A DNA stretch of 64,000 nucleotides, from NCBI GenBank assembly GCA_010015585.1, contig ML975154.1. One strand, given 5' to 3'. The notes under the pieces are model-generated. The model saw only the letters and a list, made by a program, of their open reading frames with translations, searched no databases and had not been told where the DNA came from. The translations under genes and the position numbers were made by a program. Shown here piece after piece: positions 1-64,000 of this stretch. Origin of the DNA: Eremomyces bilateralis CBS 781.70. Taxonomy: Eukaryota. Within the stretch, counting starts at the first letter, position 1. Each line of letters opens with the position of its first letter.

Positions 1-227
1 CTAGGGAGGCTTCCTCGTCACTGCCATCATTAAGAAGATGATAATCAACTCTCTCGGAGCGAAGACGGCGCTTCCCAAGAGACATGGATAAGTCATCCAT
101 ATTAAGAAAGAAGTTGCAACATATTGATATGCTTTGTATCTCTTAGAGCTCAAATCCTCTAGTTGGAGCATGTTGGGTAAACAAAAGTCGCGACTGCTGG
201 GCATTCATTCATTGGCTCGGCTTTTGC

Positions 228-366
228 CGAATAAGTCTTGGCATTATTTACGAATATTCGCGAATAATACGAATAAAACGTCTCGAAATTTAGTCGAATA
301 CGAATAATCGTTCCCAGGGAAAAGTCGAATACGAATAGCCAAAATCCTTATTCGTGTCCAGCCCTA
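228..366. mobile_element. Probable terminus of a DNA transposon (hAT-like); the element extends off the left edge of the window
   Basis: Dense cluster of CGAATA/TATTCG short repeats in both orientations that ends abruptly at ...TTATTCGTGTCCAGCCCTA (reverse complement starts TAGGGCTGGACACGAATA). A TAGGG terminus with subterminal repeats is typical of hAT ends. The partner TIR and TSD are not visible. Confidence 0.5.
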
Positions 367-1127
367 ACGAGGAGGCCATAGTTAGAGAGGATGGAATGAC
401 ATGAGGTGTTTTGTAATTTAATGAATTGGCTGGCTTCTAAAGCTTGAACTTCAGAATGAATGCAAAGATGGCAAGGGAGCATGAAGTAGAATATTGTAAT
501 GAATCCACACTGAAAATGATACGGATACCTATACAAACCTTGGCCAAGCTCCAGGTAATTACAGCCCTACCAAGTAACCGAGAAACCCTACGATCTAATT
601 GATTTTAAAAAATATATTTCGTCGAAGACACAGCACGTCCGAGTGACCGAGTCACTCAACATTGCCTGTCCTTGCCACTCCCTACTGCCTCTGCTAGGCA
701 AGATCTGTAGGGTCTCTAGGGTCACCTTTGGCCAGTGTTCCACTGATATGAGCCTCATTAGGGTTTGCTTTGGCGATTACGCTGGGTAATTATCAATATT
801 GAAGAGTATTTTTAAGTCATAAAAGTACGATTTTTCATACTTGGCCTGCTAGTCCTTAAATTTGGGTCTTTGGAATGGACGAAATTGGTGGCGGCGGGTT
901 GTACTAGACACTCTCCTCCAGCCTCGGGAAACGGAGCTTTGTATTGAATAACTCGACTCAATGAAAGGATGAAGAAAATGAAATCCGGTAATACCGTAAG
1001 AAATGGCTGGGGGTTTGGAAGCCGGAGATACGCTTCAGGCTTGTCAATCCCCTTCCTCCTGCTCATCTCTCCTATCCGTGTTTCCTCTCATTTCCAGAGT
1101 CAATTGCCTCCTACCTGCAGGTGGATA

Positions 1128-1539
1128 TCATAATTTCCAGGCCTGAGATTCTCCTGTTATACTAAATTCCCGTTCCAGTGCCACTAATACCTCATCGGCC
1201 CAGATGCCATAGTCGCGGACTGGAAGACCACGATGCAATTCCAGTTGCACGCGCCTGACTTTAGGGAGTGTATGCGTCAACGCAAAGGACTCGAAATTGG
1301 CGTGCCTGGGTCTGGGCATCTGAAAGACGAATTTCTTATACAAAAAGCTACGAGCGTCTTCAAGGTAGAAATTTCGGCGTTTCGCGTACTCCATGTCCTC
1401 GGAAAATCTCTACTGCGTGGTAGAAGTCTCCTTGCACCTGGTACTCGCCTTCCGCAGGGACTAGTGTGATGCCGACATGGTTTTCCTGACCCTGGTCTTG
1501 CTCGAAGTTGATGTGGTAGATGTTGAATAACCTAGCCAT
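1128..1539 (-). pseudogene. Frameshifted small fungal protein (resembles DUF6540-like proteins)
   Basis: ORF 1360..1572 (MARLFNIYHINFEQ..NHVGI..GDFYHAV) and ORF 1128..1394 (MEYAKRRNF..RSF..RDYGIWADEVL) join by one frameshift near 1400 into a roughly 135 aa protein. The NHxxI / FYHAV / MEY / RDxxxW..EVL pattern matches the family as I recall it. Confidence 0.45.
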
Positions 1540-2307
1540 TACAAATGGGAGAGTATGGCACCCGGATTCCAAGTTATGCTCGCACGGAAGTATAAAAAAC
1601 GGCTAGACTTCTAGAAGCCGGAAGACTTGGAGGAAATGCTCTGTGATATTATGAAGGTTTAAAGTGTTTTACAATTGTAATATAAAAATGTAGGACAACA
1701 TGAAGTATCGGACTTTTATAATACATGCCTAGGAGATATTAATTCGGTTTAGTCATGAATGCCATCTTCCAGTTGAATAGCTCTTAACTACTCATATCCA
1801 ATGTTAGGTTAATCGAGTGGGATACAGCAATACCACCTCGTTTGTAAAGAGGACCAATTCCTGGTTTAGTGAATCCAATGAGATTAGTTACCAATTGCTA
1901 CCACCAGCCTCCTGTTTACAGAGCTGCTAACAGTGAAACATAAAACAGAGGAGAAGGGAGTGCTCAAACAGTAACAGTGACGCAGAAGGAAGGCAGAAAA
2001 GAAGGATAGAAGGACATGAACTCCGTGCTTTATCAATCATGCGTATCTAAATGACATGGTCCGAAAGCCCGTCGCGAGGCCAGCATCCCAACAGCTGGTA
2101 ACTTTGGACCAAATCATAGGAATCATGCCGCCATATCATCTACGACTGACACAATTTGGTTCCGCGGAGAAAGGAGAGAATGTTCACGGATGGAAGAAAG
2201 GAGTTGGGGGAGTTCATCGATTCATTCATGGGTAGTTGGGCTACTGGAAACTCCTCGATCTCAAACATCCATTTCACGAATAGTAGTTCCATTAAGGCCG
2301 TCAAGAT

Positions 2308-2378
2308 GACTCCTCATCCCGTAAAGAGCCAAGGCTCCTGTCTGGGCGACTCCTCATCCTGTATAAAACCAAGGCTCC
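2308..2378. repeat. Imperfect direct repeat, 2 x 31 bp with 40 bp period
   Basis: GACTCCTCATCCCGTAAAGAGCCAAGGCTCC (2308-2338) versus GACTCCTCATCCTGTATAAAACCAAGGCTCC (2348-2378), 4 mismatches. Confidence 0.8.
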
Positions 2379-3076
2379 CGTTCGCTTGGTGGGAGCGGTC
2401 GCATCCAGTGTGAGTCAATACCAAGATCTGCAATGTCGTGCTCAGCCTTGACGCATCTTGGAGGGGGGGTGTGGGGTTCACGCATTCTGCAAGGGTTATA
2501 TAGAGAAGTTGGACCACATGAGGGTAACTATGGCTAATCTGATGAACCTGTAATAATATGTTCTACACTTGTTCAAGCGATGGATACCGTACCATAATCA
2601 AAGCGCATGGTTGGCGTTGATGTTGATGTTGAGGACTTGAGTTTTAACAGGGGCTGCCTCCGGGGGGGACGAAATTGAGTTACCTTTCTTGCCATTCCCC
2701 TATGCACAACTCCCACGATCTTAACCAGAACGCGGCGGAGAATTCACCAAAACAGACCTCTAGTAGTTGCTTAGTTAGGAAAAGAGTATACTTTTTGGTA
2801 TTATGCTGTTTTTGAGCGAATTGGGCCTGCCTGTGATGGTGGTGATGGTTGGGGGAATGCCAAGAAACGTAACTCAATTTCGTCTCCCCCGGAGGCTGCA
2901 CAGGCACTGGCACAGGCATGGTCGTAAGGCAACAAGGCAATTAAATAAGGCACCAACATTCCATCAACAGATGTATCAAGCGGCCAGTAAAGAAATCTAA
3001 AGAAGTTCCCAATCTTGAGCTCAGTCCTTCGCAGAAGATTTATTTGAATTGAAAAGATTATCTCAGAGTAGACAGT

Positions 3077-4058
3077 ATGGCAGACGACCAGTCGTCCAGA
3101 AGACCCGTGGTGTTCTTCGACATCACGCTCGGAGGTACGTTAACCAGCAATCTTTAAACCTACTATTTCTCCAAGTCTGCGGCACAGAATATGCCATCTT
3201 TATATTATCATCCGTTTCTTCTATTTGCTTTATTTGTTCTATTTAATTCAATTCAACCAACAAGTCCCGTTCCCTTTGTTTTACTCCGGCGCCGTCGGGC
3301 GTTCAACCATGCCATCTCAGGTTCATTCCGACATCCGACTAACATCCACCCAGGCGAACCCCTCGGCCGCATCAAGATCGAGCTCCTCAGCGACATCGTC
3401 CCCAAAACTGCTGAGAACTTCCGCCAATACTGTGTCGGCCAACCGAAAGACTCCAGCGGCAAGCCGCAGGGCTACAAGGGGTGCAAGTTCCATCGCGTGG
3501 TGAGTCCCTCTTCCGCCGCTCACTCTAGCGCTTCATGGCTGCGTGGAACGCGATGCCTGGTGGGAATGAATAGGAAGTACTGACGAGGGGGCGTTGGGTA
3601 GATCAAGAACTTTATGATCCAGGGTGGGGATTTCTTGAATGGGAATGGGACGGGGTCGACGTGTATCTACGGGGGAAGGAGTTTTGCGGATGAGAACTTC
3701 AATGTTAAGCATACGGAGCCAGGGCTGTTGAGTATGGCGGTAAGTCGATCTCTACTCCATATCATACCACGTTCTGTACCCTGCAACTACGCTACCCGCT
3801 CTCTGGATAGGCGATCGTGAGGTGAGGTTCGAAGGGAATGCATGCTGATATGATATCCCATAGAACGCGGGCAAGGACACCAATGGCTGCCAATTCTTCA
3901 TCACCACGGCAGCGACGCCGTTCCTGGATGGCAAGCACGTCGTGTTTGGGCGGGTGGTGGACGGGATGGATGTGGTGATGAAGATCGAGCACTGTCGGAC
4001 GACGGGGGAGGATCGGCCGGTGCAGGATGTGGCGATCAGTCAGTGTGGGGAGATGTGA
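3077..4058 (+). CDS. cyp3: Peptidyl-prolyl cis-trans isomerase, cyclophilin H type (U4/U6 snRNP-associated); exons 3077-3134, 3354-3499, 3602-3739, 3864-4058
   Basis: Spliced translation gives [102 protein letters not shown]. All three introns are GT-AG and keep frame. NGCQFFIT and the QCGEM end point to the PPIH subfamily. Confidence 0.93.
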
Positions 4059-7000
4059 GAGAAAGGGGGTTTATGCGGAAAAATGCTTCGTGGAACGGTT
4101 TGATCGTGCTGGATTGCGCGTCGTTGGTCGGGGAGAACCAGTTGTGAAGGGGAGTTTTAAGTACGGCTCAATCCGCGCATATTATAACTAGGGGATATGG
4201 TTATTACACTGATACCCTCCATAGGAAGGAATTCATGGATCCATGCCATGGTGGTGGTAAGACGATTTGAAGGACCATATGCACCTTTCCCTACTATATA
4301 AAGCAACATGCAAATACCCACCAGCATCCAGCCAAATTCCTTGACTAAAATTAAACCTATACGACCATCAACCGCCACCCAGAACACAAACCAATTCCCA
4401 AACACGAATCCACGCCGCACCTCCTCCATCTATCTATCTTGGCTAGCGGAGTAGTGCGGCTGGTTTTAATATATCAGCGACAGGGGCCTGTGCAACGCCT
4501 CGAAATAGATTCCCTGGACGGCCCGTAGGACGGTACTGCTAATCTTCGGAAGCCGGCATCGTTGGAGTTCTTGGAGGTCAATTTGCGTGAGCAGGATTGC
4601 GCGGGTTGCAATGGGAGTCTTGGGTTCCTGGATGGGGGTAGGACTGGTGCGGATGACGAGCGGTCGTGGTATATGGCGACAACCATTGTATGCCACCAAC
4701 CGGGTTGCATTACCTGAGATGTACTATCGTATAGTACCTTCGATATTCCCTTTCGAGTGGGCAGTCTCTTGGAACCGCGTGTCTTCGTCTAGTCATCCCT
4801 CGCCGATCACCACTTGTGACCTTTCTCCTCATTCGGGATCATTCGAGGGTTGTCGACAGCCTGAATCGGGGAGAGACTAACATGCCAGCGCCGATCGGGA
4901 CCAACTGAAGAAACGCATGCGGCCATAGGCGGGAATAATGAACGTTAGACATGAGTGACTACGGGAGTACAAGATGAAAAGTCAATGACCCTGGCATGCT
5001 GCTCTCCCAAGACTCATCCTCCACCTTTCCCTTTTGGCACATGCGGCAAGGGCAGGTTAGGGCTCTAAGGGCGTTGCCAAGGAAGATTGACAGGTTTTAA
5101 AGATTCAAATGCCTCATCGAGCTCCCTGATAGCACCAAGGAAGCCAATAAGAAGCGACGAGCGAGGAGCGAGGACGGTAATCAAGCTTTTGGGATTTTGA
5201 AGGATGACCATTGACCTATATCATAGTGCATAACTGGATTGGGATCGATCTGAAGGAAAAAAATAGAAAGGATCAATGGCTTGGGGATGGACTTTTTCGT
5301 CGTCGTTGATCCGCATGGACGGTTTCCTGAACGGGGGATATAGTTTGGGCTAGCCACGACGGCACGAGTGACACGACAGACGGGGGATCATCGAGAGGCC
5401 ATATGACTTAACAAAGAGAACCCCTCAAAAGTTAAGCTTCCCATTCTCGGGCTATCATTCCTGCGATCTATTTCCACACCTTGGTCAGTGGCAGTAAATC
5501 AGTACGTATGAGAGCTTCCTGATGTACAGGCGACTTCGATGAGTAATGGTAGTGCTTTCGGTCGAGTTCACACCGCTGAAAAGTCCATATCTTGATTCAT
5601 GACTTGGAGTATGTATGCTGTCATGCTGTGTTGGCCCCAGCCACTCCAGGAGCCTTCAGGATAGGCGGATGGAGAAGGCGGGAGGTTAGTGAAAGCTTGG
5701 TTTACGGCCTACAGGTCAATCGGCCCAACATCAGGCTATTGCGGGGACGGTGTGTGCAATCGTCAGGAAGGTCGGGGCAGGTTGTGGGAAATGTCGTGGA
5801 GTTTTCCCGATGGTACTGGAGCGCAGGAAGTTGGACGATCAACTAAGGTATGCAGAGACAATCCGGTATAGAGGCACAGTTGAAGCCTGTCTTTACTATT
5901 AAGGCGCTGGGATTGACGGGGAAGGTGATAACCAGCGCCTTATCCCAGACGTCGATGTGATGCAGCTTTAGATTGGATGCAGGATCGCGATATTTGTCAA
6001 GGGGCGCGGCCGCGCCGTGTTTCCCTCCCCCTGGTGTACGAACACAACCAATGTTTCTCCAGATTCCCCTTTCACCGTTGGATATGCTTGGAGTGTTATG
6101 GGTAACGAAGAGTAGACTTGCTTCAATGGACCAATACACAAGCCGGACGAGAAATATATATTATGTAAGGTATGGATAATGGGATGGCAAATTCAGATGT
6201 TGGTGACCTTCCTGCTTCATGGGTTTGTCAAAGTGTCAGGCATGTCCGATGGTGATTGGCTCCATTGAATGCGAGGGGACGAGTAACTGTGGATAGTAGA
6301 TGGCTTTAATAATAACAATACTAGGAGGATGGATACATTCCCGTGCAGAATCTTTAGCCGAAAGAGGAAATTAAAAGGTTAGCATTGAGCACAGTAAGGG
6401 AGTTTTACCTCTTGGCTGGCTTTTAGTCAGCAAGGGACAATCTTGAAACCGGGTTTTCTAAGTGATTGAGTTGCCGAACGGGGTTCTCCTGTGATTTTCC
6501 CTTGCCTTTCTGTTCCATGTGCTCCATCTATTGCCGCAAGCCGGTGAAGCCCAGAATGCGGCCTCTTGGTTAGAAACTCGCCCACCCGCAACCTCCAATC
6601 CGCCATGAAATTCGCCTCTCACATCCTCCCACCAAGTGAACCAACCTGCATAAGCAATCAACAATCGTAGTATCGTATTGTCATAACACCTTACATCAGG
6701 GCTCTTGGCATATTCTCTCTCAAGGCGCTATCTCCGCCTCCCCATAGCCGGCCACTCCCTTATCCACCTTCTTGAACTTCACTTTATCTGTGGTTGTCCT
6801 TTCACTTCTACATCACTTCGGCATCTAGTTCGCGATCCCTTCTCCAACCGTACGGCCCTCTGCGTCATTTGCATGACCTCGTCCGAAGTCGATGCCAACC
6901 AGTAAAGACGTTCTGACTTCCTGTTGCTTTCTATGGTCTGGAATCCACCACCGGTACCACCGAACGACCACACCGCACACCTTCCGCCGATTCAGATGAA

Positions 7001-7246
7001 TCTGGAGTCTCAGCTGAGACGTGTCTGACCCACGGCGTTTGAACAAAACCAGATTCACCCTGCAAACGCCTGCAACGTCTGCGCGGGAACCCTCGCTTTT
7101 GATGGGTAATAGTCCGATTGCGAACTGTGGTTGCAGCCCTTCCTCAGCAGCCGACCCTCCCTCGCTCTCCACCCCAACCGTGTTTCCTGGATCCTCATCG
7201 AGGGCTCGACCGATGATACGAATGATTCGCATAAGCTACCGTTAAC

Positions 7247-8925
7247 ATGTCGTCTTCCATCTCCGGTACGGCCATAACCGGGCCAACGCCCTCGCCCTCG
7301 CCATCCGCATCGCAGGCACCATCATCGTCCGGCGGCCCTACATCGTCGCCGTTGCTGTTCTTCGTTGCCCTGGGCTTCGGCGTGGTCTTTACCAATCTTT
7401 GGTATGTTCCGATTTCTCCTCTCCTCGAGGTTCTACCTCTCCTGGAGATTCTTAGTCTCTTCTTACCTGATCCTCCTCGTTTTGTCGCCGGTGTTGAGGA
7501 AAGCCCGCCCGTCATCTTTTGCATCCACGGACTATATCTTCATTTCCATCTTCTTCCTAAATCTCGCAGTGCAAGGACCGACTCTCTCTTGACATGTGGA
7601 GTTTGATACTGACAATTTTATGAAGGATCATCGTCGGAGTGAAATACTGCTTCCGATACAACCAACGAAACCGACAACTTCGCCAAGGTGCGGATGGCGA
7701 ACCGATCGACCTCACACAAATGCCACGACCACATCGTAGACGGCGGGAAAAGAAATTGATGACGATGGACGAGGTAAACGAACGATTCCCGCGGACCAAA
7801 TATAAAACATGGCGATCTGCGCGAGAATCGGAGGGCCTTCCTGCCGCTGGAGGCATCACGACGGCACCGCCTAGTCGCGCCGCGAGCATCAAAGAGATCG
7901 AGACGTTGCATTCGGATAACCGTGGATCGGTTGATTCGGCTCGACCAGGAACTGCAGCTGCCCGCCCTTCCACCGAGACGCCATCATCACCTATCGCTGC
8001 ATCTTCCGAACCGGATCCACCTACCGACTCTGTAAAACCTTCCTCTCCCGACAAGCCGACCGCCACGACCACCACAACGACCACCACTGTCAGCGACCCT
8101 TTTCCAACTCCCTCCCCCACCTCCGTCCCCGCCACAAAAACACCCACCACCACCCCTGCCCCTGAGAAACCCACCCCCACCCCCACCCCCACCCCCATCC
8201 CCACCGACCACGACCACGACTCCGACCTCTCCGACGACTCCGACCCGCACACCGCCCCCATCACCGATCTTGTCCCCGGCGACTCCTGCGCCATCTGCCT
8301 CGACTCCCTCGACGAAGACGACGACGTCCGTGGCCTCACCTGCGGCCACGCCTTCCACGCCGCCTGCCTCGACCCCTGGCTCACCTCCCGCCGCGCCTGT
8401 TGCCCCCTCTGCAAAGCCGATTACTACGTCCCGAAGCCCCGCGCCGACGGAACCCTCCCGGGCTCGGATGCTACTGGTGCGGCAGGGAACGCGGGGGCGA
8501 CGCCGGCGGTGAGGGTGACGGGGTTGGCGGCGATTCGGTGGGGGTTGCCGACGGATACGTGGCTGTCGCGCTCGGGAAGGCCGGTGGCGCAGCCTGGGCA
8601 TGGCGGCGGTGGGGATACGCCCACTGGACGGAGGAATCGGGCGCTGGGGCGGCCCAGCCGTCACAGTCGGAATAACAACGGCGGAGCACCGGCGACTGCG
8701 GAAGTTGAGGGAACTGAGAATGGGAATGGCAATGGCAATGGGAATGGGAATCCGAGTAGAAGGTGGAGAGCTAGGTTCCCAACGGTGCGGGTCCCAGCGA
8801 ACGTTCTAAGGAATCCGTTGGCGAGGCGGAGGGGGCCTGAGGGGGCGCCAGCGGAGGGGGAGGTAACGCCGGGGAGGCTTGAGGCGGGACAGAGGGGGGT
8901 GCCGCGAGCAGAAGGAGCGTCATGA
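7247..8925 (+). CDS. Single-pass membrane RING-H2 finger protein (putative E3 ubiquitin ligase); exons 7247-7401, 7626-8925
   Basis: N-terminal SSPLLFFVALGFGVVFTNLW|IIVGVKYCFRY hydrophobic segment spans a GT-AG intron. Also RRRREKKLMTMDEVNERFP and the RING-H2 CAICLD..LTCGHAFHAACLDPWL..CPLCK. Confidence 0.93.
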
Positions 8926-9795
8926 GCATGCGCATGAGGCATGATCAGCACGAATCTTGGGATTTCTTGGATCGCGGCGTTTCTCCATCGCAGCCGGGCA
9001 TTATTCAGGTCTGGTCACCTTGCTCCACTCCACCACGAAGATTCGACGCTCGCACGTCGCGCTCTTTAATGGTCTTTGTCCTGTCGGACCGCGTCACGTC
9101 GGGGTTTTCATGCGTTGCTCATTCGGTTCGAGCTCGGCATTACTGGTCTGGCATGGTTTCCTTTTAGCTCCTTTCTCGCTTATGACGTCTCCCCTTCCCC
9201 TCCACACATTCTCGATGGGTGAGAGCCGTTGAAATATGCTGTCCGGCCGCTTGTCGCAGTTGAAATCGACACCCTCTTTACCAAACCTCCTTCCCCTCGA
9301 TCCGTCCTTCTCAGCGGTCATTCATACTTAGGATGGACGGATGGACGGGATTCTCTTCACGTATATGATTCTTGCACGTTTCACGGTGCATGGGGACGGG
9401 AGCGGTTCGGTGCTCCCCGGGGGATTTGTACGTATGGATGGATGATTTGACATGCACGGATGGATGGGATGCGCTATGGGATAGCGCATGCAAGCGAATT
9501 TTGAATCAATGGATGTTTTGAATCTGTCCCTTGAACTATGATGGTTGTTGATGATGATGATGATGCGCTTGCTGATATCGTACATGAGAGAAAAGCTAAC
9601 CATGCGCAAGTGGAAAGCAGAATGTCAATGTGATTAAGAGGATCCGGTCCTCATATCCAAGCGCCATGATGCTATGCTATGCAAGAAACGAGAGATGAAG
9701 CAGCATGACGATCCCGATCCCAACCGTCGCCGAACGAATGCTGCAAAATACTAATATAATATTCTCAATGTCCTCAATTCACACCCCTGCGATCG

Positions 9796-11268
9796 CTACG
9801 CCCACGCCCCCACCACGCTCATCGCCACCGCCCCAAACACCACCATTGCCAACGCCATTGCCCGCCTCCGCCCCTTCAACGCCTGATAGCTCTCCGCGCT
9901 CAAAAAGTCCTCTGCCACCAACGTTACCAAGCCCGAGAACAGCAGTAGCCCCGACGAAATGGCGTTGCTGATCCCCAACAACAGTAGCCCTGCCTCCGAC
10001 TTCGGATCGAACGCGGCCGCATCCTCCCCTCCCTTGCCGCGCTGCGCGAACGCTACCAGTAGCAGCCCGAAGAACTGCCCCAGTGGCACGGTCATCCCGA
10101 AGGCGAGGCACATGAAATACGGGGTGATCTTCCCGAGGTTGAGGATGCCGGGGATGTAGTGCAGCTTGGTGGAGACGGGAGAAAAGTCGAGGCTGGCGAT
10201 GCGGGAGCCGAGGGCGAGGCCTTCGAAGGTTTGGTGGAAGGCAATAGCGAGGAGGAGGACGGCGAAGGGGGCGCCTGAGGTAAGGGAGAGGGAGAGGCCG
10301 ATGAAGATGCTGTGGAAGAGGATGCCGGCTTCGAGGAGGAGGACTTGGAGGTGGGAGGTGCGGGAGTTGGGTTCCGTGTGGGTGGGGGTGGAATTAGTGG
10401 GAGATAGGGGGTCGGATTCGTTGAGGGAGTGGCCGGAGGTGCGGTCGGATTGGAGGGATTCGCAGGGGGAGGATAGCGGGTGGGAAGCGGAGGCGGATGC
10501 ATCGACGAGAGATCGTGCTGAAGGGATGGAGATGTTCAGAGGGCGTCCGCGACGCTTCTTGTCTTTCTTCCGTTTCCTCCGGTCTGTACTCGAACGGGAT
10601 GACCCATCTCCAGGACCACTCGGATTCAGCGCCTCCGCCTCTTCCTCATCCGACGGTCCGTTCGGTAACACATCAAACTCAAATCCCAGCTCTCCATGCG
10701 CATGCTTGTGCCCTGCCCCTTTCATCGCAAACCACATCTCAATGCCAACGACCACCATCACCGCCACCATCGCGATCAGCCCTGCCATCTCCGGATACTG
10801 CTGGTTCCAGAATCTCGGCAGACATGGATCTGTCAGGCTGATGAATGCCGTGGGCAAGAGATGCACGAACGCTGTCGCCACCAGCACTCCTGTCCCGAAG
10901 TGCCGCGAGAGGAATAGGAATTGATGCGGGACCGGAACCCTGGGGAACCGCCGGCAGACGATGGGGAAGGCGCAAGCTAGCGTGCTGAGGATGAGAACGA
11001 GTACGAGCGCCGCGATGTGGATTCCGGTATCGTAGTTCGCTGTCTCGACGCCGGAGCCGCATGTGGGCTTGGGGGGAAAGGCATCTTGTCGACGGGAGAG
11101 CTCGGCCTGGAGGAGAGTGGTTGGGATCGTGGTCCATTCGGGCTTCGAGTTTCCTGCCGAAGTCAATAGGTAACTAAACTAGTCGCGCAAGGGGATGTTG
11201 GGATGACGCAAATTCTCACGAGGAGAGGTGTGGATTAGTGGTAACTTACTTGGCGAAACGTCGTCCAT
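9796..11268 (-). CDS. ZIP-family zinc/iron permease; exons 11268-11250, 11153-9796
   Basis: RHFGTGVLVATAFVHLLP, a His-containing loop (HKHAH), LLEAGILFHSIFIG, FHQTFEGLALG and a C-terminal MSVVGAWA. The upstream mini-exon MDDVSP splices in frame (GTAAGT..CAG). Confidence 0.93.
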
Positions 11269-11482
11269 GATGGAGATACAACTATAAGCCGCTCCTGCGG
11301 CAATTGCGGCACCAGTCAAGGCTGGTATTAAAGTTGAGTGGCGCCGATATCAGGATTTTCATGCTGTTGGAGGATGGCGAAGACCGGGGTCCCATTTGAG
11401 AGAAATAATTGAATGTTGAACGAGTAGTGATGGGGTTATGGAGTTATGGAACGATGTTGGAGATGTGAGATATAAATTTGGA

Positions 11483-11837
11483 ACCTTGAGGAGATGTTGT
11501 CTCAGTTGGGACTCAGACGGGATCTGCAAGATGGTTGTGGCGGTGCAGGCATCTTTCAGATGCCGTCTGAGGGCCTTTTGCAAGCATTTTGGTGGGCGCG
11601 TAGGTCAGAGAGCGGGTTCTTTTACCATTTACCTAGCCCAGCGTAAACTTTTGAGTACTGAAAATTAATATAGTTGACTGAAACGGCTGGAAACTCTGAA
11701 AACTTCAACTACGCGTCCACACAAATCTTACAAATGGACCTCAGACGGCATCTAAAGATGCCTTGCCTGCACCGCCACATTATAGTCACGTGCACCATCT
11801 GAAGAGACCCGGAGGTTCCTCCATCAGGCGACAAGGT
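11483..11837. promoter_or_regulatory. Two candidate zinc-responsive (ZafA/Zap1-type CAAGGT) cores in the ZIP upstream region
   Basis: ACCTTG at 11483-11488 (in ACCTTGAGGAG, close to the yeast ZRE ACCTTNAAGGT) and CAAGGT at 11832-11837. These are short motifs and could be chance. Confidence 0.35.
11536..11779. repeat. Imperfect inverted repeat (about 70 bp arms) upstream of the ZIP gene; possible MITE or foldback relic
   Basis: Left arm TGTGGCGGTGCAGGCATCTTTCAGATGCCGTCTGAGGGCCTTTTGCAAGCATTTTGGTGGGCGCGTAG aligns with the reverse complement of the right arm, TGTGGCGGTGCAGGCAAGGCATCTTTAGATGCCGTCTGAGGTCCATTTGTAAGATTTGTGTGGACGCGTAG. Confidence 0.8.
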
Positions 11838-12951
11838 ATTAAGGCAGGAAGCCGCGATCCTCCGATCCTAGTTATATCGACTCGCTCATCTAACTATCTC
11901 CTTCAACTAACTAGTTACAGGTAGTTATCCATAATAGCCGAGAAGAAAGTACGGCACCTACGTCATCAGGATGGAATCTGCTACCACCATGGACTCAACA
12001 ATGGGCTTGTATCTGGCCGTTAACTTGTGGCCTTATGCAGCAAAGTTCTTCCAAAGAAACCGTTGAATGATTGTAGGTAGCGAGGTATGTTGCCTCGTTG
12101 CCAGCTAAATCAGCACCAAACTAGTTAGCAGCACTTTGGATGGCATGCGAGATCCATCTCAAAATCCCTTCAGCCCTAAGACTGACTGATCAGACTATCA
12201 GAGTGATCACTGGTCAGAGCCAGAATCCTACAAGTCGGAGTTGCTCCTTTCGACTTGCCCTCGGCTAGCCTTGCCGATTGCAAGGCATGTCCAACACATC
12301 AGGAATTCAGGATCCTTCCATCCGGCATGCAGCTTCACCCCGTAGCTCGCCCCATGGAGCCCTACGCCTCTGGTGGATACAGCTTTGCATGCGGAAAAAC
12401 GTGGAAAGAGAAAGTAGCTATGCTCCCATTGGCGTTGAATCACCCCAGTACATCGCTACTGCGTCAACCGCTTCCGTTTATTGCGGTTGCCGTTCCGCTG
12501 CTGACGAAGCGGCACTAGAGGGGGATCGAATTTACCCAATGGGTGGACTTCCGTTTACTTATCCATATCCGAAATGCATGATCGCCAATTTATCCCGACA
12601 TGTCCTATCCGATCCTAGATCTCCCTACGATCGTTAGGGCGTCGATGCATCGAATTATTCTTGAGGACGGCTATAGTTTCTCGACTTAGCGCTGACTGAT
12701 ACCATTCCAATTGGCCTTGTCCTGAATTGTCAGTTGCGTTCGTGTTGGTTCGCCCCTTGTGGGTCTTGCATTGGGGCAGTGGATTTTACTCACAAGGAGT
12801 ATTGCGGCAATACCGTGGCTTCAACGACAGAGACAATTACGTTTATTACCAGAAGCAATTGCGTTTATGACATTAATATCCATTTCACTGCCGATCGGAA
12901 CTGGAAGTGTTCTGTTCTACTCCCCTAATACAGGATTTTTTGGTTGGAACC

Positions 12952-15550
12952 ATGGGAAAGAAGAGAAGGCAGAGCGATATCGCGGAACGCCAACCAACGA
13001 TGCCCTCAGTCATACCGGAGGAGGGCATCGATGCCGCACCAGACTCATCATGGATATCACCCGAAGAAGCGGCATGTGTAACTTCACAACCACGCCACCA
13101 AGTCCCGCAAGACTTCCTGTTCGTCGAATCCATGACCACGGAACCGAGTACCGGCACCGGAAACAGCAGTTCCAAGAAGGGCCGCAGGGACATCCGAAGC
13201 TTCGTCATGCAGAAGGCCAGGCGAAACAAGTCTTGGAGTACCAGCAAGAAGATGATCCCTTCGCCAGCCGCTTCTGGGTTGCTGAAATACGGCACGGGGG
13301 AGGAAAGTGTGGCCTCGCTTGGCCAAACGGACGAATTGACATATCCCCGGCCGTTAACCATCCAGCCACTGGCGGACACCTTTGGCTCATTTAGCCCGCC
13401 GAGGATAGGCGACCAGAGCGGCGGTAATGCTGAGCTTGCTGCCCCAGACGAGGCTGCCATGGGATACGACATCGATCTCGGGTGGGGACTTGGTCTGGTG
13501 GGCAGCAGGTCCCCGACTGCTAGGTTGGCGGGATCCCAGGAGCCCGGAAAATCTCTGACCAGGCAAAACAACCAGCTTCAGTGTGAAGAGTGTAAGAACC
13601 AAGCTCCGCAATGGATGGATCTGTACGCAACCTGTCCAAGGTGTGAGAGCTTTGAATCCCGGATTATACATCGTCTTCCTCCTCAGCAGCGATTCATGTT
13701 CACTGCATTTGATCCGTTCAATACGTTGCCAATCCACGTAGACGAGAAGGTGGTGGGGATGATGGAGCACTGTAAGTTAGCATCTCGTACGTCAGCGACC
13801 CCTATCTCGTTGCTCGAGTAGGCGTCAAGCTCGCCGGTCCACTCAACCACCCCATGACAAGAATACCGTTTGCAAACGCAAAACAAGGGGTTAGGAAAAC
13901 AAAACTAACACTGTGTAGTCCTCTATGTTCTCATTCCACAGTCCATTCCATTGGACATTCATCGCAAGTCCGATGTTTTGAAAACCACATGGCTTGCAAT
14001 GGCACTGACGAGCCGAGCATTCTTACATTCCTTGCTCTGCGCCATATCCCTGCATCTCTACCTTGTAGGGTCGACCGACGTCCGATACGTGGATATCGTC
14101 TACCACAAGGGACGGGCCGTCGCAGAAGTGAACGCGAACCTATCCGATCCCGCCGCGGCCATCAGCGACGCGAACATCGGCGCCGTATGGAATCTCCTGT
14201 GCGTGGAAGAAAGCTTCCTGCTGCCGTTGTGGCAGCGGGATTCCGACTTCTTGAATGATCTGCGACAGCACCACCCGGAACCGGACACCGCGGCGTTGGG
14301 AGTGAACACAGGCACGGCTGCATGCGTGGTGGGCAGCAATAACAACAGTCGAATCATCCATCATAATGGCTTGATGCGCATGCTGGAACTCCGGGGCGGG
14401 ATCACTGGGTTGCAAACCAATCGCTGTCTCCAAGCGTTCATATTCTGGTTAGTATATGTCACCTGCCATTCCATGTGCCCGCGACGACTCGAAGCAAAAA
14501 AATCTTTACGGCTTTCCAATTGCCAATTGATTGGGTTTTATTCGTCGTGTCGATGAAGTATGCATACAAATCGGATTGCTTTTGGCAAAACAGAATGCAC
14601 GGGCTGCTTACACATCTTGACTGATGCAGTTGGCGTTCAATTGGCACCAAACCACCACACCAGATCAGCGAATACTTACTTCGCGATATATTTATAGGCA
14701 TGCTATGACCAACGCCATCGCGTCATTCCACCTCCCACCGCTGTATCCGATCTTGCTATTCGAGCAGCCGACACCGGCCCTGGTCTCACGATACCAGAGG
14801 TACGATCACGACCACGGCCTCGACCATGTCCTTTCGGTCCTTCGATCTAGCCCATGGAACGGTCTCCCCAAAGAACTCGTCCGGATTACACGGAGCCTCT
14901 ACTTCCTCACCATCGACCTCAACGACTGGTTTTCTTCCCATTCCCCTTTCTCGAACATTCTGGACCCGTTGGACCTGCAAACGCGAGCCGTCCATATTGA
15001 GTCATGCCTCCTCCAGCTCCTTGATACTTCCTCCCTCGGGCCACCATCAGCTGGAACCCCTTCCGACCCCGACACAGCTTCTACTTCGATCGGTCTGCTT
15101 CACGATGCCTATGCCATCGCACTTCTCATCTTCACCGTCTGGGTCTCCGAGAACTTATCCAACCAACCTAACAATGTCCTCCAATTCACTGCCATCCCAC
15201 GCCTTCAGCGAGAATTGGTTCTGTCGTCCTCCACCGCTTCTCAGCAGCAAAACGCTCCATTTTGGCCGCCACCGTCGCAGTCAACACAGGAGCGGATCAG
15301 TGAATCTCAAGGGCCACAGCTCAACGCGAGCTCCGGCGACGTACGGCTCTGGATTCTGCTAATCGGAGCGATCTGCTCGTCGAGGTCTTCGGAAGGTACT
15401 TGGTTTCGGAGCGAACTCCAGCACGGATGCCACGATGCAGGGTTGTACGACGTCGAGGAGCTGCTGAGTCGATGTCGACGGTTTTTGTGGGTCGAGTTCA
15501 AGTTGACGGCGGCCGCGCGGGGGATTTGGCGGTGGATAGTCAATGATTAG
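12952..15550 (+). CDS. Fungal-specific transcription-factor-domain protein (Fungal_trans_2/DUF3468-like, no Zn2Cys6); exons 12952-13771, 13919-14447, 14698-15550
   Basis: Family-typical blocks FLFV..RRDIRSFVMQKARR, FDPFNTLP, AFLHSLLCAISLHL..HKGRAVAEVNANL..ISDANIGAV, HHNGLMRMLELRGGI and RLWILLIGAI..WF..FLW. Two GT-AG introns join three ORFs in frame. Confidence 0.8.
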
Positions 15551-15684
15551 GAGGGCTAACTTCATGTTCGTAGCGATTGATAACGGGAGTTCAGGGGAGG
15601 AATGGATGTTGGGAATTGACTACGACAAAGACCCCTGATTCAGGACAACCCTCCTTCTGGACACCTAGCAATGTAAATCTACTA

Positions 15685-16071
15685 ACGTATTCCACAAGCG
15701 AGCGGCGCACCCCCTTTTACTAACAAATTCGGTTTCAATATCTCAACAACCACTGAATAAAATAACCTGAAAACTTGGAATTATGCTTTCCTAGTCATTC
15801 CTAGCTTCATATTAAAATATCAGAGCACTAGCTTGTATAGATATCGAGATACCTACTTCTTGACAAGATTTATGGGCCAAACCTCTATATCTTTATAAAT
15901 GTTCGTGCCAGAGCTCTGAAAATTCAATAGTAAGCTAGGAATGACTAGAAAAGTATGATTCCAAGTTTTCAGGTTATATTATTCAGTGGTTGTTGAGATA
16001 TTGAAACCGAATTTGTTAGTAAAAGGGGGTGCGCCGCTCGCTTGTATGCGCCGCTCGCTTGTGGAATACGT
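15685..16071. mobile_element. 387 bp MITE of the pogo/Fot1 (Tc1-mariner) type with long TIRs and TA target duplication
   Basis: TA|ACGTATTCCACAAGCGAGCGGCGCA... at the left and ...TGCGCCGCTCGCTTGTGGAATACGT|TA at the right. The arms are near-complementary for about 140 bp. ACGT termini with TA flanks are typical of Fot1/pogo elements. Confidence 0.9.
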
Positions 16072-16209
16072 TAGCATATCGCTCGTACATTAGTTATGCA
16101 CTATAGATCAACCACAATCGATTATATATAGTTATTGTTGAAACTGTGAACAAATCGACTCAAATTCGGTCTGCTGGAGTTCTCGAGATGTCTCCTCTAC
16201 ATCGTAAAT

Positions 16210-16530
16210 GACTTTTTGTGCAGCTTTGCGCTCCGCTTCTTTAGCAGCCTCCTGAGCGGCAACGATTTGATCTACCGTCGCGAATCCTTCATTAGGATCT
16301 GGGACGACTCTTTTCGTTTCCTAGCACTTCCGCCTACATCTTCCAACGTCTTTTCAAGCCTGGAAACTTGCGCTTTTAGCGTGGCGATCTCAGCATTCTT
16401 CTCTGAAAGCGACTTCACAATCCTCCCCTGGAACACCCAGAAATCTCGCGCATTCAGCCCATCGTATTGCAACGAATACGCGTCTTTCGGCCCTTTTGGT
16501 GTATTAAATGTATAAAGAGTGGGTTCAGGG
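16210..16530 (-). mobile_element. Remnant of a pogo/Fot1 transposase C-terminus (frameshifted)
   Basis: ..FNTPK..KSLSEKNAEIATLKAQVSRLEKTLE..ARKR, then after a frameshift RVVPDPNEGFATVDQIVAAQEAAKEAERK. This resembles the KRKRVxxDPNxxFAxIEQI coiled tail of fungal Fot1-like transposases. Confidence 0.65.
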
Positions 16531-16647
16531 GGCACATGACATTGCACAATAGTATGATTGACGTTTAATTGTTGGCTATTTAATACTTTGTCGAGATTCA
16601 GGAGTAAAATGCTAGTTCAGCGAAATCCGGAGCGGATATTGTGGCTA

Positions 16648-18452
16648 TTAATAATAAGAATCAATTTAACGTACTATCTAGATCCCTTTCGGGTCTATGA
16701 GCACGGTATTCTATCTGGTCTGCCGCGGGCAAAAGCTTCCCCGTAGCCCTGAGGCTGCGGGTATGTAAAATCCCGGCTCCTCCCTTTAGTAGACATCATC
16801 CGGTGCGGGCCTTTTCGGTGTTGTGTCTAATATCCCCTAGCTGGTTCGGGCCGGGGGAACAGAAGTTTGTCATACTTAGTCCGGAGAGTACACATCATGG
16901 GTTCAGGTTTAGACCTGACACGGCGGGGTCGGCCTCGAGTTCGTCTCGGGGGAGCGGAGGCAGCATCCCAGACTTGCGTCAGGGCTCCCTCAATCTGGAC
17001 AGTGACCTTATGGAAGTTCGTCGATGCTGCTCTTTGAGCGGCCCATTCTTTGACGTAGAGTTCGATTGGGGGAACGTCCGCCTCTCTCTCAAGCGCGGCG
17101 ATTAGTGTCCGTTTGTAAGCCCCTAGGATCTTTCGAAGGCACTTGTTCTGTACCTTGGCTAGGTCTTTCATTTTGCCTTTAGAGATTGGCTCCCCTGCTG
17201 GCGGACTCCCCAGATTAGAGCGCCATATGTCATAATGGGCCGTGTAACCGCTGTGTAGAGCAGCCTCGATTTCCGGACGGATGGTCCCCATATCGACGAA
17301 GTTACCCTTGCCAGGGAATCGAAAGCCTTAAGTCCCCTTTGTGTTGCTCGGAGGATGTGGTCCTTCCATGAGAGGGAAGGGTCGAGCCAGACTCCCAGTA
17401 CCCGGAGGGATGTAACCAATTCAGCTTGGTGTCCCTATACCTGGATCGTAGACCGGAGATCAGCGGAAATATTGCGTTTCTTAGTAAAGTGGATAATCTG
17501 GTACTTATCCGTGGCAAATTTAACCCCGAACCGTGACGCCCATTCTAGGCAGGTATCGTGGGCCGCAGTTAGTCGTTGGCAGTTAGCTACTTCCGTGTCT
17601 CCCCAGGTGACAAGTGTAGTATCATCAACGAACCCGAACCCGAGAACGTTACCCTGAACATCTTTAAATTGTTGCAGTAGGTCAGATATGAATAGGATAA
17701 ATAGCGCGGGTGATAGGGTAGAGCCTTGCGGGATCCCAGTCTCCGTGTCGAACCAGCGGCTCTTAAAGTCCGAGAAGAGGATCCTTGTTCGCCGTCCGGT
17801 TAAGAAAGATGCAATCATCTGGATAATCCATTCGGGGTATCCCATCCGACGAAGGACCCAGAGCAGCCGGGGGTGAGAGACGTTATCAAAAGCTCCAGGA
17901 AGATCAAGCCCAAGTACAGATACTACAGACTTCTTTGCGTGCCACGCCGTCTGTATCGTCCCGGTAAGGAGTTCTAGGGCGGAGAGAGTAGATCTCTCCT
18001 TCCGAGCTCCCATTTGGTTCCAGGGAATCAGGTCTCGTGTTTCCGCTTCGGTGATCAGTCGATCTGCGAGAATTTTCTCAATTAGCTTTGCAACCGTGTT
18101 TTCAAGAGCAATAGGGCGGTAGCTGCTTGGAAGAGAGTAGTCCTTTTTCTTGTCCTTCCTTAGTACCACCGTGGTAGATTCCTTTAGAACTGCTGGCAGC
18201 TCCCCGTTTCGGAAGAGCGCGGTGACCGTCCGGGCAAGGTCTACGGCTAGGATATCAGAGGGGGCATGCAGTACCTCGTTCGGGATCATATCAGGCCCGG
18301 GGGCCTTCTGGTTCGGTAGCCGGCGGATAATCCGGGTGATCTCATCTGGGGTGACCTCTTGCCCGATATCGAATCGTGGAAACTGTTCGTTGGTTATGTC
18401 TTGGAGGTCAGCGGCACCGCTCCGTGGGAAGAACTTTGTGACTGCACCGTAA
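16648..18452 (-). mobile_element. 5'-truncated, degenerate Tad1-like non-LTR retrotransposon (reverse transcriptase to 3' end)
   Basis: KAPGPD, SYRPIALENTVAKLIEK, LDLPGAFDNVSH, GIPQGSTLSPALF, FVDD, LRVLGVWLDPSLSWKDH and KILGAYKRT..PPIEL motifs, broken by stops and frameshifts. The 3' end carries an AT-rich TTCTTATTATTA tail shared with the copy at 48.5 kb. Confidence 0.95.
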
Positions 18453-20059
18453 ATTATTCACTTCTCGATGTACTTGCCGCTAAGAACAATTTCAAATACA
18501 ATGCTCAACCACGACGGGAGATCATTCTTGCTGTCTCTTCAGATTTGACCGACTAACTACTAGTACCGTAGACCGAACGCCTGAAACCCCCACACCAGTT
18601 GCCGTTGTAGCCATGGAAGACTGACTAGAGTCAAGTGTGGCCTCGGTTACGCTCGAGACCTCGACCCAAAGTACATCGCTTATAGCTCTCTTAATGGAAG
18701 ACGTCGAAACTGAGTGGGAGACGATTGCGACCGGTGAGGCTAGTCTGGTGGGACTCTGGGGTAGCTAGGCGATCCACATGCATTTCCCCAAGGTGAGGAT
18801 CGGAAGTGGAGTGGAAGATGAACGATCATCAATGTAGCGCATACTACGGGATTGTACAGTATAAGGGGAAAATATATCAACATGAGAAGCCGAAGCGGAT
18901 GGAGCGACTTCATGATGCTCCGTCTCAACGGTCGACTTGAGTTTGAGGGACATCCGCCTCGACAATGATACAGAATTCCAGCCAGGTTTCCCGTTTCCTG
19001 CATGATGTCATGACTCGTGTTGCTGCTATACAGAAGCCACCATGACTCATGTATCAAAGTTGGAGGCTGGAGGGTAGTCGCTGAATCAAAAGCACGCCTG
19101 ACGCCTGGTGTCATGGAATAATCTAAATATAAATTATATAATAGGTGTGTCTTCAGATAGGAGGATACAATCCATTTTTGTTGGACGGTCTTTGGTCCAC
19201 ACGACACGACTTAGCTTTCGTTTAGCCGCCGTTCCGTGCGGGAAAGGAGGATCCCTTAGAAGGGAAACAACGCTTCAACAACTACTTGAAAAGAGAACGT
19301 GTAATTAGGAGTAATGTGAGGAAGTAGTAGGGTCCAAGGGCGTTTGTACGGAGCCATGCTCGAGATGGAACATGTATTATAGAGCGGTAGAGGAGAACAG
19401 TTCCACCACCACAGATCGAAGGAACCATGGACGATCACAACCGTGCAGCATAGGGGCAGTGGACCACGACCAGCAGGATGGTTAGGTGTCTACACGAACC
19501 TCCTCCCTAGACCCCCGGCCTCTTAACTCGGCTCCCAACCGTCCTTCCACAACTCACACACATCCTATCACCACATCACCAAGCACACAAACCAGTAAGC
19601 AAACCGATTATGAAATTCCTACCGGAACCCGGACACAGAGAAAAAAACTACCATACATTCATCACGCGCCCATCCCACGATTGGCGCGTTAAAGAGCGTG
19701 AATATCAAGTTCGTGAAAATCCCCGGGCTCGTCCATCGGTGCCGGTGAGGCGGCGTATGATGGGACCGGGGATGATGCGAGGACGGGAAGAGAAGGAAGG
19801 AAAGGGAGGAGAGGGGGAGGAAAAAGGAAAGGAAAGAAAAGAAAAGCCGTGAGGTTCATCCATCTGTCTGTCTGTCCGTCTGTCCATGGGCTCGTCATCT
19901 GAGCTCCATCTCTCCCCCCGTACTCGCAATCTGCTCTTCCCGTCCATTCTCCTGAGAAAACGAACCATACCCAGTCAATTTCATCCGAATAAAAATATCA
20001 CGAAATCCATGCACCACTTCCATATCCCACTACCGCATCAACACGTCATGCCGCCATCT

Positions 20060-23000
20060 CTACACCTCCTCATCACTCGCATCTAGAATCTCATACTCCT
20101 CATCCGTCAAGAACCCCGACCCCTCACTCTCCGCCCCCACATCCACTAACTCCATCGTCAAGCTCTCCGCATCGTCGAAGAACTCCTCCTCATCCTCCAC
20201 GCGCGCCGCCATCGGGTTCGCCGTGGTTGCCGATCCAGCCTCGGTTGTGGGCGCACCCGCTTGAGTCGCAGAGCTGCTCGCCTCGTCATCCAGAGCTAGC
20301 TCCAGGGGATCGCGGATCGCCGCATCGTGGCTGGTCGACGCGCTGGCAGACTCGTGCATGCTAGTGCTCGGGCTGCCGTCCTCCTGCAGCACGGGGAAAA
20401 TCATCGCCTCCTTCGCCTTGCCCTTGCCCTTATCTGCATGCGGCGGCGCCTCCTCCAGAGCGGGAATCTCTCCCGGGAGGGCGAAGCCCGACTGTGGGAG
20501 CTGACGTCGACCCTCTCGCGTCGTCAAGAGGTCTGCCTCCGTCGGCCTGCGCAGGGTGGCGGACGGCGACTTGGGTGCCCACGACGGAAGGGGCTCGTTG
20601 ACGTCCTCGATGTGCTTAGCTTCGTGGACCATGGGGGGCGGGGGCGGGTGGATCATCTTCCCGATGTAGCGCTCTGAGATGGATTCATGCTTATTGAACA
20701 TGAAAGGGTGTGAGCGGTGGTTGCGGGGCGAGGAGGCACCGGCGGTGGCTTGGGGTGCGGGAGGGACGCCGTGGGGGAAAGAGCGGGCGAGGTAGGGCAT
20801 CTGAGGAGGAGGCGCGGGGGTTGCAGCGCTGGGTGGGGAAGGACGGTAGGACTGCATAACGTCTTGGATAATGCGCTCCTCAAGCTTGCGTGCTTCTTCA
20901 TCCAAGCGTGCGTCTTTAGCCTTGCGTGCTTCTTCCGCTTTGACTGCCATTTCCGACTTGCGATCCTCGGCATCCTGTCGAGCCTCTTTCGCCTTCTGCG
21001 CCTCTTGCTCCATGCGGGCCATATGCAGACGACGCTTATTCTGCTGGTCCAGCAACATCAACTGCATATTGTAGTCGTGAAGGGCATCCTGGGATGTGGT
21101 CGAGCCAAATTTCGGGGGAGGCTGTGGTGCCGACGGCTCGGTCGCCGGTTTCATGAGATCTTTCTTTTGCTGAAGCACCCGGTTGGCCTGCTCTTGCTGC
21201 TCCTTCAGCGAGGTGAGGCGTGACTGGTAGTCGTCGATCATGCCGGGGGTGTGTTGAGAACCCATCCGCGACACCAGGTGCTGTTGACGCATGGCGTGAG
21301 CACGCTGTTGCAGGCGCAGCTGCTCACGGTGGCGGTCGCTCGGGAACGGCGGAGGCGGGGGGTTGGTGCTGGGTCCGGGAACGAACGACGCAGGCATGTA
21401 TGGGATGGTGGGATATACGTTGGCCATGGTGTTGTGTGGAATCTTCGGCGCCGGAGGAGGAGGGGGTGGTGCTTGTCCATGGACCTCGGGGACGTATCGG
21501 TACGGGTTCGGGACGCCGTCGAGGCGGAGCGGCATGGAAGCGCGCTTGTTCAGATGCGGGGTGGTGCCCAAAAAGTCCGTCATACATTTCTGCTCTGGGG
21601 TCTCCTCGACGACTTTGATGTGGCACCATAGACGGTGACCGAAAGGTGTGCCGTCAGGGGCCTTGAGACGCCAGTAGGAGATGGCGGTACCGACACGAGC
21701 GGGTGCCTTCATGCAGACGCGGAAGGCGAACTTCTGGCCGACCTCGACGGGAGCATGGACGACGTTGCTTTCAGTGGTCTGCTCGTAGTTTTGGAGAGAA
21801 AGGGTAAGTTCGCTTTCCATGGCGAGCATGTTGTCGCCCCCAACGTATCGGACACGGCATCCAGCGGGCCAGCGGATCGGGCCGGGGTTAAGAATGGTCC
21901 AAACCTGGAGGAATCGTCGGCCAGCCACCATCTTGCTGCCATCGGTGACAAGGTCATGAAGGAAGTGGGCGTTCAGATCACCGTACTGTGTGGCGGTTCC
22001 AACCGAGGCCGGGACGCTGGCCGGAGGTGGGGGAGGCACTGTCTTTTGCTCAGCCTTGTCCTGCTCTTGTGGAGCGGACAGAAGGTCCTGGATCTTGATC
22101 TTCTCATTAATAGGCTCAGTCAGAAGGTCTTTGATCTCGATCTTCTCCTTCGGTGGGGAGCGCGGAGCGGCGGATGCCTCCGTCGGCTTCAGATCAGCGA
22201 TGGTCAGCACCGGGGAAACCTCGCTCTGAACGGACGGCAAAGTGGAGGCGCGAGCTTGGGCATCGCCCATGGTGGTGGACGACCCATCCCGGTTCTCACC
22301 CATGGTAGTCACACTGACGTTGTGGACCGGAGTCTTGAGCATGATCAAAGGATGAGTTCGGTTGTGCTTGTTGCCTGGAGAAGCCTCGCAGTTGGAACAG
22401 AAATCCGTGTCATGGCAAATGGCACACTTGTAGCGAGTTCCGTAGATGTACTGTTGACCAGGCTTGTCGTTGTTGCAGAGTGGTCCATCACAGAAGATGC
22501 CGTAGTGAGATACCGGCATAGTCCGAGGTTCTGGAAGGGGATCGTAGATTGGCACAAATCGGTGGCCGGGATGGATCTCCTTGGCGCTCTTGATGCAGGT
22601 GTCGCAGTAGTCCCAATCCGGGCAATTCAAGCACTTGTGGCGAACGCCATGGATGTACTAGGTCTTTGTCAGCGTTTGGTCCAGACTGGTGTTTCACGGT
22701 CACATACCAGGTCACAGCCATCACAGATGGCGGAGTGGGTGGCATTACGGCACAAGATCTTGTCGGAGATCTGCATGTATGTGTTCGAAGTCGCTCCCTC
22801 GAACGCATGTGCGGGATGATGACCGTGTTTGCCACCTCTCAGGCACTGGAAGCAAAGATCAAAATCATCGCAGGTAGTGCAGTGCACGAAGTTCTCCTCG
22901 GGGAAGACTGCAGGTAGGTTAATGACGCTGCCTGTTCGGTCTAAGAAAGGAAAACTTACTTCGAACGCACGAGTTGCAAGTGCGGGAAGGGTGTTTGACA

Positions 23001-24355
23001 GCGGAGGTCCATTTGATCTCTTCCTGGTAAGATCCAGGCATCCTCTGCAGAGACGCCTTCTCGGCCTTGGGTTGGGTAGCTTCAACCTTCTCAGCCTTGG
23101 GTAGGGCGACTTCAGCCTTCTCCACTTTGACTTCACGAGCTTTCTCGACCTTGACCTCGGTCTTCTCCTGGGACTCCACCTTGATTTCCGGAGCATCGGT
23201 GTCCTTGGACTTGGGTGCAATGCGTTCAGTAGTGCTGCTTAGCACTGCTCCATTCTTGACGACACGCTTGATGAGCCAGTGGCCTTCACCGGGACAATGA
23301 ACGCCGGCATCGACGCAGTGGGCGCAGAGGTCGTAGTCACCCTCGTCGCAGATACTGCAATGGTAATGTTCGCCAGACATGGGCTTATCGCAGCTGTTGC
23401 AATATACGGTCCAGTTGCACGCCAGGGCCCATTTGCATTTCTTCTCAGGCTCCGGAAGGTTTGTGGATTCTAGAACTGGATTAGCTCTTATCATTGGAGT
23501 GTAGACCCGAAGACATACCTTGTTCATCCGAGAACGGATCAGGAGTTGGAGGCTCGGGTTCACCGACCACGTCTTTCACGTTGGTGTTATCCGAGGCCTT
23601 CGAGCTGGCATCAATGCCTTGGAGGACGGACTTGAACTGCTCGATCAAAGTGGTCTCGGATGGGTTCGACATCGGGATCGGATCACCACCTTGGGCGGTG
23701 GAAACAGGAGGCGCCTTGGTTGGGGGACCCGATATGGGATCCGCGAGAGTGGAGCCATTGGCAATCGAGGCCGACGCGGTCGGGTTGTTGGCATTATCTT
23801 CAGGCATGGTTGCACGAAGTCGGAGTTTCAGCTTCGCCTTCGCAGCGCGAAGTAAGGACCTATATGCATGGAGGTTGTTGGGGTCCAGGCGGATGTGAGA
23901 CTGCGAGCTGTCGGAGAAGCGCTCGAAGATGACGTCTGAGTCGGCTGGGATGTTGAGAGCGGCTCGTAGCTAAAAGAAGAATGACCAAGATTAGCAACCG
24001 GTTTGGCTTTGGAATGGAAATCGAAGTGGTGATAAGGGTGAGGTGTTCGTTGGTTGTGGTACAAGTGATACATGAGGGGATTGAGGTGCATCGTATGGGC
24101 AAACGCCCAGCTGTACCCAGCTCCCGCACTCCGTTCACGCATCCATAGCAAGGTGCAGAGGGCGGAGAGTGGGAGCGAGGCTAATGCGGAGAGCTTCATC
24201 TAAGTAAACAGGGGACGTACCTTCGCGGGGAGCCTGTCCGGACCCAGATCGGTGAAGGCGAGCTTCAGTCGAACATGTCGTCCGTGATGGAGGACCTTGA
24301 TGGCGATGAGAGTGCTGGATGAGAAAGGCGCTGGGACGGCCGTGCTGCTCGCCAT
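20060..24355 (-). CDS. nbr1: Nbr1-like selective autophagy receptor (PB1-like N-terminus, four ZZ zinc fingers, FW/Ig-like domain, acidic LIR tail); exons 24355-24221, 23969-23519, 23475-22960, 22907-22708, 22657-20060
   Basis: N-terminal FERFSDS..LLRAAKAKLKLRLRAT. Four ZZ motifs: CNSC..YHCSICDEGDYDLC, CNSC..CTTCDDFDLC, CDGC..HKCLNCPDWDYC and CDGPLC..YKCAICHDTDFC. FW domain QVWTILNPG..WP..YVGGD..SYWRLKAPDGTPFGHRLWC. Ends in FLTDEEYEILDASDEE. Four in-frame GT-AG introns. Confidence 0.92.
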
Positions 24356-27300
24356 GATGGACGGCAGCCGTGTTGCAGCCTAGCGGTGACGGTGTCGGCT
24401 GTGGTGGGAAGTTGATGCTCTCACGACTTCAACGGAAGAGAGAAGTGATTTGCTAGGGAAGGGAAACGAGGAACAAGTAGCCTTACTGTAAACGAAGGAT
24501 GTAACAGCAGACGAGGTTTAGGTGATAAGGGAGCTGGTATGGAGGAGACGGTAGGGTGAGAAGGTTGTAGTAGAGGGGGAAGAGAGGGAGAGAGGAAGAC
24601 AGAAGAGGGAGAGTGAGAAGTAGTGAGGAGGGAGATAGATTGGTGATTGGAGTGATGGGGAGCGGGGGAAGCTGATGGTTTGGGGTGAGGAGAGCTGCTG
24701 AGTTCCGTGAGCTGCGACGAAGGGAGACACCTGAGCGGAATGATGGGCGATGATGACTGGATGTCGATGCTGGACGCTGGAAGTTTGGGGTTCAATCAAG
24801 GAGACACCGGAAGAGCCTGGATGCCGTCGCCTGCTTTACCGTATCATTTAATTCCTGGATTTGTTACTATAGTAGTCGAGGTACAGGATACACGCCAGCT
24901 TTAAGTCCCACGGCAGCCTGGAGTTGCTATTCCTAACACGAATCCAGTCACCTCTGAATTCTGATGGTTCCGTGGTCACGGTGTACCAATTTCCTCCCCG
25001 TCTTGTGAAGCACCTGTTGGCTCCTTGTAGCAAACAGAGGAGCTATCACTCTTTCACTTTCCGGTGTTGCTTATTCCGCCTCTCATTACGAATCGTATTT
25101 TTGCCTCTCATTGCGTTTCCCTACTGCCTACGCCCTAATACTACCATGTACTCCATCCACTGACCGACTTGAATGGAGGCCTGTGCCACCTTATCTCCGT
25201 GATCCGGTGACCCATCCACCGGCTCCAGCCCATTCTAGATCTCTCAGCTTCTCCTTGAATGAGATCTGAGAAGCCGTGAACTGAGATAGAACCTTGGATT
25301 CTGATCCAGCTCGAAGTATTCTTGTTCGGTACCTCGTTCAGGTCATCCACAAGTTCGGTGGTTGGACGCGCGGGACTGGTCGTCCCGTACTTTGGCCTCG
25401 CGCACCTGGACATCGGATTACCAGCGATGAGGTCAGGCTGGGCGGTGGAGATGGTAGTACCGGGCTTCCGTATTAAGGAATAAACAGGCTACAAATCGCT
25501 TCTTGATATCCTTACTTGAAGGAAGTAGCCTTACTCCAGAGCCCAGACAAAGTCGTCAAGGGAGGGATGAAAAGTTATGAAACACCACCAGAGCTCGCAT
25601 AAGCGGCACAGTACTAATATGTAGGCAACCGCCCGCACTCCCCCTGTCGATTATCCTGCCGCCATATAGAAGCATACCCACCAACCCCGCCGCCTCACTC
25701 ACCCTCCAGCTCAGCAACTTCAGCCGATCGCTCAGGTTTGTCCCGACCCTGACACGTTCACGGTCTCGCCAGTTGCCGCCTTTGCGGTGGTGACGACATC
25801 CAGGTACGGCTAGGTGCTAACACTGCACAGCACGATCGCCTGGTGTCGTGATTGGTGGGTCGATAGTAGTCCCAGATGAGGATGTGGGATGCGTCTCGCG
25901 ATGGTGACGCGGGGTGGGGTCTGGGGAGGAGTGGCATGTTCATGAGGGAAAAGTTGAGGCACGGGGAGGTTCGTGGTTGGTGAGTCGAGAGGAAGAATTC
26001 CGGGAGAAACCGACGGAGAGCGGTATGAGACGGGGTACTTGTATTCGATGTGGATTGGATGCAGTTCACTCGTTCGCTATGGTCGTGTACCTGTACAATG
26101 AGACGCGTATTCATTTGGTATGCCTTGCTACACGCGAGCTAAGCTCGCGACCAGGATACCTCTGTCGTAATAAAGTCCGTCCCCAACATTAAGTCCATGC
26201 AGTCTGCATATGTTGAGTCTCTTGGCAATCAGTACTAATATCGCGTCCCCTTCCGCATTGTATTTGCCTCCCGGGTTCCTATCTCATAACTAAAAAGACT
26301 CATGCCGCCAAGGCCGTTCCGCCACCCCGCCGACTCCATGCCGCCGCTTATCGCCGCCGCCGCTCCCACTTCGAAGCCGCACAACAGCGACAAACGACTC
26401 ACTGCGGCCCGCTCGTTCGCCGTGTCGGATGTGCCGCTCTACGGCAAGGTGGAGTGCGACAGCGGAAGATCGCGCGTGGATGAGGGGCGGGAGATCGGGC
26501 GGCGTGGGACTGGGTAAGGAGTACGAAAAGAGCTCGGTAAAGATGGAAGCTGGAACTGGAGAGTAGAGGGGCGAAGAAAAGAGTCCGATGCATCCTGTGC
26601 TGGAGACGAACAATTTCTAGCCGTTTGTTCCGTACGTGGCCGCGTCGGGTGGAAGATGTTGCTGACTGGATCAGTGCGGGTATGGACGACTGGTCGAAGG
26701 GAGGAAGCATCCCGGGAGTCGGACGTAGAGAGTCTCTCCGTCTTGTTCCTAATTAAGGAAATCGGCTCTCGCTAGAATTCCGGAGAAGATATTGGGCCGG
26801 CGAGAGATGCGTGGTTGGTGTCGAAACCGTCCGACGCCATATCTAATGGATATTCATGCTCCAATGTTGACAGACGGCATCTAGAGACTCCGCGAATGGG
26901 TTAGTACTGCGGTCCCATGGCATCCATCCGAGAGGATGTCGAACCGATCGTAGCGGGATAAATCGTCGGTGTGGTTAGTTCGGCGCCATTTGAGCACCGC
27001 GGCTCTGGACTTGCGAGTTCTATACCTACATATCAATCCACATTCAATCGAATATGTCCAATTGTCCTCTGATTCAAAGCGCGTACATAGGACGCCAAGA
27101 ATGGCTCCGAAGTTGGATCTTTGCTCGCAGGCCTTCCTTCACTCCCCTCATCTTTCTTGACCCGAATCAGAAAGCTTAAACTAGAGTCAAAGGCTACCGT
27201 GGTGGATCTTCGGTCTTCTGTTCTGCTACTTCGATGAGCTATCCACTCAGTCAGTCTGTACACTAGGCTCGTACGTCGCCCTACTGTCGGACAGATTCCA

Positions 27301-29395
27301 TAACTGCTGCGGCTCGGACTTGTGAATATCAGGACCACTGTCCTGGATCGAGGGGAGGACATGGGAGTCCGTCAAACAACCCACCGACACCGTTTCCCCT
27401 GCTCTCGCCTCTCCAGAGGTCCAGTCGCGCCGCACTCATCGATAACTCTCCCTCATCGAACGGGAGACGCCGAGAAATAAATTGTTGCCCCAATGCCCCC
27501 GACCCCTGAGAGGCTACTGATGATTCCTCTCAGTGAACGCGAAGCCCCTGAGCTTTTCCGAGTTAGCACAAGTGGCGCTCTGAGCATCGGACGTGCGACG
27601 GAGAAATCAACGGTCGGATGCATGGATGGCCCTGAAATCTTTCTGGATATCAGTCAGTGGTGGCTGGACTTGATGTATACGCCGGTCGCAATGGCCAGGG
27701 AAACACTCCTCCTCTCCGCGTGAATCCAGGGAGCTTCTCGGCGCGACGGTGGGCGATGTTGAGTGAGTGGTATGATGCGGTTAGGTTAATGAAGAGGGAA
27801 GACTTATGAGGTCATTGACGGTGCTCTATCTGCTAAGTGTTCGTCGCGTTGATGTAAAGTATGGATTTGAGCACGAAAACGGGTCATAACCACAAGACTA
27901 GAGCCTCTTCTTCCGCAGATCGGATCATTGAAGTAAAGGAGGCTCAAAGGGACATGGAAGTCTACTGTGATGAATCTACCCAACCAAGTTCAATCCCCAA
28001 AAGGGACGCTCCCCCCTAGGAATCTAGAAGAAGGGTAGAAATAGTAAGGGTCGACATACTGTATCCTTCAAGATCAAACTCAGCCCAGTAGAGCTTCCTG
28101 TACCTTATGCTACCTGTTTCTCAGTAAGAGAGTCACTCTGGTTAACAAATTCACCCATCCTCCCAACATCATATGCCCAAACAATGCGCATGTGAACCTC
28201 CTCCCATTCACTCTCCAACACACGGCCCGACACACACCCATATCATCCATCAACAGTTAATTCTAGTAATATACAGGCCTGTGGCCTGGTTGGGAACCAT
28301 GTGAGTGTGACCTCTATATACTTGATGAAGTCTCACATGTACCTCTAGAGGTTGGTCAACTCCTAAGAGAGGGTCCCTCCCCCCTAGATGTGGAGGGGCC
28401 ACTCCTTGGATGGGGTTGTTTGCAGGCACAAGAGTACTTTGAAGGCTTAGTTGGTAGCCTGTACGCCGCCCTCAGAGGAGCCCAGTGGGGTGTTGGACTT
28501 TGTTCCCTTTTTGGTAGGTGGTGGGTTCGAGTCTGGTTGATGGAATTGGCGTTCTGCCCTTTCTTTTTTGCTAGAGATGTGCGTATAATCTTTAACCTCT
28601 TTTATGTCCTTGAAGATATAGGGCCTCCTACTTCCCTAGTAGGAACTAGTTATTAAGTATTGAGATTAGTAACTAGACTAAATTTCACTTAATAGTTCAG
28701 CAGATATTATCAATGAGTCTTCTTGATTCCTCTGTATATCAGCCGCTCCACGAGAGCTATCGAGTATCTAAGAAGAAACGATTTCGACTATCCCTCATTG
28801 CCAGTTAGGAGCTGACATCTCAACACCTCTCCAGCACTCGATGAACTCCAGGGAAAACCCGATCACCTCCCTCACGAGACAACCAGCCAGCAGCAAAACC
28901 ACCGCCACCTCAACCGCCATCCACCGCCCCAAAAATGCTTTTTCGGTGTTTTGAATCCCGGCACACCACTCATCCACGAGACGATGCCAGGGATAGAAGG
29001 GAATTAGAAAAGGTAACATGAATGTGATGTGCGTCGAAAACGGAACACAGATAATTGCGCGGCTCTCAGAAGAGATGGGAAACGCCACGTGAGAAAGACA
29101 GAAGCAAGGAAGGGAACGCAAATGACAATCCAAGACGCTCGAACCCGCTGTGCGAAGAATCATCAAACTAATAAAACCGATTGCCGACGCGCCGGTTTGT
29201 AAAACAGATGGGGGTGATCAGACATATATTTGAAGGATGGAAGGGGGATTGAAGTTCAAACGCTGCTGAAAGGCAGACATGACGTGCATCCCGTAAACCC
29301 AGCCGCAAGAACTCAATCCCATAACAGCCCACGCATGCAAGACAAGACTCATGAATCGGAGAGCCACGCGAAAGATATCCCCAGAACGTCCGATA

Positions 29396-31689
29396 TTACT
29401 GCTGTGGATAATATCCGGACATTCCAGCCATCTGCGGGTAGTAATACCCATCCGGACTCGGAGTCATCATCCCTCCCATCCCAGGCATGGTGTATCCGCC
29501 GCTATACTGGCCCATCTGCGCCGGCATCTGCGCCGGCATCTGCGCCGGCGATGGATATGCCTCGCCGCCTTCCATCGGCTGGTAGTACTGGTTCGGATCG
29601 TAATAGTACACCATCCCGTTCGCCTCCTGCGCCACCAAGTTGCCCTGGGCGGCCTGGAGAGCGGTGGGGTCGCTGGACGATAAACCGGCTTGACCGTTGT
29701 GGGGTGGGTTGGCGCCCTGAGCGACTTGTGGGGGTGCGGTGGTGATGGTCGGGACGACGATGGTGCCAGCCTGGCCGTTCGGGACGAACATGGGAGCGAT
29801 GACGGCGCCGCTTGGGAGGGCGGCGGTGTATTGGTTTTGGGGTTGCGGGGGATAGTAGTAGCCGGGGGGGTTGGCATAGGGCGGTTGGAAAGTTTGTGGG
29901 TAGGGTTGGAAGGCGGGAGCGTGGATGGCACGCTCGGGAATGTTGGAGAGAGGAGTGCCGCTGGCAGATTGTTGGCTGTTTGGATAGGAGTGTTGGCGGA
30001 CGAGCGGGTGGTAATATTGTCCGGAGAGGTCGGGCTGGTTGAGGTTGGGTGGAGCGCCGTTGACGTGCCCGGGAACTTGGTGATGGAAAGCGAACTGCTC
30101 TTGTTGGGCAACATGTTGCATTGCTCCGGATACCGAAGCAGGTGACTCGATTCCAGCAACGGATACGGTCTTCTGTGGACGAGGTTGGTGCATGGTGATC
30201 GGAGCTTGCCAATTCTCACGCTGTGGTTTCTGCGGCAGCGGGTATGGGGGTGGAGGTGGCATTCCGATGACGGGTGTTCCCGCTCCGGACATCGTGGGTG
30301 TATGCTGCTGTGAGCCCGGGAGTCGCACGACGGGCCGATTATTATTGTATCCTGGAACACCAGGCCTCGAGAGCACAGAGCCCGTCGGCGAGCCGATACT
30401 TTCTCGACCGATTTCACGGGCAAGTGACGATCTTCTGCTCATAGCAATGCTAGGTGAATAAACGCTTCCACCATAGGCACTTGTCCGTCTGCTAGAATAC
30501 CCTCCGAACGGTCCAACAGGCCCTCTGCCACGGCCTCTTCCAAATCCTTGTTGGTTTGGCCGCAATGCTCGAGGAATGAATATAAAGGATCGATCGGTCG
30601 ACGGGAAGATATATCGGGGTGGATGATCGGGCAATGATATTCTAACGGGTTTGTCCCGTCGTAGTGGTGGTCGATGATTGGGAAGTCTAGTGTGGGATTT
30701 GACAGGAACGCCAGAGAAAACGATGGGTGCATTCATTCCAGAAAGGAACACTCGTACTTGGACGTTCCCAATCTGAACGGTTTGTGAGAAGGTGCGATTG
30801 ACGGGAGTAGAAGGAGCTTTCGGGATGCTGGTGACGGCGGTGGGTGGCTGCGCTGCAGTCTCTGCAGGAGCGAGTTGGTAGGGAGGATGGTGTTGCGTAG
30901 GTTGTGGTTTGGGAGCTGGCTGTTGGAGAGTTTCGTGGAGGTCGTGAGTCCAAGGAGAATCGGTTGGGTTGGAGGATTGGGCGCCGAAACTATTGTTGTT
31001 AGAGCAAGTTCGGAGATACTTGAACGGGGTACTCACTTTGCTGGTGAGAATGGCCCTCCGATACGCCCCCTTCCCCGGCCTCGACCATAGGGTCTGAATC
31101 CCGCATGGCCTGCAACTGACCGATGATCATGCATAAAGAATGTACCTCGGTTTGGTATAAAGGCCGGATCACTGGCCTTCTTTGAGTTGTAGTCCTCCTG
31201 TTCCCGTCTCCTTCTCTCTGCCACCGACTCTTGCCGTCCACTCAACGCTTGAGGTTCGGATACCCGCACCGTTGAAGCCGCCGATCCCATCGAGGGGCCA
31301 TGAAATTCAGCGGCTTCTTCCGGTCTAGGATTCTCAGAAACGCTGAGCCCGTTCATCATGGCCTCCATATCCGCCGTTTGACCAAACTTCGGACCATCCC
31401 CAACGTCCGGTGCAGGCTTAACTGCACCATCCGATTGTTTCGAGGGCTTCGGCGTTTTGGTGACACCGTTTTGTTTCTTCGGAGATCGTGACTTCGATGG
31501 TTTTTCAGCGCCTTGAGAGTCACTCAGATCGCTATCATCTGCTTCCGCATCTTGATCGACATCACTGGGAACGGAGGCTTCGCTCGCAGAGTCATCAATA
31601 TGTTCGGTAATAACGGAACCTTCCTCCTCGCCCTCTTCGTCAAGACGTCTGCGGCTGCTGAGGAGGTTGTTCCGTCGGTGCTGCGGCAT
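29396..31689 (-). CDS. Btz (CASC3/Barentsz eIF4AIII-binding) domain protein with Pro/Gln-rich C-terminus; exons 31689-31037, 30989-29396
   Basis: DPAFIPNRGTFFMHDHRS ... WTHDLHE (Btz signature) across a 47 nt GT-AG intron. Further conserved fungal blocks are LPNHRPPLRRDKPVRISLP..RYIFPS.DRSFIFIPRALRPNQQ and AQEANGMVYYYDP. Confidence 0.85.
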
Positions 31690-32880
31690 CGCTTGAGTCT
31701 GAAGACGTTGGTTGGAGGACTGCGGAGGACGAATCTGGGTTGATCTCGGAGTAGAGGGACAACCAATACGTCGTTAGGTAAGCTGGGCAAGGCCGACACA
31801 AGGAGAATCGGAAGGAGGGGAATGGATTGTAACCGCAAGATGTCGTGATGGATGGGATGTAGAGATAAGGCAGCGGGCTGAAGATTGAAGCGGCAGAATT
31901 AATGGGAAATATAATGTCGTGATGTTGAGATAATTAAAGAAAAGAACGGTCTGATGCCTGACAAAATCGGCATCGTCACCACACGTGTGAAACTATGGAT
32001 GAGATGCGGAATATCCGTGGCGCTCTTGGCATTGGAGTGATTGACCAGGGGCCAATATCATGCCTGAGGCTCATATAATTCTTAAGGCAGAAACTGCTTT
32101 TCATATTATCCATCCCAACTTCAGGCCACGGATAGTTAGTTAACTGCACACCGAGACACTTACATACTACACACTCGCAATACCGTACTACCGCAATTAC
32201 AATTCATTCAGATGGGCTATATATCCCATACTGGCTTACACCAATGCTTAACTCTGTTCTTAGATACCATTCTGCTCGCAGAATAATGCTTTCTACATTC
32301 TCAGTCTACACCGCTTCCCAACTGTTTCTCAGGTGCCATGTCTCAAGCAAGTGCCTTGTAGTATGTGGATGCTTTGTCATATGTTTGCATTCATTTAGGC
32401 CTAGAGTTTGGAATTAGATCTCTAAAGTCTGTTTCGTAGGGGAAGTAAGTCATCAGCACCTTGCTTCATCTAGATGCTCGTTCATGTCTTGGTTCATGGT
32501 TTCGTTTCTATCTGGACGTATCCCGAACCGTTTTCAAAGTTTATCTTGTCCATGAAGACTTCTTTGTCATTTCGAATTGGCCAGTGCTGCCTGTAATGAT
32601 TTCTCCGCAGGGTGGGCAACTCATCTTAGCAATTCTGTAACACTTTGACCTCTTCCAGCCCATCTCCCTACTTGGCATTCAACTCACAGTCAATGGCCCT
32701 TCTATTGATAAATATCAGTTGTTACTTCTACAATAGATCGCTGGTTGAGAGATATCTAACTTCAGGCCTCGATCACCATCCACCAACACGACGAAATGTA
32801 AGGCCGTATAATATCTGCGTCCTTATGCCACCTGAAGAAATTAAATTGTGGTGAAGAGAGCAGATGTATATCATCTTTCC

Positions 32881-33479
32881 TCATATCCTCATCCATGGAA
32901 TCCAGCTCGTCAAGGCACTACACAAAACTGCCAGAGACATGCAAATTGGCATATGTGCCAACGCAAGTTTCTCTATGTTCGTTGGTGAGTCGGATTGCAA
33001 CAATCCCGTTGCTACTATCCCTATTGCTATGAAATGCCAGTGCCACTTATTCCGCTCTCTATAGCGTTTGCTGAGCATTGCAATAGTTAAACCGAAGATG
33101 ACTATTGCGATCACCAAATATACTGGCGATAGACGCTTCAGGCATAGGTGGCATAAATATTGCCGAACGTTTGGAATCGGCTGGGTGTATGAACTGGCTG
33201 AGTCCTGTCAGAAGTCAGCCATCTTTGCTGTTTGGACATAGAATTGCGAAACTAATCCATGCTTACCTCTAGTAGACTTCCTCCAAGGCTTGTCTGGATG
33301 TACGGGAGACAGGATACAGGGAAAGGTCCACAAGGACATTCTTCCAGCTCAATGGGAGAGTCTTCCCACGCCTCCTGTGGACTCGTTATCTTCGTTTGCT
33401 TGTATCGTGCCAGTGCCGTCTCCGAATTTAACAGCGAGATCGAACCGAGTACAACGCCGGCAACCTCGACTGCGTCCAT
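32881..33479 (-). CDS. Small hypothetical membrane protein (about 178 aa); exons 33479-33267, 33204-32881
   Basis: ORFs 33252..33500 and 32881..33117 join in frame through a 62 nt intron (GTAAGC..GCTGAC..CAG). About three hydrophobic segments lie in the C-terminal half. Start codon is uncertain. Confidence 0.55.
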
Positions 33480-34300
33480 GAGAGTGTCAGATTTATCCAC
33501 TGCATTTTGTCAGAGCGTTTCTTCGCCAGCGATTGCACTCTCCGTAGAGCCTATGGATTTGACTTACATTAAACCCTAATGCTGTCTTCTGGCCGTTCAT
33601 TTCATTGATCCTGTTTACTCTAAGGCATCAAGTTTCAATACGTTGCGATGTGGAGCCGAGATCGGGATGTTCAAAATCTAGAAGTCTGAGCCAAAAGTCA
33701 CTTCAAGTTGGAACGTAGTAGCCGAAAATATTGCCACAAGGGAACAGGTCGAGTTTTTATACTACGAATAGCACGGACGTGGCCTGAAAACCAATCCGGT
33801 AAACTTTTCACTTTCAATCCTCATAGCCTTGGGCCACTATGCTGCTGAAATGAGGCGTTCAATCACACCGGTAAACCGCATTCAGCACGCAAATACCACG
33901 ACGTGGCAGCTTACAACCCAATGAGCCTTTTGCACAGCCCATCAGCCTGATTCTCGTTATGGAAAATTGAGGAATAATAACAATCGGGCTATCCGCGGGG
34001 TTTTGCCTTGATCTGGGTCCGAGTCTCGCATCGGTTGAGCAACACCAGTACTAAAGCCTCGTCCCGCAGCCACGCATTCGCAAATAAGAATCTATACCCT
34101 GACCTCCCTATCATGAAACTCCGGCATCTCTGATTTTTCGGATTTGCGATCAGTGCTAGTTGCGGTGCCCTCCTCGTCCAGCCTGAGATTGAGAACGGCC
34201 GAACCGGGTATTAAAAAGGCCACGTCTGCTCCCCGATTCATGAATTAAGGGAGGTAGACCACACCGACTTGGAGGTCTCTTTGTTGCAGCTGCTATCAAG

Positions 34301-35954
34301 ATGGCCGGAATTCGCTCCGCCGGCATAAGACCTGCGTAAGTCTCATTCTGGACTTGATGTCTCCCCCTTGATATTCAAATCGAGTTACTCGGGATGCTTC
34401 GGTTCACCGACTAACAATTTTAATAGCCTACACTCCAAATACCCGCTGCTGGAGGCAGGACAGCCGGGGCTACGAAATGGGAACGTGGAAAGCGGTGCTC
34501 CTCCAGTGAACCAGTGGATCAGCCTTGAAGTCCCTTGGCAAACATTTAAACGGACGAGAACAGATACTCCAGATCAGACGAGCCACCCTACCGGACCACC
34601 AAGATCAATCCAAGGTTCCAAAACAAGTAATGCACACACCAGCTCCAGGTTGACGATAGGGAACCGTTCAAATCGCATCCCTGCTCCTGCTCAAGTCGCC
34701 ACTGAAACAATTGATACTTCCGTCACACTCATCACAACCCCTAAATCTATCGGTTCAACAGAGGGCCAAATTCCACCAGGACTACTCCGACAACCGCCTT
34801 CCAGGCCAATCAGTCCAGAGCAATTGGCTGCTGAGGTTATATCTCTATATACTGGGTTGATCATGGTTGAGTCGAAGTGTATCCACGCCGTCCAAACCCT
34901 GACTCTGTTGATAGAGCACACTGGCGGCCGAGATCTACCAACCGACGAGTGGGAGGCCGTGATCGCGCTTCGTCGGAAGTTCCTTCATGAACACCATGAT
35001 TTCTTTTTGGCATCTGAACATCCTTCTGCAAGTCCCGCTTTACGTCAATTAGCAGCTAAATACTCTGTGCCGGCAAGAATGTGGAGACGTGGAATCCATT
35101 CCTCCCTGGAGTTGCTCCGCTACCAGCTTCCGGACCCTTTGGAGTATATGTTAGCCTTCATTTACCTTGCTGACCAGATAATGGGATTACTGCTAGGTGG
35201 GACAGTACCGTCCTTCCATGTTCCCCGTGGCGTATCGTCGAGCATTACACCCCTCTCCCCCTTAACCACCAAAACAAGATCACACCCCGACTTCCTACCT
35301 CCCGCAAAAAAAAACGACAGCGTGCTAGTATCGCCGACACCGGGCCTGCAACGCAAGTTTCTTCCAAGTCCTGCCAGTCGCAACCTGGTCCGCTGTTTGG
35401 CACTCATAATGTTGGCTCAGACCACAACGGCGATGCCCTTTCGAGATGTTGGCTCGACTTCTGACGCATTGGGGACAATGGGTTCTTGCCTGGTGGCAAT
35501 CGGCTTCGGATGTGCCACTCTGGGGCTGAATTTGGCGTGCATCCTCTCTCTGACTTTGGCGGGCGGACTTGCACTCATTAGACAGGACTCTCGAACATCA
35601 CCAGAATTATTAATCGGTGCTTACATCATCTACATCGCGGCGGCTGCGACGCAATCGTGCTTGACCTTCATGAAGAAAGAGCATGGGAAGCTGGGATTTC
35701 TCTTGACGCTGACCTGCTCCGTTATATTAACGGAGATTGACAGGTTGATCGAGCAGAGAGAGGCTGGAGATAAATTCATGTCGAACTTTCCAATGGCGTA
35801 CAGCTTCTGTGTGCTCATCGCAGCGCATACGAGCGAGTTCAAAAAATTTGCTCGGGCGTGTTGGTGCTCTGTTGGGGATTGCTTTATTGGTGTTGGAAAC
35901 TGGAGAAGAGCACAAGTGGTTGAACGGCTCACTTACGGCCCCAACTTTGTCTAG
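34301..35954 (+). CDS. Protein with the N-terminal part of a fungal Est1/Ebs1-like helical domain followed by a multi-pass membrane region; exons 34301-34335, 34427-35954
   Basis: ISPEQLAAEV..YTGLIMVESKCI..WEAVIAL..LHEHHDFFLASEHPSASPALRQLAAKYSVPARMWRRGIHSSLELLR..LEYMLAFIYLA matches the filamentous-ascomycete Est1-like family as I recall it. About five hydrophobic stretches follow. The short first exon splices in frame (GTAAGT..CTAAC..TAG). Confidence 0.7.
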
Positions 35955-36949
35955 CGTTTCTTCATCTGACATACAAGCCTCTGGATGACAAAGTAGTGGG
36001 CTTTGAGCTCACGTTACACCATTGGATATCCTTGAAAGACTTTCAACCCCCCCTTCCTAAAAACCCCTCGATACAGGTGTTCTATGCAGGACAACCCCGT
36101 ACAGAGCGCCGAATAAGGACTGCAACATATCGGTTGAACGAGAACCGTGAAAGGTCTAGGTGAACACCTGGTGGTGAGGTGGCAACGTCTCCGATCCCTT
36201 GGAATGGAGATAGAGATTACGAATAGGGGATTTGTGTTCATGCTCACTATGTGTGTGTGTTCTGACATCCCCTTAATATATTGCCAACGTTTGAATGGCA
36301 TTACGAGGCTTTTTCAAGGAGCGAATCCATTGCGACCGATAGGACTCAATATCCGTTCTGAAGAATGAAGCGAAGTGAATCATGTTCATCATGCTCACTT
36401 AATCGACATCACAATGTATACATGAGCATCATCATGTTCACATGAGTGAGTTTACGCAGGTTGTTCCCGTGCGGAACACCAATGTTTAACGACTCCTCAT
36501 GATGTGTCGAACTTTTCTTCATGACCATTATCCGAGAAATTTCTAAACTTCGCTTGGAGTTCCCCAACCAAGTAATATAAAATTGAAACCCTCAGACTCC
36601 TTTGGCTCTAGTAGTTCATCACTGCTTCGATTCTGATATAATGCTAACCCTTAAGCCCTAGTACCTTACAATTGTTTCCTAACCCTCGTCCTTGCATATT
36701 TCAGTGGATTTCTTTCACCCAGTGAGAATATCCATCAGAGTTTTCATATCTCAAATCGCCATATTGAACGGAAGAGTCACGATGAAGACCTTGCACAAGT
36801 GGAAGATAGGATCGCAATACCATTCGGACGTCCGGCGGAGATATCTGGCCGCCAGGTCCCAGAGAACGTGACATCTAGGATCAAGGTACCCTAGATTGAC
36901 TGGAACTATACGATCGACAGAGGCGCTCGACTCGATTATTGCTGTGGAA

Positions 36950-38725
36950 TGGAACGCAGTGATATGGACGCGGCTCATGCCTGGAGCGTATTACCCAACT
37001 TCGGTTACCCGATGAGATTGTAGAGCCAGTTTGGGCTGTACGACCAAATGGACGATTACGGTTGGAACAGTAGCGACCATCCTCGGGGAAACATTGAGGC
37101 AGTGCGGAAGCATATCAGGGAGGCGACGGGGTACTTGGGCGAACTGGATAGTACGACGGCGGGGAAACAGACGGCACATCTTCGGCAGAGCACGATCAAG
37201 TATTATGAGCAGAGAAAGACGGTCGAGGTATGATGGGGCAGAAAGGTTTTGGACAAGATGCGACTGACAATGTCCAGCCGACAGAAGCCGTGTTACATGC
37301 GCTCTACGATTGCGAACGGGGATTTATCATGTCGATCTATAAGAAACGGGCGCGCTCGGCAGCGCCGTCTGATTGGACCAAAGCCCAGTTTCCTTCATTA
37401 CATACCATGTCGGATGTTCTCTTCCTGGAGTGGGAGAAGCAATGCCGCGGCGTTGTGCCTAGCAAGAAGAACTTGAACTAGTGGGTGGAGTTCGACATCA
37501 GTGACGTAGATACACTGAGCACCATTACGCGAGTATTGAAAGAGAATGGGGGGGCCCTCTTGGGAAAGGGGGGGCGCAAGTATCTCTATCACCAGAATCT
37601 ACAAAAAATCAGAAGTGCTTCCACGCCTTGTTGGGGCCAAACTACGGCATGTCAGCGGGGGGTTCCTCGGCTAACATAAAGGCGGCCTAGGCGTGAAACA
37701 GACCAGCATGATCTACGTGTTCAAGCACCACGCCGGTCCGACATATCTGATCATCTACAAAATCAATGATGCTCCCGGAAACGGGGGGATCTGTGCTGGG
37801 CCAACCCAGCCGATCAGGACGGGTATCGTCGATTCAACAAAAACATCCTGCGTGCCCCGGATCAGGGGATGTGGGGGAAAGCCCTAGAGAAGGGCAACCA
37901 GATGATGGAGAACTTTCCGAAGCCAGTGGAGGAGTTGGACCAGTTTTGTTGGCCGCCGAACCCCGTAACGGGGGAAGAGAAAAGGTCGCAGAGCCAGAAC
38001 GTCGAGATCGCGGACTTGTCGCAGTGGGGATGGGTGATGGAGGAGTACCCCAGCTGGTTCATCGATGTTGGCGAGATGGATGAGAACTTTGACGGGTTGG
38101 GCATCGACGTGTACATTCCGGATGGCAACGAGGCGGGCGAGGCTGCGTATTTTGGCTGGTACGCAGGGGAGACGACTCAAATAGGGGGATTGGATTTGGG
38201 TTTGAGAACGACTATATGGAGGTAAGTGTCCGCCCCGAATTCAGTTCGGTTTCTCCCTAATATCCCTTAGCGTACAAAGGGCACGTTGCAAGCATCCTAC
38301 AACGTCAAGACAGGGCCGATCTACGTGCGAGCGTTCACCAGTCCCACAACCAAGGCATAGGAGGAAGAAGGCAAGGACAATCACGCATACACGCCGCTCC
38401 GATTCATGTCCGATACACAGTATCTCACGTGGACTGTGGTGGGCCAACAAGCTCCCGCCGACGGACAAACTTGGAACCGACTGGTATGGACCATCCAAGT
38501 CTACGCCTCGAACAAGATCAGTGCCGAAATCGCCTGCAAGTGCACGAGCATGTTCGGAGAATATGAGGCCGATCCACTGTGGCCGGGCGAGATATTTAGT
38601 ATCTCCGACACGACAGAGAGGGGGGGATGCTTCAGAGGATTGTTATGTTCTCCGAATGGCCTTCTGATAGGGTATTTGATCATTCGGCATAAGAATGATC
38701 TTTCGCTCTGAGAAGTAGACAGTAT
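36950..38725 (+). pseudogene. Broken gene with two tandem copies of an uncharacterised fungal domain
   Basis: Fragments in shifting frames with internal stops. Copy 1 reads LHTMSDVLFLEW..L*HKGGLGVK and copy 2 reads LRFMSDTQYLTW..WPG.IF..GLLCSPNGLLIGYLIIRHKNDL. A short intron-like GTAAGT..CTAAT..TAG segment lies at about 38222-38270. Boundaries are approximate. Confidence 0.5.
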
Positions 38726-39318
38726 AAGGATCGTGGAGCGGAATTGGATCTTTCATATTCGCTGGCTGGGGAGAGAGGGTCCGTAAGCTGGGCCGAAGCT
38801 GATAAGAAGGATTGAAGGGCGACTCAATCTTTGATAAATCTACAAGTATCCTGTTCAGTGGTATCGTTTGGGGGATGCTGCCGATAAACTCGTATATCCG
38901 CTATTACTTGCAATAATAGCACTCCGGTCTTCGACCAAGCCAGACAAGAATGAAGACATCAGCTAAACATAGTTCTTAATGAAGCTGTAAAAGTTTAGAT
39001 ATGATATATAATAATAACACCAGGACAAAATATAGTAATTCGACTTGTAAGCCAGAGTGCTAATGTGGAGAGTACACTGAATTGTCTAAATTGAAAAAAC
39101 CGTTGCGCAAAGGTCACGTGATGAGACTAGATTCAATAGTCTTTGCCTTTTGGCCCTTCTTCTTTTGCCTTTTGGGTCCTTTTCTTTGTCTTTGGCTCCC
39201 CAAATTAGGGGTCGACCAATGTCTTAGTAAGAAGTTGGGTCACCCGATATTCCGCTGACGAAAAGCATTGAATCGATCTCACAGTCAACAACTTTCATTG
39301 TAATCTTATAAGAAAGCT

Positions 39319-40245
39319 TTAAAGGTTCCCAGCATTCGTTTTCAATCCAACCGCCGCATTTCCAATCACCACCTTCTCCCCTTTCCCATCCCCTACCACC
39401 ATCCGAAACGCGATCCTTCTCCCCTCTTCCTCCCACATCTCCGTCCGCACCAACTCACCAGGGAACACCGGCTTGCTCAACCGGCACCGCACCCAGTCAA
39501 ACCTCCCGACATCCCCTCCCGCAAACTCCTCGATGATCTGCCTGATCCCAACCCCCAGCGTACAGGTTCCCGTCAGAATGGGCCCCTGAAAGCCTGCCCG
39601 CTTCGCCGTCGCCGGATCGATGTGCAGCGGATTCAAATCGCCCGACGCAGCGCGGTACAGGGCGCCTTGTTCGGGTGTCGTTTTATACTGGAGCACCTTG
39701 TCAGCGGTCCGCGATGGGGTGGGGTAGGTTGCGGTTGCGGGGCCACGATCTTCGGTGGTGGTGGAGGCGCCGGCTGGGGGGATGCCGAGGACGAACGAGG
39801 TCCATTCGCTGTAGCAGATGACCGTACCGGACGGTGGATGCGAGGTTTCGATGGCGACCGTGACGGTGACGCCGCGGGGGCGAGACACGCAGCCGATGAT
39901 CTTCCCGGTGGTGCGGATGGGGACAGTGGGAGAGTTGGACGAGGGGATGGGGAAGGGGGCGAGGGATCGGATGTAGTGCTCGCCATGGAGTTGGTTGTGG
40001 GGTTGGAATTTGGGGAGGAGGGAAGGAAATGCTTGGGAAACGGCGCCCATGACGGAGATGGTGGGGACGCAGGCGAAGGAGGGGAGGGCGTGGAATGAGG
40101 GGTGGGCTTCGAAGGTTAGGGGGAGGTTGGTACCTGCAGCTCCCAGGGCGAGGTTGTAGGAGATGATGATGGAGGCATTGTAGGAGGTGTCAACGGACCA
40201 TTGTCGGGATTGGAGGAGTTGAAGGTCAATGGTTGCTGGGGCCAT
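39319..40245 (-). CDS. Stand-alone MaoC/hot-dog fold (R)-specific enoyl-CoA hydratase 2-like protein
   Basis: Intact 308 aa ORF with YNLALGA..FEAHPSFHALPSF, LHGEHY, the hydratase-2 motif ALYRAASGDLNPLHIDP..A..AGF..PILTG.CT and KPVFPGE.VRTEMW. Confidence 0.9.
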   Translation of the reverse strand: MAPATIDLQLLQSRQWSVDTSYNASIIISYNLALGAAGTNLPLTFEAHPSFHALPSFACVPTISVMGAVSQAFPSLLPKFQPHNQLHGEHYIRSLAPFPIPSSNSPTVPIRTTGKIIGCVSRPRGVTVTVAIETSHPPSGTVICYSEWTSFVLGIPPAGASTTTEDRGPATATYPTPSRTADKVLQYKTTPEQGALYRAASGDLNPLHIDPATAKRAGFQGPILTGTCTLGVGIRQIIEEFAGGDVGRFDWVRCRLSKPVFPGELVRTEMWEEEGRRIAFRMVVGDGKGEKVVIGNAAVGLKTNAGNL

Positions 40246-40912
40246 GGCTATTTACTTGAGATGGACAGGCAAATAGGATATTGTTACTGATTAAGCCCGT
40301 GAATCAACTGTCACAGTTTCGAAAGATCAACTGTGTCAAATGAATTGTGACTTCGAATATAACTGGGCAACGTGAGATTTAACAATTACGCTGCACACTG
40401 CCAATACACTATAATCGGCGGGGTCTTGATGCGGGGCGGGAATCGATCGGTTCGGCACTGACAGACCCCGTCACTTGTAGCCGGCAGCCGTCTGAACCTT
40501 ATTCTGACCTCCTATCCACACCGCCCGACACCATGTTGACCAAGCGCAGATGTGACTCCGTATGGGGAAGATATGAGAAGAAGGATATCTAGTGGACTTG
40601 AATAAAACCATAAAAGATCTTTTACGGGAGAAAACTCGAATGGAGGATACCGACGACGTTGAGATGCTTCGCAGCTTGCATAATGGCAGAGGGCCTATTT
40701 GGCGATCGGACAAGAACTGGAAAAGTAATCTACGGCTGGTACATTAGTATATCAGACATATTCCTCGATTGATATTTTAATTGGGATGCGATGGATAAGT
40801 AAGTATTCGAGAAGAGAAGGCATGTTGTTTGTTGACTTAGATAGGTTCCTTTGGAGGCATGAATCGCTGAATGATCCGAGATTCAACCTAACTTCAGCCG
40901 CACTTCAGCCGA

Positions 40913-41143
40913 GTCGCGACCTCCCCTTGTCACCACGCGACTTCGCGACGCGACTTGTTCTAAGCGGTCCCTCAGCACTATCTATCCTCCAACCCATACC
41001 AATAACACATTCAAATCCTTAGTTCAATTCCTCCCAAACATATTTCGGAAGCTTTATATTGTATTCAAGGTCTAACTAGTCTTTTTATCCCCAGCATGGC
41101 TTTAAGAACATAGTATACCCCACCAATACGCGTCTCAGCGCGT
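40913..41143. promoter_or_regulatory. Cluster of MCB-like (ACGCGT/CGCG) cell-cycle elements upstream of CDC45
   Basis: ACGCGT at 41128-41133, GCGCGT at 41138-41143, and four TCGCGA/ACGCGA cores in 40913-40955. MCB boxes are the established G1/S elements of fungal replication genes. Confidence 0.55.
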
Positions 41144-41308
41144 CAATCCATGAACTGTCTGCTACAGACATCGCTTGCGATCGCCATATTTGCACACATA
41201 TTCGGTGCATTCTCCCTCTCGGTTACTCTCAGTCGATACCCTAAAGAACACGTCAATGTTAGCTAGCCGGTCTACTCCTCGAAACAAGTCAAACATCCTT
41301 CCGGAAAC

Positions 41309-43941
41309 ATGTATTTACCACGCTCCCTCGTCGGACACCTCTACAACCACCTGCTTCGATCCCACCATCCCCTCTCTCCTCCGGTCCTCATCCTGGTATC
41401 CCTTGAACCGGACGCGATATGTGCCTGCCGAATTCTCACATCCCTCCTTCGACGCGACTATATCTCACATAAGATCCATCCCATCAGTGGCTATGCCGAC
41501 CTTGCCAATGCCGGCACGGAGCTGGTTCGTCCGATGCGCAGGTCCGATGGAGGGTCCGGTGGCGTGGTGATCTGTCTCGGTGTGGGGGGCATGGTGGATC
41601 TGGAAGAGAAACTAGGGCTCGAAGTCGACGAGAATGGCGAAGGCGGAATGGGAGGCGTGGAGGTCTGGGTCTTAGATGCAAGACGACCGTATAACTTGAC
41701 CAACGTGTTTGGCGGGCAAGGAATCCAACCTGAGGAGATTGCGGATGAAGCGGGAAGAAGACGGCACGGGATTGACAAAGGCCAATTGTCAGACGCGTAC
41801 CTCCCAGGGAATGGGGGGATCATTGTCTTGGACGATGGTGATATTGAGGAAGACCTAGAGCCCGAACGAGAAGCATATTGTGCACTTGCTGAGATGCCTG
41901 AACTCGGCGACGATGACGAGTCCATCGTGTCGGAATCGGAGGTGGGAGAAGCTGCCGATGAGGACGACATCCCAACCTCCGGTCAAGCAAGCCGGAAACG
42001 AAAGAGCTGGTCAGACACAGAAGATAGCGAGCTGGACGATGACGAACGACCCAGGCAAAGGCGACGTAGTAACTCAGTAAGTCGGTTCAACCTCCACGGA
42101 ATGACGCGTTTAACAGTCCACAGTCCACCATTATCCCCTCGTCTCCGCGACCCGATCGACGTCGTGCCCTCGGGTCTTCCGAATCCTCACGTTCAGTCAG
42201 CCCCATCGAGCATTCCGGCTCCGTCTCTCCCATCCCCAAATCCAACGAACTTTCTGCTCGCCAACTCCGCCGCCAACTCCTCCGCCTGCGCCAAAAGCAC
42301 GACCGCGTCCTCCAAAAATACTACTCCCTCGGTACCTCCTTCTCCGAACCCGTCTCCTCGCTCCTGTACTCCCTCGCCTCCGAACTCGGCCGCGAAGACA
42401 ACGAGCTCCTCTGGCTCGCCATCGTCGGCGTCACCTCCCTAGAACTCGCCGGCCAAACCGCCCATGGCCTCGGCCTCATGCCCATCTCCGACAACCTCAC
42501 CCCCTCCTCCTGGTCCGGCGCCCGCGGCGCCCGCATCCGCGCCGTCCTCCGCGACGAAGTTCGCCGCCTCAACCCCGCCGACCCCAACTCCTCCCGCGAC
42601 AGCACCACCGGCGAAGCCTCTGGCGCGATCCCGACGCAAGCTCGCTCACCCACGGACAACGCCATCCGGCTCTCCCCCGAGCCGCGATTCCTCCTCATCC
42701 GCCACTGGTCTCTCTATGACAGCATGCTCCACAGCAGCTACGTGGCATCCAAGCTCAAAACCTGGACCGAGCCCGGCACGCGCCGCCTGCAGCGCCTCCT
42801 CGCCAAAATGGGCGTCAGCCTCACCCAATGCCGCCAGAGCTACACCCACATGGACATGGAACTCAAGCGCGGCCTCCGCGAACGCCTCCTGAAATTTGCC
42901 CCCCTCTACGGCCTCCATGACCTCGTACCTCCCCGCGTCTTCGGCGCCGGCGACGCAGGCAAGGATTCCTGGGGCTTCGTCCGCTGCTGGGGCTGGAAAG
43001 CCTGCCTCTCCGCCTCCGACGTCGGCGTCGTTCTCAGTGCCATCCTGGATGTCGGCCACGTCGCGCACGCCGCACCTACATCCACCGCTCAACACGCGCC
43101 CAGCACTCTGTCCTCGGGCGCGTCCACCCCCGCCGCCTCGACCGGCACGCACGACCTCGCGCTCACGCCCACGGGTGCCGACGCCTCGGACATGTCGCGG
43201 TTCTTCGCGGCGTACGACGCGCTGGGGTCGCCGAGCGTGGTGCTGGCGCAAGTCGGGGTGGCGCAGGGGCTGGCGCGGGCGATTCTGCGGACGGGGACGT
43301 CGCTGCTGGCGAAGAAGCAGATCCGGCGGCTGGCGGCGTTTCGGATGTGCGTGGTGCGGGAGGGGCCGGACGTGGGGGTGTTTTGCCGGGCGGGGCCGTT
43401 GGTGAAGTTGGGACTGTGGGTTGCCGGGGCGGTGCGGGAGGAGGGGGAGGGGGGAGGGGAGATGGTGATTGCGGGGTTGGATGAGGGGAGGGGGGTGTTT
43501 GTGGTGGTGGGGTTGGGCGGGGGAAGTGGGGGATATGATGCAGAGAGGCGGAGTGCGAAGATGGTGGAGAGAAAAAAGCGGAAAGAGGAGAAGGAGAAGA
43601 GAAGGGGGGAGCGGAGAGCGGAGAGGGAGAAAAGGCGGGAGGAGAGACAGGAGCGGTGGTTAGCGATGGGGGAGGATCTAGAGGACTTCGAGGAGAGCGA
43701 AGACGAGAGCGAGGAGGACGACAGCGACAGCGACAGCGGCAGCGAGAGCGAAGGCGAGGAGCGTCGCCGGGCGAAAAAAGGCGAGGGACGGAATAAATTC
43801 GGTATCGCGTTTCTGGAAGTGGCACGGGAGACGGGGGCGCGGGTGCGGAAGGATGGGTTCGAGCATTGTATCGTGGAGGTGGGGAAGGAGAGTCTGAGCG
43901 CGTTCCTGGAGGGGCTGAGCTTTAAGGCGGTGGTGGGGTAG
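41309..43941 (+). CDS. CDC45: DNA replication initiation factor Cdc45; exons 41309-42076, 42124-43941
   Basis: VLILVSLEPDAICACRILTSLLRRDYISHKIHPISGY, VLDARRPYNL.NVF, YYSLGTSFSEP, FLLIRHWSLYDSMLHS, LLAKMGVSL.QCRQSY.HMD and RNKFGIAF. One 47 nt phase-0 intron. Confidence 0.97.
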
Positions 43942-44239
43942 GGTAGGAGCCGTTTCATCTTGGAGGAGCGAATAGCGGCATAGTATGGTGATTGCATGGG
44001 CGGAGTACAGTATCATGATCGGTAGACGCGGTCAATGTCGGCGTCCGGGACCCTGTTTTTCCTACCATACGCGCATCAGCCGTTCTACAATATCACATTC
44101 TCGTTCTACCCTCTCCCTCAAGTACTGTAGCGAGCGCGTGACCCATTCATCTCAGCGAAGTGCCCTCCGGCGGGGTATCATACATCCAAATCATAACGAA
44201 CGACATTTTCTTCCTTCCCGTCCTACACGCCATTCCAAC

Positions 44240-46741
44240 CTATCCACTTGGGTCATTCACCGTCCACCGCCGCTTTACCGCCCGCTCCCGATCCAACTTC
44301 GGCGCCTGCGACGCGCCCCACAACCTCATGTGACTCGGCCCCGTTCCCCACAACCCCTGCGTCTCCCCAGGCGGCTTCCCCGGAAAATTCTCTACCACCT
44401 CATCCCTTTCCTCCTCCTCACTCTGCCGTTCCGGCATTCCCTCCTCATCCTCCTCCTCCTCCCCATCCTCTCCCTCCACCTCCCCCTTCTCCTTGATAAC
44501 GACAACAGGCGATTCCCTTCCGCCCCCTCCCTTTCCCGCCACCTCCACCATCCTCACCGAACCCCCCGCATCCCCAAAATTCAACACCATATCCCGCCCA
44601 GGACTATTCGAATACAGCGAGTCCGCATCGCCCACCACCGTTGACGACAGTGCGGGGCTGCGGTTCGCATTCCACAAGCCGCCCGGCCGTCCGGGGATAT
44701 CCCGTCCGCCGGGCTCGGCAGGGGACTGGCTGCGGGAGCTCCAACTGCGCGTGGGAGCGGATGGCTTGCGGGCAGTGCTAAGGGCGGCCGACATGGCGCG
44801 GACGGGGGCGCCGGCGGCGTTGGTGAGGTTGAGGGCGGCGAAGGGGGGGGCGGAGGGGGCGGCGGAGGAGGCGGTCGGGGGAGTGGTGGAGCCGATGAGA
44901 GCGGCGGCGGAGGAGGAGCCGGGAAGGCCGGAGGAGGAGAGGCCGTCGAAGCGGCGGCGGTAAGCGGCGTGTTCGGGAAGTTGGACGTGGGTGGGGATGG
45001 AGGGGGGTGGTTTGGGGGAGTCAAGGGTGGGGAGGCGGGAGGGGTCGACGCCGGAGGTGAGGTGCGTGGTGGTGGCGAGGTGGCGGATTTCGTAGGACTG
45101 GGCGAGGCGGGGGTCGAGGGAAGAGCGGCGGCGGGAGGAGAAGGATGGGGGGGTAGGTGGGGGGGAAGAGGAGAGGAGGGATGGGGGAGGTGGAGGTTTA
45201 GGGGGGGACCAGAGAGTGCTAGTAGAGTGGGTACGGGGGGAGGTGGGGGAGTGTCTCGGAGAGGTCTGGCGGAGGCGTGCCCATGTTAGGCTAGCCGTGC
45301 CAACGTCGATGAGGACTGGTTGATTTGTGAGAGCGCCGATAAGGGCATTGCAACCCGCACCGTGAGTGACGAGGATGAGAATGAGCTCTTCCTCCTCTTC
45401 CTCTTCTGCTGCTTCTTCTTCCTCTTCTGGTTGCTGGGGTCGGACAGGAACCGGCTTTTTGGACGTTGGACTTAGGTTCGGCGTTTCCGTTCCGTAGGAT
45501 TTGTACCAATTAACCATATTACTCAACCCTTTTCGGAATCTGCGGTGCATGGCGCTCCATTCTTCGCCGTTTTCGCCGCCACCGCCCCATTCTTGTGGCT
45601 CTCGCATGCTGTCCCATTGATAGTCCACAATCACACATGCATCGCGCGTGTGAGCGGGATAGCCAGCAGGAATCGGGTCGATATGAGCAATGGCATAGGA
45701 AGGAACAGGTGGCACATATAATCCCGCATCGGTTCCACCCGCGGAGATGGTGGCAGCCTTCGACTCGGAAGCTTGGGTCCCCGCCCGATCTCGACGTGGC
45801 AACGCCTGCTCAAGGTCCTCGAGATGTGACAACGGCCCTCGGTCCTCCGCAGAAACTGTAGCCCCACTCGATCTCGAAGGAGACTCGGCCTTCACCTTCT
45901 TCCCCCATCCGCCTGGGAAGTTACCTGGACCGTTGGTGGCGTTTTGAGGCTGCAAGGCATCAATTCTATCAGCACGACGGAGTAACTCTGCTTTCGCGTT
46001 CGCGACCATGAAGGTCGAATTTGGTGGAGGGGTGATGTCTTCGAAGTATTCTGGCGATAACCATTCTCCAAGAAACGCGTCGATTCGAAGCGTTGTCTTC
46101 CGAAGGCTGTCGGGCTCTTGTTCGCCATTCTGGTCCTTCCTAGCATCGGGGGTGCTGTCGACAGGGTTGGAAGTAGGGGCGGAAGTTAAAGGCTTTATAC
46201 CAACCTCCCGGGACAGTGGAGAGGGTGACCTCGTGGGAGATGACCTTCCAAGCTTTGCGTCCGAGAGCGCTCGTCCCCTAGATTCATGTTCCTTAGGTTT
46301 CTTGTAGCTTGCGATTCCACCACTTAGCGCCACCGACGTCTGGACGCAGCGTAAGAATGGTGAGCTATGCATTATGATCTTCTGCTTTCTCTTCCTCTTC
46401 CGCCCAGTGTTGTCGGCAGGCCGTCCATCTCCATTGCTGGTGCTAGCTCCATCCTTCGTTCGGAACGGGTCCTGTTGTGCCTCCTCTCGCTCCTTCGATT
46501 CTAGCTCATCCAATCGTGCGTTCAAGAGATGTGCGATTCGGAGGCCGAGTGATCGAGCTTGCATCCAACCGCCGTAGGTTAGAGGGGGGTCGTATGGTGT
46601 GGGAGAGGAGAGGTGCCATGATTTGTCGGCAGCGTCAAGCCTGGCTCCATGTCTGCGGATGATGTCGGTCAGAAAATGATATACCAGCCGGGGAAATGTA
46701 TACCTTGCAATAATGATAACACTGGGCACTATTCCATCCAT
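44240..46741 (-). CDS. Histidine phosphatase / phosphoglycerate mutase family protein; probable 51 nt intron at 46703-46653
   Basis: IIIAR|HGARLDAADK.W..PTPYDPPLTYGGW, HSSPFLRCVQT, IDAFLGEWL and ILVTHGAGCNALIGAL, followed by a low-complexity C-terminus. Confidence 0.9.
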   Translation of the reverse strand: MDGIVPSVIIIARYTFPRLVYHFLTDIIRRHGARLDAADKSWHLSSPTPYDPPLTYGGWMQARSLGLRIAHLLNARLDELESKEREEAQQDPFRTKDGASTSNGDGRPADNTGRKRKRKQKIIMHSSPFLRCVQTSVALSGGIASYKKPKEHESRGRALSDAKLGRSSPTRSPSPLSREVGIKPLTSAPTSNPVDSTPDARKDQNGEQEPDSLRKTTLRIDAFLGEWLSPEYFEDITPPPNSTFMVANAKAELLRRADRIDALQPQNATNGPGNFPGGWGKKVKAESPSRSSGATVSAEDRGPLSHLEDLEQALPRRDRAGTQASESKAATISAGGTDAGLYVPPVPSYAIAHIDPIPAGYPAHTRDACVIVDYQWDSMREPQEWGGGGENGEEWSAMHRRFRKGLSNMVNWYKSYGTETPNLSPTSKKPVPVRPQQPEEEEEAAEEEEEEELILILVTHGAGCNALIGALTNQPVLIDVGTASLTWARLRQTSPRHSPTSPRTHSTSTLWSPPKPPPPPSLLSSSPPPTPPSFSSRRRSSLDPRLAQSYEIRHLATTTHLTSGVDPSRLPTLDSPKPPPSIPTHVQLPEHAAYRRRFDGLSSSGLPGSSSAAALIGSTTPPTASSAAPSAPPFAALNLTNAAGAPVRAMSAALSTARKPSAPTRSWSSRSQSPAEPGGRDIPGRPGGLWNANRSPALSSTVVGDADSLYSNSPGRDMVLNFGDAGGSVRMVEVAGKGGGGRESPVVVIKEKGEVEGEDGEEEEDEEGMPERQSEEEERDEVVENFPGKPPGETQGLWGTGPSHMRLWGASQAPKLDRERAVKRRWTVNDPSG

Positions 46742-47384
46742 TTTGGAGGGTTACTCCGCTGGTATTAAGTGTTTTGGGTAGGACAAGCGGACCCGTAGGA
46801 TTTATAAGTTAGCTCATAGCTCTCGCCTCAAGATGCGGTGACGATGGGGGCAATGGTTTAGAATCCGAAATCGACGAGCGAAAGACTTAAGTTCTTTGAT
46901 TTTCCAGGTGTCTGATGCAGTATGGAAGAGTAGTTGGACTGCTTTCTAGTTACAATACATGTTAAGATGCAAACATGAAGCGTGAACAGCTCGGATCAAG
47001 CTTCAACTCCAACTCGAGGGTCTGGCCCTTCATTATTAAAAAGCGGGGAGGCGCAGAACTGATGACTCCGGCGTGAGGCGCAACAGATTCACTCATCTCA
47101 TGACCCGGAAGAAGCTTCATTCTCCCGTTAACTCCGCATCAACCCATTGGATCTTCTGAATACCAGTATGGTATCTTTAGTTTGGCTTTGTCGTCGTATT
47201 ACGCGACGGTTGCAGCTTGTCTTGGGGCGCGCAAATTGCCTTTGTTTGTGTTGATTCCGTCACCTCCAGCTCCTTGTACAGAGTATTTTACATGTGATTT
47301 CCATAACGTGCGATTTTGATCCACTGCTAGGCTGCTGAGATTTGTTCCCTCGTTTTTGATATTTGTCCCCCGCGCTAGTAATTA

Positions 47385-48382
47385 ATGGTGGAAATTAATG
47401 GATTAAATCAATCCTAGCGTATAAAAGTACTCAAGCGGAGCAAACCTCTTGATTCTGATGTCAAAGACACGATATTACTACCAGTGCGATCAATTCAGAA
47501 AGTATCAGTCTAGTTAGAGCAAGGCTTCTGAACACAAGCATGCGCGCAACTGGATATCCCTTTAAGTTTATTATCTTCAAGACAAAGCAATCGGAGGATA
47601 GCGACCAGTAGAAGCTAGAGGTTCAACATAAGCATCATAACCACTCTCAATCACTCGACCCTAGTACACACAATGTCCATCGTAGACGTACACCGGCTCA
47701 GAAAGCTATAATTACATCAATGACACATGTCAGGGCCCGACCGATGCAGATATTGGCCGCAATTGAAAAGGAGGATAAGGATACATCAATCTCTGCCACT
47801 GACATTCGCGGCGAAATAAAGACAATTGGAGAGAAGCACTCAAATAGGAGGAGTTCGATCGAGACATTGCTAGATAGCCTTTCCTTGCCAGGATAGGTTT
47901 ACGCTGCCAAGCAAGATATGGACAATCGCGTATAAGGTCTCTTCTTTGCCCACCGAAAGCAGATCGAGCTACTGCTTACGAATCCCGATATCCTGTTGAT
48001 GCACTATACGTATAGAACCAACAAGTACAAACCCCCACTGTTACACATACTCGGCTGTACCAATCTGTAAACCTTCTTCTCTGCAGGCTTCTACTTCCTC
48101 AGCAACGAGATACAAGCAGATTATCATTGGGCAATCTCGAACTTCCTCCTTAAAACAGGAACACCACAACCACGCGTGTTTATTAGCGATCAGAAGGATG
48201 CTTTAAAACTGGCTGCCCGTACTCTGCTTCCGAGCGTTCCCAACTCCTATACGAGTAACATATCAACAAGAATGTACAGACAAAGGCGCAACAAATATGA
48301 CGAGACACTGATAGGGTAACAAGAGAGGAGAAGTAGGAAATCGCCGATAAACGGGCTAGATTCATGAAGCGTTGGACCCAGG
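47385..48382 (+). mobile_element. Degenerate Mutator (MULE) transposase fragment
   Basis: HNHSQSLDPSTHNVHRR zinc-finger-like segment, then TYRTNKYKPPLLHILG.TN..FFSAGFYFLSNE..DYHWA..VFISDQKDAL..A...LP..QLL..*HINKNV, the MULE DDE core. Several stops and frameshifts. TIRs were not found and ends are approximate. Confidence 0.88.
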
Positions 48383-48468
48383 AATACTCCAGCTCTGACT
48401 ATGAATAAGAAACAATAGACCTAACTAGAACAGCTTGTCTATGCAAAGGGACCACTTGAGTTCTAATT

Positions 48469-49206
48469 TAATAATAAGAATCAATTTAACGTACTATCTG
48501 GATCCCTTTCGGGTCTATGAGCATGATATTCTATCTGGTCTGCCGCGGGCAAAAGTTTCCCCCCAGCCGAGGCTGCAGGTACATAAAATCCCGCCTCCTC
48601 CCCTTAGTAGAGTATCTCAATCATTGTTCGTCTTTCCGCACGGGTCGGTGTTTCCGCCTACGCGGAGAGCTTATTCTGGCACGTCGTGGAGGAGCTGGAA
48701 CGGTTTCCAGTCCTCTATTACTTCCTTCTCAACTTCCTTGGCCACCCGGTATTGCTCTAGGCCTCCCGCATCGATCAGCCACCTTGCTGCGTAGCGTACC
48801 TTGTCCCTGTCATGCAATATCCTCTTAAAGTCCGTTGTTCCAGCTCGTTGGAGGAGCGCGATCCTCTGGTAGGTCCGCTGCGGGCAAATAGCAAGGAGAT
48901 GGTAGAGAGACTGTCGGGAGGTACCGCACTCACACGCTGGGTGGATTCCCGGGACACCGATTTTCGCAAGCCATCCTTTAACTCCAACTACCTCAGTCCG
49001 TAGTGCCATAAGCACCGAGGCCTCGTGTTTCTGAAGGCCATCAAACCGGTTAAGGCACTGGGTTTCCCACGGGTCCTTCCATGTCCTTGCTCTCCTTCCT
49101 GGTTTGGCCGCTTCGGCTTGCCATCTCTCCCTCCATTTCGCCCGATACTCGTCCTGGATCATCCGGTGCGGGCCTTTTCGCTGTTGTGTCTGATATCCCC
49201 CAGCTG
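48469..49206 (-). mobile_element. Heavily 5'-truncated Tad1-like LINE (3' end only), same family as 16648-18452
   Basis: First ~140 bp nearly identical to 16649-16793 (TAATAATAAGAATCAATTTAACGTACTATCT...). Encodes KHEASVLMALRTE..CECGTSRQSLYHLLAICP, the C-terminal CCHC knuckle of LINE ORF2. Confidence 0.92.
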
Positions 49207-49992
49207 TCCATGTCAAATTGGAGTATCGTTGTGAAGATAATGAATATACTGGTATTTACCAACGGCAATTATGCTCCCAAAAAACATAACCGGTTGACCG
49301 GTGCTTATAAAAGAATGTCCATAAACTGAGCGACCTTAAGCCATCAAATCTAATGGGGTAGCTTTACTCTCCACGCATCCTCTCATCCGCGACATTATCC
49401 AGACCAGTTTCTCTTTGAGACCAAAGGATATCAAGGAACACCATCGTTATGTCAACCAGTCCACGCGACCAAACCCGCGAACCCACACCGGCTTCCACCA
49501 ACTTGATCAAGAACGTGAAACAATATCTGTTCGGGGAGAAGGAGATGTGGACTTGCTGTGATTGCCTATTTCAGAATCTAGATGTGTAAGAATATGACTT
49601 TTCACCTGTACTGAGCCATGGATAGGGCCTGAATTAGTTGACAATGAGTAGAAACATCACTACCTGCACCATTTTAAAAGGCGAAACGGAGTGTAACCGA
49701 GAGCCATGAAGCATCAGAAGTGTAAAACGTGGGAATGGAGCTCTCTGCAACCTGTTACGGGGATCGTGAAGTTGGAGCGTTCTTCTTAGTCGCGGTCTGG
49801 TATGGGTTGAAATGGAACTCATTCAAGAAATAAAACTAATCATGACAGCCATGGGGTCAGAATGTTCATACAACATGTCATTTGCAGTACAGAAAATTTC
49901 GTTATGCCGTATCTTACGGCAGGGTATCAACAATCCAATGCAGTCGTCAACCGTTCATAAACAGTGGTCATGGGAAAGGAAAATCCCCCAAC

Positions 49993-52900
49993 CTACACGG
50001 CGGCTTTCGTGTGTGCCTTTCGCACCTTAGCGCGACTAGCGGTCTCCTCCTCAGGAGAAATGCGCCTTTGATAAGGCATAGTCTCAAACACACGGCGGTA
50101 GCCCCAAATCGACGTCCGGCTCTTGTAGCCCCCGCCCAATATCCACTTCTTCTCTCCTTTGAGTCTCCAACGTTGCTGGTCCTCGCTCATGTCAATGATA
50201 TATCCATCCGCTTTATCTTTCCGAACGAACTCGCCAACAATGACAGCGAGAAGCTTTAGCATGATCGTCCAGTCATCGATGTTCTGCCCGGTATGGGGCT
50301 CATAGAGCGCATCGTCAATCGGTTTCTTGTATAATGCTTCCCAGGCATTGATGTCTTTGAGCTTGAGGAGCTTGTAGAAGAGGGCTGCGATGACAATGTG
50401 GCCTGGTTTCAACTTGAAATAGTAACCCCAGTTGAAGTATTCGATTTCATCGAAACGGAGGAAGTCGGTACCCTCGAATATGCCCACGTTCCATGGGGCT
50501 CCCGGCTCGAACACATCTTCGTTTTTCTTGTATAGCCGATAGATTATATCCATCTGGACGTAGTGTGTGCGAGTCCATGGTTCCAACCGTGGTAATAGAC
50601 AATTCTTTCTTAAAAGGGGGTGCCCGGGATGGTCAGGGCTAGTAAGGGCGAGAGCATTGAGCACACCTCCTGTCATCCGGCCGATTAGACCGGATTGTGC
50701 CGGCAAAGTCATATCTATTGCTCTTGAATAGTGGTTGTGTTTGCTGAGACTTGTAGACGGATCTGTTTCGCTTACTTCCAGAGGAGTGTTGCAGGCCTCG
50801 GAACTCTCACTCTCCAGGGACACGTCCGCGGAGGAAGCTGCGGCTCTGAGGGGAATCGTAAAGGTATTCTGGACTTCTTTGTAGCTCACTCTGGATGTTG
50901 AATCAAGCTCCTGGCTTGTGCTCATGTATCCGCTACTGGTATCAGCCCCCGATTCTGAAATCAATGTTGACACCTCGCCTAGAGTACGAGAAATATCCTC
51001 AGTACGGCCATCGACCGCTACGATTTCGTCCTCGCTGTAGTCGTCCTCCAAACTAGTTCGACTTGTACCGGACTCCGGTGTCAACTGTGAGCTAGACGCG
51101 TCGTCATCCTCATTAGAAACCGGACAATGTTTGAGCATCTCGTTTCGCAACTGGCGGACATCTGAATGGGATAGTTCATTAGAACCGATTGAATCCTCTA
51201 AGAGTTGGGAACTCGTCTGTTCTCTTGATCGCTCGCTGAAAGGAGAAGGGGTGTCTTCAATGCTCGAGTGATTTGAAGCCTCAAACACCAAATGACTACT
51301 CTCATCGACAGTAGACAAGTCGGAGTAATCCAGAAAGTATCCGTCGAGCTTTGACTGCTCCTGGATTTCTCGCGACTGAAGGGGTGAAGAAGGTCTTGGT
51401 GGAGAAGACGTGAACACAACCTGCTGCTTTAGAGGGCTACCTCGCACTGGAATACTTCCTCGAGGATTGTTCCTCACAGATGGCGGTTGGAGTAGGGATG
51501 ACTGTGGAATAACTTTGTCCGCGACGTTTACCTTCGAAGAGCCGGATGTGGGAGCGGAGACAGTTGGAATGGTTGATTGCTTTTCCGTCTCGCCTCGTGC
51601 AATAGAGACAACCGGGGGACTTGAAGCGACTGGATGGTAATTGTGGAACAACTCAGAAATTAGGGTGTCCTCCCCTGGACCCTCGTACTGGGATGGCTTG
51701 GATTGAGTTGAGCGACCCAGCAGAAAGGAACTGTCATCAGGTTTTGAAAGAGAGAACTCATTATCTTCACTTCTAACCTGTTTGTTCACCATCGATGACC
51801 CCAGCCTAGAGTGGGTGTCTTCAACGGGTAGTGCTGCGGTTTCAGGGACGGAGGGCAACGAGACGTCGATCTGAGACGGTTCGCTTAAGACAGGGTATAT
51901 TGAGCTCTGGTCCTCCGCTGATTCGTCGGCGTACGAAAAGTCGGTGGCACTGACTCGTCTCCACGTCCTGGGCAACCGGCTCCGGCGAGGCTTGAAAATG
52001 GAAGGATCTTGAACGATTGGCACGACGCCGATGTTCGGGTCCGGTTCTTGAGAGGAGATGGGGGAAGATATATCAGATGAACGACTAGCTTCCTCTTCCC
52101 AAATATCTCCTCCAATGTCTTCCTGTATGTCACGGCTGGTGCCTTCTTCAGCATCTGGGGTTGGGTTGGCAGGCAGGGAATGCACGCTGGCATCCTCAAC
52201 CACACTATGATGGCCATGTCCGTCTCCGATGGTGTGATGAACCTGCCTCGCTTGAGCATCTGTGGATGTTTGAGGAGGAGCGTTGATGGTACCGGGAGGT
52301 GTGTCCGCCCGCCAATCCATCTCATCAAGTTCTGATTGAACCGGGCTGATAAGATGCGACGGTGATATTTGCTTGCGGAGAGACGGATAAGTCACCTCAC
52401 CGCTACTCTTATCCTCTGATTGTAGCTCCGGCGGAGCGCGATGCGGTGGTATCTGCCGCTGCCTTGGAGCGAGCGGTGCTGTCAAGGCATCATTGTTCGA
52501 CTGATCGTCGCGGCCTCGTCCAGCAAGGGGCGAGATCTCGTCTCGCAAGTTTGACTCTTCTTTCTTAGCCAACTCTTCCCCAAGACGCAATGCCTCTCTC
52601 AGGCCTCGTTGAGAGTCTTCACCGAATGGACTGAACAAATCAACCCGGTCTTTCAGCACGCTTGCCTTCTTTGGGGGGGTGCGAGTATTGGTATCTACAA
52701 CTCCTTGAAGTGCAATTCCTGCCTTAACAGCACGAGACAACTTCGGTGTAGTATTTTGTGGCTCAACAATAGCTGGGACAACAACGGGAGGCGGATTTGA
52801 AGCGGCCGGTGAAATGGGAGCCAGAGGTGTTCTGTTTGCATAGCTAAGAAGAGGGGACTTTTGGATCGCAACCATATCTGAGAAGTCAGATTCCGTTGGA

Positions 52901-54402
52901 TCAGGAGTTGGAATGTAGCTTCCTTCATCTTCAATATCTGCAGCGGGTACAGGACTAGAAGCACAGGTGTCGCCAGCAAATTCGGTCTCCAGGACGGGAT
53001 GTATGGTTTGATGCTCTGCATCCTCTGCAGCTCGCATACTTGGAAGGGAGTCGATTGTGACCATGGTCATGTCTTCGCTTTCGAGCATCGTCTGCTCACC
53101 AATATGCGTGAAATCTTGTTCCTCAATGTCATCATCGTCAAGTTGTTGAGTACTGAGAAGATTCTCATTCTCGGGGTATGAAACAAGGGAATCCCCACGT
53201 GCAGAGTCTTTCCCATCAATAGATTCCATAAGAAGAGGTTTCTTGCGCTTTGCACGTTCCACGGAGTCTAGTCTTAGACAGGAGGGTAATGGCTCAATCT
53301 CTTTTACTGACTGCATCGTCGAATTTCCCTCCTTCATCAGGCCAGCGGGGGATCTAGCATGGCTCGCGTCCAGCTCAGGACTCGAAGGCTGTGCTAAGTC
53401 GGAACTCAGATCCACGTCGGTGCTTGATCGGTCGGGGGTTCGTGAGTCGGCTGCTGGTAGGGCATTGAAATCAATCCTTCGCCGAACACCAGGTGCCGGG
53501 CGAAGAGCGGCCCTTGGCACATCCAGGAGAGTGGGATTCTTCGTCTTTGCAGATTCTCGTACTCTGGTATTTTGAGATCCCCGTGCAATAGCTGAAAGCA
53601 TGCTGCAGTCACTAGTGGCTGTACCAATGGAAGAAAGTGACGACTCGGGTTGGTCGGTTTCAAGCAGCAGTTGTGACAGCGGCTTCACCACGCTCATGCT
53701 CTCTACGTCCCGAGGTTCCCCAGGCGAATCCGAAAGGAATGGGCTAGGAATAGGGTCTTCGGTATTGCTCAAAGGCGGAGTGTCTGGACTTCTTGCCAGA
53801 TCTTGCTCGTAATCATCCGGGTCCAACTCTACTGGGGCAGTCGCTTTCCTTCGGCCTCGGCGGCGGACAGCCACCTGATCTTCATTCAGTGTGAAAATGT
53901 CGTTGTCTTCCCCTCCGCTATTCTTGCGGGATTGACGTCTTTTCGCTGGCGTCCCGTTCCTCTTCTTCGGTATGCTTCCCGCTTCTGATTTTCGCCCTCT
54001 GCCCCTTCGTTTCGCCGGAGACGGAACGCCCTCATCGCGTAGAGGCACCGCCACACTCGTCTTCTTGATTCTAGCTTTCCGGGTCGGGCTTTCCAAGTTC
54101 TCATCATTCTCATCCTCTCGCGGTTCAGCCTCAACCGTAACCTTGATCTTCCAGGGACTGGAACCCGATGTTGCGCCTGTCGAAAGAAAGATCGATTTCG
54201 AAGGCGACGCGCCGTGGTTGTCCAGGGGAAGTTGGAAAGTGGTCGATGATCTTCCCGCATTTCCAGTGCCTGACCTCAAGGGCTGTGCGCGTGTCCTGGA
54301 CGCAGACACGCGTTTAAGCGGCGATGATATGGAAGGGGAAAGGGCGAGGGGATCGGGGGAGGAGATGTTTGTCTCGTCGAAAGGATCGGAATCGCTATCC
54401 AT
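49993..54402 (-). CDS. Large, mostly disordered conserved fungal protein with AT-hook-like motifs (1469 aa)
   Basis: Uninterrupted 4.4 kb ORF with SPWKIKVTVEAEP, KRRGRGRKS and RRRGRRK basic motifs, DIWEEEA, KPRRSRLPRTWRR and a folded-looking C-terminus (PWTRTHY..). Confidence 0.8.
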   Translation of the reverse strand: MDSDSDPFDETNISSPDPLALSPSISSPLKRVSASRTRAQPLRSGTGNAGRSSTTFQLPLDNHGASPSKSIFLSTGATSGSSPWKIKVTVEAEPREDENDENLESPTRKARIKKTSVAVPLRDEGVPSPAKRRGRGRKSEAGSIPKKRNGTPAKRRQSRKNSGGEDNDIFTLNEDQVAVRRRGRRKATAPVELDPDDYEQDLARSPDTPPLSNTEDPIPSPFLSDSPGEPRDVESMSVVKPLSQLLLETDQPESSLSSIGTATSDCSMLSAIARGSQNTRVRESAKTKNPTLLDVPRAALRPAPGVRRRIDFNALPAADSRTPDRSSTDVDLSSDLAQPSSPELDASHARSPAGLMKEGNSTMQSVKEIEPLPSCLRLDSVERAKRKKPLLMESIDGKDSARGDSLVSYPENENLLSTQQLDDDDIEEQDFTHIGEQTMLESEDMTMVTIDSLPSMRAAEDAEHQTIHPVLETEFAGDTCASSPVPAADIEDEGSYIPTPDPTESDFSDMVAIQKSPLLSYANRTPLAPISPAASNPPPVVVPAIVEPQNTTPKLSRAVKAGIALQGVVDTNTRTPPKKASVLKDRVDLFSPFGEDSQRGLREALRLGEELAKKEESNLRDEISPLAGRGRDDQSNNDALTAPLAPRQRQIPPHRAPPELQSEDKSSGEVTYPSLRKQISPSHLISPVQSELDEMDWRADTPPGTINAPPQTSTDAQARQVHHTIGDGHGHHSVVEDASVHSLPANPTPDAEEGTSRDIQEDIGGDIWEEEASRSSDISSPISSQEPDPNIGVVPIVQDPSIFKPRRSRLPRTWRRVSATDFSYADESAEDQSSIYPVLSEPSQIDVSLPSVPETAALPVEDTHSRLGSSMVNKQVRSEDNEFSLSKPDDSSFLLGRSTQSKPSQYEGPGEDTLISELFHNYHPVASSPPVVSIARGETEKQSTIPTVSAPTSGSSKVNVADKVIPQSSLLQPPSVRNNPRGSIPVRGSPLKQQVVFTSSPPRPSSPLQSREIQEQSKLDGYFLDYSDLSTVDESSHLVFEASNHSSIEDTPSPFSERSREQTSSQLLEDSIGSNELSHSDVRQLRNEMLKHCPVSNEDDDASSSQLTPESGTSRTSLEDDYSEDEIVAVDGRTEDISRTLGEVSTLISESGADTSSGYMSTSQELDSTSRVSYKEVQNTFTIPLRAAASSADVSLESESSEACNTPLEVSETDPSTSLSKHNHYSRAIDMTLPAQSGLIGRMTGGVLNALALTSPDHPGHPLLRKNCLLPRLEPWTRTHYVQMDIIYRLYKKNEDVFEPGAPWNVGIFEGTDFLRFDEIEYFNWGYYFKLKPGHIVIAALFYKLLKLKDINAWEALYKKPIDDALYEPHTGQNIDDWTIMLKLLAVIVGEFVRKDKADGYIIDMSEDQQRWRLKGEKKWILGGGYKSRTSIWGYRRVFETMPYQRRISPEEETASRAKVRKAHTKAAV

Positions 54403-54923
54403 GGCCGCGGATATTATGCGGTGGTCACTAAGAAATCCAGTTATCGCAACATCCCACGCGTTGTCCTCTGCGAGGCTCGCTTTTGGATGATTTGAGCGTC
54501 AAGTGGGCTTCTGGGACGTGCAGTGGTTGCAGGCTTGGGATAAGGTGATATGAGGAGAGGAGATAGGACAACAAAAATATGTTTGTCAAGGGATGAAGAC
54601 GCTCGACTTATGGTTAAAATATTGATCTAACCTGAAAGACTACATAATAGTAAATGAATACACAGAAAACATTGGTGGGGTGAAGTTCATCCACCATGTT
54701 GTTTCATCTGATGCTGATTCATATTGTTGATCTGGTTGCTATGGCACTCGGATGTAAACAAGCCAGACCCTGATGTCTTCAGCTCGAGATGCTTGGCATG
54801 GGAGGCTTCCCTTCAAAGACCGTAGCAATAATGACAATCCGAGCGGCTTTGAGTCCAACTTTTCATTTCCCTTTCTCAGCATGATTTTTGGACTCTAGCT
54901 ATTACCAACCAAATGCCTCTGCA

Positions 54924-57865
54924 ATGGGGATCCATGGGTTAGTTTTGTGCAAAAGTTCTCCATTCTCTCTAACATTGTTCCACAGTATATACAAAGAGAT
55001 CGGCCCTGGACAGAGGATAGCTCTCTCGAAGCTTGCTGCAGATGCATTTACGAAGCACAAACGACCATTACGACTAGCAATAGATACATCCATTTGGCTA
55101 TTTCAGATTCAAGCATCCAAAGGTTTGAGAACTGGTTCAGCCCTTCGTAAAGCTCGCTGACTTGTATAGGCGGTACCAATCCCGCTCTTCGGACATTCTA
55201 TTATCGTTTAATTCGACTCCTCTCGCTCGCGATCCATCCGGTATTTGTTTTCGATGGCGACAACAAGCCACCATTCAAACGCAACAAACGGACGGGAGCG
55301 AACGTAGCCTCGATCCCCGAATACTTTGCGAAAGACCTACTCAAATGGTTTGGATTCTCCGTCCACGAAGCTCCCGGCGAAGCAGAAGCAGAATGCGCTC
55401 TCCTCCAACGCGAGGGAATCGTGGATGCTGTTCTTTCCGAAGACGTCGACACTTTGATGTTTGGGAGCGGTACGACGATACGACTCTGGACGGCGGAAGG
55501 CAAAGGCAAGGTTCCGACGCATGTCAGCCTATATGATGCCGAGACTACTAAGAATGGTACATCCGGGTTGGATTGCGACGGAATGATACTTGTGGCGCTC
55601 ATGAGTGGAGGAGATTACATACCCGAGGGCCTGCCTGGATGTGGACCGAAGGTGGCGTGTGAAGCTGCTCGAGCTGGCTTTGGAAGAGAGCTATGCTCCA
55701 TGAACCGACGCGATAAAGCGGCCTTGAAGGAATGGAGAGAGCGGTTGGTTCATGAGCTTCGGACCAATGAATCAAAATTCTTCAAGCGGAAACCTCGAAA
55801 ATTTGACGTACCGGACAATTTCCCTAGCATGGAGATTTTGGGATACTATATGCAACCCGCAGTGTCGTCGAAGGAAACCATTGATGGGTTGAAAAAATGT
55901 TTGGATCACATTTCAAGATGCGCTTCCGCAGAGGATCTCGAGCGCTATTGGAATACCTTGCAAGACCAAACATCCCAGAAACTGCGCTATTCGCTACGCT
56001 CGTTCTTCGAAAGACCGATTGACTTCGATAAACTCCGTACTTTCACCAGAGATGGTTTCAAATGGCAGTACCTGGACGACGCGAAGCATTTCATTCGCAC
56101 GATGTATCCAGCCGCTTTGGTTCGGGAAATCAGATTGAACAATCTGGAGCATATTGGAACTGTGGTCGACTCCAAATCGGAACAAGCAGCTGTCAAAGCA
56201 TTGCTCGGCTCTCGGGCGCATCCTGTCACCGATAATTGTACTGAGCTTCGGGTCGAATGCATCCCGGAGAAACTCGTACCGATAGACCTCTCGAAAGAGG
56301 AGGCCACTTCAGCATTTCAGAGGGACGTAGGGACCGAAGACGAAGCCGAGTTGGGTGATGAAGACGCACCAAAGGGCCGTGGCCCAACCCTTTTCAATCC
56401 CAATGCGCCACAGCGTGTTTGGGTCCACGAAGTCTACGTCCAACATGGTCTCCCCGATCTCTACGACGGCTTCCAAAACACTCTACGCATGAAGGCGATC
56501 GAAAAGGAAGACAAAGAACGGCGCCAGGCAGCCCGAAAAGCTGCGTCTACCGCTCCCAAAGGCGTACAAGCCGGTTCACTGGACCGATTCACCAGGGTGA
56601 CGAAATCGGGACAACCAGGTCCATCTCTTAGGTCAGCCAAATCACCCACACCGCAGCCGGCATCTACAGCTCCGGCTGTGTCGGAAATCCCACATGCTCA
56701 AAGCGAGACACAGGCACCGCGAACGAGGGCGACGACCAAACGGAGAGATGCCATCCCTGCCACGCAGCCTGCTCGCTCGACCGACCTACGACCCGTCGCA
56801 AACTTTCGCGTCCCACCAAGCCTCTCGTTCCTGGCCGAAAGGGAGGATACTGGGGCAGCCTTCATGGCGACTAGGACAAATGTTTCCTCGAGCAATCGTC
56901 ACCTCGGCGAGGACTCATTCGACTATCCTCCGTCTTCTCAGCCGCAGGTAACAAAGCGAGGAAAGCGATCTCCCTTCTCCCGTTCTGAAACCCTCCCCGT
57001 GGGCATCGGAACCGGAATCTCCAATACCACTCCTCAATCCGAGGAAATCGACGGACTCGATGCATTTACGACTCTCATGCAGAGTGCCAAGGACGATTCC
57101 GCACTCGAGGTGCGGTCGCCGTTCAGAAAGCGACGGAAGACAGCTTCTTCACAGAGAGGCTCCAAGGAACCTCCCACGCCCAGAAAAGCAAAAGGTGCCG
57201 ATGTAATTGACCTGATATCACCGAGTCCCAAGAAACAGACCAGCATCTCGAGTTTCGTGACCAGATCATCTCCCAGGAAGGATAAGGAGGATGACGGTCA
57301 TGATGATATGCGTCGGGGACACGATTCTTTTTTAGATGATTGGCTAGAATCAGCGGGAGGTCGTCAAAAGGGTTTGGGTGATATTGAGCATGACGGTTCC
57401 CGCCGCTTCTGGCCAGAGAACCAAAAGCTACACGATGATGCAGGCCTGCAGCGGCTTGACTTGACGGACTCACCACGCAGTGCACGAGCCAAGGCCCGTG
57501 CGAATAGGCTACAAGAGGGCTCCGCAAGTGAAGCTATGATTATCCATTCGGATGCTGTGGCGCGAGTGAACCTCACCGGAATTGTACAGCCGCCATCATT
57601 GCGAGCGCCGGCTTCCTCACTAAGCTCCAGGCGGTCACTCGCGGAGCTGAAAGATGGGAATATTCCCCAATCGAAGGCCCAGATTGCAGGCTATGGTGCG
57701 CAGACAGAGGGTGAACCCGCAACGAAGGCACAGGACAAGCAGGAGATTGTCGCTCCAAGGGCGAAGAAGAAACAGACTCATGTGCTTGTCAAGGATGACG
57801 GCAGCTGGGAATGGGGGACGAATGGTGTTCGGGTCGAGATTATTGACCTGACCAAAGTTAACTGA
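54924..57865 (+). CDS. YEN1: XPG/Rad2-family Holliday junction resolvase Yen1/GEN1; exons 54924-54937, 54986-55122, 55170-57865
   Basis: MGIHG|IYKEIGPGQRIALSKLA..RLAIDTSIW..GGTNPALRTFYYRL..VFVFDG (XPG-N), EAPGEAEAECALLQ..DAVLSEDVDTLMFGS (XPG-I) and ALMSGGDY.PEGLPGCGPK (H3TH). Confidence 0.92.
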
Positions 57866-58570
57866 GGCTTCCTACCATGATGATAATGAGTATGAAGCAC
57901 TATTAGGAGTTGATCGGAGTACATAGATGCATCCGATGGTGAGTTGAATTCAGGACCAAGGTCAGGTGACCCCGGTCCAGATGTCAATCAACGTCGTTTT
58001 ACAACGCCGATCAAACAATGTCACAAATTATCCTTCCACTTCGTATGTGGAGAGGACCTATCCATCGTGATCCACTATCAAAAAGTATCGCTCCGTCAAG
58101 GTCGCTTGAGACCAGGCAACAATGCGCAGCAGGTCGGAGAAATTATCCCGCCCCAGCTTACAACATGAAGCAACATGTATGCCGTGGTCGTGGCCACGGC
58201 TCCATGTTACGGACCACCGGAATATCGGAACATCGGAATATCGATGAAGGATTTATTTATCGGAGAACCTCCAATGATGCCTCGTCGTCAAGGCCCAGCC
58301 CCAAGCCGATTGGGTTTCCATGCATATTGCGCTACCCATACGGAATACAGACGTCCAGGCTCAGCCACAATGGGCAGCATTTTAAGGCAGCGGTTTCGCG
58401 TCTCTTTGCTTGCACAAGTTATGCTTAACTTTCGTATTCTTCGATCATCCTAACTGGCTGTTTCACCGCGGTGTTGCAGGATAGGGTATCTCCGCTCAAA
58501 ACGCCTTGGGCAGCGAGATGAGATCCTCCCCTCAACATCCCAGCCTGTAGTTGACTCGGAACGCTTCTCC

Positions 58571-58678
58571 TGTTCGGCAAGCAACCAATTGTTCACCCTG
58601 AATCCTCCTCATGTTCGGCAAGCAACCAATTGTTCACCCTGAATCCTTCTCATGTTCGGCAAGCAACCAATTGTTCAC
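58571..58678. repeat. Tandem repeat, 41 bp unit x 2.6
   Basis: TGTTCGGCAAGCAACCAATTGTTCACCCTGAATCCTYCTCA starting at 58571, 58612 and (partial) 58653. One mismatch between the full units. Confidence 0.95.
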
Positions 58679-59138
58679 GGAGCCATCATCGACCCGAATC
58701 ACATCCTTTACATAGTACTTGTATCTTATTATACCATGGCGCGGCCACCAGATTCGCTATCGGAGAAATAGCCTATCATGCAACCTGCGGCAACAGTCGG
58801 ATCAGATATATCTGGACTCAGCCAGGAGGCCGTTCATTCGCCTTGCGAGTCAAAACAGGTTTCTTCTCATTTGATCTATCTCCTATGCTCATATTGGTCG
58901 AGTCGCCGATTCTCATCTTATTCGATATTAGTGCGGCTCTGTTCATATCCTGTCTATTGTAAATCTTGCGCTATCTGATATGGGGATCTACAGATTCCTC
59001 TAGTACACTTAATGGTCATCATACCCTCACCAATAGGTTGAACTTTCCTTCCGAGCTTTTCTCGCCACGTTCCATTTTCCTTGCAAGAGCGGATGTCCAC
59101 CTCAATGTATCTTGGTTAGCCTACATTTTCCTTATTGC

Positions 59139-60920
59139 ATGGATAACCTCGAGCCAAGCCACCCATATCCGAAAGATCCATCTCCTTCCCTAGCCATGGA
59201 CCCTCCGACGAGCCAAACGTCCAGGATTGTCCCTCCTCGGCTCCTTCATCTTCCCTTCACGAACTCCATAACCCGGACTCCAAAGCTCGAGGAGGCGCTC
59301 AGGAAGATGTACCCGGATTTGTCATCTTACGAGAATCGTCTGAGAGCGCTCGTGTTTCAGTATCAATTCCGGCCTGGCTCACTGCTCTCTGAAAAGAACA
59401 ATTCGCGGGAGTTTCTGTTCACGGCGCTGCAGGACATGTACTCCAATTATCCAGAGGAATACCGGCTAAACATCCTAATGGTAAATTTCATCCTGATGAA
59501 TGTGGCTGTTGGAATGTTGCCTGCAGTGGTCGCCAGCAAGAGACGAGGCGGGTCTCCGGAGGTGGATATCAAGGGGAAAGATATGGACGATGCCAGGGAG
59601 AAAGAGAGGCCCACAGCTCCAGAGGTAACTATCAAAACAGAAGACGCCAATCAGGTGGCAACGGGTGGTTCTTCAGCTCGAAGTGTCGCATCAAGCGGTT
59701 CTGCGAGTCCTAGAATTATGGTGCTCAATAGCAACAAGGGAATGAGTCTCGAAACGAGGAAACGACGAAGGCCAAAGACGGAGGAGGAGCGTGATAGCAT
59801 CAAGCGCGCTCGATCTCACGGCGCGTGTAAAGACTGCAGAAAGAGCAAGCATAAGGTGACCGGGACGAACCCCCTATCTTGCTCTGCTAACGATTCTCAG
59901 TGTCATCATATCCCTGCAGACGACAACGGAGGAAAGACGAGAGATCCAAAGCTGAGATCGTATGCAATCGTTCCATTATGAAATCTATGGAGGCTGACGT
60001 ACTGAAGATTGGCTCCCGCCTTCCCCCTCCCTGGCTTCCAAGCTGGAGCCCCGGAACAGGGTTCTGGGAAACAAAGAACTGAAGACCTTGACCATTCTTC
60101 ATCCCATGCTGGACTTCACGTATCTGCGCAAAGAGAAAATCGCCACGCCACGCGTAGCAAGTCACGCCGGCAGCGAATGCAGGCACCTCACTCTTCACCG
60201 CCATCGGGGCCGCATTCGGCAGGTTCGGTTGATACCTTCAAACACTTCATTGCACCCGAGACGTCTAGAGTTCATCACGGAACTACTTCTAAACGTCGGA
60301 ACGGTCATTCTGGCAACCACGACATCCTAGTAGGGGCTAAAAGCGCTCCTACTACCGGTGATCCACCATATTCTGGACAAACACCAAGTATCAACAGTAT
60401 GTCACCTAATTTCAGTCTCTTCGGTCCACCTTCCAGAGATTGCGGTCTGGCCTCCCAAGTGCCTGGAAACCAACCCCAACATGGACAGGACCGTTATTGG
60501 TTAAGGCAACCCCTCCCGACCGGATCTGATCATGGTCCACCCCCTACATTCCGCCATCTAGGAGCTTTGCGAGTTTCTGAAAGGCTTGCCACACAATCCA
60601 TGCCGGACAGCATCCCTTCCAGCCCTGGCCAAAGGACAAATCGCCATGGAGGGCCTCCAACCACCAACCCCGAGCGGATGGCCGTTACCCAGGTTTCGGA
60701 CTTTGGAGCCTTGGAGTTCTCTTTTGATAATGATATGGCCAACATTATCTCGTTACTACCTGATTTTACATTTCCTGGTGAGGATCCCCAAGGCATGGAT
60801 CCGGTCATTTCCATGGCGTTGGACTCTCTCATGGATTTTCCGGAGGATTTCAACTGGCTCGAGGTATTCCAGGAGCTGCCCCGACAAAATGATGGCAATC
60901 ATCCTGTAGAGAATCTGTAG
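59139..60920 (+). CDS. Putative transcription factor with a truncated Zn-cluster-like motif; exons 59139-59855, 59901-59959, 60008-60920
   Basis: RKRRRPKTEEERDSIKRARSHGACKDCRKSKHK|CHH, with an acidic/aromatic activation-like C-terminus (DFGALEFSFDND..DFPEDFNWLE). Two GT-AG introns of 45 and 48 nt with branch sites join the ORFs in frame. Confidence 0.65.
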
Positions 60921-61989
60921 GCAGATTCCACTCTGTCGCATTTGCTCCGGCTACGGCCGGACCCATGTCTTCAGGTATGATTTTATTTTTCGTGGTTATG
61001 CCAGATCTGTCATCGTGCTTCTCTTAACTTTTTGTCCAATTGTATTGTTTTGCTTCAATCCTGGCAAGTATCTTGGATTTTGAGCGAGCTTGGACCAATC
61101 CCAGGGACTAGGAGTCTTTCTTTCGTTTAATTGTTTACTCTTTAATTCTGAGCCTTCAGCGTTGTCATTTTCAGCAATTCCTCTAAACAAGGAATTGCAT
61201 CCAGGAGCTGAACCTGGGCATCCTTGTTGTTTGGTCATTAGTCCACCGACGGGGAGAGTGCAGGTTCTTATCCGACACTGGCATCAGTGGCCGTTGCTCC
61301 ATTTATTTCCATAGCGCTGCTCTACCGTTACCAGATGTTTTTCCATAGCGCTGCTCTGGGCCGTATAGAACACGAGTTGGCATGGTGAGCTAGACAATAT
61401 CGCTGACTCCAGTGTTTGCCAGGTATGATCTTGCTCTTACCAACGGTTCTCTACATCGGAAGGTAGGTCAGCCTGTATGGAACCTTTTGCATTGACTACT
61501 TATTAACTTCTCAAGCAGATTTCCATTTGCATCGGTACGGTTCTAGCCTCACGGGCGTTTCTCACTTCATCCACACGACGTCGACGGGCTCTCTTATTCC
61601 CTGCGTGCAGATCTGAACAGTGGCGGATGGTGTATGTAACCCATGTGACGTCTAGAAAATGCATCAGCTTACATGGATCTAGTTTCTGAATACATTTATA
61701 CGAGCATACGTAGGGTAGAATCTCGTCGCGAAGAGTCTCGGGAGGGATGCACTGGATTTACTGAAGAATTCCATTGAGCTCTGCTCGATATTCGAATGAT
61801 GAGGATCACGTGCATCCACAATATAGTTCCAATCAGCGAATAGAGATAGTTTGAGAGAGTCTTCTTTTGATTCAAAGTTATTCTCAGGTAGTACTTGCTG
61901 TGTTGGTATCGATCAACTCAAATCACCACCCAGCGCTAACCCGTCCTCAAATGAACTAACCATGCCCGAAACAAAATTGCTACCGCGCA

Positions 61990-63741
61990 TCAAGGAGCTA
62001 GCAATCCCTCCTTCTCCAACGCGTCCAGATCCCCCCCAGCCGCCATAACCAGCTTGGCCGCTGCCTGACTGAGCTTCTTCCGCCTATCCGCCGCCTCTTT
62101 CTCCCGCCTTGCCTTCGTCTTCGATGATCCTGACGGAGCCACCCCGTTCAATATCTTGCTGCTGTCGTCAGGCGTGAAATTCACAAACCATGATCCCCCC
62201 GCTCCGTTGCACATGCTCTTGCTCTGCCCGTGGCCTTGCCCGTGGCCGCTCTTTCGACGCTGCGTCCCCGCACCAGGCGGCCTCGTGGAAGCGCGGCGGG
62301 GACGAGGCGGAGAGGCAGAACCTTCTCGGGTGGTGGCACGCGGCTGTCGGGAGGACGCCGGGGAGAGATCATGGGCTCCGCTAGAACTGCCGACACCTCC
62401 GGTACGTTGCCCATGTGCACGCATTCGGTTGGGCGGGTGCCGCAGATACGGAGTCGAGCCGTTGAGGGCGAGAGGCGAGGCAGGGAAGGACGCGGTTTGG
62501 ATTTGATGCAACGTGGCCGGTGAGTTTTGCCTGGGCAGCGACTGCTGCAGAAGACTGTCGATTCCCAAAGAGGCCGGCGGTTCGCATTGTATCATCAGAC
62601 CCTGTGTCGCAAGGCTGGTGGAGGCAGTGTCGTCGAATAGATGCGATGGGGCAGATACCATCGGCCCTGATTGGCTGCTTGGGTGTCCGGCGCTAACTGC
62701 TTCCCACCAATGCAAATTTGAACTTCCAGCCTTGTCCATCGAGAAAGCATTCGAGTTTGGAAAGCCGAAGTTGGAATCGAAAGTTGGAGCAGAGGTCCAA
62801 GGAGATATTGGGATCGATTTCGTCTGTGGTGGTGTTTGCAGGGAGTTCTGAGCGGCATTCTCATACAATGAAGTCGGGGATACCTGAGTCGATATTCGAC
62901 GAGAATCGCTCGAGTCGGTAGTTGGCGAGGTCACCGGTGTCGATTGGCCTTGTAAAGGCAGAGAATATGTCGTCGATAAAGGCGAAAGCAGGTGGTCGAA
63001 GCTAGCTTGTCCACTGAGGGTTCTCGACTGCTGGCGCGATAGTCGAGGGAACTCCTTTGGTACAGGCGAGGACGGGCTGTTCTGAAAATCCTGTGGGAAT
63101 GAATCTACCGCCTGTTCAATGCGGGCAGCCCACGTTTCGGGATGTCGAGGACGGTAATGGTTCGGCGAGAGCATCTTGGGCGGTTGGAGAGACTTGGGGG
63201 AATTCTTCCACTGAGACTTTTCGACTGCTCCACGACTCTGTTGCCGCAGTGCACATCGAATTGCAGAAGAGAGGCGGGACTGATTTTTATAATGTGTTAG
63301 GGAAGGTGAGGAGGGTGTTGATCCAAAGTGGGCGGGCTCTGCCTTTTGAAGGTTGTTGCTCTTAAGGCTGAATGGAATATCAGACGTCGATAGAGAGCCG
63401 CGTCCTATAGATTTCGGGTAGATAGGCTGATGGGATGCATTAAATTGAGGCGAGGCTGCCCCAAGTTCGGCATACTCGTTATGCGGCCAGTGGGGTAAGG
63501 TACTTGCGAAGTACGGCGACGATAAATTCGGTGGTGACTGGTCGCTGGTCAAGGCTGTGGAGCTAAACAACTTCGAAAACTCCTCTGAACTTGGTCCAGC
63601 GAATGAATTCTCGTCTGTCGCTCCAAAGAGGTCTGCATTGATATATTGGTCAAAGACATCATCGTAGGAGGGTTCGAGCCATTCGAATTCTTTGTTCGCC
63701 CGCTGTGCGGGCAACTCGAATCGCTTGTGAATCCCTGCCAT
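61990..63741 (-). CDS. wetA: Developmental regulatory protein WetA
   Basis: Intact 583 aa ORF ending in the ESC1/WetA domain FVNFTPDDSSKILNGVAPSGSSKTKARREKEAADRRKKLSQAA..AGGDL. Also an N-terminal DDVFDQYI, TPP motifs and a WW motif. Confidence 0.93.
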   Translation of the reverse strand: MAGIHKRFELPAQRANKEFEWLEPSYDDVFDQYINADLFGATDENSFAGPSSEEFSKLFSSTALTSDQSPPNLSSPYFASTLPHWPHNEYAELGAASPQFNASHQPIYPKSIGRGSLSTSDIPFSLKSNNLQKAEPAHFGSTPSSPSLTHYKNQSRLSSAIRCALRQQSRGAVEKSQWKNSPKSLQPPKMLSPNHYRPRHPETWAARIEQAVDSFPQDFQNSPSSPVPKEFPRLSRQQSRTLSGQASFDHLLSPLSTTYSLPLQGQSTPVTSPTTDSSDSRRISTQVSPTSLYENAAQNSLQTPPQTKSIPISPWTSAPTFDSNFGFPNSNAFSMDKAGSSNLHWWEAVSAGHPSSQSGPMVSAPSHLFDDTASTSLATQGLMIQCEPPASLGIDSLLQQSLPRQNSPATLHQIQTASFPASPLALNGSTPYLRHPPNRMRAHGQRTGGVGSSSGAHDLSPASSRQPRATTREGSASPPRPRRASTRPPGAGTQRRKSGHGQGHGQSKSMCNGAGGSWFVNFTPDDSSKILNGVAPSGSSKTKARREKEAADRRKKLSQAAAKLVMAAGGDLDALEKEGLLAP

Positions 63742-63991
63742 CTTCGGTCAAATGTCGTGCTTTTGGAGTGAATTCGCCACAGTTGAGCTCATTCGATTCG
63801 CATATAGGAGGCTTGAAGGGATAATAATGCGGAGGTGGGAGGACAATTAGGGTAATATGTATGTGGAGATGGTGTCCATAGGCAACGGCAATGCGAGCAA
63901 GGGAGCAAACATGGAGAAAGTCGACCAACTTAGTAAAATGCTTTATATTAGGGATATGAACCTATTACCCAGCCTCCCTTCAGGAAAGGGG

Positions 63992-63997
63992 CATTCT
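63992..63997. promoter_or_regulatory. Candidate AbaA response element (CATTCY) about 250 bp upstream of wetA
   Basis: CATTCT. AbaA is the known activator of wetA, but this is a single hexamer at the window edge. Confidence 0.35.
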
Positions 63998-64000
63998 TTT

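Follow-up and report, generated by a model that had tools for sequence, protein, structure and literature searches.

The Nbr1 Gene and its Additional Helix

The window considered here, 64,000 nucleotides of contig ML975154.1 from Eremomyces bilateralis CBS 781.70, carries on its minus strand a five-exon gene for an autophagy receptor of the Nbr1 type (Table 1). The encoded protein, P0004, has 1297 residues and appears at NCBI as a hypothetical protein of Eremomyces bilateralis. Its architecture comprises four ZZ domains, an FW domain, a conserved fungal region (CFR) and a LIR; Pfam found neither a UBA nor a LisH in any exon of the gene, and the host is not a Som1. Two of the ZZ stretches recognized by Pfam lie in exon 5, one in exon 4, and a weak one in exon 3 which, at 20 bits, falls slightly below the cut-off of 21.4. 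Residues 1-110, where Pfam gives no match, have a counterpart in 95 of 119 Nbr1 orthologs. The domains of Nbr1 from Sordaria macrospora were reportedly defined by Werner in 2019. In the accessible text on Nbr1 from C. thermophilum (PMC9233695), S. macrospora (PMC7162830) and T. marneffei (PMC10315666), a PB1-like start is described, together with the same four ZZ domains, FW, CFR, LIR and absence of UBA as in P0004, and there is no mention of a Som1-derived helix. We infer that the block starting MIFP is the CFR named in PMC10315666.

Contigs from run X3 bridge all four introns (22658-22707, 22908-22959, 23470-23518 and 23970-24220) with GT..AG ends; X3 is taken to be RNA as a guess based on these four joints. 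One of the contigs runs unbroken from 20000 to 22657 and spans the helix, so that removal of the helix from the mRNA by splicing is rejected.

Table 1. Features of the Nbr1 gene, listed by position in the window
Feature	Position	Strand	Basis
Nbr1 exon 1, from ATG	24221..24355	minus	X3 contigs
Nbr1 exon 2: second half of putative PB1-like N-terminus, linker	23519..23969	minus	X3 contigs
Nbr1 exon 3: ZZ1, start of ZZ2	22960..23469	minus	X3 contigs, Pfam
Nbr1 exon 4: ZZ2, start of ZZ3	22708..22907	minus	X3 contigs, Pfam
Nbr1 exon 5: rest of ZZ3, ZZ4, FW, insert, CFR, LIR, stop	20060..22657	minus	X3 contigs, Pfam
FW (NBR1, N_BRCA1_IG) domain, four tryptophans	21611..21949	minus	Pfam PF16158, E 6.5e-33; PDB 7VQO, E 1.4e-26
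Another pair of predicted helices, upstream, P0004 873-896 and 904-933	21155..21337	minus	AlphaFold2, HMM
Som1-type helix, P0004 955-984	21002..21091 (28-residue core 21002-21085)	minus	Som1-only HMM; helical in AlphaFold2 model
E/K/R/A-rich helix continuing the motif	20849..21001	minus	AlphaFold2 model and composition
Putative CFR, starting MIFP at residue 1184	20360..20404	minus	pattern in 176/179 orthologs
Putative LIR/AIM core YEIL, residue 1287, after acidic residues	20084..20095	minus	pattern in 161/179 orthologs

What sets P0004 apart from other filamentous-ascomycete Nbr1 proteins is a longer tail after the FW domain (516 residues, against a median of 214 and a range of 164-385 in 118 of 119 orthologs, one having no marker) and, within it, a Som1-derived helix. 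The helix is read from the minus strand of window:21002-21091 as QDALHDYNMQLMLLDQQNKRRLHMARMEQE, and the plus strand does not give it; it lies 174 residues past FW and 200 residues ahead of the CFR/LIR tail, preceded by a stretch with 18% Pro and 9% Gln. An AlphaFold2 model of the Nbr1 region, computed for a single chain without an alignment, joins the motif and the E/K/R/A-rich stretch into one predicted helix of 82 residues (P0004 954-1035; H90-171 of the model, with pLDDT 92-95 in most blocks). The predicted helix at P0004 904-933 has only a faint, non-significant likeness to the motif (-1.0 bit), and a DNA-profile scan of the window found no second copy. No Pfam family covers the helix in P0004, and the ESM Atlas gave no usable match for it; a word-based homolog search with the motif alone returned two candidates, among them P0004 itself as the sole match, the method being too insensitive. 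Apart from the helix, the Nbr1 gene is ordinary.

About 1.6 kb past the Nbr1 stop there is a reverse-transcriptase remnant (16827-18457, minus strand; Pfam RVT_1, E 7e-32) with broken frames and no visible connection to the helix. A weak Fungal_trans_2 match was seen at 13909-14556 on the plus strand.

Identity with the Central Helix of Som1/SomA

The preliminary description of this locus had compared the motif with Som1/SomA-type regulators, and a profile search bears this out. Against an HMM built exclusively from 22 distinct Som1 helices the window copy scores 45.3 bits; among 3801 Nbr1 decoys, made by reversal or local shuffling, the highest score was 17.3. It is identical to the LisH-bearing Som1 protein P0273 at 22 of the 28 core positions, and the six changes include Asp in place of a Glu that is otherwise 91% conserved. 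The label "Flo8-like," which was also given to the motif, is borne out for the filamentous-fungal Flo8 ortholog, Som1/SomA.

The exact 14-residue core of the motif was found at no fewer than 116 metagenome loci (80 of them with full flanks) and on one contig from a prokaryote genome, and on no viral contig. With the helix masked, 90 of the 117 loci among the matches listed are Som1-like, as judged from BLAST or from a Ser-Pro signature after the helix, and a 91st (L096) was recognized by its DNA; two pairs of non-Som1 loci appear each to be one gene counted twice. The prokaryotic contig (L117, CAWFUV010000026.1) is assigned to a Chitinophagaceae MAG and contains a stretch resembling Som1; it is probably of fungal origin and was binned with a bacterium. 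Eight full-length Som1-like frames were scanned; all eight contain a LUFS-type pattern, and Pfam finds LisH at the cut-off in two, weakly in one and not in the other five. In Aspergillus fumigatus SomA (AFUA_7G02260) the motif is present in a tryptic peptide given in S2 Table of PMC4631450.

An AlphaFold2 model of Som1 presents the motif as an isolated helix and as its most confident part (pLDDT 84-93, against a mean of 46.9). The Som1 sequence found nothing credible in PDB, and Foldseek with this low-confidence model returned no match. Sequence comparison shows the Nbr1 helix to be copied from the central helix of Som1/SomA, which is almost invariant. The two proteins share this 28-residue helix, this Nbr1 having neither the LUFS region, the NLS nor the flanks of Som1, a Flo8 ortholog and LUFS/LisH regulator (PMC3228794 and PMC4631450); in their accessible text, these two papers treat LisH/LUFS and the NLS and do not discuss the central helix.

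Distribution of the Helix Among Nbr1 Orthologs

On the Som1-only HMM, 20 bits are reached by 9 of the 119 Nbr1 orthologs, and by 33 of 181 in a set enriched through a combined search for FW and the helix. A tree built on the ZZ-FW core from 179 rows, leaving out P0046, was read with a broader HMM: 20 rows have the helix after FW, 15 have it before ZZ1, and 144 have none. The possibility that the helix is a universal part of Nbr1 is rejected by these counts, in agreement with its original description as not known to be a standard Nbr1 part.

The N-terminal carriers are all 15 of the sampled rows from Teloschistaceae lichens, a single clade picked by the enriched search. The carriers with a helix after FW are scattered Dothideomycetes, Eremomyces bilateralis included, and an AU test on 44 rows, from which P0292 and P0299 were omitted as long or gappy, rejects their grouping into a single clade (p 4e-12). 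None of the 109 rows in the clade with the named Pleosporales carries the helix, and since this clade is nested among the carriers Lepidopterella, Lophium and Mytilinidion, the pattern suggests a loss. There were at least two gains in Nbr1, at different sites.

Where it follows FW, the helix lies 26-197 residues past that domain, and its quality ranges from a near-perfect Som1 copy in P0280, filling nearly the whole FW-CFR spacer, down to decayed copies; close relatives of carriers also have decayed copies (P0062 with 14.6 bits, P0115 with 10.1). Spacers of motif-less Nbr1 proteins do not look like decayed copies, giving no profile match and an hhalign probability of 0.9%. In the N-terminal carriers the spacer has a median of 41 residues, against 132 (rows without the helix) and 199, as if the N-terminal helix replaced the missing spacer, in a comparison set that holds no helix-free Lecanoromycete Nbr1. 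To judge from the sequences, the helix is dispensable in most lineages, because 144 of the 179 rows do without it and relatives of carriers have decayed copies. Further Nbr1 pieces were seen in P0158, P0264 and L061:1396-3522, with four, two and one helix copies after FW, respectively.

Spread Through Unrelated Proteins

A 40-residue query against 1.84 billion representative sequences matched 336 clusters at E<=0.001. The best 149 hosts besides P0004 together have 447 copies of at least 20 bits, found in 147 of the 149 at two to eight each, with a median spacing of 59 residues; because the ranking used summed scores, multi-copy proteins are over-represented. Only 31 of the 149 have any Pfam match, and none has LisH. 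The families encountered are ankyrin, AAA/DUF7025, GATA, Zn2Cys6, C2H2, KilA-N with SH3, SCA7, Rsc7/Swp82, RRM, oxidoreductases, M18 peptidase and FW, and some of the 118 hosts without a family may be mispredicted or decaying genes. One protein of helix repeats, P0174, has a C-terminus which by eye is UBA/CUE-like and has no Pfam match.

With the helix masked, 154 proteins (these hosts, four Som1 and P0004) form 103 groups with no link between them. The mobility proposed in the preliminary description thus extends far beyond what had been guessed. The named species among the 29 hosts checked, all Pezizomycotina, are Trichoderma (2), Rhypophila, Halenospora, Chlorociboria, Extremus and Acrodontium. 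A profile made without the Som1 rows still has the Som1 sequence as its consensus, and the flanks of the copies are rich in P/S/G/T/N (0.38, against 0.30 overall). No shared family emerged from a Pfam scan of 55 helix copies, and the helix profile had no match in PDB.

The Probable Donor and the Copying of the Helix

Three hosts (P0139, P0214 and P0222) align to the flanks of Som1 when the helix is masked, and two more (P0232 and P0179) match the part of P0214 that resembles Som1; the acidic motif at the C-terminus of Som1 recurs in 9 of the 149 hosts, with matches of 12.7-25.7 bits and a best decoy of 5.6. Som1 is the likely donor, since hosts align to its flanks and share its acidic motif. 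The motif, of the DVLENFDFDSFL type, travels with the helix in P0176, P0198, P0185, P0271, P0218, P0270, P0255, P0157 and P0135, and the loci L074 and L079 likewise carry both. P0139 and P0214 are Trichoderma GATA proteins, in which a longer Som1 block (the helix and a Ser-Pro-rich flank) stands in tandem, fused to the GATA finger. The NH upstream of the helix is retained in 63 of 440 copies.

At the DNA level the window copy and 79 Som1 copies differ by a mean pS of 0.82 and pN of 0.19, the synonymous sites being saturated. Copies from the same gene usually resemble one another more closely (pS 0.06-0.93), and pS exceeds pN in all 29 within-gene pairs listed, a contrast inflated by the discovery of the copies through protein similarity. 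DNA-profile matches at E<0.1 were all in frame across 420 kb, a sample biased to coding copies. With synonymous sites saturated and every such match in frame, a transposon-like in-frame DNA element is not supported. Pieces of Som1, varying in length, were copied into the low-complexity parts of numerous unrelated proteins in filamentous ascomycetes, frequently with later duplication inside the host gene. We regard the origin from Som1 and the mobility of the helix, as read from these alignments, as very probable.

Possible Roles of the Helix

In 420 copies outside Som1, conservation by heptad position is highest at a (0.82), d (0.88) and g (0.85), with f at 0.66. The a and d positions of the core are occupied by Leu, Tyr, Leu, Leu, Asn, Arg and Ala, and Asn at a heptad a position favors parallel dimers. 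We therefore consider that the helix may form a short coiled coil or small bundle and associate with itself; this function, which rests on pattern and precedent, seems to us evenly poised. The isolated, best-predicted helix of the Som1 model, the P0280 helix that takes up nearly all of its spacer, and the short FW-CFR spacer of the N-terminal carriers speak for it. In Nbr1 it would occupy a variable coiled-coil slot at the head of the 82-residue helix, where clustering of the receptor would raise its avidity for cargo bound by ZZ/FW and for contact of the LIR with Atg8, as with CC1 of metazoan NBR1. A borrowed clustering helix would suit transcription factors and ATPases alike, and it would suit Nbr1 because in the NBR1 of metazoans and certain orthologs from fungi a self-interacting coiled coil offsets a PB1 that does not polymerize, according to the accessible part of PMC9582228. 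The reading as a whole, in which a recurrently captured Som1 segment sits in the coiled-coil slot of Nbr1 and acts as a self-association helix, is offered tentatively, at marginally under an even chance.

The same conservation data lend themselves to another role, in which hosts would capture the helix so as to dock onto one shared third protein, such as a coactivator, PtaB/Ldb1, an import receptor or a chaperone, and the helix in Nbr1 would then recruit that partner or its complexes. The one-sided (moment) pattern of conservation is not significant (p 0.07), and conservation, with some hydrophobic character, extends to the b and c positions, which would suit docking just as well; the Som1 helix is nearly invariant on all faces, search bias included, and in the other hosts conservation spans 0.57-0.91 over the core positions. 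Docking would accord with the nuclear domains of several hosts (GATA, Zn2Cys6, C2H2, KilA-N, SCA7 and Rsc7/Swp82), with the capture of the acidic motif alongside the helix, with the binding of PtaB by SomA, and with repeats whose median spacing suits avidity. A single nuclear partner is, however, difficult to reconcile with hosts such as AAA ATPases, ankyrin proteins, oxidoreductases, peptidases and Nbr1, and we consider docking possible and on the unlikely side. Rather less probable is that the helix is a tolerated passenger, an often-copied Som1 fragment serving as a mere FW-CFR spacer helix whose letters matter little and are decaying. Its patchy and decayed state in Nbr1, the six changes of the window copy with the exchange of the conserved Glu, and the unrelated helices found at this place in orthologs without the motif agree with such a passenger; against it stand the residues kept in spite of saturated synonymous sites, the near-perfect copies in all 15 Teloschistaceae rows and several Dothideomycete lineages, and the lack of out-of-frame copies in the biased 420 kb sample.

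Two further proposals concern proteins with which the helix might pair. The preliminary description had suggested a mobile oligomerization or cargo-binding helix that could connect selective autophagy with a morphogenesis transcription factor; on such a reading the Nbr1 helix would pair with that of Som1 and capture the regulator for selective autophagy or hold it in the cytoplasm, tuning morphogenesis. Identity at 22 of 28 positions would make a heterodimer plausible if a homodimer forms, but the presence of the helix in 336 clusters and 103 unlinked groups deprives it of any Nbr1-Som1 specificity, Som1 keeps the helix while most Nbr1 proteins are without it and several have it decayed, and MoSom1 is nuclear (PMC3228794, as far as its text is accessible). 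Weaker arguments against it are that a published SomA-GFP pull-down names PtaB as the sole partner and that there is no "ZZ type" row among the entries listed in three supplements. A dedicated link between Nbr1 and Som1 is unsupported, and such pairing seems to us highly improbable. The helix could also be a portable co-assembly tag by which carriers join carriers, making helix-bearing Nbr1 an autophagy receptor for the whole class; this we think improbable, if slightly less so. Ape1 is a cargo of Nbr1/Atg19. Two of the hosts, P0164 and P0212, are M18 aminopeptidases of the Ape1-like kind with several helix copies in an N-terminal extension of at least 300 residues, where the propeptide lies, and the best PDB match of P0164 is 5JM6, followed by yeast Ape1, both above Ape4-type enzymes. 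In the yeast Cvt pathway, preApe1 and Atg19 recognize each other through coiled coils (PMC9582228, in the part available).

Relation to Known Systems and Significance

CC1 of metazoan NBR1 and the coiled coil of yeast Atg19 are helical elements for self-association or cargo binding in an NBR1-type receptor, as set out in the accessible text of PMC9582228, a role that the helix described here would share; unlike these, it derives from a transcription regulator and its occurrence is patchy. A works-like analogy, with no homology claimed, is offered by the conserved helix 319-341 of TDP-43, a short element in a low-complexity region that drives multimerization through helix-helix contacts (PMC7084079, PMC10450430 and PMC12658102, each in the part available). 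The letters of the motif (MQLMLLEQQNK, LQDYQMQ) were not found in the open-access text searched, nor were Som1, Nbr1 and autophagy found together. With no match in Pfam, PDB or a paper, the mobile helix module is apparently undescribed.

In Som1/SomA, which regulates adhesion and development, the helix is highly conserved, and it is left undissected in the accessible Som1 literature. A 28-residue piece of this one conserved regulator is found in at least about 100 unrelated groups of proteins, and it has entered a single kind of autophagy receptor in two places; its spread illustrates short-module shuffling in fungi with unusual clarity, the donor being traceable. If the co-assembly proposal were true, part of a transcription factor would have re-invented the preApe1/Atg19 recognition of the yeast Cvt pathway.
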